Below, in pieces: positions 1 through 64,000 of a DNA stretch of 64,000 bases; position 1 is the first letter of the stretch; the number at the start of each line of letters is the position of its first letter. This DNA is from a virus. Lineage: Duplodnaviria > Caudoviricetes. Location: IMG/VR virus record IMGVR_UViG_3300020577_003313. The stretch is one strand, 5' to 3'. A program made the position numbers and the translations under genes. Under the pieces are notes generated by a model. That model ran no database searches. It saw nothing but the letters and a program-made list of their open reading frames with translations, and was not told the origin of the DNA.

Positions 1-1
1 T

Positions 2-433
2 ACTAAGAAAGGAACATATGTAGTAGTCAAACTTGCATACCCAGCTGTGCCAGGATCTGTAGTTGTTTCTATTGACGGGACCGAGTTCATAGAAACTCAG
101 AACGCTAATCCAGAATCTAATCAATTTTTTGTAGACTATGAAAACTCTGTAGTTACTATTAACAGTTCTGCTCTTCAGGTATATATTGAATACTTACCTT
201 CTTATGTGTTTGTCAATAGAGCAAATCAGAATGTAATAGTTATTTACCACGATAAAGTTTTTGGCTCCTACACAGGAGCCATCACTGTCGGGTACGATTT
301 TGTTGTAACGCTAACCGTTAAGGTTACAGATTACTCGGAGCCAAGCCTGAAGAGTAAAACGTTCGACTTAATAGCCGCTAACTGTTTGACTAGCGAGACA
401 GATCCTGACTCAACGACCTATCTGGATATCTAA
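2..433 (+). CDS. virion structural protein, 5'-truncated by the window edge
   Basis: Frame is open from base 2 to TAA at 431-433; beta-rich composition; overlaps the next start (TAATG). Confidence 0.6.
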   Translation, partial: TKKGTYVVVKLAYPAVPGSVVVSIDGTEFIETQNANPESNQFFVDYENSVVTINSSALQVYIEYLPSYVFVNRANQNVIVIYHDKVFGSYTGAITVGYDFVVTLTVKVTDYSEPSLKSKTFDLIAANCLTSETDPDSTTYLDI

Positions 434-3003
434 TGTCCAATTCAATTTTAATCAACAGAACCGAGAACTTACCGCTTGAGAACACCCTTCTCATTTATTA
501 CACGATAAGTCAGACTGGCACTTGGGATCTGCTACAGGTAGACACCGCATATAGAAATGTGTGCGAGCAAGATTGGACTGTAATGTATCCAAACATACAA
601 CATCCACTTCACACAGACTTTCCTATCACGGTTAGCACTGCTTCTCAGCAGTGTATATTTGCCTGGAACTACGGTGGAACATACGGAATAGGGTCTGAAA
701 ATTTTGATCCCGGCCACTCCTATCTTACACAGTTAACCATATTCAATTCAGATTGTTTTGGTACGGGGTCTTCTCAGACCGGAATAAACACTGGTTCCGG
801 AGGAACCACTGGTACTAATACTGGAGTAGGACAATACGGAGGTTCTGGCGGAGGAGGAAGCTCTGGTGGTGGCGGCTCGGGTGGCGGTGGTGGTGGGTCA
901 GGACATCCTGTAAGTATAGTTATATTCCCTAGAGAACCTGGAGAAGAACCAGCACACGAAGTTTCTCGTGCTCGCCTTGAGGAAGGTGAGGGCGGATCTG
1001 GAGGAGGTTCCGGAGGCTCAGGAGGCTCAGGAGGAAGTGGAGGAGGAACTACCGGGGGTGGTGGCGGAGTCATACGCAGCGTTGGAATAATAATTGATCC
1101 AGATGAAGGTACAGGCGGAGGAGGGACCGGCGGGGGGTCTACCGGAGGTACTATTGGAGAATATGGCGGTGAACTACCTGGAGGAGGCGGAGGAAATCAG
1201 CAAGGTCATCCCACAGATCCAGAAATTGGCAGAGCAGTAATTATCGAAGACCCAGACCCAGGTAATGGGTCAGTGAGCAATAGTATAGTTCTGCCGGTAG
1301 ATCCGGCACGTGTAATTACAGAACAGGGTGGGGGATCTAGCAACCAACAGGGAACTGGTGGAGTAGTTATCATTAATGATCCTAACCATCTATATTCTCA
1401 AGTCTATAATCTAAATGAAGGAAGCTCTGGCGGATCTGGAGGCAGTAACGGAGGAGTAGGAGGATCTACTAATAACCCGGTCATACTTCCAATTCCGGTG
1501 ATCCTAGTAGAACCAGCTAATACTTCAATCTCACAAATCTATGTGCCGTCTTCTGAATCTTCTAACGGCTCAGTTGGAGATCCAGTAATAATATCAGATC
1601 CGTCCCTGGACAACAATGACCAAAATTATGGTTCTGTATCTCAACCAAGCATAGTCATTTCGGAAAACCAGCCTTCGGCTCAGTTAGATCTATCTCATAA
1701 CTCATTCGAGCACATAGGCAATTCACCAGGATTCTTAGACAGCATCTGGTACAATACTCCGACTGCGCAGATCTATTCATCCTTAGATCTTACAAAATTA
1801 GACACATCTTCTGTTATCCCTTCTAGTATAACTAGAATAGAGGTCCCTTACGATGACATACCTAAGGGGGCCAGTTGCTTTATAGGAGCTGTGTTTATGA
1901 TTCCTACGCAGTCTGTAGAAGTAGATGCTACTATCCAGCTGTGGCTTTTAGACTCTCAACAAAAGAGTATATTCCTTTCGAGTAACTATGGCAAAGTTAC
2001 TTCAAGTTCTTCTCTTACCTTATCATACAAAGTCAACACCTACCAGCTAATAGCTGGTCCAGTTACAGCAATAATTATAGTCAAGGATGTTGCCGGAACT
2101 ATAATTGGACTGGCATCAAAGAAGTTTGTTGTACGCCCGACAATAATTGCTAACGAGACAAACTACCAAGATAGGGTTGTTAGTAGCTCCTCCTATACTG
2201 CCGAAGGCATGCTGCCAAAAGCTATAGTAGACCTTGTTAATATTACAAGAGACCCTGTAAGGGTCTATTCTTTAGGATCAGAAACCAGTTATCTAATATT
2301 TGATAGAACACCTAATGGCGCGCTGTCCATTGCGTCAGTAGCAACTATTTCTCCTTCTAGTAATGATAGCTATTCTATGACAGTGTACTATTCACTGAAT
2401 GCTCTAGTAATAGGAGAACAGATACCATCTGTAATCCCTCTTCCTATTGAGGGAGATGTTGGCTTCGATAGTAGCTCACAAAGCTTAGTACTAGCATACA
2501 GTAATAGCAAGCTAATATTTAATGGAGAAGAGCTAATACCTAGCTCTCACGCAGTAGGTATATCTAGAACCTATTGTCCTTATAACTCTGTTATAATTGC
2601 TATTAGTCCCAATTCAAATTCGACTGCACAAAATAAGAAAATAATTGATCTGTACACTAGCGATAGCTTTAAGCTAAGGAACATTGTTGTAACATCGGTG
2701 ACTTTAATTCCTGACCCGTCCATAGACGCTACAGCAACTCCAGGAACAGTGGGATCGACTATCGCGAATATATCTTTGCAGACTCCTTATGTAGCTACAA
2801 GACTAGCTCTTGTGGTCAGTAAGATAAGAGGATATATTCCAGAAGATATAAACTCATATACTTACTACGCAGATAGTAGCGTTGATGGAAATGTAACGTT
2901 TAGTAATGTGAGTATACTAAAAGATGAATATTTCACTATACTAGTTCCTCAGTACGGAACCTATAATCCAGTTAATGGAAAAGTGTATGAGGGTAAAGTA
3001 TGA
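433..3003 (+). CDS. large virion-associated protein with Gly/Ser-rich low-complexity region
   Basis: 856 aa; poly-G/S linkers at roughly aa 110-350; beta-rich C-terminus; structural operon context. Confidence 0.65.
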   Translation: MSNSILINRTENLPLENTLLIYYTISQTGTWDLLQVDTAYRNVCEQDWTVMYPNIQHPLHTDFPITVSTASQQCIFAWNYGGTYGIGSENFDPGHSYLTQLTIFNSDCFGTGSSQTGINTGSGGTTGTNTGVGQYGGSGGGGSSGGGGSGGGGGGSGHPVSIVIFPREPGEEPAHEVSRARLEEGEGGSGGGSGGSGGSGGSGGGTTGGGGGVIRSVGIIIDPDEGTGGGGTGGGSTGGTIGEYGGELPGGGGGNQQGHPTDPEIGRAVIIEDPDPGNGSVSNSIVLPVDPARVITEQGGGSSNQQGTGGVVIINDPNHLYSQVYNLNEGSSGGSGGSNGGVGGSTNNPVILPIPVILVEPANTSISQIYVPSSESSNGSVGDPVIISDPSLDNNDQNYGSVSQPSIVISENQPSAQLDLSHNSFEHIGNSPGFLDSIWYNTPTAQIYSSLDLTKLDTSSVIPSSITRIEVPYDDIPKGASCFIGAVFMIPTQSVEVDATIQLWLLDSQQKSIFLSSNYGKVTSSSSLTLSYKVNTYQLIAGPVTAIIIVKDVAGTIIGLASKKFVVRPTIIANETNYQDRVVSSSSYTAEGMLPKAIVDLVNITRDPVRVYSLGSETSYLIFDRTPNGALSIASVATISPSSNDSYSMTVYYSLNALVIGEQIPSVIPLPIEGDVGFDSSSQSLVLAYSNSKLIFNGEELIPSSHAVGISRTYCPYNSVIIAISPNSNSTAQNKKIIDLYTSDSFKLRNIVVTSVTLIPDPSIDATATPGTVGSTIANISLQTPYVATRLALVVSKIRGYIPEDINSYTYYADSSVDGNVTFSNVSILKDEYFTILVPQYGTYNPVNGKVYEGKV

Positions 3004-4025
3004 CTATAATTAGTGATAGCAACTTCCCAAATCCTACAGTACTTAACGCGATAGACTGCGTATCCTCTTCGAGATACTTAAATAAGGTAGACGAGTCTGT
3101 TTCTATAATTAATGTTTGCCAGGATTCGCAGAATCCTAGCTTAGTCATAGTTAGTACAAGCTTGATCGGAGCATTTTTATTTACTCCTTTCTGCAAAATA
3201 CTTAGCGTAGACGGAGACACATCATATACTACTTTAGATATAGAAGCGCCTATTGCCGTAGGTCATTATAGAAATGCAGACATACCGATAGACACTCACT
3301 GCATTACAGCAAACCCAGAAATTGTATTTGACTTTGGTAGAGTAATTCCTAACTTCCTTTCTTGTTCTACAATTGTTTTTACTTTAGGAATGGTTGGCAC
3401 AGTGCCCCAGTCTTTTGGAGTTAACTTCCAGCCGCAGACCCCTACTGTAACATATACATGGACAAAAGGTGTATTACCGAGACCCATCGGTCTCAGCTAT
3501 AGTAATGACTCACTAATGGTAACTTTCCAGTATGATGGATCAAAAGATTGCTCCTGTAGCATACAGTGTGTGCAGCCGTTAGGAGTTAGCAGAAACCTAA
3601 AGTTCTGTCCAAACGAGACTCAAGCTCTTAAAATCAATACTTCTCTATCTGGTGATCCTTACACATTTACTCTTGCTCTGCAAGACTCAGTCGGCAATAC
3701 TTCGTCCATTGTAATTACATCTGTCTATAATGTAATCCCGAGGGCGCCATCAGTCAGCTTTGCTTCTAGCCCTAACAGAGTCGAAATATTTACAGACAGC
3801 CTTTCAGCAAATGGTATGGATCTAGGTGAGGCACAATATCAAATAATTAAATACGCCGGAACAGTTTCTAATCACGTAGTCTGGAAAGACTGGTCAGATC
3901 GGCCACAATCGTATTTTATTGATAGAGACGTATTGCCTAATCAAATTTATGGCTACGCTGTAAGATACAGAGGCAAATTCAATGATATCTCAAACTTGTC
4001 TTCTTGGACAACGATAAGTACATAA
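3000..4025 (+). CDS. structural protein with C-terminal Ig/FN3-like domain
   Basis: 341 aa; ends YFIDRDVLPNQIYGYAVRY...SNLSSW, an FN3-like pattern. Confidence 0.55.
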   Translation: MTIISDSNFPNPTVLNAIDCVSSSRYLNKVDESVSIINVCQDSQNPSLVIVSTSLIGAFLFTPFCKILSVDGDTSYTTLDIEAPIAVGHYRNADIPIDTHCITANPEIVFDFGRVIPNFLSCSTIVFTLGMVGTVPQSFGVNFQPQTPTVTYTWTKGVLPRPIGLSYSNDSLMVTFQYDGSKDCSCSIQCVQPLGVSRNLKFCPNETQALKINTSLSGDPYTFTLALQDSVGNTSSIVITSVYNVIPRAPSVSFASSPNRVEIFTDSLSANGMDLGEAQYQIIKYAGTVSNHVVWKDWSDRPQSYFIDRDVLPNQIYGYAVRYRGKFNDISNLSSWTTIST

Positions 4026-7000
4026 ATGTTTAATCCACAATACGGGCCATGGTCTTTAGAAGACTTTTCAGATTCAGAAGGTCTCACATTAGGAACTTAT
4101 CAGACTGTAACTGGTGGGATCCTTTCTTTACTACCTCTTGGGTATTCTTCTAAGTCTTTCACACAAAGATGGGCGCCAGTTTCTGGATGGAGTTTTACAA
4201 ACTCTTTAAATAGCGTACCAATTATAGAGTCAGCGTTTTCTATAATCAGCGGAGCATCTTTATCTGGACAAAGAGTCCCAAGCCTTACTGCTGGTTATTC
4301 ACAACATGTTGTTTCTGCTGGCGCGTGGGACATAAGAACTGAGTTCCCACTGTGGATTAGCGGAAGGGGATTTTCGGGTCAGGAAGCAAGAGCTTTGGAG
4401 CTGTCTAGAAATTCACTAGACAGTGGCTGGTATAACTTCTTTAGTAATGCTGGAACGGATGCAACACTAGAAATAGATGTTGCTTCTGTTTATGATATGT
4501 ACTCAGGAAACTTGACTCCTGGTTTCCAAACTGGCCAGCAGAATCTAACAGGACTTCCAGCTCTCAATGGTTTAGCCGGTCATGGAATTTATATTGATAA
4601 TGGCGCAAACTGGGATTTCCTAGAAATAAATCCTGGATGGATTAGATCTCTCAATCATCCAGAGCTAGCTATCTCTACTAACTTTACCCAGCCCAAAAGA
4701 ATAAGAATAGGACTAAGCAATAGAAATATATTTATCTCTACAGAAGATGGTAGAGGCGTAGCCGGAATAGGTAAGTTTAATAAAGCTACTCTTTCTGGTA
4801 ATGATCCGAAGATAGCATTCGGAGCTCCTAATTTATCCGGCATATACAATAAGTACCCATTCTTCCAGAATGGAATAAGTGGATTTGTTGGAGAAACTTT
4901 CTGGGACAATGTTAGAGTACTTTACGGGAAGAATGTAATCACAGACAATACTGGTAACAACCAGTATTACACCGTCCAACCACAAACTGCTTATTCGAAC
5001 GTTTACGATCCATCAATAAATATCAACTTCTGGAACTCAGCAGTTATTAATCATAGCGCCCACAAGGGCGGAGTTACATCTGTAACTATAGAATATTCAG
5101 GACTTACAGGATGGGCAGGCTACGCTACTGCTAGATTGACGGGCCAAAAAGGACCTACAAGTATAGACCTGACTAACTTACCTGTTTACTCAAATTCAAG
5201 AAGAGAATCGGCGCACCAGTCTATATCCAATCCTGTTAGATTTAGAATTGATCAGGCATCTTATGGGTTAACGATGCCTCCGACAGTTGACAGTATTTAT
5301 GTCTCTGCGTCAAACGAAGACGCTCTCCTACATATTTCACCAAACTGGAAACCAATAAATCAACCCATAACTCTAAGGTTGGCGGTTAATAGCGGATCAT
5401 TCTATGATCCTAGAATAGAAGTCGACCAGTACACTACCTTCCTACTAGAAGCTCCTAGAAATACAGAGAACTATACTTCCTCTATTACTGGAGGATTCTA
5501 TGAGTCTTCTAAGTTTAGCAACTTAGTATCTTTCTCTGGAACCATAACTAACGTCCCAGGCTCCCCGAGCCAGAGAGCAATAAGAAATTTTAGTATAGCT
5601 TCTGGTAATGCTAGAACAGGCAGCGCGGCATACTCTTACTTTGGAACAAGTTACGTATCCAATTTCTTTACAAATGCTGGGTTTGACAACGGATTTAGCC
5701 TAGTAACTGGATTCCCTCAGTATGTAAATAATAGATCATTTGGTCAGCTGGCCAATGGCCTAACCATGGTACCTGGATACACAGGTAAGGCCACAATCAT
5801 ATATGGTCCTACGCAGGTATCTAATCCTCAAGTACTAGCATTTGACGAAAGAATAAATGGAGTACCTAATAATCCTCAGCAGTATTCCTATGTACAATCA
5901 GTAGTAATACCGTCAAATAGCTTCAATGGATCTCACGATGCTTCTTGTGGATTCGAAGCAATTGTTCCTTCTGGAATTGCCTCCGGAAACCTTTTAGTAA
6001 GGTTTGATCTTCAAATTGCTGCCGGATCTGGGATCCAGGTTTACGCAACAGGAGCAGTAAATACAACGCCGAGCTGGTATCTATCTGGTCCTAACTACAG
6101 ATCTTACAAGAACGTTAGTCTACCTCTAATAGGCAGAACAGGTCAAATAAACATAGGCTTCATAGTTCCTTCCGGAACTCTATCGAAAGATTACATTGCC
6201 TACAACATAGATAACCTTGAAGTAGTTCCAGTTACCCCAGGATATCTATACTCCGCAGGAGTCCAGTCTTACTCCTATACTGGAGTTATCCAGCGGGCAT
6301 CTCTGACACCAGACAATAACTACTATCCAGAAGTGGCCTCAACCTTAGTACAATTCAATACAAGAATTGTAAGTCTTCCTACTGGTGATAATAGTATACT
6401 TGTCAGAAAATATAGAACCTCAGACTTGAAGGGATACAAGATCTACACTACTCAGAGTGGATACTTGGCAATGACTTTAGACGCCGAGTCTAAGTCTAGA
6501 ACCACTGGCTCTCTCAGCTCTGTTTATGTAACAGGTAATCTGTCTACTGGCATGATCACAGACTATCAAGTTCCAGTCGGAACTTGGATTGATGTAGGTT
6601 TGGTACATCAGCCATACACTTATGAAAGATTAAGCTACTGTAACTATTCAGGGTTAACTTCTCCTAAGAATTTTGCTGCATCCAACAGATGCTATCTACT
6701 AGTCAATGGATCACCCGTTGGTGTACTAGACCTAGAAAGAAATTGGAACAACAATGGACCGTCGCCACTATCTCCTCAGACCAGTATGGTCTGTGATGGA
6801 TCTGGAGTACTAACAATATGCTCCGGCATCTATGCTGATATTGCTGGCCTAAAGATAAGCAGACCAATAATAGCTGACGCAGAAATAGATCATTCCATAA
6901 AGTATTCCAAGGTTTCTCTACCTTATTTTACTCCGCCATACTACTTTAGTCCTGCTGTGGCTGATGATGTTCCTAACGTTCTAACAAGAACGAGCGGCGC

Positions 7001-8927
7001 TCTCGGGTACGATACTCATATCGGAAGCTTGTATTCTTTCGATGGCCCAGGATATACAAACTGGGACCACGGCCCGTGGAGAAATCATCTAATATTCTAT
7101 GGTACTGTAAACAAGTCGATAGGTAATCCTTACGGAGTATCAGGTTTAGGATGTACAGCAATAGCTTCTGGTTCATTTGCTTTAGCAAGATATAGCTCTT
7201 CTACTGAACGCTATATCAATACCACGGGCAACTTGTCCATAAACTATAACGGACTAGGTACAGAATCTGGTCTATTTAAAGTTGGCGGGTGGGTATATCC
7301 TTTCAACTCGGGCCAAGATTTCTTCCATATCTATAAAGATATTAGCATGACCGGAGACAGAATATCCTTAGGATATTCTAACTCTATGCAGCTAACACTT
7401 TCTAAGAGAACCAGCGATACTGCCACAACATGGAGCGTCACAGGATCTTATAGCCATAAGATCACTGGCTGGAACTGGGTAGAGGCTATCCTCAGTTTAG
7501 GTAACTATACTGGCCAGTCTCAGACTGGGTTTGTCTCTGCGAGACTCTACTCTACTTCTGGAGTAGAACTAACTACAGGGTTCACCGGAGTGAACTACGG
7601 ATTCCAGTATTACGGGAGATCTGGAACAAGCTTTGAGAGCTGTATAGTCTTCGGTAAGACTTCTACTGTAGCCTTAAATGACTGGTTCATTTGTCCTGTT
7701 CCAACAGGTGATATAAGAAATATAGCTGACCCAACAGCTATCAAGAGTGGCAGATACCAGGTTCTATTAAAGAATAATGTAGTAAATCCTGACCAGCCTT
7801 CTTGGTATTCTTACAGCCAAGTAAGACTCCCGGTTTCTGGAGGAGATCCAGGAAACGACTTCTATTCTATAGCTGCCCACAATAGGTACGATAACTTCTC
7901 TAGGATGAACGGTGGTATCAATCTTTATGATGATCAGCCATTCAAGAATGTTCCGGCATATTATTTACAGTTTAATACCAATCCTATTGACTTGATGTTT
8001 GGCACAAACAAGTCTCCAATCAAGATTGGTAACCAAGTTCCAAAGGGAGCGATCAATCTTGCTAGAGTTAACTCTCCAGCATATGATGTCGATACCTCAG
8101 TATCAGTAGTTGATCTATCCTACCTAAACGAGAATAACCTATCATCTTTTAAGGATAGCGTTTATGCTATAACAAAAGCAGGCGGTACAGTAACTACTAA
8201 TACACTCACTGGATCTTTCTACGGTATAAACTCAGGACTATTCAGCGGAAGATGTAACTTGTCCCTATCTGGACAGGTCCACTCTAAAGACATTAACGTA
8301 ACTAGCGTTTCTATTGTAGATCCTAATTCTTCCGTTGTAACAGAAGGATTCTATTGCTATCTAGTAGGAAGAGGCAAGAACGTTATCAAGATTGAAGATG
8401 CATATCCTCATCCAACTGGACAAGTTAATTACTACAGCAGCGGGGTGAGTATTGCGCAGTATACAGAAAACCTAGAAAAAGTAAAGTCGGCTATAAAGCT
8501 AAAAGACTCCGATGGAAATGAGATTCCATATGAGTCTTACCCATTCAATATATTGACGTCTCCCTTCACTCCTGATTCACTATCCGCAGCAATCAGAGAT
8601 GGAATATCCGTCAATATCAATGGAATAGGTAATTACACTGGCGCAAATTACTTAAGTGATGGTCTCTTCTCTGTCATATTATTGACTAACAAGAGAACAT
8701 CTAACGAACATAGTTCAGTATGGATTCATTATCCTTCATATGATCTGGCTAGAGCAAAACTAGATTTGTCTGCAAAAGAAATAGTGAACCCAATTCCAAT
8801 AATGAGAATGGCGCAGAAGTCAACTGAGTATCTACCCGGTAGATATAGTTTTGACAGAGATCCAGATTCGTTATTGTATAGCGTAAATATATTTGGAATC
8901 AACAGTGGCTACTCCAACAAGCTTTAG
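4026..8927 (+). CDS. very large virion/tail protein with lectin/LamG-like beta-sandwich segments
   Basis: 1633 aa, S/T/G/N-rich; segments such as VPVGTWIDVGLV...LLVNGSPVG and GGWVYP resemble ConA/LamG folds. Confidence 0.6.
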   Translation: MFNPQYGPWSLEDFSDSEGLTLGTYQTVTGGILSLLPLGYSSKSFTQRWAPVSGWSFTNSLNSVPIIESAFSIISGASLSGQRVPSLTAGYSQHVVSAGAWDIRTEFPLWISGRGFSGQEARALELSRNSLDSGWYNFFSNAGTDATLEIDVASVYDMYSGNLTPGFQTGQQNLTGLPALNGLAGHGIYIDNGANWDFLEINPGWIRSLNHPELAISTNFTQPKRIRIGLSNRNIFISTEDGRGVAGIGKFNKATLSGNDPKIAFGAPNLSGIYNKYPFFQNGISGFVGETFWDNVRVLYGKNVITDNTGNNQYYTVQPQTAYSNVYDPSININFWNSAVINHSAHKGGVTSVTIEYSGLTGWAGYATARLTGQKGPTSIDLTNLPVYSNSRRESAHQSISNPVRFRIDQASYGLTMPPTVDSIYVSASNEDALLHISPNWKPINQPITLRLAVNSGSFYDPRIEVDQYTTFLLEAPRNTENYTSSITGGFYESSKFSNLVSFSGTITNVPGSPSQRAIRNFSIASGNARTGSAAYSYFGTSYVSNFFTNAGFDNGFSLVTGFPQYVNNRSFGQLANGLTMVPGYTGKATIIYGPTQVSNPQVLAFDERINGVPNNPQQYSYVQSVVIPSNSFNGSHDASCGFEAIVPSGIASGNLLVRFDLQIAAGSGIQVYATGAVNTTPSWYLSGPNYRSYKNVSLPLIGRTGQINIGFIVPSGTLSKDYIAYNIDNLEVVPVTPGYLYSAGVQSYSYTGVIQRASLTPDNNYYPEVASTLVQFNTRIVSLPTGDNSILVRKYRTSDLKGYKIYTTQSGYLAMTLDAESKSRTTGSLSSVYVTGNLSTGMITDYQVPVGTWIDVGLVHQPYTYERLSYCNYSGLTSPKNFAASNRCYLLVNGSPVGVLDLERNWNNNGPSPLSPQTSMVCDGSGVLTICSGIYADIAGLKISRPIIADAEIDHSIKYSKVSLPYFTPPYYFSPAVADDVPNVLTRTSGALGYDTHIGSLYSFDGPGYTNWDHGPWRNHLIFYGTVNKSIGNPYGVSGLGCTAIASGSFALARYSSSTERYINTTGNLSINYNGLGTESGLFKVGGWVYPFNSGQDFFHIYKDISMTGDRISLGYSNSMQLTLSKRTSDTATTWSVTGSYSHKITGWNWVEAILSLGNYTGQSQTGFVSARLYSTSGVELTTGFTGVNYGFQYYGRSGTSFESCIVFGKTSTVALNDWFICPVPTGDIRNIADPTAIKSGRYQVLLKNNVVNPDQPSWYSYSQVRLPVSGGDPGNDFYSIAAHNRYDNFSRMNGGINLYDDQPFKNVPAYYLQFNTNPIDLMFGTNKSPIKIGNQVPKGAINLARVNSPAYDVDTSVSVVDLSYLNENNLSSFKDSVYAITKAGGTVTTNTLTGSFYGINSGLFSGRCNLSLSGQVHSKDINVTSVSIVDPNSSVVTEGFYCYLVGRGKNVIKIEDAYPHPTGQVNYYSSGVSIAQYTENLEKVKSAIKLKDSDGNEIPYESYPFNILTSPFTPDSLSAAIRDGISVNINGIGNYTGANYLSDGLFSVILLTNKRTSNEHSSVWIHYPSYDLARAKLDLSAKEIVNPIPIMRMAQKSTEYLPGRYSFDRDPDSLLYSVNIFGINSGYSNKL

Positions 8928-11900
8928 TAACCAAACGCTGGACTTCATTAGGCTGGCTACCCAGGACATAGCAACCTGCCCTCAGGCAGGTTTAGCTATT
9001 TACCCGCAGAACTCTAAAGATACTGTTCTATCAATCAACGTATCCACGACTGCTGTAAACATTAAGTATATAGCGTCCACAATACTTACCCAGTCGATAC
9101 CTTACATAGGTAAATCTCTAGAAGAATTAGCTACTGAAATAAATAGCTTAACCATACCTATCAAAGCGGTTCCTACTTTAAGGAACTATATTCTAAGCTC
9201 TGGAGATCTGTTTCTATATGACTCGGTATCTTACTTCCAAGTTCCTGACGGATTCAGAATCCTAGACAGAACTACTAATGACGGGGTTCTAATTAGAACT
9301 AATAAGTTCACAGTTAGTCACAAAAAGCTAACCAACTTTAGCCTAAAAAGACCATACAACACGTCGCTTTCTTATCCATGGTATCCTGTTATATCTAACG
9401 GAGAGTTCACATACAGATACAACGGTAACCTTTATAGGTTCAAGATACCAGAATTTGACAAACAGGTATGGTCAATAAAGTACGGCAAGCCTTTCAAAGA
9501 TGTAATAAACGGCGCACTCAAGTTACTGAAGAACAATGCCTATAAAGTCGAAAGAACTCCGATCTTCTGGAGCGGAGAAAACATCAAGATATACAACTCA
9601 GATTCTCTAGTTCCTAATTCTCTCATAGAAGATATTGACGTTAACAATGGCATAATTTATTTCAAGCCAAACAACGTTATCACAGAAGAAACACAGATAG
9701 ATTATACATACCTGGAAGAGAACTATGAGTACACCGGCATAAATATAAACGGCCACACTACACAGAATCCTTCAGTACTGGATAAGTTTGTAGTAATATA
9801 TGCTCTGCCAGCAGAAGGTGTAAACTATCTTGCAAACAATAAAACAATATACCATGTAATCTCTGATTCTGTCGAGGAAGCTGTAGCCTCAATAGAGAAA
9901 GACAACTACAATAATCCTGTTGTAGTAGTGGGCGCTTACTGTATACAGCAAGTGTACACTTCCGATAGAATCTCAATCTTAGATACCAGAACTCTTGGAG
10001 GAGGTCTAGTAGATCCAGAAGGACCTAAGAGTCCTGTCCACAAGATAGCTAAGATACTTAATAAGAAGAAAGAGACACCTATAGAAAACAGCTTAGTCGA
10101 GGCCGGATCCTTCTTTGATATAGGAACATATGATGGTAAAGCATATCCAGGCGCTGGTTCTGTTGCTATGGAGATGCCAGATTCCGTCAAAGATTTGCTA
10201 CCAGAATCAGATCTGAAACTAAGAGCTACAAAGTTCTTGGCCGCTGGTATATATCCAGTAATGTCTTTCTACAAAACACCGCTTCCGGCGGTGTCAGGAC
10301 TATCAACGCAGATAAGCTGCTTCTTCAACGGCGGAATAATTGATAGCAAGAACCTTGCTACTGGCACCTTCTGGTTTAGAAGTCCAGTCTCTATTCCTGG
10401 GACAGCCACAGGAAACTGGAATACCTCAACGGACAATCTACTTGTCCCAGCTTCCAAGCTAGACGGAACTGGCGTTATATCTACTAATCCGTCTCACGGA
10501 GCTTACCAGACTTATTTAAAGTCTACTCCTGTCGCTGGCATAGAATACTACAAGAGAACTTACACTGTATCTAAGAATAGTAATCACGACGAGAAACACT
10601 ATTCTCCTTGGGAAAGAGTAGTTCTAAACGATACAAGAGAAGTAGCAACTGGTCAGTTGATAAAGGGATATGTCAGCTTCCCAGAGTCTATGAATAATGT
10701 AGAGTATAGAAGTGTGACTGTTAACAGTCCATATAGACTAGACTTTACAGGAAGATTCAAGACAGATGTTGCTTCTGAAATATACAATATCCACAACGCG
10801 ATCTCTGGCAGAACCGATAGCGTCACTACCTATGGTACAGTTATTTATCCTGTACTTCATGCATCAGTAAGCGATGACGCTACTATGCCTAGATATGACA
10901 GCTATGCTGGTACTCCTAAACCACTTGACTATGTAGGAGACATAGTTCAGACAGACCTGAGTTCTACATACTCCGGATTCTACACTAGAATCGGCGATTA
11001 CATTTCTGTAGCTTTAGGATTCGATGATAATTCTTTTTCTGGAATGTTTAGGTTCTTTGACCAGAACTCTTTAACATACAGAGAACTATATGAATCGGCA
11101 TCAGGAATTGACGCAACATCAATTCTAGAATGTGTAAATAATTACGGCGCCTATAGGAAGAACCTATTTGGAACTGGAGATTACTACTACACAAACATAA
11201 AAGCAAAGATGCCAGCCCTTGTATGGAAACATACAGTTTCTGTAGGTGATACTAATTATTTACCTGCTACCTATAACTACAGTGTAGATGCTGGAATCTA
11301 TACCGTATCTGGCAAGCTTCACAGAATACCTGAAGTGTCTGGCTATTCTTCGGCAGAAGTCTATGAAGAAAACAATACAGACTTTGAATACTTAAAGTCT
11401 GCACAAGGCATCATATCGTCTGTAGAATTAGTTGAGAACTTCACAGGAAGTTACGCACAGTCTATTAGACCATACATTCAAGCAGTCTGGAGTGGAGTAT
11501 CCACGGCTATGGATAGAATGCCAGACGCTATTAACGGTACCAGAACTATTAATGGAAACGAAGTAGTTCAGCACTGGTACATGCCATACAATAGATATGG
11601 CAGATATGCTGGATCTCTAGTCAATCAATTAATTAATTGCTACGAGCATTTGAAGAATGCCCAAACTACAACTGGCGGGCTGACTTGGTCAAGCACGCCT
11701 GGACTAGATGTCAAAACATTAGCCTCAGGCTTCAGATACATAGAGGATACACTCTACACAGCCTACCCAGGATTCTCTGAGACAATAGCCAGAGGAGGTA
11801 TGCTAGATGAGTATACTTCTGATCTGCTCTACGGATATGGTTGGTACTCTGTAAACAAGACAGCACACGATACTATCGTATCTACATATAATCCACTGCT

Positions 11901-12264
11901 AAATGGCGTAGTAGTAAACGATTACAGAAGTATCTTCTCTGGTTTATTCTCTACAGGACTGAGAGTGCTTGTAAAAGGTATGACTACAATCAACGGAGAT
12001 ATCCTTGAGACTGTTATTGTAGACGGAGATCAAGGACCGTTTAATCCATCTACTCCATCTAGGATATTCAATACTCTAGGAATTGCCTGTCAGCTAAATA
12101 AGAGAGAGTTCTTACCCTTAGCCCAGGCTGTATTCAATACAGTTAAGAACAATTATGGCGCTGGCGGATATTACTATCTAGATCCTCTTAAGTCTACCGC
12201 AGACATGGGTGCTGAGGAATCAATAATTAGACCTCTGGTTAAGCTCTATAAATCAATACAATGA
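8893..12264 (+). CDS. large virion structural protein
   Basis: 1123 aa in the structural operon; motif DTRTLGGGL...FDIGTYDGKAYPG resembles large-phage virion proteins (recalled, not searched). Confidence 0.55.
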   Translation: MESTVATPTSFSNQTLDFIRLATQDIATCPQAGLAIYPQNSKDTVLSINVSTTAVNIKYIASTILTQSIPYIGKSLEELATEINSLTIPIKAVPTLRNYILSSGDLFLYDSVSYFQVPDGFRILDRTTNDGVLIRTNKFTVSHKKLTNFSLKRPYNTSLSYPWYPVISNGEFTYRYNGNLYRFKIPEFDKQVWSIKYGKPFKDVINGALKLLKNNAYKVERTPIFWSGENIKIYNSDSLVPNSLIEDIDVNNGIIYFKPNNVITEETQIDYTYLEENYEYTGININGHTTQNPSVLDKFVVIYALPAEGVNYLANNKTIYHVISDSVEEAVASIEKDNYNNPVVVVGAYCIQQVYTSDRISILDTRTLGGGLVDPEGPKSPVHKIAKILNKKKETPIENSLVEAGSFFDIGTYDGKAYPGAGSVAMEMPDSVKDLLPESDLKLRATKFLAAGIYPVMSFYKTPLPAVSGLSTQISCFFNGGIIDSKNLATGTFWFRSPVSIPGTATGNWNTSTDNLLVPASKLDGTGVISTNPSHGAYQTYLKSTPVAGIEYYKRTYTVSKNSNHDEKHYSPWERVVLNDTREVATGQLIKGYVSFPESMNNVEYRSVTVNSPYRLDFTGRFKTDVASEIYNIHNAISGRTDSVTTYGTVIYPVLHASVSDDATMPRYDSYAGTPKPLDYVGDIVQTDLSSTYSGFYTRIGDYISVALGFDDNSFSGMFRFFDQNSLTYRELYESASGIDATSILECVNNYGAYRKNLFGTGDYYYTNIKAKMPALVWKHTVSVGDTNYLPATYNYSVDAGIYTVSGKLHRIPEVSGYSSAEVYEENNTDFEYLKSAQGIISSVELVENFTGSYAQSIRPYIQAVWSGVSTAMDRMPDAINGTRTINGNEVVQHWYMPYNRYGRYAGSLVNQLINCYEHLKNAQTTTGGLTWSSTPGLDVKTLASGFRYIEDTLYTAYPGFSETIARGGMLDEYTSDLLYGYGWYSVNKTAHDTIVSTYNPLLNGVVVNDYRSIFSGLFSTGLRVLVKGMTTINGDILETVIVDGDQGPFNPSTPSRIFNTLGIACQLNKREFLPLAQAVFNTVKNNYGAGGYYYLDPLKSTADMGAEESIIRPLVKLYKSIQ

Positions 12265-15053
12265 CAGACCTTCTCAAAGCTATAACTAGTATACTTCCCA
12301 GTTCCCAGAAAGCAGCTATTAATACTTTGATAGCTGTTAGAAAGAAGTCTCCGGAATTGCAATCTTTAAGAGCTCAACAAGCAGAAGTAAATAAGATCTA
12401 TAATGATCTGAAGTCTAAACTAGGAAAAGTTCTGCTAATTCCGAGACTTGCTATTTCAGGAAGTAAGATATCGTCTGACGACCACAATAAAAACATGCAG
12501 GAGATCTTCTTAGATCTCAACACGCTTTACGAAAACATTGATCAGATTTCTAAGCTATCCCTAATACAGAGCGTCTCTCTGGATTCCGAATATCAGAAAT
12601 CAAAAGCGACGATAGAGAGATTACTTACTGACACTAAGCTATTTTCTCTTAGAAAGAAGTATTCTGACTTCAACGAGATTAAGTACATAGACTTTAACAG
12701 CACGAAGAATAACACGAGTATTCTGCCGAAGGCAGAGGTTAATCCAAAGACAAGACTACTACAGGCTAAACAGATCGACACTACAAGAGCTCATCTAATT
12801 AATAGAGAGGCCAAAGTAACTAAGATCTATACAAAGACTAAAGCTGTAGGTATAAAGAGTGGACTAGCGAAATCATTCCCGCCAGAACTAATGAGTGACC
12901 AGAAACCAGAAACGTTCTGGACTACCCTGGTTATGTGCGATTCCGCAGTCTCTCAAATATATGAGAAGCAAACAAGGAACGGCATCTCTTCTCAAGAAGT
13001 AATCAACGGCCCAGTAACGGAAATATTCTTCAAGTTTTCTAATGTAGAAAGGCTGAACCACATACGCCTACTACCATTCTCAGACTACCCTCTGAGGATC
13101 CTAGACATAGCTTATAGACCGTCAATCAATTCTACTGTCTTCTTTACTATTGACGGATTTAAAGAATCCGTCACTCTAGACTGGGAAGAGTTTAATTTCA
13201 ATTCTATATTCGCTCATGAAGTAAGAATTACTATTGCCCAAGAGAATCCTAAACAAGCAGTCTATCAGCTTCCTAGAAGTGTGATAACAAACACAGATGT
13301 GTTCCAGAAAATATATGACGCCAAGCTATCCAAGTTTCTTGGTAACGAGCTAGTAGATTCGGATATTGCTTTAGATCTAATAAGACAGACTACTAACTAC
13401 GAGAACGCGGTTTCTACTCTAGAAAGTCTTTACCAGACTTCTACTTTTGGAGGAGCTAGTAGTTCTCCTCTTGATACATTCTACGACTTCAATACAATTG
13501 TTCTAAACCTATTGCAAACAATTGACCCAGACATAACTAAAGAAACTATTCTCGCGACTAACGCTAAGGAAGCTGGGGTTATAGAAGACGAACTCGTCTC
13601 TGTAAGAAAGTTTGAGTACATATTGGGCATGAGAGAAGTAGAGATGGGATATGCTCTCTATTCTCCAGTCTCTTACTATGAATCTGAAAAGTTCGATGTG
13701 CAGGCTACTGTATCAGAGATACAGCTAGAAGTAGAAGAAGATCACACGCTTGTCAATTCAAAATGGGGGGACCCATATAAAAAGACTTCAGTTGAATGGT
13801 CAGTAGATCTTGGTGGAGGAAGAATAGTACCTATTCATCCTAGAAACTTAACCGGAGATATTGAAAGCGTTCCAACAGTAAAAGACGAGTTGATACAGTT
13901 TAATAGTTTAAGTGGCTCAGCCTATACTAGAATGGGAGGCCGGTATGCTTCGATTAATTCTTTAAAGAAAGAAGGTGAAGTAATACCTGAAACTGAGTAC
14001 AGAGTATCAAGAATACCTGGAGCTGTGCCAAAACTAAAGATTGATCTTACCGGAAGCAATTGGTATGATCCTGTTGCGGTCTATTCAGTAGACTACGCAG
14101 TAGACGTTGATAGCTATAAGATAGATGTACTTACTAAGTACAACAGCGAACAAATAGCGACTCCAGATAAGTTCAATGAAGCAGGGCCGGATAACAATAT
14201 CCTACTCAGCAAGTATCCATTCATTAATTATGAAGTAATTAACTTAACAGGATACTTCTCAAAGACTCCGGACAATGCTTGGGTTTTCGTTCCGCCCCAG
14301 AAGAATATAACATCTGGCCAGTTAACTTTCGTTCCTCAGATTATTGATGATGTAGGAAACATATTACAGACAGGAAGTATCTCGGGGTTCCTATTAACCG
14401 GAGTCTGGGGTACTAGATCTGGAGAAACTTTTGCAACCTTATTAGGTAATCCTAACCTATCTCTTCAATACTTCAATCAGGTAAACGGAGTAAAGTTTGG
14501 ATACTATCTTCAGGTTATGGATTCTAAGAGTCTCTATGAGATCTCCGGATTCAATAATACTTCTGGGTTTAGCATGTATGATGTTCCGGAGTTTACCTTA
14601 TCTCAGATACAGACTTGGGATTCGATTAGCCCCGGAGTTGTATTCTCTGGTGATCTAGGATCAGCGCCATCTGGTTCATTAATTGCAGACTATGCCATAG
14701 GCATAGGTGTTAAAACAGATGATCAAATTTTTGCTCTTAGCGAGAATACTTACTATCCTATCTCAGTAACAGTAGGAGGAAAGCTAGCTAAGAACATAAC
14801 AGACTATGAGAAATTCGAGCACCCAGCTTTCTCTTCCTCATCTACTAACGGCGCAAACTATGAGTACATCCAAGCTGGCAAGTCAGTCTACTTTAATCTC
14901 CCTGCAGGAACTAAAGAAGTAAAGGTAGACTATAGATGGATATCTGACTACGTTAAAGTAATTGGAACTCTAAGGTCGCATCAAAAAATTAACCCAGACT
15001 TGTCTGCTAAGGTTAATAGCATACTGCTGCTCATTAACAACATGGTAATATGA
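12261..15053 (+). CDS. structural protein, paralog family member 1
   Basis: 930 aa; N-terminal helical SSDDHNKNMQEIFLDL, MSDQKPETFW and EYILGMREV motifs shared with neighbours. Confidence 0.6.
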   Translation: MTDLLKAITSILPSSQKAAINTLIAVRKKSPELQSLRAQQAEVNKIYNDLKSKLGKVLLIPRLAISGSKISSDDHNKNMQEIFLDLNTLYENIDQISKLSLIQSVSLDSEYQKSKATIERLLTDTKLFSLRKKYSDFNEIKYIDFNSTKNNTSILPKAEVNPKTRLLQAKQIDTTRAHLINREAKVTKIYTKTKAVGIKSGLAKSFPPELMSDQKPETFWTTLVMCDSAVSQIYEKQTRNGISSQEVINGPVTEIFFKFSNVERLNHIRLLPFSDYPLRILDIAYRPSINSTVFFTIDGFKESVTLDWEEFNFNSIFAHEVRITIAQENPKQAVYQLPRSVITNTDVFQKIYDAKLSKFLGNELVDSDIALDLIRQTTNYENAVSTLESLYQTSTFGGASSSPLDTFYDFNTIVLNLLQTIDPDITKETILATNAKEAGVIEDELVSVRKFEYILGMREVEMGYALYSPVSYYESEKFDVQATVSEIQLEVEEDHTLVNSKWGDPYKKTSVEWSVDLGGGRIVPIHPRNLTGDIESVPTVKDELIQFNSLSGSAYTRMGGRYASINSLKKEGEVIPETEYRVSRIPGAVPKLKIDLTGSNWYDPVAVYSVDYAVDVDSYKIDVLTKYNSEQIATPDKFNEAGPDNNILLSKYPFINYEVINLTGYFSKTPDNAWVFVPPQKNITSGQLTFVPQIIDDVGNILQTGSISGFLLTGVWGTRSGETFATLLGNPNLSLQYFNQVNGVKFGYYLQVMDSKSLYEISGFNNTSGFSMYDVPEFTLSQIQTWDSISPGVVFSGDLGSAPSGSLIADYAIGIGVKTDDQIFALSENTYYPISVTVGGKLAKNITDYEKFEHPAFSSSSTNGANYEYIQAGKSVYFNLPAGTKEVKVDYRWISDYVKVIGTLRSHQKINPDLSAKVNSILLLINNMVI

Positions 15054-16534
15054 CAGACCTAGTAAAGACTCCTATTGACAGCAAGCTGATCGTAGAGCGC
15101 CTCCAGGGCGCTCTTACCCAACTACACTCTAACCTAACTCCTGATGTAGCTAGCAGCATTCCTCTGACCATTAACGAGGTCTATAACACTCTCTCGGATT
15201 ACTTTACAAACATCTCTGAGATTGAGTTTAATCCGGATCATCTTCTAACAAACGACTCCCCGAGCTCGGAGGTTTACAATAACAACCTACTGGCTATCCA
15301 TAGAGATATAACTAGGTTCTACAAAGAACTAGAAAATCTAACTAACCTTCAGGTTAAGTCTTATAACTATGCTTATGTAGTTAACCAGGATATAATCAAT
15401 AAGGCGGCCGAGCTCGCTAGCATGGTTCTAGATCTCAATATATTGAACAACTTCAATAGAGGAGATACCATTGTTGCAGGCGATGATTTCATTAACCAGG
15501 ATAACATAGACCTAGATGTTGCTACAGGAGCAGAGCAAGCAGAACTCCTTCCTGGCGGAGGAGGTATAGCCTTAGCTAGAAATACTTCTGTAGATCTTGT
15601 TGATACCAACACTAAGGTAGATATCATTCCTATATCTCCTGCTGAATCATCCTCAAGTAATCCAACAGTAAATACCGCGCCTACTCCTGGTAACTTTCAG
15701 AGATTCTACGAAGGAAATTATTACAACTTCTTAGGTATGGCTCGCCCAGAGGGCGACCAGTTCAATATCAAATTCCTACTAGAATCAAATTCTAGTGACC
15801 CAGTAGCGGCGTCCTCGGCTACTAATGGTGTACTAGTAGACTTAGGAGCGTCTGAAGAAGAGAAGGCTGCGACAAGACTCAGAATGTTTGATAAGAATCC
15901 TAGCACATTCTGGGAATGTGAATACCTTTACAAGGTGGATACTCCACTACTTTCAGTAGGCATAGAGTCTTCAGACATAGTCAAAGAAGCAGACGAGGCA
16001 GTTCTAGAGCCTGATAATTCAAGCTCGCCAGCTACTGGAACAGTAGTCATAGATCTAAAGAGAGCTGAGCTGGCCGCTCAGCAATTTGATCTTCCTGGTC
16101 GCGATCTAATCATAGACCTAGTAATAACATTCAAAGAAGTCAAGACTGTAAACTTCGTTACTATTAATCCTCTCTTATTTGGTGCGGACGCATACCCAGA
16201 GATAGTAGACATTTCTACCACATCTGTAGATGATGGAACATTTGTTACTGTTGATGGCTGGGAGAGTTTGAAATTTGCAAAGTTCTTGACTCCAGAAGCT
16301 AACGAGTTCTTAACCGATTCGCAGACAAACGCAATATTAGCTCCGAATAGATCTTCTTTCTCTGGACAAGGTATATTCCCATTCCCTGCTAGAGATGCTA
16401 AGAAGATAAAGATCAGAATAAAGGCCGCGACTCCTGTCGCTTGCCCGTACGAAAAAATATACGCTCTTATGACTAACAACACTAAGACGACTATTACTAC
16501 TACAGTCACTAAGAAGAAAGGACTTCTAAGATAA
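15050..16534 (+). CDS. structural protein, paralog family member 2, N-terminal half
   Basis: 494 aa; SSEVYNNNLLAIHRDI and MFDKNPSTFW motifs. Confidence 0.6.
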   Translation: MTDLVKTPIDSKLIVERLQGALTQLHSNLTPDVASSIPLTINEVYNTLSDYFTNISEIEFNPDHLLTNDSPSSEVYNNNLLAIHRDITRFYKELENLTNLQVKSYNYAYVVNQDIINKAAELASMVLDLNILNNFNRGDTIVAGDDFINQDNIDLDVATGAEQAELLPGGGGIALARNTSVDLVDTNTKVDIIPISPAESSSSNPTVNTAPTPGNFQRFYEGNYYNFLGMARPEGDQFNIKFLLESNSSDPVAASSATNGVLVDLGASEEEKAATRLRMFDKNPSTFWECEYLYKVDTPLLSVGIESSDIVKEADEAVLEPDNSSSPATGTVVIDLKRAELAAQQFDLPGRDLIIDLVITFKEVKTVNFVTINPLLFGADAYPEIVDISTTSVDDGTFVTVDGWESLKFAKFLTPEANEFLTDSQTNAILAPNRSSFSGQGIFPFPARDAKKIKIRIKAATPVACPYEKIYALMTNNTKTTITTTVTKKKGLLR

Positions 16535-16535
16535 C

Positions 16536-17375
16536 ATGGGACTTTTCTCAAAGAAGAAAAAGACTTCTGTATCTACTGAAGTAGTAGATACTGTACTGAC
16601 AAAAATAGTAAAGCTGTCTTATATTCAGAGTGTCGCTATCAATGGCGAGAGTGCCAAGGTAACAGACTTTGTTCAAGAAACTGGCGCTAGTAAAACTGAT
16701 CCGGTAACCTTGGACAACACAAAATCCGAAAGCACTGCCTATAAAATAGGCAATAGTAAGAATACTTTAGTCGGCGGAATAATTCTACGACTACCAGTTG
16801 TGGGACTTGCTGCCGGAGTTGTCAGTGGTCTTCTAGGAAAGAAGACGTCTACTAACGTCACTGCTGCGACTGAACAGAGCGGCTGGTCTCTTGTTAAGAC
16901 CTGGACTCAACCTCAGTTCGATATAATCCGTTATGCGATCGGCATAAAGGAACTTTCTATATCGCAGTTTTCTTATCAGCCTGTAAGTGAGATAATCTCT
17001 AAGCCTTGGTCTTCCCCTAAAGAGATCAACAAAGTTTCTCTGCTGGTAGATCAGTATATTCCTTCTCAATTTCCTCCTGGTGTCTACATCGAGTACTATG
17101 TAAAATCTGACACCAAGGATAGCAACTGGATAAGAATAAATCCAGTTGGCTTGCCAACGCAGTATGATGCTGCGGGAACTATAGTTCCGCGCATTATCAA
17201 CTTTAATACCGAACGTCCTGTTTCTTCGAATATCGAAGACGCCTACGTAAGTATCTCTGAGCCGGTGAAATCAATTAGATTCAGGGCTCTGCTAAAAAGA
17301 CCGGAAGGTCAGGATACTTACACACCTGTATTAAGATCTTACAGGTTAAAAATTTCGTTAAGGAACGGACTATGA
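16536..17375 (+). CDS. structural protein, paralog family member 2, C-terminal half
   Basis: 279 aa; RYAIGIKEL and C-terminal TPVLRSYRLKI motifs complete the architecture missing from the previous ORF. Confidence 0.55.
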   Translation: MGLFSKKKKTSVSTEVVDTVLTKIVKLSYIQSVAINGESAKVTDFVQETGASKTDPVTLDNTKSESTAYKIGNSKNTLVGGIILRLPVVGLAAGVVSGLLGKKTSTNVTAATEQSGWSLVKTWTQPQFDIIRYAIGIKELSISQFSYQPVSEIISKPWSSPKEINKVSLLVDQYIPSQFPPGVYIEYYVKSDTKDSNWIRINPVGLPTQYDAAGTIVPRIINFNTERPVSSNIEDAYVSISEPVKSIRFRALLKRPEGQDTYTPVLRSYRLKISLRNGL

Positions 17376-17845
17376 TTAAGCTAAACATCAACAAGAAAAC
17401 TACTACTAAGAAGCCAGACAGAAAGTACTCTCACATCACTAAAGAAGAGATGGCGAAAAAGATTGAGATGCTAGAGCTAGAGCTCTCTCTAACAAAGAAT
17501 TTCAATGCCAGCTTAACTAGCATGATTAACAACTGGACCATTCCCTGGCAACCCTACACTACACCTTTGGTAGGAGGTCCTGATTATGGCGGCAGTATAT
17601 CAACGGCAGGAACTGCTTGTCCTACAGTTTGGTCTGCCTACAATGGCACACTAACTTCTAACAGTACTTTGCCAGTTTCTGATAGTCAGCCTCAGGCTAG
17701 TATAGACACAAAGCCTTGCTGCGCTGTTCAAGATGCAGTAAGCAACAATACTGTACCAGCAACCGCTGAAGAAATTCCGCGTGAAAATCAGTGCGTAAGC
17801 ACCTACGAAACGAGTCAGCATGGGAATTTACCAACGCCAGTTTAA
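17372..17845 (+). CDS. hypothetical protein (basic N-terminus, short coiled coil, disordered tail)
   Basis: 157 aa; ATGA coupling to the upstream gene. Confidence 0.5.
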   Translation: MIKLNINKKTTTKKPDRKYSHITKEEMAKKIEMLELELSLTKNFNASLTSMINNWTIPWQPYTTPLVGGPDYGGSISTAGTACPTVWSAYNGTLTSNSTLPVSDSQPQASIDTKPCCAVQDAVSNNTVPATAEEIPRENQCVSTYETSQHGNLPTPV

Positions 17846-20774
17846 AGAAATACTCGCTCAAGAACTCCTGAGATACTTGTTGGAGGGCCGTCTACCTAGC
17901 GTAGACGAGCTCTCTTCTCGTATTTCAGGGGCTCTTTCTAAGGATGGTAAAGTTACTTATCAGTACCGTCCTCAACCATACAAGTCACTATTCCAGATAG
18001 ACTTGTATAACAAGTCTCTAGATCATATAAAGTTTGACCTGGATCTTCTTCAGGAAGAAACTTTAGATCTGTTGTCTGATTCTGTAAAAAGAATTACATA
18101 CGCAGACTTGTATCATAAAATTAACAGCTACAATTTAGCTGACCTTAAAGCAAAACTGAAGTCCGCGCTATTCACTATAGCAAACGCAGACTACTATTTT
18201 GTAGGGGCTTTTGATAACTTCTTAGATTCTACAAAGACTGATCTGACCCAGTCTTCTCCTAATGTCCTTAACCTTTCTGAAAGATGTCTTAACATCCCGA
18301 TGGGAGAAGCTAAAACTTCTAAACTAAAGATCACGCACCTATCTTCTTATGTAAGCTGGCCTGTTCAGATCAACGCCCCTGCTGGGGCTTCTCAGACCCA
18401 AGTAGCTGGGACAGCGTTTGCTAATATATTCAAGACCACTACAGATGTATGGGCTGTAGAAGTAACTTCACAAGTCTCTGGTCCCGCTGAGATAATAATA
18501 AAATTTCCTCTAGCCGGGCCTGCTGAATCAGAGAAAGAAGTATTCATAAACAGAATAGAGCTTCAGGGACATTCTCCTGCTACACAGAGAGTAACTCTAA
18601 AGTTCTCTACTGATGATGTCAACTATACATCTCCCCTTGGATATGAGAACGGAATTCTCATGTCTAACCTAGAAAATGTTTACGCCCTAGATTTTGAAAC
18701 TAACCTTGTACAGTATGTGCTTATGACTTTCAGAAAAGAAAGTCCAGACTCTGAATCAGTGAACGGAGATCAAAAGTCATACAAGTATATCTTTGGCCTA
18801 AAGAACTTCTCTGCTTACACAATAGGTAGAGGTACGAATGCTGTCTACTACAGCAAGCCATTTTCTCTATCTAGTAACGATGGAATAATTTCAAAGGTAT
18901 CTATACAGAGTACTTTTGAAAAACCCGTAGGGACAAATATTTCCTATTACATAGGAAGAAAAGTAGGTGATAGCATTTCCTACATTCCGGTTAATCCAGT
19001 AGGGACGCAGCTTACTTCTGGCGTGTCTGATGTGGTTGTGCTTTCTAATAACGTGCAGAACTACAATAAGTTCCAAGTTGATACAACAGGAACTGGCGCG
19101 GCTACTCAGTACGGATCTCCTTTCCAAGGAAAGGTATTCTACAGAATAGGTCCTGCTATCTCTCCGGATCCAATCTTCGGTTCCGTAAGATTGTACAGAG
19201 GATATAAACTTTGGTACAGAGACAAATCTAGTGCCTTTAAAGTTTTAGAGAACAATGACACTTATATCAATTTTGGTTCAAGTGATTCAGAATATGTTTA
19301 TACAACAAAGTCTGAAGTACCCACTTATGAAAACAAAGTCGATCCTGTTAGCGGTAGCAAAACAGTTGTACTCACTCTTTCTAGATCACCTTATTACAGT
19401 AGCTCTAAAGGACACGCGCTTCGTCCACCAGCCGGTGTAGATACTTCAATAGACTCTGTACCTAACTATGCAATCTATAAAGTTCTACAGACTAGTACTA
19501 CGACAACTTTAACAAGATCCATTATTCTTGGCGCGGATAATACTCAGGATCTTCCTGCGAATAACTTTGTCATTCAATCTACTGATCCTTCTCAGTTACC
19601 AGAGTTATCTAGCTCTAATAGAGCTACCATATACAGACCTAACATCGACTATATAATTGAAACGGAAGATGTTGACGGTAAGCTAAGACCGACTGGTAGA
19701 TTCATAATACCTACAGGCAGCAGCCTTCCTTTAGGAACGAATCTTCTTTTAGATTTTACCTACACGATTGATCCTGACATTACTCATAAAGTTACCAGAA
19801 TAGAAGGTAACTTTGTTACCTTATCTAATACTCAGATAAACTCTGGGGACTCAGTTGTAGTTACATACAGATATGTTCCTAGTTCTCCGACTGTAATAAT
19901 AGGACCTTCTGTCAGATTATTTAGTGCTCCTTCTTCTAATAGAGCGCGACGAGTTTATATAGAGGGCACTGATTATTCTTTCAATCCCACAACAGGTCTA
20001 GTTCAAAAACTAGGATCTGGAGCGATAGGAACTTCGGCATACTTAGACTTTAAGTACAAGGATTCCACGGATGGAATCCAGACCTTTACTATCTGGGCAA
20101 AGGTTGCCAACCCTAGCGGCATCCAGATAAAGTTTGAGCTAAACAATCTAACTAAGAAGAATAAACTTTCTGTAGATACAGAATCTGGGGAAACTTTCTA
20201 TGTCAATGGACCACAAGGTCTCATAGATATAAGCAAGACAACTGTAACTAATCTACTAGGACCTGGCTGGATTCAATTTATTGTCAGATCAAAAGATCCA
20301 GATTCTAACATCACACTAGGATCTAATCTAATAGATCAAGTTATACAGCTGAGAGATTCTTCTGGAAAGAAGATATTCAAAGAAGGCAATGCTTATTTCT
20401 CAGAGCTAGTAGCTTTTAGAGAACCAATGTCACAAAGAACATTGAATCATCTTAGAGTTAATACTCTGATGAGCGATCATCAAAGTTTTGCAATTGATGA
20501 TTTTACAGATGTGAATAACAGTTATGTTGTCGTTAACTTTAATCCAACTACAACTGACGAACTCTATAACAGAATCGCTACAGACGATAACGACTTGACT
20601 AGTAGACCAGCTTTAGCTGGTGAAATATTCTATATGACTTGGGAGTCTAAGAATCAAAATATTGATTCAGCTGACTCTAATATTGTTGTTCGTATAGATT
20701 TAGAGCGCGAAACGTCTACGGACGGCGCACTCTCACCAAAGGTTTTTGACTATCAAATTAGGGCATCAACATGA
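17820..20774 (+). CDS. structural protein, paralog family member 3
   Basis: 984 aa; DLYNKSLDHIKFDL, KYIFGLKNF, C-terminal SPKVFDYQIRA; YxEGTDY-type baseplate-like segments. Confidence 0.6.
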   Translation: MGIYQRQFKEILAQELLRYLLEGRLPSVDELSSRISGALSKDGKVTYQYRPQPYKSLFQIDLYNKSLDHIKFDLDLLQEETLDLLSDSVKRITYADLYHKINSYNLADLKAKLKSALFTIANADYYFVGAFDNFLDSTKTDLTQSSPNVLNLSERCLNIPMGEAKTSKLKITHLSSYVSWPVQINAPAGASQTQVAGTAFANIFKTTTDVWAVEVTSQVSGPAEIIIKFPLAGPAESEKEVFINRIELQGHSPATQRVTLKFSTDDVNYTSPLGYENGILMSNLENVYALDFETNLVQYVLMTFRKESPDSESVNGDQKSYKYIFGLKNFSAYTIGRGTNAVYYSKPFSLSSNDGIISKVSIQSTFEKPVGTNISYYIGRKVGDSISYIPVNPVGTQLTSGVSDVVVLSNNVQNYNKFQVDTTGTGAATQYGSPFQGKVFYRIGPAISPDPIFGSVRLYRGYKLWYRDKSSAFKVLENNDTYINFGSSDSEYVYTTKSEVPTYENKVDPVSGSKTVVLTLSRSPYYSSSKGHALRPPAGVDTSIDSVPNYAIYKVLQTSTTTTLTRSIILGADNTQDLPANNFVIQSTDPSQLPELSSSNRATIYRPNIDYIIETEDVDGKLRPTGRFIIPTGSSLPLGTNLLLDFTYTIDPDITHKVTRIEGNFVTLSNTQINSGDSVVVTYRYVPSSPTVIIGPSVRLFSAPSSNRARRVYIEGTDYSFNPTTGLVQKLGSGAIGTSAYLDFKYKDSTDGIQTFTIWAKVANPSGIQIKFELNNLTKKNKLSVDTESGETFYVNGPQGLIDISKTTVTNLLGPGWIQFIVRSKDPDSNITLGSNLIDQVIQLRDSSGKKIFKEGNAYFSELVAFREPMSQRTLNHLRVNTLMSDHQSFAIDDFTDVNNSYVVVNFNPTTTDELYNRIATDDNDLTSRPALAGEIFYMTWESKNQNIDSADSNIVVRIDLERETSTDGALSPKVFDYQIRAST

Positions 20775-21058
20775 ACGCTGAATTACTTCTAAGTAAAAAG
20801 TTTAGGACAGCTTGCCTAGCTGCCTTAACTAGCCTTTTAACTTTCTTAGTCTCTGAATTTGGACTTAAGATAGATATAGAAAAGACTATTGCTTTAGTCT
20901 CTACCATATCTGTACCGTTCTATCTCTACATTGCAGCAGAAGCATACTCTGAGAAAGACGCTAAGAAAGTTGTAGAGGAAGCCAATGCTCGCAAAGAATT
21001 GAGCAACGCTTTATTGGATAAGCTAAAACAAGATACAAATAAGGATGAACTCCCATGA
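20771..21058 (+). CDS. holin-like membrane protein
   Basis: 95 aa; SKKF followed by two hydrophobic helices and a charged C-terminal tail. Confidence 0.5.
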   Translation: MNAELLLSKKFRTACLAALTSLLTFLVSEFGLKIDIEKTIALVSTISVPFYLYIAAEAYSEKDAKKVVEEANARKELSNALLDKLKQDTNKDELP

Positions 21059-21303
21059 TGAATAAGAAACTATTCGCCGCACTAGCGGTGTTACTGTTAC
21101 TAACAAGCTGCGTAACTGATCCCAGATTCTACTCTTACGTCACTGCTGACAGAGCAGAGTTTGATGTAACTAAGGAACATTACGCCAAGCTCATGAAGGA
21201 CGCCAACGTCCCAGAACAAGATGTAGCTACTCATATGGGCAGACTACAGGCTAGAGAGCAACACATTATTGAGGCCGAGAAGTATCTCGGTATCGTTAAA
21301 TGA
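21055..21303 (+). CDS. lipoprotein (spanin-like candidate)
   Basis: Signal peptide MMNKKLFAALAVLLLLTS-C with a lipobox Cys. Confidence 0.6.
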   Translation: MMNKKLFAALAVLLLLTSCVTDPRFYSYVTADRAEFDVTKEHYAKLMKDANVPEQDVATHMGRLQAREQHIIEAEKYLGIVK

Positions 21304-21599
21304 TTGATATCAAAGATGTAGTTAAGTCAGAAGTATCTGACTTTTTAAAGACCATGGACGGACAGATCCATGATCCGGCTGAACGAGCAGCATTAGCCAG
21401 AATGGCTAATGATCTAGCCCTGCTACCTATTAGAATGGCAGCAGGCGAAGACGTGACTATACTTGCTAAGTCTATCAAAGCTGAGACTCTCCTAAGAGGA
21501 GATGCTTTCAGCCTTAAGACGCAAGCGGCTGCTCAGAAAGTTTGGATGAATGTCTTGACTAAAGTTTTAGGCGCTATTATTGCAGGAGCCTTAGCCTAA
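21300..21599 (+). CDS. hypothetical helical protein with hydrophobic C-terminus
   Basis: 99 aa; ATGA coupled. Confidence 0.55.
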   Translation: MIDIKDVVKSEVSDFLKTMDGQIHDPAERAALARMANDLALLPIRMAAGEDVTILAKSIKAETLLRGDAFSLKTQAAAQKVWMNVLTKVLGAIIAGALA

Positions 21600-30612: not shown

Positions 30613-31775
30613 TTTGCAGCTCCCCACTTTGCCACAGCTTCTCCGAACTCTTGTCCGTATTCTTCGTGGACAGCTTGTACCATAGCTTGAGCGCCAGCAT
30701 ATGTACCGCCAGGATGAGCATGTATTGCTCCGCCAGTATTAGCTAGCCAGTCGTTACCGACTTTAGCTTTAATAGAAGCTACTAGCCCAGGGTGCATTCC
30801 ACAGCTTAGAGCTGGTATAACGTTGTAAGATCTTAAGGTATCTAATACTTTAAGAGTTTCTGCGTCGTTATTTGAGTACCCACCAATCATGCCTGCATGA
30901 AGTGAGTCAACACCGCACATACCTGCTAGTTGGCACAAAACATTCCAGCTAATTCTATATGTGTTTGAGTTGTTAGTCAGAGTTTCTATTCCACTTCTTT
31001 GGTAGTGGATAAATATTGGCAAGTCTAGTTCTCTAATGGATTTGTAAGCACCAAGACCAGACCAGAAGTTAACATGAACTGAATTACCACCAAGCTTATG
31101 TACTAGTTTTACTCTATCTAGAATATGAGCAGGATCAGAATTTATGCACACGGAATAGATAGGTGGGTTAGCTTTATTTGCTAGAAAGTTAGCTACCAAA
31201 GGTACTCTATCTTCTATTTTACAGAAAGATGGATTAGATAGTATCTCGTCTTCCTTAATAAAATCAAGTCCACTGTCTACCATCTCCTTGACCATATCAA
31301 GAAGAGTCTCTTTACTCAAGCCAGTCTTTGGCTTGAGAATACCTCCAGCGAACGGTCTACTGTTTCTTGCGCCTCTCCTCTCTCTTAGTCCAGTTATACC
31401 GTATTTTGGTGGTAGCACTTTTAACTTAGGGGCCTCCAAGGCCACAACCTTGCAAGCAATAATATTGTCTATATCAGACTGGCCGCCTTGAATCATGCAT
31501 AATAGCTGAGATACTCCATCAGTTTCCCAGTCTAGATTAATATATGGAAAAGCTATTTCTACTCTATTTCCTGAGTAGCCCACAATCTTACAGCTATGAT
31601 TTCTAAATAGTTCTTCGGATTCCCATCTGTTTCTAAGATTAGGATTACCAACGCTTTGGCCTATAGCCAAATCCCAGGCAGCTTTTTGTATACCATCTCT
31701 TGAGATTATCTCATAGGTTACAAAGAAGTGTGTGTCTTTCAGTTCTTCTTTATTAGCTTCGGTTATTATCTTCAT
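30606..31775 (-). CDS. RuBisCO-like protein (form IV/RLP)
   Basis: PKYGITGLR, GILKPKTGLS, GLDFIKEDE, LHAG, LSCGMHPG, GGAIHAHPGG motifs of the RuBisCO large-subunit barrel. Confidence 0.92.
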   Translation of the reverse strand: MKIITEANKEELKDTHFFVTYEIISRDGIQKAAWDLAIGQSVGNPNLRNRWESEELFRNHSCKIVGYSGNRVEIAFPYINLDWETDGVSQLLCMIQGGQSDIDNIIACKVVALEAPKLKVLPPKYGITGLRERRGARNSRPFAGGILKPKTGLSKETLLDMVKEMVDSGLDFIKEDEILSNPSFCKIEDRVPLVANFLANKANPPIYSVCINSDPAHILDRVKLVHKLGGNSVHVNFWSGLGAYKSIRELDLPIFIHYQRSGIETLTNNSNTYRISWNVLCQLAGMCGVDSLHAGMIGGYSNNDAETLKVLDTLRSYNVIPALSCGMHPGLVASIKAKVGNDWLANTGGAIHAHPGGTYAGAQAMVQAVHEEYGQEFGEAVAKWGAAKC

Positions 31776-31777
31776 AG

Positions 31778-32104
31778 TTAATCAATGTTAAGATACTTGT
31801 CTGTTGGTATAGATGGCGTCTTTATGACTAAAATTTTACAGTCAGTTTGAAACTCAGCTTTTGTTATCTCTCCAGGTTCAATAACAAATATCTCATTCTT
31901 CTTTATAGGTATACCATTTATTGTCATCTTACCTTTTAAGAGGACATTGTATTCTGTAGCAATTTTATGGTGATGCCTTGGCCAGTCTTCGCCTTTCTTA
32001 TGCTTTAAGACTCCTACCTCAAAGTGCTTAGTCCTTAAAATATTAGGCTCAAAGTCACCGATTATCCACCCGCGATGGAAGTCTTTAAGGTTCGCGTGCT
32101 TCAT
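31778..32104 (-). CDS. cupin-fold protein
   Basis: GWIIGDFEP...HHHKIATEYNVLLKGKM...IEPGE. Confidence 0.8.
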   Translation of the reverse strand: MKHANLKDFHRGWIIGDFEPNILRTKHFEVGVLKHKKGEDWPRHHHKIATEYNVLLKGKMTINGIPIKKNEIFVIEPGEITKAEFQTDCKILVIKTPSIPTDKYLNID

Positions 32105-32825
32105 TAAGATATTTTCTTAAGTCTTCTGGAGTTCCAACAGGCCAGAACGAAGATACGGGTATATGGTAAGAACCCACTATCTGTTTCCGTTTGATCATAT
32201 AATTATACGACTTAGATATGTAGTACTCTCCGTTAGGAGCGGTATCTTTAGCCATAAACATATCTTCAGCACTTCTACAGAAGTACTTAGCTTTTCTCCA
32301 GAAATGGATACCGGTTAAAGCTGTATTGCTTATCTTAACTTTCTCGGTTAGCTTTACAGCATGACCATGGTTATCCAATTTTATGAAGCTGTGCGCTTCA
32401 TTTCCACCTTCAAATGTATTTACTATACCATCAAACCAATCACAGGTATTGCAGAAGGTATGGAAGGACATACCTGACCACTTCATTATCTGGTCGCAAT
32501 TAGCAGTAAATAATTGTTGTTCTTCATCAATGTTGAAGTGCATGATAGCGTTATACACGGTAGTAGCAGGACCGCTAGTTACTGTGTCGAAAGTATAGAT
32601 GTTCGGATTCTTGTACTCCGACTCAAGTTCTTTTATCAAGTCAAGATAGCCGTCAAACTTTCTAATAGCGAAGTAGATATTGTCTACCGGGAACTCTAAA
32701 GAGTTCACTGATGCAATAAGCATCGGCGCGCCATCTATATTTATCAAAGGCTTTATCTTGCTAAAACCTTGGTTAACAAATCTAGATCCCAGTCCTCCGA
32801 CTGGGATGATTAAGTTGCTAGTCAT
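32085..32825 (-). CDS. sugar-phosphate nucleotidyltransferase (NTP_transferase)
   Basis: IPVGGLGSRF...KPLI, TSGPATT, NCDQ, TEK, NGEYYIS, GTPEDL. Confidence 0.88.
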   Translation of the reverse strand: MTSNLIIPVGGLGSRFVNQGFSKIKPLINIDGAPMLIASVNSLEFPVDNIYFAIRKFDGYLDLIKELESEYKNPNIYTFDTVTSGPATTVYNAIMHFNIDEEQQLFTANCDQIMKWSGMSFHTFCNTCDWFDGIVNTFEGGNEAHSFIKLDNHGHAVKLTEKVKISNTALTGIHFWRKAKYFCRSAEDMFMAKDTAPNGEYYISKSYNYMIKRKQIVGSYHIPVSSFWPVGTPEDLRKYLNEAREP

Positions 32826-33420
32826 TAGTAGGTGGATAGATGTAAAGCGGATCCGTCTCCGCGTACGAGACTAGCTCTAACTTCCACTTAAGGCAATGAC
32901 AGGCTATACCTAGACGTTTCATAAGAGGTAGTAAGTAGTCTACCTTACTTACGTTATGCTTAGCATATCTTTCCATCAGTTGCCTTTCTGTAGGCTTAGC
33001 CTCAGTAGAGGTATCCTCGTCCATGACTTTAGTCATTAAATTGACTGGCAGCCCTATCGCGTAGTCTATGTAGTAGCCTCCGTCCCAGTTATGATAAGCT
33101 AGTACAGAAAGCTTAGTAGGATCTATGTTGTCCATTAGTAAGTCAGGATTACTAATGATCATGTCCGCGCGGATCTTAAGTAAGTAATCTATTCCCTTGT
33201 CCTCGGCAAGCTGGCACCCAGCCAGCGCACCTTCGAACTGTAAGTTGGAATTACCATAGCCTGGATTGTTTGGCTTTTGAGACCAGATACTCATGACAGG
33301 ATTAGGACCAAGAGTACCATTCCATAGTGAATATAAAACTGGTGTCTTGTAGTTCTGGTAGTGACTATGGAGCTGATCTAAATATTGATCAGTACCTTGT
33401 ACTAAGATTGCTTTTCTCAC
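32818..33420 (-). CDS. WavE-like LPS/capsule modification transferase
   Basis: ILVQG...YSLW...NSNLQ...G...LKIRAD matches the WavE pattern. Confidence 0.6.
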   Translation of the reverse strand: MRKAILVQGTDQYLDQLHSHYQNYKTPVLYSLWNGTLGPNPVMSIWSQKPNNPGYGNSNLQFEGALAGCQLAEDKGIDYLLKIRADMIISNPDLLMDNIDPTKLSVLAYHNWDGGYYIDYAIGLPVNLMTKVMDEDTSTEAKPTERQLMERYAKHNVSKVDYLLPLMKRLGIACHCLKWKLELVSYAETDPLYIYPPTND

Positions 33421-34088
33421 GTCCAGCCTCTTAGACCAAAATTAAATTGCGGAGCTAGACTTATGAGTTCTTGCTTATACTCTAAGTTCCATTTGCCCTT
33501 GCATACTGCGGTAGCAGCACAAGGAAAGACTGCTGAATCAAAATGGTTGACGCCTCTCTTAGGTTCTCCAGCATACCAGTAGAGTCCGTTGGTATGATTA
33601 TTCTTCTCTTCGGATTCTAACTGCCAGATATTATGCTGGGGATACTTATCTAAGTATCCCAGTATAAAGTCTTTATTGAACAGAGAGGCTTGTATAGCAA
33701 AATTATAGTCTACCTTATACAGGTACTTATGTGCAGTACTCTTAGCAGAAGATTCTGCTTTCATAAATCTTATGAAGTCTATATTATTCTCCATAACGTC
33801 AGCACAGTATAGTAAAAGGTTCCTATTAATGTTCCTATATAGAATAAAGTCTTCGTGGACAAATGCAAAATATTTGTTTTTTACTGTAGCTCTAATACCA
33901 TTTGCAAGTCTTCTTGAGTATGATAAACTATTATCATATTCCTGAAATAGATATCCAGGTATCTTGGGATCTTTGTCCGATAGAATTATCGGATTAAGAT
34001 CTCTAATTCCGTACTTTGCATAAGCAGAAACAAATAGATCTAGTACATCACGATACTCTGAGTTTGTATATATTAGCAGATCTATCAT
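33417..34088 (-). CDS. putative GT-A glycosyltransferase
   Basis: FVHEDFIL acidic motif, IQASLF, WQLE, KGKW. Confidence 0.55.
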   Translation of the reverse strand: MIDLLIYTNSEYRDVLDLFVSAYAKYGIRDLNPIILSDKDPKIPGYLFQEYDNSLSYSRRLANGIRATVKNKYFAFVHEDFILYRNINRNLLLYCADVMENNIDFIRFMKAESSAKSTAHKYLYKVDYNFAIQASLFNKDFILGYLDKYPQHNIWQLESEEKNNHTNGLYWYAGEPKRGVNHFDSAVFPCAATAVCKGKWNLEYKQELISLAPQFNFGLRGWT

Positions 34089-34723
34089 CTTACTTCTACT
34101 ATCTTGAAGGTCTTATTGTAATGCTTGTCGTCGTTTTGGATCGGTCTGGATCCGAAGTTTTTAGCATGTATAGCATCTGGTGGTAAAAATCTGCTGTCGT
34201 TACAAAATTCTGTTATTATTGAGTAACCTAGATTGCGATTTAACTCAGTTCCAAACTCAGTATAATGATCATAGTCATCAATCAGTATTATTGTGCCAGA
34301 CTTTACTACTGGCCCTAGCTTAGAATACCATCTAGCTCTAGCTATTCCGTCTGGACCATCTATGCTAATGAAGTCTGCCTTTGGTAAGTGTGTTAAGTCT
34401 ACTTTATCTATGTAGTTGAATACATCTTTATCTTTATGATTGTCTACAAACTTTCTCGGAAGATCATAGTTAATGTAGTTGACGTTAGGCAAATCATAGT
34501 AGCAGTACTCTTTATTGTTTTCTATACAATTAAATATGTAAGATTTGTAATTAGTTCTGAGGATGTCGTTAAATATTTTCGTAGACATTCCTCCTCCTAT
34601 TTCTAGGAACACCGGAGTCTCTATATTCTTATTAATAGACTCTAGAGCTATTCTAACAGAAGCCTCAGAAAGAGAAACCCCGCCTGTGAACAGCTTGCAC
34701 AAATCTAAGTTTAGGTTTATCAT
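34085..34723 (-). CDS. class I SAM-dependent methyltransferase
   Basis: FLEIGGGMST, IDGP, ILIDD. Confidence 0.75.
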   Translation of the reverse strand: MINLNLDLCKLFTGGVSLSEASVRIALESINKNIETPVFLEIGGGMSTKIFNDILRTNYKSYIFNCIENNKEYCYYDLPNVNYINYDLPRKFVDNHKDKDVFNYIDKVDLTHLPKADFISIDGPDGIARARWYSKLGPVVKSGTIILIDDYDHYTEFGTELNRNLGYSIITEFCNDSRFLPPDAIHAKNFGSRPIQNDDKHYNKTFKIVEVR

Positions 34724-35709
34724 TTTACAGAACTGATGTAGTCTCTGAAGGTATTATGCTCGTCATAGAATGACGGACTGCTTAGTACTTTATTTCTATC
34801 TAGATCTAGTTCTAGCTTATCCCACTTAAAATCCTCAAGCGGAGTATAAGTAATGCCAACCCATTCAGGCTTTTCATGGTCTGGAACATGAGTGGCAAAA
34901 CTCTTTAGGCCATTAAGTCCGTGCTTTAAGATCTTATCAAGCATTAAGATTTTCTCATCTAGACCACCTTCTAACTTATGACCTAGATATCTATTCTGTT
35001 TTAGGTGACCACCTACAAAACCAATATGATTGGTTCTAGCTTGGTCTGGCTTGATAGCATAAAGATTGTGAGCTTCTATGATTCTTTCTATGGCGCCATC
35101 ATGATCTATGTGACCGTGTTCTGGCCTGATCCTAGAGTTAGGATAATACCTAGCAAAGAAGGAAGCTGGATCTTCGAAGTATCCAGGCATCTCCATGACT
35201 GGAAGCATATACTTCTCTACCGCCTCACGTGTTATGCACGTCGGAGATGTACATTGAGGATCCCCAATAAGGAGTGAAGGATCACCTGGAAGGTGAACGA
35301 CATGCCGCCGCTTATGAGCAGCACAAAATATTCTTGGATACTTAGTAAGATAGCGAGTATAGCATTCATGGTTAAATCTTAGGAAGTCTGGAGACACTGG
35401 AGTGTCTTCCTCTCCTATGACTAGATACGGAGCATCGCTTTCTTTAAGCGAAATTCTGTAGCTATCCATGATATTGTAGCTAGCAAGCTGAGCATTCTTT
35501 CTATGGTCTTTCACGAATGTCTTCACATTTGTTTTGACCAAAGTCTTAAAAAACTCAATTACTTTGTGAGTATCTGGATCGTGTCCGTGATCAGGAAAAA
35601 AGAATATATCGTAATCGTTAATTTCCTTACACTTAAGATAGCTATTTAGAGTTACATAGAGAAACTCTGGACGCTGATAGCAGCTAATTGCAATTACTGG
35701 TTTTCTCAT
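34720..35709 (-). CDS. GT-A glycosyltransferase
   Basis: YQRPEFL...FFPD...IGEED...RTNHIG. Confidence 0.75.
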   Translation of the reverse strand: MRKPVIAISCYQRPEFLYVTLNSYLKCKEINDYDIFFFPDHGHDPDTHKVIEFFKTLVKTNVKTFVKDHRKNAQLASYNIMDSYRISLKESDAPYLVIGEEDTPVSPDFLRFNHECYTRYLTKYPRIFCAAHKRRHVVHLPGDPSLLIGDPQCTSPTCITREAVEKYMLPVMEMPGYFEDPASFFARYYPNSRIRPEHGHIDHDGAIERIIEAHNLYAIKPDQARTNHIGFVGGHLKQNRYLGHKLEGGLDEKILMLDKILKHGLNGLKSFATHVPDHEKPEWVGITYTPLEDFKWDKLELDLDRNKVLSSPSFYDEHNTFRDYISSVK

Positions 35710-36726
35710 TTATTGCCAAATATTAGGTGTTCTCGGAATTACGATCGGCCGTTCATTTGTTGATTTGACTGTATTGTATACAGGTATGAATCCAGTTGAG
35801 ATACAATTGATCAACTGAATAACATCTTCTTGTTTAATACCCTTAGACACATACTCATAAAGGTAATAGAACTTGGACATAGCTTGTCCAAGATGATGTT
35901 TAAACTGAAATACAAAATCTCTAAAGTCATCTGGCCATGCCGATGCCTTGGTCATTTCTAAGAACTTGGGAATATTCTTTAGATCATATTTAACCACGAG
36001 ACGGTTAAATTCTTGCTCTTCTTCTTGAGTTAAGAGCCGTGCCCCAGGTCCAGATTCGTGAATAGGATTAGAAACATTGTAGACACATTCATTGTAAATG
36101 AATGACTCGATAGTCTTCATGTGATAGAAGAAGCATCTATGATCGCCGATAGGGGCCTCAATCATTTTAGGCGAAGGACTATAGATGCTGTCTACCTGAG
36201 TTGGAGTAACATGCATCCCGCACGGACTATGGATGAAGTAGTTATGCTTGGAGCTTTTTCTATAGAAGATCCTCTTGGATCTTCTTAGGTAATCCTCTTG
36301 AGAAGGACTCTCTTGAACTCTCCAGAAGTTATTGCTACTATCTACAGCAAGATATGTTAGAGAAGGGATATAGACTATATTAAGTTGCGGCAGCTGGCTA
36401 ATTACTTTGTCTATGTTAGATACAACAGACATTAGGTTTTCACTTGGAAACTCGTCATCATCAAGAGCAAGTATCCAGTCGCCGTCTTCTACTACAGAGT
36501 TTCTCTTGTAGTACTGATCTACATGTCTTCCCTTCCACGGGGAATCTACTACTCTAAGATTAGGTATGCCACTGTAGAATGCTTTCGCGCTCTCAGTTAA
36601 GTTCCCGTCGACGACTACTGAATAGTCAAATCGGTGAGCATAATTTTGAAGAGCCCACTTTAATATGGAACCCGGAATGCCGTCTCCAGCATTCATAGTA
36701 ATATAGCCAAGTACAGTTTTGGTCAT
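35710..36726 (-). CDS. GT2-like glycosyltransferase
   Basis: VVVDG...DWILALDDDEF. Confidence 0.75.
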   Translation of the reverse strand: MTKTVLGYITMNAGDGIPGSILKWALQNYAHRFDYSVVVDGNLTESAKAFYSGIPNLRVVDSPWKGRHVDQYYKRNSVVEDGDWILALDDDEFPSENLMSVVSNIDKVISQLPQLNIVYIPSLTYLAVDSSNNFWRVQESPSQEDYLRRSKRIFYRKSSKHNYFIHSPCGMHVTPTQVDSIYSPSPKMIEAPIGDHRCFFYHMKTIESFIYNECVYNVSNPIHESGPGARLLTQEEEQEFNRLVVKYDLKNIPKFLEMTKASAWPDDFRDFVFQFKHHLGQAMSKFYYLYEYVSKGIKQEDVIQLINCISTGFIPVYNTVKSTNERPIVIPRTPNIWQ

Positions 36727-36968
36727 TTTTCTCTCTTATTGAATCCTTTGTGCCATATATAATGGGTAATCGTGTTACCAATTTTTAGGATTCTAGTCTC
36801 AGACTCTTCGGGCCAGAAGATGTGTAGTAGCTCGTGTATTAATGTTCCAAGGTAAAGTCTGTCCGGCATGCCAGAGCGAAGTTCTATTTTGTCTTTGCCT
36901 ATGTAGGCATAGCCATAGTACTTTCGTAGCTTCCTTTCTTTTATCTTTACCCTATGAAGCTTAACCAC
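36723..36968 (-). CDS. small HEXXH zincin-like protein
   Basis: TLIHELLH...E in 81 aa. Confidence 0.6.
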   Translation of the reverse strand: MVKLHRVKIKERKLRKYYGYAYIGKDKIELRSGMPDRLYLGTLIHELLHIFWPEESETRILKIGNTITHYIWHKGFNKREK

Positions 36969-36983
36969 GTTAGCTCAGGCTTA

Positions 36984-37697
36984 TCACTTTAGTCCGTGGC
37001 AAATCATGTTCTGCCACGTCGGATGGTGATGGTATATTCTAGTTGATCCGTGAATATAAGGATCTACGACTGATCCTATATCAATGTAGGAATTTCTTGG
37101 GTTCCTCTGGAACATAGATTTAATTACTATTTTGCTAATAGGCCCCACAGAAATCAAGAAAATCTTATCGCTATACTTACTGGCTATATGTTCACAGATT
37201 CTCTTTAGGCCCTGCATTCTGTTCTCGTCGTTGAATAGCTCAACGCTATTCGCCGGGAAGTATGCTGCGTCAATAACTTTAAATGGAAGGTTAGTGGCTC
37301 CTCTGAGCTTATCATTTCCAAAGATAATTACTTCCTTATCTTTTAGCCATGATATAACCTTGCTGTAGTTTCCGTTGACAAATATATTGGAGTAGGTTAC
37401 TCTATCGTTCCATATAGTACCCAACTCTTTTCTATAGTACTCAGACTTTTCTTTATCACAGCAAGGACAAGAAACGCCGAAGTAATAATTTGAAGCTCTA
37501 TATCCAAGAGCTGCTTCTAGTTCTCTAGATACAACTTCAAACTCTGGCGCCATGCGCCAGTCATATCCAGTAAGAGGTGTCTTAGTTAAGACAGCATGCT
37601 CACCATCAGCGAATCTACTAAAAGCAAAATGATCACGTCGATCTGCGGCACTTAGAATTGAGTCCAGATCTTTTACAAAGTCTTTAATTAGAAGCAT
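36984..37697 (-). CDS. GT-D fold (DUF1792-like) glycosyltransferase
   Basis: FAFSRFADGE, VGPISK, IDIGSVVD. Confidence 0.75.
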   Translation of the reverse strand: MLLIKDFVKDLDSILSAADRRDHFAFSRFADGEHAVLTKTPLTGYDWRMAPEFEVVSRELEAALGYRASNYYFGVSCPCCDKEKSEYYRKELGTIWNDRVTYSNIFVNGNYSKVISWLKDKEVIIFGNDKLRGATNLPFKVIDAAYFPANSVELFNDENRMQGLKRICEHIASKYSDKIFLISVGPISKIVIKSMFQRNPRNSYIDIGSVVDPYIHGSTRIYHHHPTWQNMICHGLK

Positions 37698-37703
37698 ATT
37701 ACT

Positions 37704-38483
37704 TTACTGAATTCCTTTCAGGGTTTTCCATCCTACATTCAGGCACTTACGGATAGCTTCATCTCTCTCAGAGAAGAACTGAGTGTGGCTAATAACTTTG
37801 CCATTAGACATGGCAACGTCATCTACACCTAGCTCATATGGTTTAGTAGAGCCCCACACATTTGGTAGTGAAGTAGGGTGAGGAGGACAGAATGTTTGGG
37901 TGCCGTATAATTTTTGAGCAAAAGCTGAAAGCTGTATATCCTCGGCATTCTGAAGAGTAACAGGATCATATGCCCAGAGGGCATTTAGTACTTTTCTATT
38001 AAAGAACCAAGCGTGACCAACCAGGTCAACGCGCTCTATCTTCTCGTTTCTAGATGGCCATCCGACTCTTACATGATCGGCATACTTCGAGGAGTTAAGA
38101 ATAACTCCAGCAGATCCTAGAATAGGATTTATTACTCCGGCAGTAGCTAGTCTACTAGTAGTGAGTAAACAATTTGAGTACCAATCTGGACCAGGAATAG
38201 TATCATCGTCTAGATAAGAAAGGTACTCAGTATCTGCTAATAACCCTAACGCGAATCTACCGTGGAACTTAAAGTTCCTAGAAGACCAGACGACAACGTC
38301 GACGCCGTCAATTCTTATATCTGATTCTTCATTGTCTTCATGATAGTTACACCATACCCATAGCTCATGGTTTATAGCCTTGTTATTAAACAAGGACTGT
38401 CCTCTAACTGCCTTTACCTGGGCCTCAAGATTTTGAGGTCTTCTATAGCAGTTGAGGATTGTTACTATGTGATTCTTAGTCAT
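37704..38483 (-). CDS. GT2-like glycosyltransferase
   Basis: ILNCYRRP, YLDDDTIPG, VDLVGHAW, AEDIQLS. Confidence 0.8.
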   Translation of the reverse strand: MTKNHIVTILNCYRRPQNLEAQVKAVRGQSLFNNKAINHELWVWCNYHEDNEESDIRIDGVDVVVWSSRNFKFHGRFALGLLADTEYLSYLDDDTIPGPDWYSNCLLTTSRLATAGVINPILGSAGVILNSSKYADHVRVGWPSRNEKIERVDLVGHAWFFNRKVLNALWAYDPVTLQNAEDIQLSAFAQKLYGTQTFCPPHPTSLPNVWGSTKPYELGVDDVAMSNGKVISHTQFFSERDEAIRKCLNVGWKTLKGIQ

Positions 38484-39084
38484 ATGTTCTTCCTGTTATC
38501 TTTCTAAACTGTTCCTTCATACTATCCATAGTAACTCCTTCCGTGCCCAAGATAGAGGCGATCAAAGCTCGATCGGATAGTAGTCTTGCTTCCTTAGAGT
38601 AGTCTAGACCTAGCTGATTAGCTAGGACATGAACTCTTCTCATGAACATCTTATCTACAGTCTTACCAATGCTGATGCTTTCTCTATAGGCATAGAGCAA
38701 CATAGCTAACCGCGCTGTCATATCCATAGACAGCATCCCAAAGAGTGCTTCTTCTGGAGAGTTATGGTACCAGTCAGCAAAGAAATGATCATTAGTTTCG
38801 GCGCTTAGGATGCTAATCTCATCTCTAAAATCGTCGAGCTTACCAGATATGATCTCAAATAAATTAGCATCGCTAAACATTGTTAGCTCTACATGTGGCT
38901 CAAAATGATGCCACAGTAAATCTTCTGGCTCTCTGTATTGATATATGATCTGCAAGATCTCGAAATACCTAGGAAGATACTTCTCAAGTGAGTCTTTCTT
39001 TTCCGCGTGTTCGGTAAGGATAAAGTTTATTCGGTAGTTCTTTTTACCGAGATCTTCGTAAGTTATTTTAGTCATTTTTGACAA
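38476..39084 (-). CDS. hypothetical protein (weak Lant_dehydr_C-like pattern)
   Basis: WHHFEPHVEL and HVLANQLG...E. Confidence 0.5.
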   Translation of the reverse strand: MSKMTKITYEDLGKKNYRINFILTEHAEKKDSLEKYLPRYFEILQIIYQYREPEDLLWHHFEPHVELTMFSDANLFEIISGKLDDFRDEISILSAETNDHFFADWYHNSPEEALFGMLSMDMTARLAMLLYAYRESISIGKTVDKMFMRRVHVLANQLGLDYSKEARLLSDRALIASILGTEGVTMDSMKEQFRKITGRTYD

Positions 39085-39899
39085 TTCGCGTGAATGAGAT
39101 CTAGGTTCTCTCTTGTTCTCTTTCTTAGGAACTCAACGAGTTCTATACCATGCATGCCATCGCAGTACCACTGTTCTTTTACTGCACCATATCTTTTATT
39201 AGTGATTACATTTAGTCTCATGCATCTAGCTTCCACAACTAGCCTACAGAAAGATTCTCTAACATTAGGAAAATAGACAAGCGTTGAGTACTTTGAAAGA
39301 ACATCATAGAACTGACGCTGTGGCACTTTCGGTAGGATTTCATAATCCAGAGTGTTCATTTTACAGAACCCAATAGCATTCTCTTGGCCCTTATCAGGGC
39401 CAGTATCTCCTATAATCGCGAACTTTGTACTTCGTTTTGCTTCAAATGACAAATATTGAAGAGCTCTTAGTTCTGCTTCGTCCCATATTGAAGTAGAAAG
39501 ATTAACAAAGTTTGCTTCAATACCATTAGCCCGGTAACATTCTAGGTGATCTGTTGACTGGAGATAGACAACTCTAGCGCGTCTAAAGAATCCAAGATTC
39601 ACTAGTTCGTTCTTTGGGAACACTCCATTAGGATATCTATGAGGCTGTCTTGTAGGATGAATCTTATAGTCGTGTTCAAAGATAGAATAATTGCCGTTGT
39701 CCATTAGAAGTTCTTTGAACTTCTCGTTCAACATTGTAGCGTTACTGACTATGTAGTGATGATCATATCTATAAGATACTACATCGCGGCTCTTTATAAC
39801 CTCGTAGTTGAGGGCTTTGTAGATATTTCTATCTACCATTTCTCCCCCAGCTTGATAGTCTTCGACTGTATAGTCGGCAATATATTTAACTTCTCTCAT
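39072..39899 (-). CDS. GT-B (GT4-like) glycosyltransferase
   Basis: GGE, EHDYK, ESFCRLVVEA. Confidence 0.75.
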   Translation of the reverse strand: MREVKYIADYTVEDYQAGGEMVDRNIYKALNYEVIKSRDVVSYRYDHHYIVSNATMLNEKFKELLMDNGNYSIFEHDYKIHPTRQPHRYPNGVFPKNELVNLGFFRRARVVYLQSTDHLECYRANGIEANFVNLSTSIWDEAELRALQYLSFEAKRSTKFAIIGDTGPDKGQENAIGFCKMNTLDYEILPKVPQRQFYDVLSKYSTLVYFPNVRESFCRLVVEARCMRLNVITNKRYGAVKEQWYCDGMHGIELVEFLRKRTRENLDLIHANCQK

Positions 39900-39902
39900 A
39901 GA

Positions 39903-40682
39903 TCAAAAAGGTATCTCAAAGTGATACTCATTATTATCCCAGAGTTCCTCATATGAAAGATAAGGACTCATAGTAGATTCATACTGATAGTGATGTCCTA
40001 GAGAAGGCATAGGAGAGAAGCACGGAATCTTACTATAGATAGTGTTGATTGTGTTGTCTTCGTTAACTCCGGGAACTGTACCATACTGCGTGAACATTCC
40101 AAAAGCGTTTCTAAATGCTTTGAATGCTTTAGAGGAAATCATTAGAGTTCCAGTAGTATGCCCTACTGTTCTCCAGTGTCTGTGCCTTCCGAGTACAATA
40201 TATGAAGAGTAGAGTTTATCCGGACTATATCTGTCTGGATAATCTACTGGATGAGTTACTACTTCATCCTGACGAATACTAGGTCCAACTTCGTTGTGAA
40301 TATCTACCATCTCTGATAGAGCTTCGGGACATAGTAAATAGTCGTCTTCTAAAAAGAAGATCAAGACATCATCAGGTAGTGAATCTGCTATCTGGTAGCA
40401 AGCAGCCAGAGATGCTCCATTACCTGTATCTTTAGTTAAGGATACAAACTTAGCTCCGGTCGGAGCATTTTCTTTTAGAAAATGAACTGTTTCTTCAGAA
40501 GAATGATCATCCACAATGATCAGCTCTGTTTTAAATTCTTTGAATCTTATGTTTGAAAGTAAAGAATTAAAGCATCTTCTGATTACTTCACTCTTCTCAT
40601 TAATTCTAGGATGTCCGGAGACAGCGTTTACTCTATCACAGGTCCTAAGGATGACAACAACTTTATTGTACTTGGCGCTCAT
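39903..40682 (-). CDS. GT2-like glycosyltransferase
   Basis: IIVDDHSS, FFLEDDYL. Confidence 0.8.
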   Translation of the reverse strand: MSAKYNKVVVILRTCDRVNAVSGHPRINEKSEVIRRCFNSLLSNIRFKEFKTELIIVDDHSSEETVHFLKENAPTGAKFVSLTKDTGNGASLAACYQIADSLPDDVLIFFLEDDYLLCPEALSEMVDIHNEVGPSIRQDEVVTHPVDYPDRYSPDKLYSSYIVLGRHRHWRTVGHTTGTLMISSKAFKAFRNAFGMFTQYGTVPGVNEDNTINTIYSKIPCFSPMPSLGHHYQYESTMSPYLSYEELWDNNEYHFEIPF

Positions 40683-41014
40683 GACTCGGAGAACTCCCCT
40701 TCTAGGGTTATAACAGAATCTTCTGGGAAATGGTATTCGACTCTGGTGTGATTCTTTTCAAAAGATTGGTCAATAGGAAAGTTAAGAGGATGTTCATTTT
40801 TAGATATAGTATTGTATGCTATTGCGAATACCCATCTAAATTCATAGTCGTCATAGATGCAGTAAATTCTTACAGACATCTTAGTCTTTTCTGATGTTAC
40901 CAGAATAGATCCCGGTAGCTTGTCTACCGATATAGCTTCAATCTTCTGGTTTCTGCCAAAGCCTTTTAGCAGAATAGACTTTTCGTCTAATGCTTGCAGT
41001 ACAAGTGATCTCAT
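40679..41014 (-). CDS. hypothetical protein
   Basis: 111 aa, ATGA coupled. Confidence 0.55.
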   Translation of the reverse strand: MRSLVLQALDEKSILLKGFGRNQKIEAISVDKLPGSILVTSEKTKMSVRIYCIYDDYEFRWVFAIAYNTISKNEHPLNFPIDQSFEKNHTRVEYHFPEDSVITLEGEFSES

Positions 41015-41250
41015 CTTAGTATTGTTATTTCTAGTTTTTCGATTCTGTGAGTATCTATAAGATGGTACTCTTGTAAATACTCCATTACATCTTTTCTTCT
41101 ATAGAAGAAAGGTACAAATTTATTCCAAGAATTTGTGTGAAGTTTATTGGTATGTCTATCGAATATAAACCAATATCTTTTCTTGGTAATAGTCTCTACT
41201 TCTGGTGACTTGTTGGTATTAGAAAATACCTTCCGTCTTCTGTGTGACAT
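41011..41250 (-). CDS. hypothetical basic protein
   Basis: 79 aa, ATGA coupled. Confidence 0.5.
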   Translation of the reverse strand: MSHRRRKVFSNTNKSPEVETITKKRYWFIFDRHTNKLHTNSWNKFVPFFYRRKDVMEYLQEYHLIDTHRIEKLEITILR

Positions 41251-41253
41251 ATG

Positions 41254-42288
41254 TTACCACTGGATATTTATTGTTCTAGCAGTTTTCTGAGCTTCTTGTT
41301 TAGTTGGTAGATTAAACTTAGATCTAGTTGCAGTTACCTTAGGTAATCCCCAACATTCTTCTTTCCAAGGACAAAGCTTACATTCGAAATCTCCCATCTC
41401 TACTTTAAGCTTATCCTTCTGTGCTCCTTTAGCTAGCCACTTATCCACAGCTTCCACATCTGCCTTTCTAGTAAGTAAACCTAGTTGGTGCAGAGTAGTA
41501 ATCTTTTCCTCCGAGTACTTTATGTCAAAGTCTCTAGGAGGTAGTAGTTTGTTGTTAATGAAATCACTAAGCTGATGGTATCTAGCATGAATATTCTTTA
41601 CAGCTAGGTGCGCCATCTTTATATTCTTAGTAGAAGTGTGAACGGTTGGAATACCTTCGTCATCCAAAGTTACGTAATAATCCCATAACATGGTTAAAGG
41701 ACTATTGTGCTTTTTTGATTTGATCTGATAGTTTTCTGTTCTAGAGACATACCAGATATACCACTTCTTAGGTAGTGCGTTGTCCTTGGGCATAAATGTC
41801 CTGTAGTAATCTAGGTACAGGACAGCCTGCATAACATGTTCTTCTGCTGGCTCTTCTATTGTCTTAGATGCCTTGTATTCCCCAACGGACTTTATTTCCA
41901 GCCCTACTGGTTCGTTACTATTGTAGTCCCAAGCAATGATATCACATCGACCAGATACATTGATTCTAGGATCAAAAAAGCTATGCTCTACGGCAAGTCT
42001 TTGAAGACCCATCTTGAATCCGTGTGTATCTATTAGTTCAACAACTAGCTCAGAGATCTTATCTCCAATCATTGCTGATATGGAGTAGTCTACTTCTCCT
42101 ACAGAAGTAGTAGGCTCATCTGTAACTCTGTAATACTGCTCTCTTAGGCAAGAGCCTATTACCTTTCTCCCTATGGGAGAAGAAACTTCCACCGAAGCCG
42201 AGCTAGGATGGAAGAATACACTTTTTCTAATGCCCTCGAAAGAGGGCTGAGCTAGTGCTGATTTAAGTCTAGTCGATAAATCGTTCAC
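41254..42288 (-). CDS. Cas4-like PD-(D/E)XK exonuclease
   Basis: CLREQYY, SGRCDII, LEIKS, QAVLY and CKLCPWKEEC (four Fe-S cysteines). Confidence 0.85.
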   Translation of the reverse strand: MNDLSTRLKSALAQPSFEGIRKSVFFHPSSASVEVSSPIGRKVIGSCLREQYYRVTDEPTTSVGEVDYSISAMIGDKISELVVELIDTHGFKMGLQRLAVEHSFFDPRINVSGRCDIIAWDYNSNEPVGLEIKSVGEYKASKTIEEPAEEHVMQAVLYLDYYRTFMPKDNALPKKWYIWYVSRTENYQIKSKKHNSPLTMLWDYYVTLDDEGIPTVHTSTKNIKMAHLAVKNIHARYHQLSDFINNKLLPPRDFDIKYSEEKITTLHQLGLLTRKADVEAVDKWLAKGAQKDKLKVEMGDFECKLCPWKEECWGLPKVTATRSKFNLPTKQEAQKTARTINIQW

Positions 42289-42300
42289 AACATAGATACG

Positions 42301-42708
42301 TCATATCTTTACACTAGCTAGCCCTGAATTTCTAACAACATTAAAAGCAATAGCTTTAGGAGTATCTGGTTCTTTTGGATCCACATCGTTGATTAGGTAT
42401 CTAGGACCTAGACCTACGCCCATGACCATAGCATCATAGACTATACCGGCATTACTTAGCTGTTTTGCCGTTAACTCTCTTGTGCATTCAGGTCTAGCTG
42501 TGGTGATAATAATTTTGAATCCTCGGCAGTGCCAGTCTGTAATCTTTTGTACAGCTTCTGGTAACGCTGGAAGTGTATCAACAGATACACTGTAAAGAAA
42601 TTGCTCTTTGTGTTCTAGGATGGTTCCGTCGATATCACAAAAAATTACTCCAGGCAATCTTGCCGGAGGATTATTCTGGCCATTCGGTGACTTCATTTGA
42701 TTCTCCAA
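42301..42708 (-). CDS. small HAD phosphatase (PNKP/EcbF-BcbF-like)
   Basis: FCDIDGTI, ITTARP, LIND. Confidence 0.75.
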   Translation of the reverse strand: MENQMKSPNGQNNPPARLPGVIFCDIDGTILEHKEQFLYSVSVDTLPALPEAVQKITDWHCRGFKIIITTARPECTRELTAKQLSNAGIVYDAMVMGVGLGPRYLINDVDPKEPDTPKAIAFNVVRNSGLASVKI

Positions 42709-45199
42709 TGTTGTCTTCGTTTGTAACTATACTTCCGTTTACGTCAAACTTTAGTCCGGTGGATGTCTCTATTCCTACTAGAGGTCCAGTCTTAGCTTCT
42801 AAAGTAGAATAACATCCTACTATTCCTGTAGTTTCATTATCATACTTGAAGTAGACAGAACCACGCTCACCGGCGCCTGATTTATTCTTCTGGAAGTCTA
42901 GCTCGATAATTGGTTTATACTTTCCAGGAGTGCCCCACTTAGCTTTAACTAGTGGATCTTTAACTGAAGTATACATACCAACTGCTTCGTTCCAGACTAC
43001 GCCTACAGTATCCATATCGAATTCGATCTTGCCTGATTCAGAAATAGATGTCAGAGTAGGTTTCTCACCTCTAGTTCTATTCTTTACCATTTCTAGGGTC
43101 ATCATTACTGTGCAAGGAACTTTAGCGCACAATGATTTTGCCCAGATAGATGAGGTAAGAATCTTGATTCTGGTATCAGAATCTGAATCATTCTTCACGT
43201 TGTGAAGAGAGTCAATACAGAATAGGATTGGATTACCTGTGGCATCCTGAGTATCTTTGATCCACTCTTCAGCTCTATTGATACTTCTGCCATACTTATC
43301 GTCTTTGAAGACGAGCTTTCTTTCTGAGGTTAAGGATCTGATTAGATCCTGCGCCTGTCTCATTTTAATGATGTCTTCTGCTGATCTCTTGACGTTATTA
43401 ATAACTTTCTTCATTGGCACACCGCTGATCATACTGACCAGTCTGTATGCAATAGACTTTCTGTTATCGTCAATAGCCCAGTAGCAGATAGCTATATCGT
43501 TATTCTTTTGAGCCATGTTAACGGCTAGGTTAAGCATGATAGCAGACTTGCCGTGCTGAGGAGCACCAGCAAAAGCAATAGCTCTACCAGCCTTCAAAGG
43601 CTTAGGAATACCATCTAGCATGGTGTCTAGAGGATCAAATCCAGTTACCCATCCGTGGATGCCCTCCTTATGGGCATTCATTTCCACGAATACATCGTCA
43701 AGGAATTCAATAGTCTCATTGACTGAGACTAGATGTCTATCCTTTTTAGTTGTATGGCTTGTCTCGATATTAGACAGAGTTTTAGATAGAACGATCTGAA
43801 GATCATCAGAGGTCTTTACTCTCTTTAGGTCCTTTAAGAGGTTCTCTCTAACTCTTTCTGCATCATTCTTTTCAAGGCGATCAATCTCTGCCTTGATATC
43901 GTCTCTTTCGATCTTTGTGTACTTGGCTAGAGTACTAATCATTTGACCGCGCTCTATCTGATCTGGCTCATTGATAATGAGCTTGATCATATTCTTGGCG
44001 AAGTTGTTAGTAAAGCCAGGATTCTGTTCAGTATCTAGGGCAGCAGAGTGTTTCTTAATTAGGTGTTCAAAAACACCTACTGGTTTTAGCTTTCTGTATT
44101 CCTGAATACCATACTTTCTGATATAGAAGTCTGGGTCATTCTGACCCTTTACTTTTCTATCTTCCTCAGACAATGGAAGATCCATTGTCGTTACCTTAAG
44201 ACCACTATACCCGGAGAACTTTTCAATATACTTCTCCATATTATTCTGGCCAGTAGAGTCTTGATCTAAGACCAGATTGATGTGCTGGAATCCTAAGTTT
44301 CTGATAATCTCTACATGGTTATCAGTTAGAGCAGTTCCGCCCAGGGCTACACAATTTCTATAACCTTCTTGCTGAGCTGTTACTGCACTACCATAGCCTT
44401 CAAAAATATCCAGTCTCATAGATCCCATCTTCTTGGCGAGATCTAGGCAGTAGAGTAGCTTATCCTTATGGTAGTAAGGGTTATCCTTGATAGAAGTATT
44501 TCTGTACTTCGGGATCTTAGATCCCTCTGTAAATAAGATGTATCTAGCCACTACACCTTTCATTACTCCGGTGTAATCTCTGATGCAGAAAGTAATAAAG
44601 TCCGGACCAAATAATTCATCCGTGATGCCCATCGACTTTAGTTCTTCTTCTGGAAGTCTAGTAGTCTTGGACAGATCTGTTAGGAACTTGGCATAGTTTT
44701 TGATAGATCCAATTCCTAAGCTCTTGCAGATTTCTCTGTTCCATCCTCTCTTTACTGCATGAGAGATGTCGGTATGAACAAAATCGTGGCTGTCTTTATC
44801 AAGACAGGTCATCAATTTATACACAGCTTCGTAGACACTATCGTACTTAAAATTAGAAAGCTGTTCGTCTGTAAACTCAATAGGCTCATACTCTACTGAA
44901 TACTTTTTGAGTATGTACTCTAGGTTGTCTCTTACAAACCCTACTCCTTGTAGTGGCTTGTCTTCTAGACAAGCTGCGGCTCCATAAATATCTGCCGACA
45001 TTCCACAAGAGAAACACTTAACATAAGTTTCATCACTATCTGGAACAAATGCACACGAAGGATTTTTATCATCATGGTCTGGGCTTATGCAACACATCCA
45101 ATCATTTGTTCCCTTCCTTACAATATTTACTCCCATGTCTTCTAGGTATTGACGAAGAAATGGTTTTCCTTTATCTACTAAGTTTTTGATATCGTTCAT
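42671..45199 (-). CDS. DNA primase-helicase fusion (CHC2 Zn finger, TOPRIM, DnaB-like helicase)
   Basis: CxxPDHDDKNPS...CFSC; FEGY, DQD; Walker A GAPQHGKS; IDS; KNK. Confidence 0.92.
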   Translation of the reverse strand: MNDIKNLVDKGKPFLRQYLEDMGVNIVRKGTNDWMCCISPDHDDKNPSCAFVPDSDETYVKCFSCGMSADIYGAAACLEDKPLQGVGFVRDNLEYILKKYSVEYEPIEFTDEQLSNFKYDSVYEAVYKLMTCLDKDSHDFVHTDISHAVKRGWNREICKSLGIGSIKNYAKFLTDLSKTTRLPEEELKSMGITDELFGPDFITFCIRDYTGVMKGVVARYILFTEGSKIPKYRNTSIKDNPYYHKDKLLYCLDLAKKMGSMRLDIFEGYGSAVTAQQEGYRNCVALGGTALTDNHVEIIRNLGFQHINLVLDQDSTGQNNMEKYIEKFSGYSGLKVTTMDLPLSEEDRKVKGQNDPDFYIRKYGIQEYRKLKPVGVFEHLIKKHSAALDTEQNPGFTNNFAKNMIKLIINEPDQIERGQMISTLAKYTKIERDDIKAEIDRLEKNDAERVRENLLKDLKRVKTSDDLQIVLSKTLSNIETSHTTKKDRHLVSVNETIEFLDDVFVEMNAHKEGIHGWVTGFDPLDTMLDGIPKPLKAGRAIAFAGAPQHGKSAIMLNLAVNMAQKNNDIAICYWAIDDNRKSIAYRLVSMISGVPMKKVINNVKRSAEDIIKMRQAQDLIRSLTSERKLVFKDDKYGRSINRAEEWIKDTQDATGNPILFCIDSLHNVKNDSDSDTRIKILTSSIWAKSLCAKVPCTVMMTLEMVKNRTRGEKPTLTSISESGKIEFDMDTVGVVWNEAVGMYTSVKDPLVKAKWGTPGKYKPIIELDFQKNKSGAGERGSVYFKYDNETTGIVGCYSTLEAKTGPLVGIETSTGLKFDVNGSIVTNEDNIGESNEVTEWPE

Positions 45200-45911
45200 G
45201 AGTTATTTTTCTAGTTCTCAGATACTAAACTACGCCGAGTGCCCTGCTCGATCTTATTATCAGGCCAATCCAAAGTTGTTTGATACTAGAGAAGCTATCA
45301 CTGCTTATCTAGTTGGTAATCTATTAAAACACTTAATCTCAGAAGCTCAAAATGGAAAAGTGCTCTCTGAGGAAAAAGCTAATAAGGAGCTTAACATTTT
45401 GTGGAGTAAGATCCACAAAAAGATCACGTTTAAGTATAGTCCTAACGACATGATCATCTTTCAGTCTTATATCAAAAGACTGATGCTGCACTTCTACGGT
45501 CACGAGAAAATTGAAGTATTAGTCAGTGACCAAAATTTTGAATACCAGATCGAGGACAATGTAATAACTATACCTCTTTCTGTCTTCAGAGTTTCCTCAT
45601 CTGTCTACGTCTATTACATAGACATGGATATTTTCGTAGACGATACTCCTGTAGGCTACACTTTCATAGAACATATCGTGTATAGGTTAGGGAGAGAAAT
45701 TTGTAAAGGACACACCTATGCTATGAAGCCTGTAATCTACCGAGCCCAAACTCTAAGAACTTATCAATGTATTGATAACTCGCGCGTAGATAATGCACTA
45801 GACTCCATGATGCAGTCGATGACTAAAGTATTCTATCCTAGAATAACTGATAACTGCAAATTTTGTAACCGAAAAGAATCGTGTAGATGGTATGAACAAA
45901 AAACCAATTAA
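45198..45911 (+). CDS. degenerate Cas4/PD-(D/E)XK-like protein
   Basis: SSSQILNYAECPARSYY and CKFCNRKESC are present, but no clear D...ExK catalytic motif. Confidence 0.65.
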   Translation: MSYFSSSQILNYAECPARSYYQANPKLFDTREAITAYLVGNLLKHLISEAQNGKVLSEEKANKELNILWSKIHKKITFKYSPNDMIIFQSYIKRLMLHFYGHEKIEVLVSDQNFEYQIEDNVITIPLSVFRVSSSVYVYYIDMDIFVDDTPVGYTFIEHIVYRLGREICKGHTYAMKPVIYRAQTLRTYQCIDNSRVDNALDSMMQSMTKVFYPRITDNCKFCNRKESCRWYEQKTN

Positions 45912-47343
45912 GATACTAATCAGTACTCATTCGCCACAAACCCCAACGGGGTTAGGAGCTACTGTAAGAAACATATTCAAGCCATTGATTCAGCACTATC
46001 CTGGGAAATATGATATTAGCCAGCTAGGTTACTTTCATATTCCTGATCAGCAGTTTCATATGTTTGATATTCCTTGGCCTATCTATCATACAAAGATCAA
46101 TAGAAAGCCAGACAATAGTTTAGAACATGATCCTGCGGATATGTATGGCCAACAATCATTTACTGAAGTAGTAAGTAGAGTTAAGCCAGACATTGTATTT
46201 GGTTACGGAGATATGTGGCACTTTGACCATCTGTTGAATTCTCCTTTGAGAAATTCTTTCAGACTTCTAAGCTACTACACCATCGACGGCCAGCCCTACT
46301 ACGGCAATCTTGAAGCAGATGGAAGTACAGAGTGGGGTAAGAAATTAACAAAGACAGATCGTCTTGTAGTGCTGTCACACTTTGGTGTGAAGTCTTTGAA
46401 GGAATCTTGTCCGGAGTTATCTAGTACACCTATTGATGTTAGGTACCATCCTCTCGATTTTAAGATGCACAAATTCCTGTCACCACAGGATAAGATGAAA
46501 TTTAGAAAGCAAGTTTTTGGTAATAATTTACCAGATGATGCTTTCATTATAGGCTGGTGCGGAAGAAATCAGTTCAGAAAACAGAACTATAAACTATGGG
46601 AAGCTCTGCACTACATGGTCTACGGAGACTATATTGAGTGCAAAGACTGTGGAAGAGTAACTCTAAAAGAGTTTAACCATTCTACTCGACAGACCCGCGC
46701 TGTCGGTGAGCTTACTATGTACGATGCCAACTATGATTACTCAGAGTGCTGGCATTGTAAGTCTAAGAACATTGTGAGCGGTAAACCGCTCAATAATGTA
46801 TTCATGTGGTTCCATATGTCGAAGGGAGAGAACTTCTACTCTCCAAACTTCCACGAAAGAATGTGGAACGTCAGTAATCGCTGCATCTGGACCAACGGAC
46901 TAGAAGGTGTTAGAGGTCTACCTGACCAATCAGTCTTTGATACAATGGCCCTATGGGACTGTATGTATTATCCTACTGGCGGAGAAGGGTTCAGTAACCC
47001 AGCTTTCGAAGTTCTAGCTTGTGGAGTTCCAGTTGTCTACGCCAACTATTCTTCTCATGCTGAGTTCTGTTCTCAAGGCGGACTTCCAGTCCGTGTTAGC
47101 TACATCCCTGAGCCAGTAATTGGTATTCAGAGATCTATCGTAGATACTGGACATGCTATCGAACAACTACTTAAGCTCTATAGAGATCCAGAGTTAAAAC
47201 TAAGACTGGGCGTCTCTGGTAGAAGTTATGTCTCTCAGTTCACTACTGACACCATGCCTATGGCATGGGATAGCATCTTTACTAGCATGATGAAACAACC
47301 ACTACCTGCTGAAGGTTCAAAAATATACACAACGGTGCTCTGA
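45892..47343 (+). CDS. GT-B (GT4-like) glycosyltransferase with Zn-ribbon insertion
   Basis: TGLG, GRNQFRK, EGFSNPAFEVLACGVP; inserted CKDC...CWHC. Confidence 0.85.
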   Translation: MNKKPIKILISTHSPQTPTGLGATVRNIFKPLIQHYPGKYDISQLGYFHIPDQQFHMFDIPWPIYHTKINRKPDNSLEHDPADMYGQQSFTEVVSRVKPDIVFGYGDMWHFDHLLNSPLRNSFRLLSYYTIDGQPYYGNLEADGSTEWGKKLTKTDRLVVLSHFGVKSLKESCPELSSTPIDVRYHPLDFKMHKFLSPQDKMKFRKQVFGNNLPDDAFIIGWCGRNQFRKQNYKLWEALHYMVYGDYIECKDCGRVTLKEFNHSTRQTRAVGELTMYDANYDYSECWHCKSKNIVSGKPLNNVFMWFHMSKGENFYSPNFHERMWNVSNRCIWTNGLEGVRGLPDQSVFDTMALWDCMYYPTGGEGFSNPAFEVLACGVPVVYANYSSHAEFCSQGGLPVRVSYIPEPVIGIQRSIVDTGHAIEQLLKLYRDPELKLRLGVSGRSYVSQFTTDTMPMAWDSIFTSMMKQPLPAEGSKIYTTVL

Positions 47344-47344
47344 A

Positions 47345-48529
47345 ATGGATTACTCTGATTTAACGTTTGATTGGGTAGGAGAGATCACCGCGATACGCGG
47401 TTATGGGCTACAGGCAAGAAGAATCTTGAGACCTCTTATTGAAGGCGGAGCCAACGTCAAATTAATTCAAGACGAGGACTATGTCCCTCAAGACAGAAGA
47501 ATCACTGACCCATGGTGGTTAGACCAAATCGAGAAGAGTAAAGCTAAACCAGATTCTCCCGTGAGAATCTGCTACTCGATTCCTAACCTCTACAAACCAA
47601 ACCCTAAGGCTATTAACATAGGCTACACTATGTGGGAGACCGATGAGTACCCGCGCGAGTGGGTACCACTTATAAACCAGATGAATAGATTCTGGGTAGG
47701 CACTCCTAGCTTAGTTCAAAGCGCAATCAAGGCTAAGGTAACAGTACCTATTGATACAGTATCAGCCACTATTGATCTGACCGAATGGTCACCAACAGGA
47801 CCCGTTAGTAAGGTAGCGGAGATTCCTGATGGAACAGTCAAGTTCATGTTTGTGGGTGACTGGATTCCTAGAAAGAACTACCAAGACCTAGTTATAGCCT
47901 TCGGACACGCCTTTTCAGGCGTGGACGATGTAGCACTAATCATCAAGACCTGGTCCTCTAGCTCAAACCCAGAGGATAGAAAGCAGATCGAGAGAGGGGT
48001 TAGATTCTTCATGGACAAGCTAAAGGGCCTAACAAGGCCCAAGATCTACCTACTCGCAGATATGATCGAAGAGAAAGCTCTCATCAATTTAATGAGAGGC
48101 GCGGATGTGTATACTACAGCATCACACGGAGAAGGATTCGATCTACCTATGTGCCAGGCCATGGCATTAGGTAAAGTAGTAGTAGCAACCAACTACTTAG
48201 CCCATGCTGACTACATGGATGAAACTAACAGCATCCCTGTAAAGTATACTAAGCGCCCGGTTACATTCGCCTCGGCGCCAATGTATGATGCTTACCAGAT
48301 GTGGAGTGCTCCAGACATGGAGGACTACATAAACAAGCTAAGAATAGCTTACCATGTGGTAAAGTCTAAGCAGGCGCATCTTCTCGGAGAGAAGGCACGA
48401 AGCACGGTAACAAACTTGTTCTCACCAGAGAACAACACACCTAAGATAGCTCAGGTGATAAGAAAAGCACTAGGCAAAGATGCTAGTAGCAAGGGCATCC
48501 TAGAGCTAATCAACTCTATTCTTCCTTGA
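47345..48529 (+). CDS. GT-B (GT4-like) glycosyltransferase
   Basis: GYG, YTMWET, RKN, SHGEGFDLPMCQAMALG. Confidence 0.88.
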   Translation: MDYSDLTFDWVGEITAIRGYGLQARRILRPLIEGGANVKLIQDEDYVPQDRRITDPWWLDQIEKSKAKPDSPVRICYSIPNLYKPNPKAINIGYTMWETDEYPREWVPLINQMNRFWVGTPSLVQSAIKAKVTVPIDTVSATIDLTEWSPTGPVSKVAEIPDGTVKFMFVGDWIPRKNYQDLVIAFGHAFSGVDDVALIIKTWSSSSNPEDRKQIERGVRFFMDKLKGLTRPKIYLLADMIEEKALINLMRGADVYTTASHGEGFDLPMCQAMALGKVVVATNYLAHADYMDETNSIPVKYTKRPVTFASAPMYDAYQMWSAPDMEDYINKLRIAYHVVKSKQAHLLGEKARSTVTNLFSPENNTPKIAQVIRKALGKDASSKGILELINSILP

Positions 48530-49025
48530 TGGGAGGCTCGGGATTCGAGCCTTCCTGTGCATCAGCGATATCCTCGCCGATCTCCAGAGTAGCTAAGGCT
48601 AGGTTACCGAATATATCTAGAAGGGGGAAGCTGTCGATCAGTCTTCCCCATAGCTGTAAAGCTATTTGAATAAAGATAATGATCTCGATGTCACTATTCT
48701 TTGCTGCAAAATCTTCTATTTCGGAACCATCTGTTGACTCTCCAGTCTCTGGATCTATCATTGACAAGACTGAATGGAAAGTCATCGAATAGAGTTCTTT
48801 TTCTGGGTTAAAGTCTGCCCAGATCTTGTCATTATCAAATCCTAATCTGGAAGTCTTGGCATCATAGCGACTAGGAAACCTAACCGCTACAAAGTCTACC
48901 TTCCTCTCAGAATTTTGATTCGTTACTATACCGTAGGACATTTCAATCTCTGGTATATTCAGAGATGCGTCTTCTGGTATAGTAATAGAACCTGTTATTG
49001 ACTTGGGATAAACAGAAGCTGTCAC
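48516..49025 (-). CDS. hypothetical acidic protein
   Basis: 169 aa; GTGA overlap with orn. Confidence 0.5.
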   Translation of the reverse strand: MTASVYPKSITGSITIPEDASLNIPEIEMSYGIVTNQNSERKVDFVAVRFPSRYDAKTSRLGFDNDKIWADFNPEKELYSMTFHSVLSMIDPETGESTDGSEIEDFAAKNSDIEIIIFIQIALQLWGRLIDSFPLLDIFGNLALATLEIGEDIADAQEGSNPEPPIKEE

Positions 49026-49606
49026 GTGGATGTCTGAGCCTTTACAGAACCGTTGACTAGCTCGATCATTTTTCTGTAAATGCTGATCGAGTATTCTAGG
49101 TCAGATATTGCTCTATGATTCTTAGAAGGGCTTTCGCCTTCTAGGAAAGTCTTGAAAGCAAGTCTGAAAACACTTACATCAAAGTTTCTGTAGTGAAGCC
49201 TAGAGTAGATGTTTGGCCAATCTATCTTTACCCACTCCTTATCGAAGTGGATAGAAGAACCTGCTATGATTAACTGATGGTTCGGCGGTAGCTTAGTATC
49301 AATCAATTGAGCAATCGCGGCCTCTTCTGTTACTATAGAATCCTCGTAGTAACAGTTCCTGCTCTCAATAGTGAGTAGGTCGAGAAGCCTATTCTTAGTA
49401 TGCATCTCAACAATATCTGGATGCATTAAAGACTTAGCAGATTCGACATTCTGTCGAATTAGGTTATCCTTTCTGAAGATCTCTCTTAGATTTAAGTCTG
49501 TACAGATACAGGCGTATTCTAAGATTCGACCGTTGTCTACATCGAGACCCGTGGTCTCTAGATCAATCCAGAGTAAGAACTGCGGGATATCAGTTTTATT
49601 TGTCAT
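49022..49606 (-). CDS. orn: oligoribonuclease (DEDDh)
   Basis: WIDLETTGLD, MHTKNRL, GSSIHFDK, LHYRNFDVS, HRAISD. Confidence 0.88.
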   Translation of the reverse strand: MTNKTDIPQFLLWIDLETTGLDVDNGRILEYACICTDLNLREIFRKDNLIRQNVESAKSLMHPDIVEMHTKNRLLDLLTIESRNCYYEDSIVTEEAAIAQLIDTKLPPNHQLIIAGSSIHFDKEWVKIDWPNIYSRLHYRNFDVSVFRLAFKTFLEGESPSKNHRAISDLEYSISIYRKMIELVNGSVKAQTST

Positions 49607-50133
49607 GACAATTCAGCCTTAACCTTCATTAGTAAAGAATCTATTTCCCTTCTAGGAATGTTCATCTGCTCGGAAACTTCTTCAACACTTTGTTTGTCTA
49701 TGGCTATCCTAGTAAGGATAGCTTTCTCAGTATCATTAGAAGTTAGATCCTCAAGAATAAACTCCAGGCTATGGGCAATACCGTTAGTATGGGTAACTAC
49801 CATAGATTTGAAGTCAGTTTCTCGACGGCGCCTAACTGCAACTTTTCTGTATTCATCAATACAGAAATTCTTCACTGCATTAGTAATGTAAGAAAGTACA
49901 TTCTTATGCTTCTGAAGAATGTCGATGTTGTTAACTATCTTGGTCAATGTCCAGTTGATAGAAGACATTAACTCATAGTTAGTTATAGATAACTTCGAAG
50001 ATACCTTAACCTTCCAGGTTAAGAAAGGAGAAAGTATTGCTACAAACTCTTCTCTAGAACCTGGAATTCCATTCTTGATGTCATCAATTAATTGATGAAT
50101 CCTTACTTGGACTTCTTTCTTATCAGAGAAAGG
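49603..50133 (-). CDS. ECF/sigma-70-like factor; frame open to 50133 but first canonical start only at 49968
   Basis: Extension reads ...IHQLIDDIKNGIPGSREEFVAILSPFL..., then YITNAVKNFCIDEYRK (region 2) and SVEEVSEQMNIPRREI (region 4). Confidence 0.65.
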   Translation of the reverse strand, partial: PFSDKKEVQVRIHQLIDDIKNGIPGSREEFVAILSPFLTWKVKVSSKLSITNYELMSSINWTLTKIVNNIDILQKHKNVLSYITNAVKNFCIDEYRKVAVRRRRETDFKSMVVTHTNGIAHSLEFILEDLTSNDTEKAILTRIAIDKQSVEEVSEQMNIPRREIDSLLMKVKAELS

Positions 50134-50467
50134 TTATTGGGGCAGCGCCCCCATTTGTCACTGCTGGGGCCTTGCTAGAAGTTTCTACTTCAGGCGTAGG
50201 ACTGTCTTTCTTAGTTTCAGTCTTGATAACTGGGCTTCCGCCCACCTCAATACTCATACCAAGAGCAGACGCTACCGAGATGTAGCTAGCAATGTTAGCA
50301 GTTTCACCCTTCAAGATGGTCTTGATGGAGTTAGAAGACAATCCAGTCTCCTTAACTAGGGTACCCATTGAGATGTTCTTGGAAATAAATCCAGCACGAA
50401 GTGCTACGGAAATTTCCTTTACCTGCTGCAAAACTTTATCAGAGTGTGTCTTTGTCTTATTAGCCAT
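50123..50467 (-). CDS. XRE-family HTH protein with disordered tail
   Basis: ISMGTLVKETGLSSNSIKTILKGETANIASYISVASALG. Confidence 0.75.
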   Translation of the reverse strand: MANKTKTHSDKVLQQVKEISVALRAGFISKNISMGTLVKETGLSSNSIKTILKGETANIASYISVASALGMSIEVGGSPVIKTETKKDSPTPEVETSSKAPAVTNGGAAPITFL

Positions 50468-50502
50468 AATTTTGACCTTTATTTATTGAGTAATACGGTT
50501 CA

Positions 50503-51225
50503 TCACAAATTAATGACAACCGGCGGCTGTAGTGTTTTGTAATCTCTTTTCAAAGAGCAAACATTATACAGATCCACATTGCCTAACTTGGTGCTACCAT
50601 AAGCTTCGTGGATATGTCCAAATATCCCCGCCTTCAGCTTAGGTAACTGCTTAATTCTTTCTAGTAATCTAGTAGAGCCTACACGATTGCCTTCTAGGCA
50701 ATGATCTAGTGGCGATAACCTAGGAGGACCATGACAAACAAGTACTTCAGTATCATCTTCTATAGCAGAGTAAATCTTTCTTAGAAGAGGATGGTTAGTA
50801 TCTGGTTCAGCAGAAGGCCCTGGACCTCCGTGGTATGCATTATCCTTACCAGGATCGTGCTCTAGTCCATTAAACGCCCAATCAAAAAAGAAAGGTGTCC
50901 ACGGTGTACCATATACCTTTAGACCTTCTAAAGTAACGCTCTTATCTACAAGATAGTGAACATTACTAGGAATGTAATCCTTTATTTCTTTATTGGTATA
51001 CTTATTGGTTAAAGTTTTACCAGTAAAAAAGAAATCATGGTTACCAGGTATAAAGACTTTATGCTTAGCTTGATCTAAGCTAGAAAACCAGTTCAAGAAA
51101 CTTGATACTTCCATTTCAGATCCATGAAGAGTAGCATCTCCTGCATGAATTAGAATGTCGCATTCCTCTATTTGAATTCTGGAATGATTGTTGTGAGTAT
51201 CACTGATACAAACTAGCTTAGTCAT
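50503..51225 (-). CDS. calcineurin-like metallophosphoesterase
   Basis: ISDTH, HAGD, PGNHD, HGPP, FGHIHE. Confidence 0.9.
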   Translation of the reverse strand: MTKLVCISDTHNNHSRIQIEECDILIHAGDATLHGSEMEVSSFLNWFSSLDQAKHKVFIPGNHDFFFTGKTLTNKYTNKEIKDYIPSNVHYLVDKSVTLEGLKVYGTPWTPFFFDWAFNGLEHDPGKDNAYHGGPGPSAEPDTNHPLLRKIYSAIEDDTEVLVCHGPPRLSPLDHCLEGNRVGSTRLLERIKQLPKLKAGIFGHIHEAYGSTKLGNVDLYNVCSLKRDYKTLQPPVVINL

Positions 51226-51230
51226 GTTAT

Positions 51231-51623
51231 TTATGGTTGCTGAGTGTTACTAGGATCGGTATACTTACCGTGATTAACTAAATCTTCTCCTAGTTCTTTT
51301 TTAAGAGCTTCTAACTTCTTCTGCTTTCTCTTAAGAGCAGCAGCAGCTTTTTGTTTCTGGCGCTTAGCTTCAAGTTTTTCAAACCTTTTTTCGCGCTCTT
51401 TTTCTTCTGCGTAGGCTTCTTTAGCTTTCTCAACAATACTGGCATAGTCTATTTGTTCAGCTAATCTTAGCCCAAACGATTTATTGGACGAGCAGTAGAA
51501 TTTAAGAATCTCGTATTCCTCATCTGTTACCTCTTCCCAACTACCTAAAGATGTAACCACATCAATATTTTCATAATAAGTTGATGGTAGAGGGGCAGTT
51601 TGATACAAGATGATTCTACGCAT
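51231..51623 (-). CDS. hypothetical protein with charged coiled coil
   Basis: 130 aa. Confidence 0.55.
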   Translation of the reverse strand: MRRIILYQTAPLPSTYYENIDVVTSLGSWEEVTDEEYEILKFYCSSNKSFGLRLAEQIDYASIVEKAKEAYAEEKEREKRFEKLEAKRQKQKAAAALKRKQKKLEALKKELGEDLVNHGKYTDPSNTQQP

Positions 51624-51846
51624 CTTCGTCTACCTTATATAGCCAAGGATTACTATAGAAAAATTCTGTAATGTTTAGAGCACTCTTAATAGCCTTACTA
51701 ACTTTTGCGTGGAATAAGGTATAGTCTAAACCAATGTCCTGGCAAACTGCGTCAGTACAATACTCAACTATTTGATCTCTAAACTCATTGAGTTCTTTTC
51801 TATTTATCTTCTTGAATTTTTTAGCAGCCATCTGATGCCTCATCAA
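51616..51846 (-). CDS. hypothetical protein
   Basis: 76 aa in the operon. Confidence 0.45.
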   Translation of the reverse strand: MMRHQMAAKKFKKINRKELNEFRDQIVEYCTDAVCQDIGLDYTLFHAKVSKAIKSALNITEFFYSNPWLYKVDEDA

Positions 51847-52123
51847 ATTTACTAGGTCTTAGGGATAAATTAAACTCGTGAGCCTGCTCACTAGTTAACT
51901 CTTGTACATTAAGTACATCTCTGTAAAAGTCAATAGCGTTCTCACCTATTCCAGTTGATGATCCTGCATTGATACAGTTCTCAATATAGTCCATAGTTTC
52001 TGGATCTGATGAATGAACCATATCAATAAGTTTATTGAACGCGCTGTCTGTATCCTTAGCTTCAATGACTACATCAAAGTCGTGAGTAGTAGGTATCCAG
52101 CATGGTATTTTGAAAAAAGGCAT
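51821..52123 (-). CDS. hypothetical protein
   Basis: 100 aa in the operon. Confidence 0.5.
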   Translation of the reverse strand: MPFFKIPCWIPTTHDFDVVIEAKDTDSAFNKLIDMVHSSDPETMDYIENCINAGSSTGIGENAIDFYRDVLNVQELTSEQAHEFNLSLRPSKFDEASDGC

Positions 52124-52124
52124 A

Positions 52125-52601
52125 TCAAGACTCCGGTAAGAACGTGTAGGTTGTTCTAAGTAGCTCTTGAGCTAGCTTGTATTTATCAAGCTTAGCTCCT
52201 TTCTGAAGCTCTACAGAGTTATTCTGGATGTCAAAATATTTGACAATCGCGACGATCTCGTTATTAGAGTCAATTATACCTCTAATGTACTCAGTGTAGT
52301 CGCCGTAGTTCTTCTTATTAAGAACATTACAGTTCACAATGACTGAAGGTCTTACATTGAACTTAGTTCTTAACTCTTCTTGAGTAACTTCACAATCTTC
52401 TAGCACGTCATGAAGAATAGCAGTCTGGTATACTACATCTTCGTCTACATCTAGGTAGGCACAATTATTGACAAAGCTTAGAGCCTCCTTAGCTACTGCT
52501 ATAGGATGTACTATGTAAGCTTCTCCGCCCCATCTAGTTTGACCAAAATGTAAACTGGCGGCTATGTTCAGGACTTGTGCGTTTGTAGCGTATTCAGTCA
52601 T
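52125..52601 (-). CDS. HD-domain hydrolase, RelA/SpoT-hydrolase (Mesh1)-like
   Basis: HFGQTRWGGEAYIVHP, AILHDVLED, VKYFDIQNN. Confidence 0.8.
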   Translation of the reverse strand: MTEYATNAQVLNIAASLHFGQTRWGGEAYIVHPIAVAKEALSFVNNCAYLDVDEDVVYQTAILHDVLEDCEVTQEELRTKFNVRPSVIVNCNVLNKKNYGDYTEYIRGIIDSNNEIVAIVKYFDIQNNSVELQKGAKLDKYKLAQELLRTTYTFLPES

Positions 52602-52753
52602 TGTTCCTCGGGGGGAGTTAATTCGGTAACCCAGTATTCAGAATTTCTGATGCTGTACTCAGCATCAGCGTACTCTAATGCTTGCTCTGCATCCTCGAAA
52701 GGACCGTAATAGAAGAATCCGTCTACTGGATTACCGGAGATAATAATATGCAA
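52598..52753 (-). CDS. small hypothetical protein (51 aa, not in the ORF track)
   Basis: TTG start; MHIIISGNPVDGFFYYGPFEDAEQALEYA...PPEEQ; fills the gap and ends in an ATGA overlap. Confidence 0.55.
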   Translation of the reverse strand: MHIIISGNPVDGFFYYGPFEDAEQALEYADAEYSIRNSEYWVTELTPPEEQ

Positions 52754-52756
52754 GCG

Positions 52757-53128
52757 TCAATCCTTAAAGATTACGTCCACATTAATTCTACCAAACAATT
52801 TTTTAAGAAGCTCTTCTCTTTCCTTACCCTTAGGCTCCGCAGCATCATTGATCCTGATAGCTTCAGATTCTATCTCGACCAATTTATCATACATCTTTTT
52901 TGCTTTCTTATTTTCTTTTAGATTAACTGTTTCGACATAAGTTAACTCGGAAGGAACTCCATATCCTTCTATGTCATTATTTTCTAGCTCGCAAAGCTGC
53001 TTGCAAGCAAAGCCTAGACAACACATTGATCCATATTCATTTCTTAGTGTTGAGTTGCAGAATCCTGCGCGATCTTCTCCACGCAGCCACTTCTTACGTC
53101 TAATAACTAACTTATTCTTTTTAGCCAT
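52757..53128 (-). CDS. phage hypothetical protein (CCLG motif)
   Basis: WLRG...MCCLGFAC; probable start 53128. Confidence 0.6.
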   Translation of the reverse strand: MAKKNKLVIRRKKWLRGEDRAGFCNSTLRNEYGSMCCLGFACKQLCELENNDIEGYGVPSELTYVETVNLKENKKAKKMYDKLVEIESEAIRINDAAEPKGKEREELLKKLFGRINVDVIFKD

Positions 53129-53417
53129 GTTTTGTTTCCTCAGTAAATCTTTCGTCAAAAACTATTCTTTCTATCTTCGTTCTCTTAATAAAGATGTTTC
53201 TAGCTTTAAGAACGAACATTAACTGACTCATTTTAGAGCGAGCAATATCAAATTGCTTCGCGTGAGTAGTGAAATAAAAGTTATCACCAGATCCTAAAAT
53301 AGGATCATCTGTAATAGAACTAGTGTGCCATCCATAGGTCTTTGCTAGCTTAATGTACTCTTTCCTAGCAAGTTCTACAGAGTAAGGAACTGTAATATGT
53401 ATTTCGTAAGTGTACAT
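53121..53417 (-). CDS. hypothetical protein
   Basis: YEIHITV...RTKIERIVFD. Confidence 0.55.
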   Translation of the reverse strand: MYTYEIHITVPYSVELARKEYIKLAKTYGWHTSSITDDPILGSGDNFYFTTHAKQFDIARSKMSQLMFVLKARNIFIKRTKIERIVFDERFTEETKHG

Positions 53418-53421
53418 TTAT

Positions 53422-53853
53422 TTAATCACACCTACCAAAGTCATCAGCGAGTCTGACTATATCAGACTCAGATAGAGTAGAGTACATATCTGCTCTTCTC
53501 CATACTTCAATTATCTCTAGCTCTTGCTTATTGCTGATGTTCTCTAATCTATGTAAGCATTTTCTACCTAATTGAAGTGTACTATGAACTTCATTGATAA
53601 AAAAGCTAGATATTACGAAGTCTGAAATAGTTGGATGTTTTAAGTTAGGATGAGTTAAATGTCCTACTAAGACTAGACCCTCGCCGGACTTATGTATCCA
53701 AGTCTCTGTTCTGTCTTTGTGATACTGGAGACTAGTCCTCGCTTTAGCGAAGACCTTTATTGTCTTAACGACAATCTCAGGGGAAACGTGAATAACACGC
53801 ATTTCACCCCATGGTCTATTTATTTGCATTCCGACTTTTAAATTGTCAGTCAT
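53422..53853 (-). CDS. mannose-6-phosphate isomerase type II-like cupin
   Basis: RPWG, SLQYHKDRTETW, HRLEN, ESDIVRLADDFGR. Confidence 0.8.
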   Translation of the reverse strand: MTDNLKVGMQINRPWGEMRVIHVSPEIVVKTIKVFAKARTSLQYHKDRTETWIHKSGEGLVLVGHLTHPNLKHPTISDFVISSFFINEVHSTLQLGRKCLHRLENISNKQELEIIEVWRRADMYSTLSESDIVRLADDFGRCD

Positions 53854-53861
53854 CTTTTTTC

Positions 53862-54089
53862 TCAGTATGATATTGTGATATAAGGACCACAAGGAGGCAA
53901 GATCATAGGATCTTTTCTTTTAAAATCGCACTCCACTGTTCTGTAAGCTTCTACAGGTTTATCTCCAGGTTCGTAACCAACATAGTCTATTCGACTTCCT
54001 GTGGGCCATTCCCCATATAACCTTACATCTAAGTCTCCATACTTATACTTGAGGTTATTAAGCTTTTCTACTAGTTCTGTGATAGTCAT
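53862..54089 (-). CDS. hypothetical protein
   Basis: MTITELVEKLNNLKYKYGDLDV, a common phage small-protein start. Confidence 0.55.
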   Translation of the reverse strand: MTITELVEKLNNLKYKYGDLDVRLYGEWPTGSRIDYVGYEPGDKPVEAYRTVECDFKRKDPMILPPCGPYITISY

Positions 54090-54265
54090 TGTTGAGCTGA
54101 TTCAAGTCTTTCTACCCTATACTTAAGTTCTAATATCAAATCTACAAGCTCGCAATAGTTTCTTTCCATTTGATAAAAAGTCCTAGGGTCTTTTCTTTTG
54201 AGTTCAATATCAGCTAATCTTTGTTTTTCACGGTCTGCTTCAATTAAGTCGTCGTAATGTCCCAT
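54086..54265 (-). CDS. small hypothetical protein (59 aa, not in the ORF track)
   Basis: MGHYDDLIEADREKQRL...; ATGA overlap with the next gene. Confidence 0.55.
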   Translation of the reverse strand: MGHYDDLIEADREKQRLADIELKRKDPRTFYQMERNYCELVDLILELKYRVERLESAQQ

Positions 54266-54302
54266 TTAGTCTTTTGCCCTCGGATACTATGTCTAAAGTA
54301 AT

Positions 54303-54331
54303 AAAAAAAGAGCACCATTTCTGGTGCTCTT
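54303..54331 (-). terminator. Rho-independent terminator after nrdJ
   Basis: AAGAGCACCA-GAAA-TGGTGCTCTT hairpin running into a T-tract on the minus strand. Confidence 0.85.
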
Positions 54332-54364
54332 AAAGTGACTCCCCACTAAGGTTACTTTTTACTT

Positions 54365-57316
54365 TTAAATGGAGCACGAGTCATTCGTGCAAAATCTTTC
54401 GCCTTTGCTCTCTTCTTTACCATCTCTCAGGTCTAATTCTCCTAGAGAATTAACATATTCATCATACTCTTGTTCTGTACAAGTTTGATACGGAGCCTGA
54501 GGATAGTTGTGATTATCCAATGGTAGGAAAGACAGAGTCTTTACATAAGGAGCGAAATATTCAATCGCGCCTAATAGATCTTTCACCTCTTCAGGTTTAA
54601 AAGTTATCGTGCAAGACACTGAGTTATCCGACCAATAATATTGTAGTTCTTTTACTAGAGTAAGCTGTTCCCATAGAGAGATGTCATACTTGCTCTTAGT
54701 AAAGTTACTTTCCCTTACAGGGAAGTAAACTACCATTGTATTCTTGTCCGTTAAAGAAGGTTCTATTCTATACCTTGCTGCTGCTAGTTTCTTTAGCAGT
54801 GGACTATTTGCGGCAACTCTAATAGTTCTCATATAGAACTCACTGTGGGTACAGTGTACACCAGGAGTCGCGCCTGCTAGTAAGCTAATAGTTCCACTAG
54901 GCTTAATAGTAGTAATCTTAAGTGATGTAGGTACGCCTAACCATCTAGAATAGATGGTATCCCAGTAATCTACAGTCTCGTAACCCTTGTCACAGAACTC
55001 AGATAGATACTTCTGAATACCAAATTTCTTAATAGCTTGCTGAATACCTGACTGAGAAGTTCCAATGCGACGATTACGGAGCATTACTTGATTAGTAGCT
55101 TCGCAGTGAGTAGGCACAAGAGTTACACTCTTCGCATACAGATACGCATACTTTAGCGTCTCGTGATAGTCTTCTGAGTTATCATGATTAGCCGGGAAAG
55201 TCTCTACTAAGCAGCACATCTCTTTGTCGTGTAGAGTCATCTCCGCGCACGGATTTACTCCAACACAATCGTCATACTTCGGATGCTTAATTTCTCTTCT
55301 TCCATCCTTAACTCGTCCAAAATGTTGGCAGTTTTCCAGTAGAATAATTCCTGGCTCACCATTCTTAGTGATGTTACCAATAATTCTGCTGAAGTTTGAA
55401 TCAGGATTTGCAGTAACAGAGTTGTTACTCATCCATCTTCTATCAGCACATTCGTCTGGATACTTTGTATAGTCTTTCATTTCTATGAACTTAGTATCTT
55501 CGATACGACCCATAGAAAGTTCGGCGCTTCTTCTTACATTACCAGCTACAACAAACTTACCGATATAATTCATGATATCGGTAATACCTACAGAATCTAA
55601 TATCTTACCATCATAGCTATCTAATAGTTTTGTGATGTTTGCGTGCCCTTCCCTTAAGGGGGCAGGACCGCTAGCTGTTCCGCCAAAGCCTTTAATAGGC
55701 GCACCTGGTCCTCTTATTTGATCATAATTGAATATGAACCATTCTTTTCTATCTTTCTGTATGTAATTATTTAGTAACAGTCTAATAGATTCTACCCAGC
55801 CTTCTCTTGAATCTGGTATAACGTAAGTAGTTAGAGGTATAGCTACATTGTAATCAGTAGGACACTTACTTATTTGTACCTTACCAGCGCCGAGTGTATC
55901 ATATCCTACACCAACACCAAGCATTAGCATGTCACAGGCCCATGCAAATGGGCCAGCAAAGTCCTTATCTATATCCTTAGTGCTAACAGTCGCACAATTA
56001 GATGTTAGTATATTATCAGCAAGAGTAAATTTTTGATATCCTGGAACAGTTGCACAATATACTATCTCTTTTCTATCTGTTTTCTCTACAGATATAACAG
56101 TCCAATATTGTAATTTTACTTCTGGATTATCTAAAAATCTTTCTCTGTGCGAATCTATTAAAAAGAAATCTTCAGTAAGTGCATTTCTATGCAAAACTAT
56201 GGACCATAACCTAGAAGGTTTGTTAGTTAAGTTAGATATTCTATCTTCTTTAGTTGGTCCATATATAGGAATACCTAAAACTGAACAAAGTTCTCTTACC
56301 TTTAAGATATTATTTTCATTTGTACTCTCTATAGAACAGCATCCAGACTTAGATACTGTACCATCAGCAGCAAAATATCCTGCTAAGAATCCATACAGAT
56401 AAGATTTATTTTCTTCTAAAGATGGAAATTCTTTAAAATAATTTGGTAGTCCGACTACTCTAATATCCTGACCTGCCTTCTGGCGGTTACAATTATTAAA
56501 ATAATCTAATAGCTGTAAGTTCTTTTCTCCACACAAAGTAACTCCGGCGGTAGCTCTTAAAGAAGCAGAAGAAAGGTTACCGTCTCCATATGTAATGCCA
56601 TGGGCTATTCCAAATGCAGAAGGGGTAATATCTTTTACTCCTTGTCCAAAGCAATATTGTAGTCTATGTATTCCCGGTCTTAATTCTACTGTAGTGAATC
56701 TAGAATAACCTTTACTTCTATATTCCTGTCTTCTATCTTTAGCAAACCAGCCATGGTCTGCTGTGGCAAATATTTCCTTTCTTAATCCAGAACGACTAAG
56801 AGTTATTTTATATAGTTCTTGGGATCCAAATGCTGTAATTGGAGCTTTTACCCACTTGCCGCCTTCTGTTAAAAGTGTAGGCTCAGTTCCTTGTAACTGA
56901 GATATTTGTTTAATGCCTTCTGAAGTAATAACTTCAGTCTCGGCAGCAAAGCAGTTATTTAGTGCAGCAGAGCCAATCCTATCTACAATAGGAGTGCCCA
57001 TAATCCACAGTCCTCTGCCAGGAGGTAGGAACTTAAAGTTCCACATCCTCTCGAACATAGCCTGTGCAGATTTTTGAGCTTTAGCAGCATCCCAAGGTAG
57101 ATGAGAATTTTTACAGTGTCTCATCTGGATAGTGAAAGAACCTTCTACACAACGCTTAATCGTGTCAAAAAATTCTTCACTAGTTCCATCTTCTTTGAGT
57201 CTTGAGTAGGTTCTCTTATAGGTAAAGTAACTGAGGGTTCCAAACCCCCAAGATGGTTGCTTACCTTGATATTTTCTTAGAAAATTTTCAGTTAATTTGA
57301 ATCTAGTTTCGGTCAT
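54365..57316 (-). CDS. nrdJ: class II (AdoCbl-dependent, monomeric RTPR-type) ribonucleotide reductase with intein
   Basis: RTYSR, PPGRGLW, ALNNC, GVGVG, GNVRRSAE, NPCAE, TTIKPSGT, C-terminal CTNDSC. Confidence 0.95.
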   Translation of the reverse strand: MTETRFKLTENFLRKYQGKQPSWGFGTLSYFTYKRTYSRLKEDGTSEEFFDTIKRCVEGSFTIQMRHCKNSHLPWDAAKAQKSAQAMFERMWNFKFLPPGRGLWIMGTPIVDRIGSAALNNCFAAETEVITSEGIKQISQLQGTEPTLLTEGGKWVKAPITAFGSQELYKITLSRSGLRKEIFATADHGWFAKDRRQEYRSKGYSRFTTVELRPGIHRLQYCFGQGVKDITPSAFGIAHGITYGDGNLSSASLRATAGVTLCGEKNLQLLDYFNNCNRQKAGQDIRVVGLPNYFKEFPSLEENKSYLYGFLAGYFAADGTVSKSGCCSIESTNENNILKVRELCSVLGIPIYGPTKEDRISNLTNKPSRLWSIVLHRNALTEDFFLIDSHRERFLDNPEVKLQYWTVISVEKTDRKEIVYCATVPGYQKFTLADNILTSNCATVSTKDIDKDFAGPFAWACDMLMLGVGVGYDTLGAGKVQISKCPTDYNVAIPLTTYVIPDSREGWVESIRLLLNNYIQKDRKEWFIFNYDQIRGPGAPIKGFGGTASGPAPLREGHANITKLLDSYDGKILDSVGITDIMNYIGKFVVAGNVRRSAELSMGRIEDTKFIEMKDYTKYPDECADRRWMSNNSVTANPDSNFSRIIGNITKNGEPGIILLENCQHFGRVKDGRREIKHPKYDDCVGVNPCAEMTLHDKEMCCLVETFPANHDNSEDYHETLKYAYLYAKSVTLVPTHCEATNQVMLRNRRIGTSQSGIQQAIKKFGIQKYLSEFCDKGYETVDYWDTIYSRWLGVPTSLKITTIKPSGTISLLAGATPGVHCTHSEFYMRTIRVAANSPLLKKLAAARYRIEPSLTDKNTMVVYFPVRESNFTKSKYDISLWEQLTLVKELQYYWSDNSVSCTITFKPEEVKDLLGAIEYFAPYVKTLSFLPLDNHNYPQAPYQTCTEQEYDEYVNSLGELDLRDGKEESKGERFCTNDSCSI
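55997..56953 (-). mobile_element. intein (319 aa) with LAGLIDADG homing endonuclease
   Basis: Begins CFAAETEV and ends VYCATVPGYQKFTLADNILTSN before C+1; FLAGYFAADG; removal restores ALNN-CATVS. Confidence 0.93.
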
Positions 57317-57345
57317 TTTATTGTTAACAACTATTGAAAGGTTAC

Positions 57346-57798
57346 TTATTTGTTCGGTTCTTTTTCTATTTGAAAGTAATCAATCAAATCCCCAGTCGCA
57401 ATCAGAACTCTTTCTGGAAGAGAAAAGTACGTGTCAAGAAATGCTTCTATATAAGCAGTTTTCCAAGTATAGTACATATCAATCACGTCTGGCGTGGTAT
57501 ATGTCATATCCTTGTATTTAGAATAGTCAAATATTTTACCACAATGATAACATTTTGATGCAGTAAATTGCGTCTTATTAATCCTTATTGCTTTCATTTC
57601 ATAGTGCTTACAACAATAAGGACAGATGACTTTAACATCTCTTATGGCATTATAGTCGTAGTCATCGTCTTGTGAATTATAACACTTAGTAATCTGAACT
57701 ATACTATCTAAGTTTATACCTTTAGTAAATTCTCGAAACTGGTCTAGAGTGTTAAATAGACAGAATTTGTTTTTCTGTTCTGGAGTTCTTAGAGTCAT
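57346..57798 (-). CDS. hypothetical Zn-ribbon protein
   Basis: CPYC...CYHC. Confidence 0.55.
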   Translation of the reverse strand: MTLRTPEQKNKFCLFNTLDQFREFTKGINLDSIVQITKCYNSQDDDYDYNAIRDVKVICPYCCKHYEMKAIRINKTQFTASKCYHCGKIFDYSKYKDMTYTTPDVIDMYYTWKTAYIEAFLDTYFSLPERVLIATGDLIDYFQIEKEPNK

Positions 57799-58138
57799 TG
57801 TACATAATAGCCATTATGGTGTAAACGATAGCCCCGATCGCATCTGTGCGCCACTTGTTACAGCTTACATTAAACTTCTCGATAGAACCATCTTCTAAGG
57901 CTTCATCAATGTTTTTTGAATGGGTCTTAAGTTCCATTAACTTTTTAATGGCTTGACCAATTGAAAATCCATTGCCTACATTATCTGCAATGATTCTCCA
58001 CGGCTGATCTTTGAAGTCACAGTTATGCCCGTGTCTTTCTTTGCCTTTTCCTCTAGTAACTTGATTTAATACTTCAGAGAGTATGCTTTCAAAATGTTTC
58101 TCCGAAAGCAGCTCAATCTTATCCTGTGCCTTGTCCAT
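57752..58138 (-). CDS. conserved phage hypothetical protein
   Basis: GKGKERHG...FKDQPW...GQAIKK motif. Confidence 0.6.
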   Translation of the reverse strand: MDKAQDKIELLSEKHFESILSEVLNQVTRGKGKERHGHNCDFKDQPWRIIADNVGNGFSIGQAIKKLMELKTHSKNIDEALEDGSIEKFNVSCNKWRTDAIGAIVYTIMAIMYNDSKNSRTEKQILSI

Positions 58139-58139
58139 T

Positions 58140-58541
58140 TTATTCTCCGGGCCTAATAATCATCTCGTCACATTTTCTAATGAGAATGTAGAATTGTTCT
58201 CTAGGTTTATTATTCTCATTGAGGTTCAATTCAATGAACCAATTAGGAGCTTTATTTAGAATATCTTGTAGTGTCTTAGACACCTTGTCTCCTATTTCTA
58301 TATCCAGAAAGAGATCAGCTTTTGTAAAATCTTGTTCTTCATTTCTGTCAAGATGATCTCCTATTGAGGAGATCACAATACGCTGGAAGTTAGGAGCTCT
58401 TCTAGCATAGCGCATAAACATATTATTGATGTAGTATTGTTTAATAATATCATACATCTCTGCTTCCTTCTCGACTTCTTTAGAGAAGTCAAGAACTAGA
58501 GAGAAATGTTTAGTATCAAATCTACCCGTTATTTTATGCAT
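58140..58541 (-). CDS. hypothetical protein
   Basis: 133 aa. Confidence 0.5.
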   Translation of the reverse strand: MHKITGRFDTKHFSLVLDFSKEVEKEAEMYDIIKQYYINNMFMRYARRAPNFQRIVISSIGDHLDRNEEQDFTKADLFLDIEIGDKVSKTLQDILNKAPNWFIELNLNENNKPREQFYILIRKCDEMIIRPGE

Positions 58542-58558
58542 TCATCCCATGTTGTTCA

Positions 58559-59167
58559 TCAGAAACTCTGATCAAACTGTTTCGCAAAAAAACAAGCTAA
58601 GCGAACAGGATCATTTTTCTGTGCTATCACAGCGATAGAGCGGTATGTTTCAAATGGTGGTCGCGCTCTATCTTTTACCGCTTTATAGTAAAGCAGCTGA
58701 ACCTGGTCTCTGATATCTAAATCAGAGATATACTTGATAGACTGTTCTGCATAATCTTTCAAGTATCCAGGTAACTTTAGTTTTAGATTTGACACAGTCT
58801 GAAACATGTCTGCTCGTTTATCAAACCAATCCTTCAGATTGGCTAAAGGCATGATAACAAACTGATCGTCAAACGTTGTAATTGGATTAACTATTTGGAG
58901 AGACAGCACAAGAAACTTTACATCCTTATGCCGTCCCTTCATCAAATTTTTATACTTGTTGATCCAAGGTTGTTTTGCTCTATATTTACATTCTGCTACT
59001 AGACCTACAGTTGGAAACGCCTTAGTCATTGTCTGATCTAAAGGAGCAATCACGTCAGGCAAGGACTCACTAAAGTCCCCGCCTCTGTGAATTCTTATAC
59101 CCTTCAAGATCTCGGCCGTTGTCTTTTCAAGGTTTTTCCAAGCTGTAGACCTAGGCATAGCTATCAC
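58559..59167 (-). CDS. Holliday-junction-resolvase-like PD-(D/E)XK nuclease
   Basis: WKNLEKxxAExL...PDV...ECKYR. Confidence 0.65.
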   Translation of the reverse strand: MIAMPRSTAWKNLEKTTAEILKGIRIHRGGDFSESLPDVIAPLDQTMTKAFPTVGLVAECKYRAKQPWINKYKNLMKGRHKDVKFLVLSLQIVNPITTFDDQFVIMPLANLKDWFDKRADMFQTVSNLKLKLPGYLKDYAEQSIKYISDLDIRDQVQLLYYKAVKDRARPPFETYRSIAVIAQKNDPVRLACFFAKQFDQSF

Positions 59168-59565
59168 CAGTCAGACTTGGAAGAAGTCTTTGAGCTATTT
59201 TTAGCAGGAGTGCTATTAGAGTTGCTTGGCTTAGTATTGCTACTATTCTTAACAGAACCTCCAGCATCGCACTCTCTCTTTACTTGTTCAATAATGGCTT
59301 TTACAGATTCACTATCTCTTTCTGAAGGAAATAGCTTGATGAATTGGATCTTAGCATCCTCGCCATCCTTAGTCTTGAAGTCTCTGTAAGGAGACGATAC
59401 ATATAAGGCGCCAGCCTTAGACTTAGATAGCTTAAGATCTGAGAGAGCCACGATGCAGGTACCGTCTACATAGACTTCTAGTCCGAATGTAGCTAGGATA
59501 CCGAACTTTCTTTGATTCTCATTGCCAGATCTGGCTTTGACTACTTTAAACTCAACGTCACTCAT
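59164..59565 (-). CDS. SpoVG-like nucleic-acid-binding protein
   Basis: LATF...LSDLKL...GALYVSSPYR...DGE; low-complexity tail ending DW. Confidence 0.6.
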   Translation of the reverse strand: MSDVEFKVVKARSGNENQRKFGILATFGLEVYVDGTCIVALSDLKLSKSKAGALYVSSPYRDFKTKDGEDAKIQFIKLFPSERDSESVKAIIEQVKRECDAGGSVKNSSNTKPSNSNSTPAKNSSKTSSKSDW

Positions 59566-59573
59566 GGTATTAA

Positions 59574-61542
59574 TTAAATTGCTTGTTCTTCTGTATCTTC
59601 TGCATCATCTTCAGATAATGCTTCTTTGATTACACCTTTTTCAAGGCTAACCTTGTCAACTAACTTTCCAAGTTCAGCCAGCAAATTGCTATCCTTGGAA
59701 AAAATTGATATTACTTCCTCTTTGCCCTGTACTTTTTCACTAAAGAGAGGACACTCATAGTAAGCTCCTCGTCTTGTAATGATATCAAGTCCCATGGCAG
59801 CAGAGATAGTACTTAGTACGGAATCAAATCCTCTTCCGTAGTAGAATGGAAGTAGAATCTCTTGAGATTCTGATCCATTAAGTCTTGTCTTATCTACCTT
59901 TAGGGCGCAGGCCCAGCCTGGATGTTTCTCTCTAACTTTACCGTCTAGTCCAGAAACTTTGATTGGCTTCGGCCAATCATTCTTAGGACCTCTGCGCATC
60001 TTAAGTCTTAGATGTGCCCAGTGCTTTACTGAGTTACCACCCTTGACTTCCTCAAGGGACACATTTGCAGATGGTACAGTGTATCATTTATGTTCAGTAA
60101 AGCTCGTTAGTTCTTTACCCGGATAGTTAATCCAGCTATACATTACTGTATAGATCAGACTATATCTTGATCCTTTCGGATCTCTTCCATTTCGGATCAC
60201 TTGATCCTACTCCCTTTCGGGATAGTCGTTGAAGTTTCTAAGATACACTTTTTTAATCCATTCCTTCCATTCCGTCAGCGACATATCATTTTTTGAGATG
60301 TTACAGATAGAACAACAAGGAACGCAATTTTTAATTGTGTAGCCAACTGAAGAATCTATTCTGTCTATTCCTGAATAGATAAAAGTCTGAGACCTTTCAG
60401 GTCTAAATATTCTACCTTTTCGTTTTTTAGAAGATACCTTATTTGAAGGTGCTGATCCACAGTATGAGCAATTTTTAGATAATATATCTAATATCTGTTC
60501 TTCTGTGAGATCAAACTGTAATCCTTTTTTACTAGCGTTAGCTTTGTAAGATAGTATCACAGATCTTTTTAGCGAAAGTTGATTTGGTAGTGTATTTAGT
60601 ATCAAATGTGAGCAGCCACAGCTAGGGTACTTAGTAGTTTTTAGATTTGTAGATGATCGCATGGTTATTTTGCCACACTTACATCTACATCTCCATAAAG
60701 ACTTACTAGTATCGTAATCTAGTACAGTAACTGCTCCAAAAATTTGATTAGGCTGTATAGAACGTTTGCTCATTGGTTCAGATACCTCTGTGCCATTTGC
60801 AACTGTTCTATTCATCTTAGCTTACCTGCTGATTGTCCCAAGTTTGTACCTACTTTCTTGGGAGTTTCCAGCAATTAAAAAGAATTCACGCAGCACATTT
60901 CTGTACTGGTGGGCAATTATTTACCTGGCCAATCATTACAACGGCGCAGCCTTTGTACCCACTAGACAGATTTCTATTGACGATAACGTTAGCCTTTCTA
61001 AAGAACTCGCCGAGCTTTCTCTGAAGATTCAACATGTTGTTGTCCTCTAGAGACTTTTCTTCCTTACCTGACATCACGTCTCCCTTAGGGAGCATGGCTC
61101 CAATGGAGTCAATTACCCACATGTCAATGGCTTCGCTCTTTAGAAGTTCAAGAGCTATGTCCATCATTTTTTCCATAGTATTGATTTCTTTGGTATACTG
61201 ATGGAAAATAGTTCTCTCTAGATCCAGACCTAGCTTTGCGGCCCAGCTTTTATCAAAGCTGTTCTCAAAGTCACTCCACATGACTACGAAATTTGGATCA
61301 ATAGATTGATTGTGCGCAGCTAGCTGTACGCAGAATGCGCCCTTACCAACGTGCTCTGGGCCAGCTATGACAGTATAGCGTCCTCTCGGGACGCCTTTTA
61401 TCAAGGCGTTTACAGAAGCAAACGGTGTTGAGATTGTTTCAAAATCAGAAAGCTCTGAACCTAGAACTAGAGTCTTAGCTTTATGTTTTGTGTTAAGCTT
61501 TTCAGCTAACTTCGCAAGTTTATTTTGTTTATCTTTATCCAT
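59574..61542 (-). CDS. recA: RecA/UvsX-like recombinase; exons 61542-60923 and 60084-59574 (376 aa spliced)
   Basis: GVPRGR, GPEHVGKG, DFENSFD, VIDSIGA, then MIGQV|YTVP...GGNSVKHWA; the joined exons total 1131 nt in frame. Confidence 0.9.
60085..60922 (-). mobile_element. group I intron (838 nt) in recA
   Basis: Exon ends in U, intron ends in G; core elements AATTGCTGGAAACTCC (60876-60861), GACAATCAGCAGG, TTCAACGACTA and GATATAGTCTG (60166-60156). Confidence 0.9.
60207..60815 (-). CDS. intron-encoded HNH-type homing endonuclease
   Basis: WRCRCKCG; CSYCG...GIDRIDSSVGY...NCVPCCSICNISK; the 3' end overlaps the intron R element. Confidence 0.85.
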   Translation of the reverse strand: MNRTVANGTEVSEPMSKRSIQPNQIFGAVTVLDYDTSKSLWRCRCKCGKITMRSSTNLKTTKYPSCGCSHLILNTLPNQLSLKRSVILSYKANASKKGLQFDLTEEQILDILSKNCSYCGSAPSNKVSSKKRKGRIFRPERSQTFIYSGIDRIDSSVGYTIKNCVPCCSICNISKNDMSLTEWKEWIKKVYLRNFNDYPERE

Positions 61543-61547
61543 AATGA

Positions 61548-62048
61548 TTATACGAAAACTGTTGCGTTGATTATTTCTGAAGAAATCGACGCGCTTTGAA
61601 ATCCTTTTTGCTTATGCAACAATACATGGCAAAGAGTTAGTAGTAGCTCTAATAAGCTGGGTGTTATCTTATTCCTAATGTAGAATAATTTTGCTGCCAG
61701 TAAAATTTCATCTGGTCCGAATCCTGTATCACAACGACGGCACAATCCTTTATGAGCTAAGTATATGCCATTTGGCAATGGGTGCCTGCTGTACGCTACT
61801 TCTCTCAGAAGTAAATCTAAATTCTTTTCTACTCTAGTGCCACTATAAAATGTTGCGTAATTTGCACTACAATATTTACATACAATCGGTAGATTATATA
61901 TTATTTCGTGGTTCTTTCTATATGTATAACTATTGTATAGGTCTATCAAATTATACTTCGATCTATAGGGAAAATCACTACCTAGGAAATGCTTATCGTT
62001 AAAACAATAGTCAATATTATCTACACTAAGTTGTTTAGTTTTACCCAT
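61548..62048 (-). CDS. hypothetical protein (CxxC pairs)
   Basis: CKYC...CRRC. Confidence 0.5.
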   Translation of the reverse strand: MGKTKQLSVDNIDYCFNDKHFLGSDFPYRSKYNLIDLYNSYTYRKNHEIIYNLPIVCKYCSANYATFYSGTRVEKNLDLLLREVAYSRHPLPNGIYLAHKGLCRRCDTGFGPDEILLAAKLFYIRNKITPSLLELLLTLCHVLLHKQKGFQSASISSEIINATVFV

Positions 62049-62053
62049 AACAT

Positions 62054-62350
62054 TTATGATTTATGGTTTTTAATGATATGAAGAGCTCTGTTCCTCTGTG
62101 CTTCGTCTGCTTTTTCTAGAATCCAAGTAGAGTCATTACTTGGTCTCTTAGCACATACTACATCGTAGCTGAGATAGTTTAGGTTCTGTTTGTCATAGAC
62201 AGATACATGTCTTACTTTCTCTTCGTTAAATGTGATAAATATTAGACCGTTCTTTACGGTCTTAGAATTGATAATGAAATTAATCATATCATCTACAGAT
62301 GAGAATCCATCTTTGTTTATTCTTTGAATAACTTCGTCTACTGTATTCAT
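62054..62350 (-). CDS. hypothetical protein
   Basis: 98 aa, ATGA coupled. Confidence 0.5.
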   Translation of the reverse strand: MNTVDEVIQRINKDGFSSVDDMINFIINSKTVKNGLIFITFNEEKVRHVSVYDKQNLNYLSYDVVCAKRPSNDSTWILEKADEAQRNRALHIIKNHKS

Positions 62351-62652
62351 TGGAACCTAACATTAACTAGGTAATCTCCAATTTTAGGAGTACCAATTAT
62401 TGCACTTCTTATACATTCGCCACTATCGTCTACTTCTTTAGCTAAAGCAAATATGTTAAAGTTGCAAGTGACGCAGACACTTTTTACTATAACATTATAG
62501 AGACAGTCACAAGTCCCAGATTGGCACGGGCAGTAGTAACTATACACTATATTAGATACTTCTCTATAAGTTTTGCAAGAACTACAGTACATTAAATCCC
62601 GAATTATTCCGGGAAGATTTTCTCTCAAGATATCGAAAAGAGTACTAGACAT
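62347..62652 (-). CDS. Zn-ribbon paralog
   Basis: ENLP...YCSSC...CVTC...PKIGDYL. Confidence 0.55.
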   Translation of the reverse strand: MSSTLFDILRENLPGIIRDLMYCSSCKTYREVSNIVYSYYCPCQSGTCDCLYNVIVKSVCVTCNFNIFALAKEVDDSGECIRSAIIGTPKIGDYLVNVRFQ

Positions 62653-62920
62653 ACATGATATTATTTATGTACTCAGAAACGGTAGGTAAGGCGCTCATAT
62701 CTATTTTTGAGAATGGACTAAACTCCATAATTATGATTCTCGAACCACAATCAGGACAGCTAAAGCTTGCAAAGAATAAATAAGAAGGCGGAATCTTTTT
62801 GTGTTCTTTACATACATTGCAATAGCTAGTCCCTAGACAAACTACTTTGTGATTATTAATAATCTCCTCTACATAAGTAGTTCTTGGTAATTTCTGCATT
62901 AGAAATGGTACCTTATTCAT
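62645..62920 (-). CDS. Zn-ribbon paralog
   Basis: VPFL...YCNVC...CPDC...LPTVSEYINNI. Confidence 0.6.
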   Translation of the reverse strand: MNKVPFLMQKLPRTTYVEEIINNHKVVCLGTSYCNVCKEHKKIPPSYLFFASFSCPDCGSRIIIMEFSPFSKIDMSALPTVSEYINNIMYV

Positions 62921-62967
62921 ATTTAATACTGTTTATATATTGAGATAAAGGAAGAAACAAAGACTTC

Positions 62968-63240
62968 TTACAAAAATTTTGCACGAATAATTCTTTCCTC
63001 TATAGTAGGCAGAGATGTGGGAGCAATGTACTTATTATCTTTTTCGTATAGCTGAATCCTAAGTTTACAATGAGTACACCAATATTCAAATACAGAATTT
63101 TCTTCCTGTACCCCTAGGTACTTAGTTGTTATGTAAGACATAGGAGTATAATCATGGCATCTACTACAATATATTTTTGGTTTACCGAAAGTTCCTCCTA
63201 CTAAAACTGGAGGTATAGTTTCCTTTAAAAACTTAGGCAT
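62968..63240 (-). CDS. Zn-ribbon paralog
   Basis: Probable start 63240; PKFL...IYCSRC...CTHC...LPTIEE. Confidence 0.6.
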   Translation of the reverse strand: MPKFLKETIPPVLVGGTFGKPKIYCSRCHDYTPMSYITTKYLGVQEENSVFEYWCTHCKLRIQLYEKDNKYIAPTSLPTIEERIIRAKFL

Positions 63241-63565
63241 ACTGTATAGAGTTAATGTACTGATAGAAGCTGGGGAGCTTAAAGTTACTAACATATTCTA
63301 TACTTGTTTCTTTATCTATAAGTCTAATTTCATCAAACAATGTTTTTTTACTACAATCTTTACATGTATACCTATATTTAGTTACTATGGTAAGCCGAGT
63401 AAGACCAGTCTTCAAGACTTTTGGGTCATCTAATGCATAAGCATAAATAGGATAATATTTTACGTATCCTATACAATGAACACAATATATTTTGCTTCCA
63501 TCTGGTGCGCCGTAGATGAAGAAAGGTATATCTTTAGACAAGAAAGGTACATTAGAGTTGTTCAT
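63233..63565 (-). CDS. Zn-ribbon paralog
   Basis: VPFL...IYCVHC...CKDC...LPSFYQYINSI. Confidence 0.6.
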   Translation of the reverse strand: MNNSNVPFLSKDIPFFIYGAPDGSKIYCVHCIGYVKYYPIYAYALDDPKVLKTGLTRLTIVTKYRYTCKDCSKKTLFDEIRLIDKETSIEYVSNFKLPSFYQYINSIQYA

Positions 63566-63567
63566 AC

Positions 63568-63933
63568 TTACTTAAAGTCTATAGAATTAATGTACCTACT
63601 ATAAGTAGGCATCTCGAATTCAATCGGTGAGTATCTTATACTGAGAACAGCTTTTAACTTGAGGCAAAAACTGCAAGTTTCTAAGTAGCGCCCTGTCTTT
63701 TTACAACAATTACATAAGTAATCAAATTGAGTTATAGTAACTTTATTATCGTCAATGGTCTTTGTTTCATTTATTCTAGGCACAATATTTTTGAAGTCAT
63801 AATTAGTATAAGTCTTGCAGAGTGAACAGTATATAGTAGTATGTCCGTAGCCAATAGATGTAAAACCCCTTTTTCCATCATAAGAAAATATTGGCATTTC
63901 TTCTTCTAGAATAGAGTATTTGTTGTTATTCAT
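63568..63933 (-). CDS. Zn-ribbon paralog
   Basis: EEMP...IYCSLC...CNCC...MPTYSRYINSI. Confidence 0.6.
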   Translation of the reverse strand: MNNNKYSILEEEMPIFSYDGKRGFTSIGYGHTTIYCSLCKTYTNYDFKNIVPRINETKTIDDNKVTITQFDYLCNCCKKTGRYLETCSFCLKLKAVLSIRYSPIEFEMPTYSRYINSIDFK

Positions 63934-64000
63934 ATTTAGCAGCGCAAATGTATTCCATTACAGTCTGTACTACTTCTTCTACTATTCTGTTTCCTACTCC

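Follow-up and report, generated by a model that had tools for sequence, protein, structure and literature searches.

The 64,000-nucleotide stretch of phage DNA analysed here (the window) carries on its minus strand a helix-turn-helix (HTH) gene, a sigma-like gene and an exonuclease gene in direct succession. The HTH gene (50123..50467, ATG at 50467) encodes a putative Cro/C1 (XRE)-like protein of 114 residues and ends in ACC TTT CTC TGA TAA, with tandem in-frame stops at 50120..50125 (TGA 50125-50123, TAA 50122-50120). The sigma frame lies +1 relative to the HTH frame and is open from CCT at 50133 to the TGA at 49605-49603, a total of 176 codons. The RNase T-like exonuclease gene downstream (49022..49606, minus strand) begins with an ATG that overlaps the sigma stop (ATGA). 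On re-reading the junction, we found the first-pass annotation to be accurate in its description of the end of the HTH gene (ACC TTT CTC TGA T), of the sigma frame +1 behind it, and of a sigma frame that is open from 50133 with no ATG, GTG or TTG before the ATG at 49968 (codon 56); the two sigma-frame ATT codons that it had named, at 50100 and 50088, are also present. It was noted that, among the ORFs on the coding strands of the window, the sigma ORF is the only one with a long start-less extension that is not covered by another gene.

A sigma-frame TAA (50134..50136, minus strand), read directly from the sequence, stands immediately 5' of the CCT and sets the 5' limit for any frame change in this phage. 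Given the +1 offset of sigma relative to HTH, the two frames are joined by a single stop-free passage of 11 nt (50133-50123). The candidate +1 shift site at this passage, ACC TTT C (50128..50134, minus strand), reads as ACC (50134-50132) and TTT (50131-50129) in the HTH frame and as CCT (50133-50131) and TTC (50130-50128) in the sigma frame. The unshifted product ends one codon past the TTT, after a CTC that is the rarest leucine codon of this phage (7.7%). An Rfam search at the junction returned no match, and the coding strand showed no promoter-like site between the HTH and sigma genes.

We then characterized the two proteins. Read from the TTC (Phe) to the TGA (49603..50130, minus strand), the sigma gene encodes 175 residues, and the frame from 50133 to 49603 reads as a complete ECF-type sigma factor of two domains, a sigma-2 region and a probable sigma-4 region. 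A profile built from 30 homologues aligned query residues 15-175 with SigW (5wuq_A; E 1e-9), and also matched RpoE (2q1z_A; query residues 14-172, E 1e-6) and SigI6. The AlphaFold2 model had a mean pLDDT of 89.5, with helices at residues 5-20, 26-45, 52-68 and 79-111; the sigma-4 region is covered by the SigW and RpoE profile alignments and was modelled as a four-helix C-terminal domain (pLDDT 96-97). The top Foldseek matches in the PDB were all sigma factors, with weak E-values (3e-3 and above), and the Pfam match to Sigma70_r4_2 (E 0.004, 17 bits) fell below the cut-off of 25.7. The ECF (group 4) factors SigW of B. subtilis (5wuq) and RpoE of E. coli (1or7, 2q1z) share with the phage protein the sigma-2 region, a length of about 175 residues and probably the sigma-4 region, and the profile and fold matches run over almost the full length, yet sequence identity is only 13-16% and the Pfam scores are below cut-offs. 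This sigma factor differs from SigW and RpoE in being encoded by a phage, invariably behind an XRE-like HTH gene, and no anti-sigma gene could be recognised downstream of it.

The 30 sigma homologue clusters are all of 190 residues or fewer, and full-length members (175-190 residues) align from query residue 5-18 onward. The start-less N-terminal segment of 55 codons (49969..50133, minus strand), which contains no ATG, GTG or TTG, encodes the sigma-2 helices at residues 5-20 and 26-45, was modelled with a pLDDT of 94-97 over residues 11-40, and aligns with the beginning of full-length, Met-initiated homologues, as well as with SigW and RpoE from about residue 5-12. Taken together, the alignments and the predicted fold indicate that these 55 codons are genuine sigma sequence. 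Judged by substitution patterns in the four closest lineages, the codons 5' of the ATT at 50088 are constrained in the sigma frame only: over the nine codons preceding it, pN/pS was 0.43 in the sigma frame versus 1.5-1.7 in the other frames. A sigma-frame F-x-D-K-K motif is conserved at the junction. Between the sigma-frame TAA and codon 12, there is no canonical start and no isoleucine-codon or CTG near-cognate.

The HTH protein consists of a domain at approximately residues 1-75 followed by a low-complexity tail of about 38 residues that ends in ...ITFL. Its assignment rests on weak matches, namely to Pfam HTH_26 (E 0.025, below the cut-off) and to PHROG transcriptional-repressor families (E 1.5e-4 to 3e-3); two homologues, in lineages L013 and L018, carry precomputed HTH_3 matches. 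In an alignment of 15 homologues the N-terminal domain was conserved, and the tail varied in length and sequence except for one Phe. The tail resembles a linker, being a variable low-complexity segment that is open up to the junction in every lineage.

Through comparison with related elements, we assessed which features of the junction are shared. The comparison set comprised 15 lineages with sigma identities of 25-57%. No relatives were recovered from the GenBank phage collection, whether at the protein level or by distant DNA comparison, from IMG/VR with the protein or with the sigma and HTH alignments as queries, or from a scan of species genomes. Sigma stands in the +1 frame relative to HTH in 14 of the 15 lineages. 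Nine lineages lack any canonical start ahead of the conserved helix, and six have a TTG, GTG or ATG usable as a start. A TTT in the HTH frame followed by a pyrimidine (TTT-Y) lies inside the two-frame overlap in 13 of the 15. The HTH stop in these genomes may be TGA, TAA or TAG and falls 1-30 codons past the TTT. All 13 keep the sigma frame free of stops between the TTT and the end of the HTH gene, over 93 codons in total (P about 2e-4, from a +1-frame stop rate of 8.7% in the window genes), and 5' of the TTT the sigma frame closes after 1-28 codons, as expected by chance.

The Phe codon in the overlap is TTT in 13 of 13 cases, compared with 43% TTT among Phe codons that precede a pyrimidine elsewhere in the same gene pairs (P = 2e-5 with the lineages taken as independent, 7e-3 with six lineages). 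The joint chance of a TTT-Y in every overlap was about 1e-14.6 if the lineages are independent. The residue that follows this Phe is variable in both frames. Nine of the 13 sites extend to NCC TTT Y (ACC in seven, TCC in two), with ACC making up 14-18% of Thr codons and TCC 8-13% of Ser codons; the 69 window genes contain just two in-frame instances of NCC TTT Y. It was also noted that TTT before a pyrimidine is avoided in the window genes (20% versus 54% for TTC; P 1e-23). On these counts, TTT-Y is evidently conserved at the nucleotide level beyond coding needs. The tetranucleotide alone cannot define an efficient site, because TTT-Y occurs in frame 13 other times in these gene pairs. The codon after the UUU varies among lineages (CUC, CUU, CUA, CAA, CAG, UCA, CCA), no Shine-Dalgarno-like (SD-like) element upstream of the TTT is conserved among them, and the flanks of the TTT (50 nt on its 3' side, 42 nt on its 5' side), folded for the 13 lineages, gave no shared structure (mean z -0.7 and -0.9).

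Two lineages depart from this layout. In L012 the sigma gene has an unambiguous ATG of its own, with a stop directly before it and an 8-nt overlap with the HTH gene, and lacks TTT-Y; the fusion considered below is therefore not intrinsic to the family, since at least this lineage makes sigma as a separate protein. The +1 offset is present in both L012 and L013 although sigma has its own start there, so the offset is ancestral and is no proof of shifting. The L001/L002 lineage is real, since two samples contain it; an ATT replaces the TTT there and the sigma frame is at +2, so that no single +1 slip can serve it. A CTG that overlaps the HTH stop (CTGA) could, or perhaps a second shift at an A6-CGG run of L001. 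The first-pass annotation had proposed looking for homologues that are fused or that have an ATG here. An unambiguous ATG was found in L012 alone, nine of the 15 lineages proved to have no canonical start, and no in-frame fused HTH-sigma protein was encountered among the 30 sigma homologue clusters. The conceptual fusion used as a query gave no match in a search of poor sensitivity, which also missed a known 161-residue relative, and a comparison of the HTH protein with longer proteins returned no fused homologue, which is weak evidence.

From this comparison, we lean slightly past an even balance towards a +1 frameshift at UUU_Y that would yield a 287-residue HTH-linker-sigma fusion in addition to the free HTH protein. 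A programmed +1 slip at TTT-C had been put forward in the first-pass annotation, and it is the best-supported reading of the junction. The sigma ORF would lack an initiation codon since it would not be initiated separately. Ribosomes would initiate at the HTH ATG (50467), translate the domain and its flexible tail, and arrive at ACC-UUU-C (50134-50128), where a minority would slip by +1 as the peptidyl-tRNA-Phe re-pairs from UUU to UUC. The slipped ribosomes would stay in the sigma frame and complete the fusion, and the unslipped majority would read CUC, stop at UGA-UAA and release the 114-residue HTH protein. Both products would thus come at a fixed ratio from one initiation event, with sigma always scarcer than the HTH protein. 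That ribosomes shift at this site, and with what efficiency, we infer from the comparison of lineages. The fusion would yield the trans-frame tryptic peptide APAVTNGGAAPITFSDK, and the tethered HTH domain may provide an extra DNA contact or autoinhibit the sigma factor.

Other routes between the frames were rejected. A prfB-like slip directly before the stop fails since no +1 re-pairing is available to the last sense codons (CUC, AGA, CAA, UGC, CAG, GGC and others), and a Ty1-like CUU-AGA slip fits only L003 and L005. The run of three T is too short for transcriptional slippage, and in the case of UGA read-through, a TAA follows immediately.

Separate initiation of sigma from a non-canonical start, at ATT 50100 or 50088 here and at ATT, ATA, ATC or CTG in relatives, is possible, though on the unlikely side. 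Such a start would probably work by termination-reinitiation coupling at the HTH stop, and its weakness would hold the sigma level low. Coupling is the ancestral arrangement, because in the distant L012 and L013 sigma is a separate product whose ATG or GTG overlaps the end of the HTH gene. The conserved I-K of helix 1 follows the HTH stop by 10-20 codons in every lineage, which puts the stop where a sigma N-terminus would be expected, and each start-less lineage has an isoleucine-codon or CTG near-cognate 0-12 codons past that stop, with an ATT at the column of 50088 in six of the nine. The +2 frame of L001, with its CTG overlapping the TGA, would fit naturally, and the failure to find fused homologues points the same way. 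However, no near-cognate codon is kept in position across the lineages: the column of ATT 50100 is GTT or GTA in the closest relatives and that of ATT 50088 is GTA, GTC or GTT in several, and Ile and Leu codons are expected anyway within an amphipathic helix. At the protein level, the sigma frame is conserved 5' of both ATT codons, and helix 1 begins at residue 5. Separate initiation would also leave three observations unexplained: the invariant use of TTT before a pyrimidine for the HTH-frame Phe, preceded by a rare NCC codon; the absence of sigma-frame stops back to the TTT; and the failure of nine lineages to regain an ATG, GTG or TTG that is a single change away (TTA to TTG, ATT to ATG). 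Among the window genes, 56 of 69 start with ATG and there is little SD signal. The ATT start, which had been offered as the simpler alternative, is accordingly disfavoured. Initiation at the ATG at 49968 (49966..49968, minus strand), giving a 121-residue N-truncated sigma-like protein with the upstream open frame untranslated, is very improbable. This ATG is the sole canonical start and the one reported by gene callers (P0001; truncated calls P0002-P0005), but it is ACG in the near-identical strains X5, X7 and X8 from three other studies (plus-strand 49967 A>G) and its column is Leu, Glu or Gln in relatives. The 55 codons 5' of it are conserved as protein and are homologous to full-length sigma factors, and a start here would delete two predicted sigma-2 helices. 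A start at 49968, named in advance as an outcome that would overturn the frameshift, is refuted by the strain variants and by its lack of conservation in relatives. A further strain variant, at 49992, is synonymous in the sigma frame.

Reading of UGAU at the HTH stop as four bases by a phage tRNA with an 8-nt anticodon loop (28116-28042) also enters the sigma frame when TGAT is taken as one step, and it had been suggested as a switch. ARAGORN predicted a cloverleaf tRNA with the loop CUUUCAAU and gave its anticodon as ttca, and the HTH gene ends in TGA in five lineages. However, a four-base UUCA anticodon pairs with UGAA and mismatches the UGAU of this junction, and seven lineages of the same layout (L003, L004, L005, L010, L015, L016, L018) end the HTH gene in TAA or TAG, with the stop anywhere from one to 30 codons past the TTT. 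The base after the HTH stop varies (U, G, A and others). An efficient reader of UGAN would derail many genes, since TGA, the commonest stop, ends 32 of the 69 window genes, 16 of them as TGAT. Quadruplet reading would also pass over codons for Phe, Ser and Asp in the sigma frame, although F-x-D-K-K is conserved there. We consider this switch hardly credible. In the short flanks of relatives, the only tRNA genes are for tRNA-His and tRNA-Tyr, both in L003. The TGA-N-ATG junctions that had been cited as accompanying examples, at 47341-47347 and 52127-52121, both exist and are ordinary 1-nt spacers before real ATG starts. Finally, a sequencing or assembly indel that deleted a start or split one gene has a negligible probability: contigs of the likely source run, at a depth of 157, are identical in sequence here, a contig from a different study spans 49848-50293 without an indel, and 14 further lineages, assembled independently, show this two-frame layout too. 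Assembly error, which the first-pass annotation had asked to be checked, is hence refuted.

The +1 slip at UUU_Y may be set beside several known systems. The RF2 (prfB) +1 frameshift occurs at CUU UGA C, with the stop as the A-site codon and an upstream SD-like stimulator required. The proposed phage shift would likewise be a bacterial-type +1 shift near an in-frame stop, which is one codon past the UUU in this phage; unlike prfB, the stop is 1-30 codons off in the relatives and no SD-like element is conserved. The phage tail chaperones G/GT arise by a -1 frameshift on a heptanucleotide and are structural proteins. They resemble the proposed HTH-sigma arrangement in that a single start in a phage genome yields, at a set ratio, two products with a common N-terminal part, and they differ in direction (-1 rather than +1) and in being structural instead of regulatory.

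In bacteria, UUU_Ynn has been described as especially prone to +1 frameshifting and as the site of the YopN-TyeA shift (PMC5009743). On the symbiosis island of Mesorhizobium loti, a +1 shift at a UUU near the 3' end of msi172 leads into msi171 and produces FseA, a transcription activator; this frameshifting was shown by experiment and keeps the FseA level low (PMC5009743). [quoted passage not shown] The FseA protein is, however, unrelated and no sigma factor, the element is an ICE and not a phage, and the conserved Trp four codons before its shift site has no counterpart at the HTH-sigma junction; the FseA shift was established at the bench, and the HTH-sigma shift is proposed from sequence comparison. 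The YopN-TyeA hybrid of Yersinia likewise forms by a +1 frameshift at UUU_Y (PMC5009743, PMC4914553). It shares with the HTH-sigma pair overlapping partner genes, a UUU-pyrimidine near the end of the first gene and, if the proposed slip occurs, a fusion made along with the unfused product. In contrast, TyeA has its own start and is mostly separate, whereas the sigma ORF here has no canonical start, and YopN-TyeA acts in the control of type III secretion. The shift site of influenza A PA-X is UCC_UUU_CGU (PMC8310308). Its CC-UUU-C core matches the phage site, tRNA-Phe has been proposed to move from UUU to UUC, and no 3' RNA structure is needed. PA-X is made by eukaryotic ribosomes, however, and its pause is ascribed to the rare CGU, whereas the next codon varies among the phage lineages.

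It is an evenly balanced proposition that, across a clade of uncultured freshwater and wastewater phages, the ECF-like sigma factor is produced solely as the C-terminal portion of a +1 frameshift fusion to an XRE-like HTH protein. To our knowledge, bacteria and phages offer few programmed +1 frameshifts and none that yields a sigma factor; a literature search for a sigma factor made by +1 frameshift returned none. If true, phage transcriptional reprogramming would be metered at the ribosome, with a transcription-initiation factor made strictly below, and tethered to, its DNA-binding partner. The shift rate could then be tuned by the supply of the tRNA for the codon after the UUU, here the rare CUC in a phage with unusual tRNAs of its own. 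A conserved and comparatively well-defined UUU_Y site in at least 13 lineages would be added to the known cases. Regarding annotation, gene callers shorten sigma to 111-145 residues in every lineage seen, so mis-annotation of the sigma family is systematic; annotating phage regulatory genes with frameshifts in mind would recover the family.

We also recorded one further feature near the junction. A perfect 16-nt palindrome (50082..50097, minus strand) lies within sigma codons 13-18, starting 31 nt 3' of the TTT, and is unique within the window. Its 12-nt core is found at the same place in L003, L004, L005 and L016, and in L016 the two outer pairs carry changes in both arms. The palindrome could be an RNA hairpin or a DNA operator.

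The HTH gene begins at ATG 50467 on the minus strand and comprises 114 codons, with the 3' end ACC TTT CTC TGA TAA and its stop TGA at 50125-50123. The sigma frame lies +1 to it on the same strand and is open for 176 codons, from CCT 50133 to TGA 49605-49603. A TAA (50136-50134) stands immediately 5' of this CCT, and the stop-free passage from the HTH frame into the sigma frame spans only 11 nt (50133-50123). The earliest ATG, GTG or TTG of the sigma frame is ATG 49968 at codon 56, with ATT codons found at 50100 and 50088. It was noted that this is the sole coding-strand ORF in the window with a long start-less extension uncovered by other genes. When the sequence was re-read, the first-pass annotation proved right in every detail of this junction, including its stops, frames, ATG 49968 and the ATT codons.

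The product of the upstream gene appears to be a Cro/C1 (XRE)-like HTH protein, for which weak Pfam and PHROG repressor matches were obtained; homologue alignment showed a conserved N-terminal domain of ~75 residues and a variable, low-complexity tail. The sigma frame appears to encode an ECF-type sigma factor in full. Exhaustive searching returned 30 clusters of homologues, and the full-length members (175-190 aa, Met start) were alignable from query residue 5-18 on. The family profile matched SigW (5wuq_A; query 15-175, E = 1e-9) as well as RpoE, the best Foldseek matches in the PDB were all sigma factors, and the AlphaFold model (mean pLDDT 89.5) placed helices 5-20 and 26-45 in the start-less part. 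Based on these four lines of evidence, the 55 start-less codons are integral to the sigma-2 domain.

Two explanations for the missing start, an assembly error and initiation at 49968, had been put forward and were both eliminated. Contigs from the probable source run (depth 157) were identical to the window, and a contig from a different study covered 49848-50293 without an indel, which refutes an assembly error. Three other studies yielded contigs with G at plus-strand position 49967, turning ATG 49968 into ACG, and relatives carry Leu, Glu or Gln at this position; a start there is thereby refuted. Those contigs also have G at plus-strand 49992, which leaves the sigma-frame amino acid unchanged.

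The gene pair was found in metagenome assemblies of 14 further lineages, numbered by locus (L001/2, L003, L004, L005, L006-8, L009, L010, L011, L012, L013/14, L015, L016/17, L018 and L019), all with the HTH gene directly 5' of sigma and the frames overlapping. The runs with the sequence carry the labels riverine, wastewater, activated sludge and freshwater, and searches of the GenBank phage collection and of IMG/VR turned up no member of the phage family. The sigma frame is offset by +1 from HTH in 14 of the 15 lineages and by +2 in L001; the +1 offset is ancestral, since it is also present where sigma has its own start. As to whether homologues have an ATG here, the lineages were divided: nine, the window included, lack any ATG, GTG or TTG from the junction to the conserved helix-1 motif, but a candidate TTG, GTG or ATG start is present in five, and L012 has a clean sigma ATG with a stop directly before it and an overlap of 8 nt. 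In the start-less lineages, gene callers give a shortened sigma of 111-145 aa. The possibility that homologues are fused in frame was not borne out, with no homologue longer than 190 aa among the 30 clusters and weaker negatives from two further searches.

Inside the two-frame overlap, an HTH-frame TTT followed by C (n = 12) or T (n = 1) was found in 13 of the 15 lineages (TTT 50131-50129 in the window). L012, which has its own ATG, lacks this TTT-Y. The string reads TTC or TTT in the sigma frame, and Phe is therefore encoded in both frames. This Phe is the sole conserved residue of the HTH tail, whereas the next residue differs among lineages in both frames, so that conservation resides in the nucleotide string. 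The codon is invariably TTT, compared to 43% TTT for Phe before a pyrimidine elsewhere in the same gene pairs (P = 2e-5 with all lineages independent; 7e-3 with only six independent); in the 69 window genes this figure is 30%. Directly before the TTT, seven lineages have ACC and two have TCC, with ACC accounting for 14-18% of Thr codons and TCC for 8-13% of Ser codons. Among 20,569 window codons there are two in-frame instances of NCC TTT Y, and in the window the CC of ACC is not translatable in the sigma frame because TAA precedes CCT. No stop interrupts the sigma frame between the TTT and the end of HTH in any of the 13 lineages (93 codons in total; chance 2e-4 at a +1-frame stop rate of 8.7%), and 5' of the TTT it closes within 1-28 codons, as by chance. 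Across the 69 window genes, a pyrimidine followed in-frame TTT in 20% of cases compared to 54% for TTC (P = 1e-23), a bias far stronger than for ATT/ATC, AAT/AAC or TAT/TAC and consistent with selection against shift-prone UUU-Y.

Over the nine codons from D-K-K to the shared ATT 50088, pN/pS in the four closest lineages was 0.43 in the sigma frame compared to 1.5-1.7 in the other two. In the family consensus, Lys and Leu are retained 5' of the L-I containing this ATT, also in Met-start members, and residue 5 is the first of modelled sigma helix 1. In the window, the stretch from the Phe codon to ATT 50100 is free of canonical starts and of near-cognates (Ile codons or CTG), and the closest relatives carry GTT or GTA in the ATT 50100 column. 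Sigma codons 13-18 contain a perfect palindrome of 16 nt, CATCAATTAATTGATG (50097-50082, minus reading), which occurs nowhere else in the window and may act as an RNA hairpin or as a DNA operator bound by the HTH dimer. Its 12-nt core occupies the same position in L003, L004, L005 and L016 with all synonymous positions frozen, L016 having both outer pairs altered on both sides; the palindrome is absent in more distant lineages.

Because ACC-UUU-C, CUC, UGA-UAA fits a known class of sites and gives a single product, we favour, with moderate confidence, +1 frameshifting at UUU_Y as the way in which sigma is made. Of the phage's Leu codons, CUC is the rarest (7.7%). Reading TTTC once as Phe gives one 287-aa protein composed of the HTH domain, a ~38-residue linker and sigma, and no other in-frame TTTC is triggered in this conceptual fusion. 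Ribosomes shifting at ACC-UUU-C would thus make the fusion, and unshifted ribosomes would release the free HTH protein; shift efficiency and a function for the tethered HTH domain are likewise inferred. UUU_Ynn has been described as notably prone to +1 slippage in bacteria, and UUU_Y as the site of the YopN-TyeA fusion; FseA, which acts as a master activator of transcription for an integrative element, is produced through a +1 shift at UUU near the msi172 3' end (PMC5009743). The influenza PA-X shift site is UCC_UUU_CGU (PMC8310308). FseA is closest in logic, its two regulatory ORFs being fused at low frequency; its shift has been demonstrated experimentally, whereas the phage case is predicted from sequence. 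As a mechanism, the sigma case would join this class of UUU_Y +1 frameshifts. To our knowledge, no sigma factor depends on recoding for its synthesis or is tethered to an XRE-type HTH domain, and a literature search found none.

Sigma could instead arise by coupled initiation at a non-canonical codon, which we regard as possible but rather unlikely. Such initiation accounts for the lack of fused homologues and for L001/L002, an identical sequence in two samples that is the strongest argument for it. Across the HTH stop, a string of 17 nt in this sequence is identical to the window, but ATT stands in place of the TTT, and sigma is +2. At L001 5860-5900 (same in L002), a CTG overlaps the TGA (CTGA), and an A6 run followed by a rare CGG in the +1 frame sits exactly at the point at which a second +1 shift would have to occur; the locus would need either a CTG start or that second event. 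No conserved stimulator was found, the folds flanking TTT-Y sharing nothing, and TTT-Y occurs 13 times elsewhere in these gene pairs. However, coupled initiation leaves unexplained the nucleotide conservation of TTT-Y and NCC, the openness of the sigma frame back to the TTT, and the conserved residues 5' of any shared near-cognate. The comparative case for the +1 frameshift is good, with the trans-frame protein a predicted one.

It is highly improbable that UGAU at the HTH stop is read as a quadruplet by the tRNA with an 8-nt anticodon loop (CUUUCAAU; 28042-28116, minus; C73, encoded CCA). Its ARAGORN anticodon, ttca, pairs with UGAA and the junction is UGAU; the junction stop is TAA or TAG in seven relatives; and TGA, the commonest stop in the window, ends 32 of the 69 window genes, as TGAT in 16 of those 32. 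No link between this tRNA and the sigma junction was found. The first-pass interpretation is supported in part: the programmed +1 slip at TTT-C giving an HTH-linker-sigma fusion is likely, given TTT-Y conservation and the open sigma frame, and the four-base reading with the tRNA was unsupported.

A terminator-like hairpin with a T-rich tail (50516-50530, minus) is located where the metallophosphoesterase gene ends, immediately 5' of the HTH gene, so HTH, sigma and the downstream RNase T-like exonuclease (49022-49606, minus) may form a separate transcription unit. Few window gene starts have a recognisable Shine-Dalgarno motif and upstream regions are A/T-rich, which hints at a host with little reliance on such pairing. 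L003 and the window have common synteny at the gene pair (metallophosphoesterase upstream, glycosyltransferases nearby), and L003 carries tRNA-His(GTG) and tRNA-Tyr(GTA) genes at 3690-3857, ~500 nt 3' of its sigma gene.
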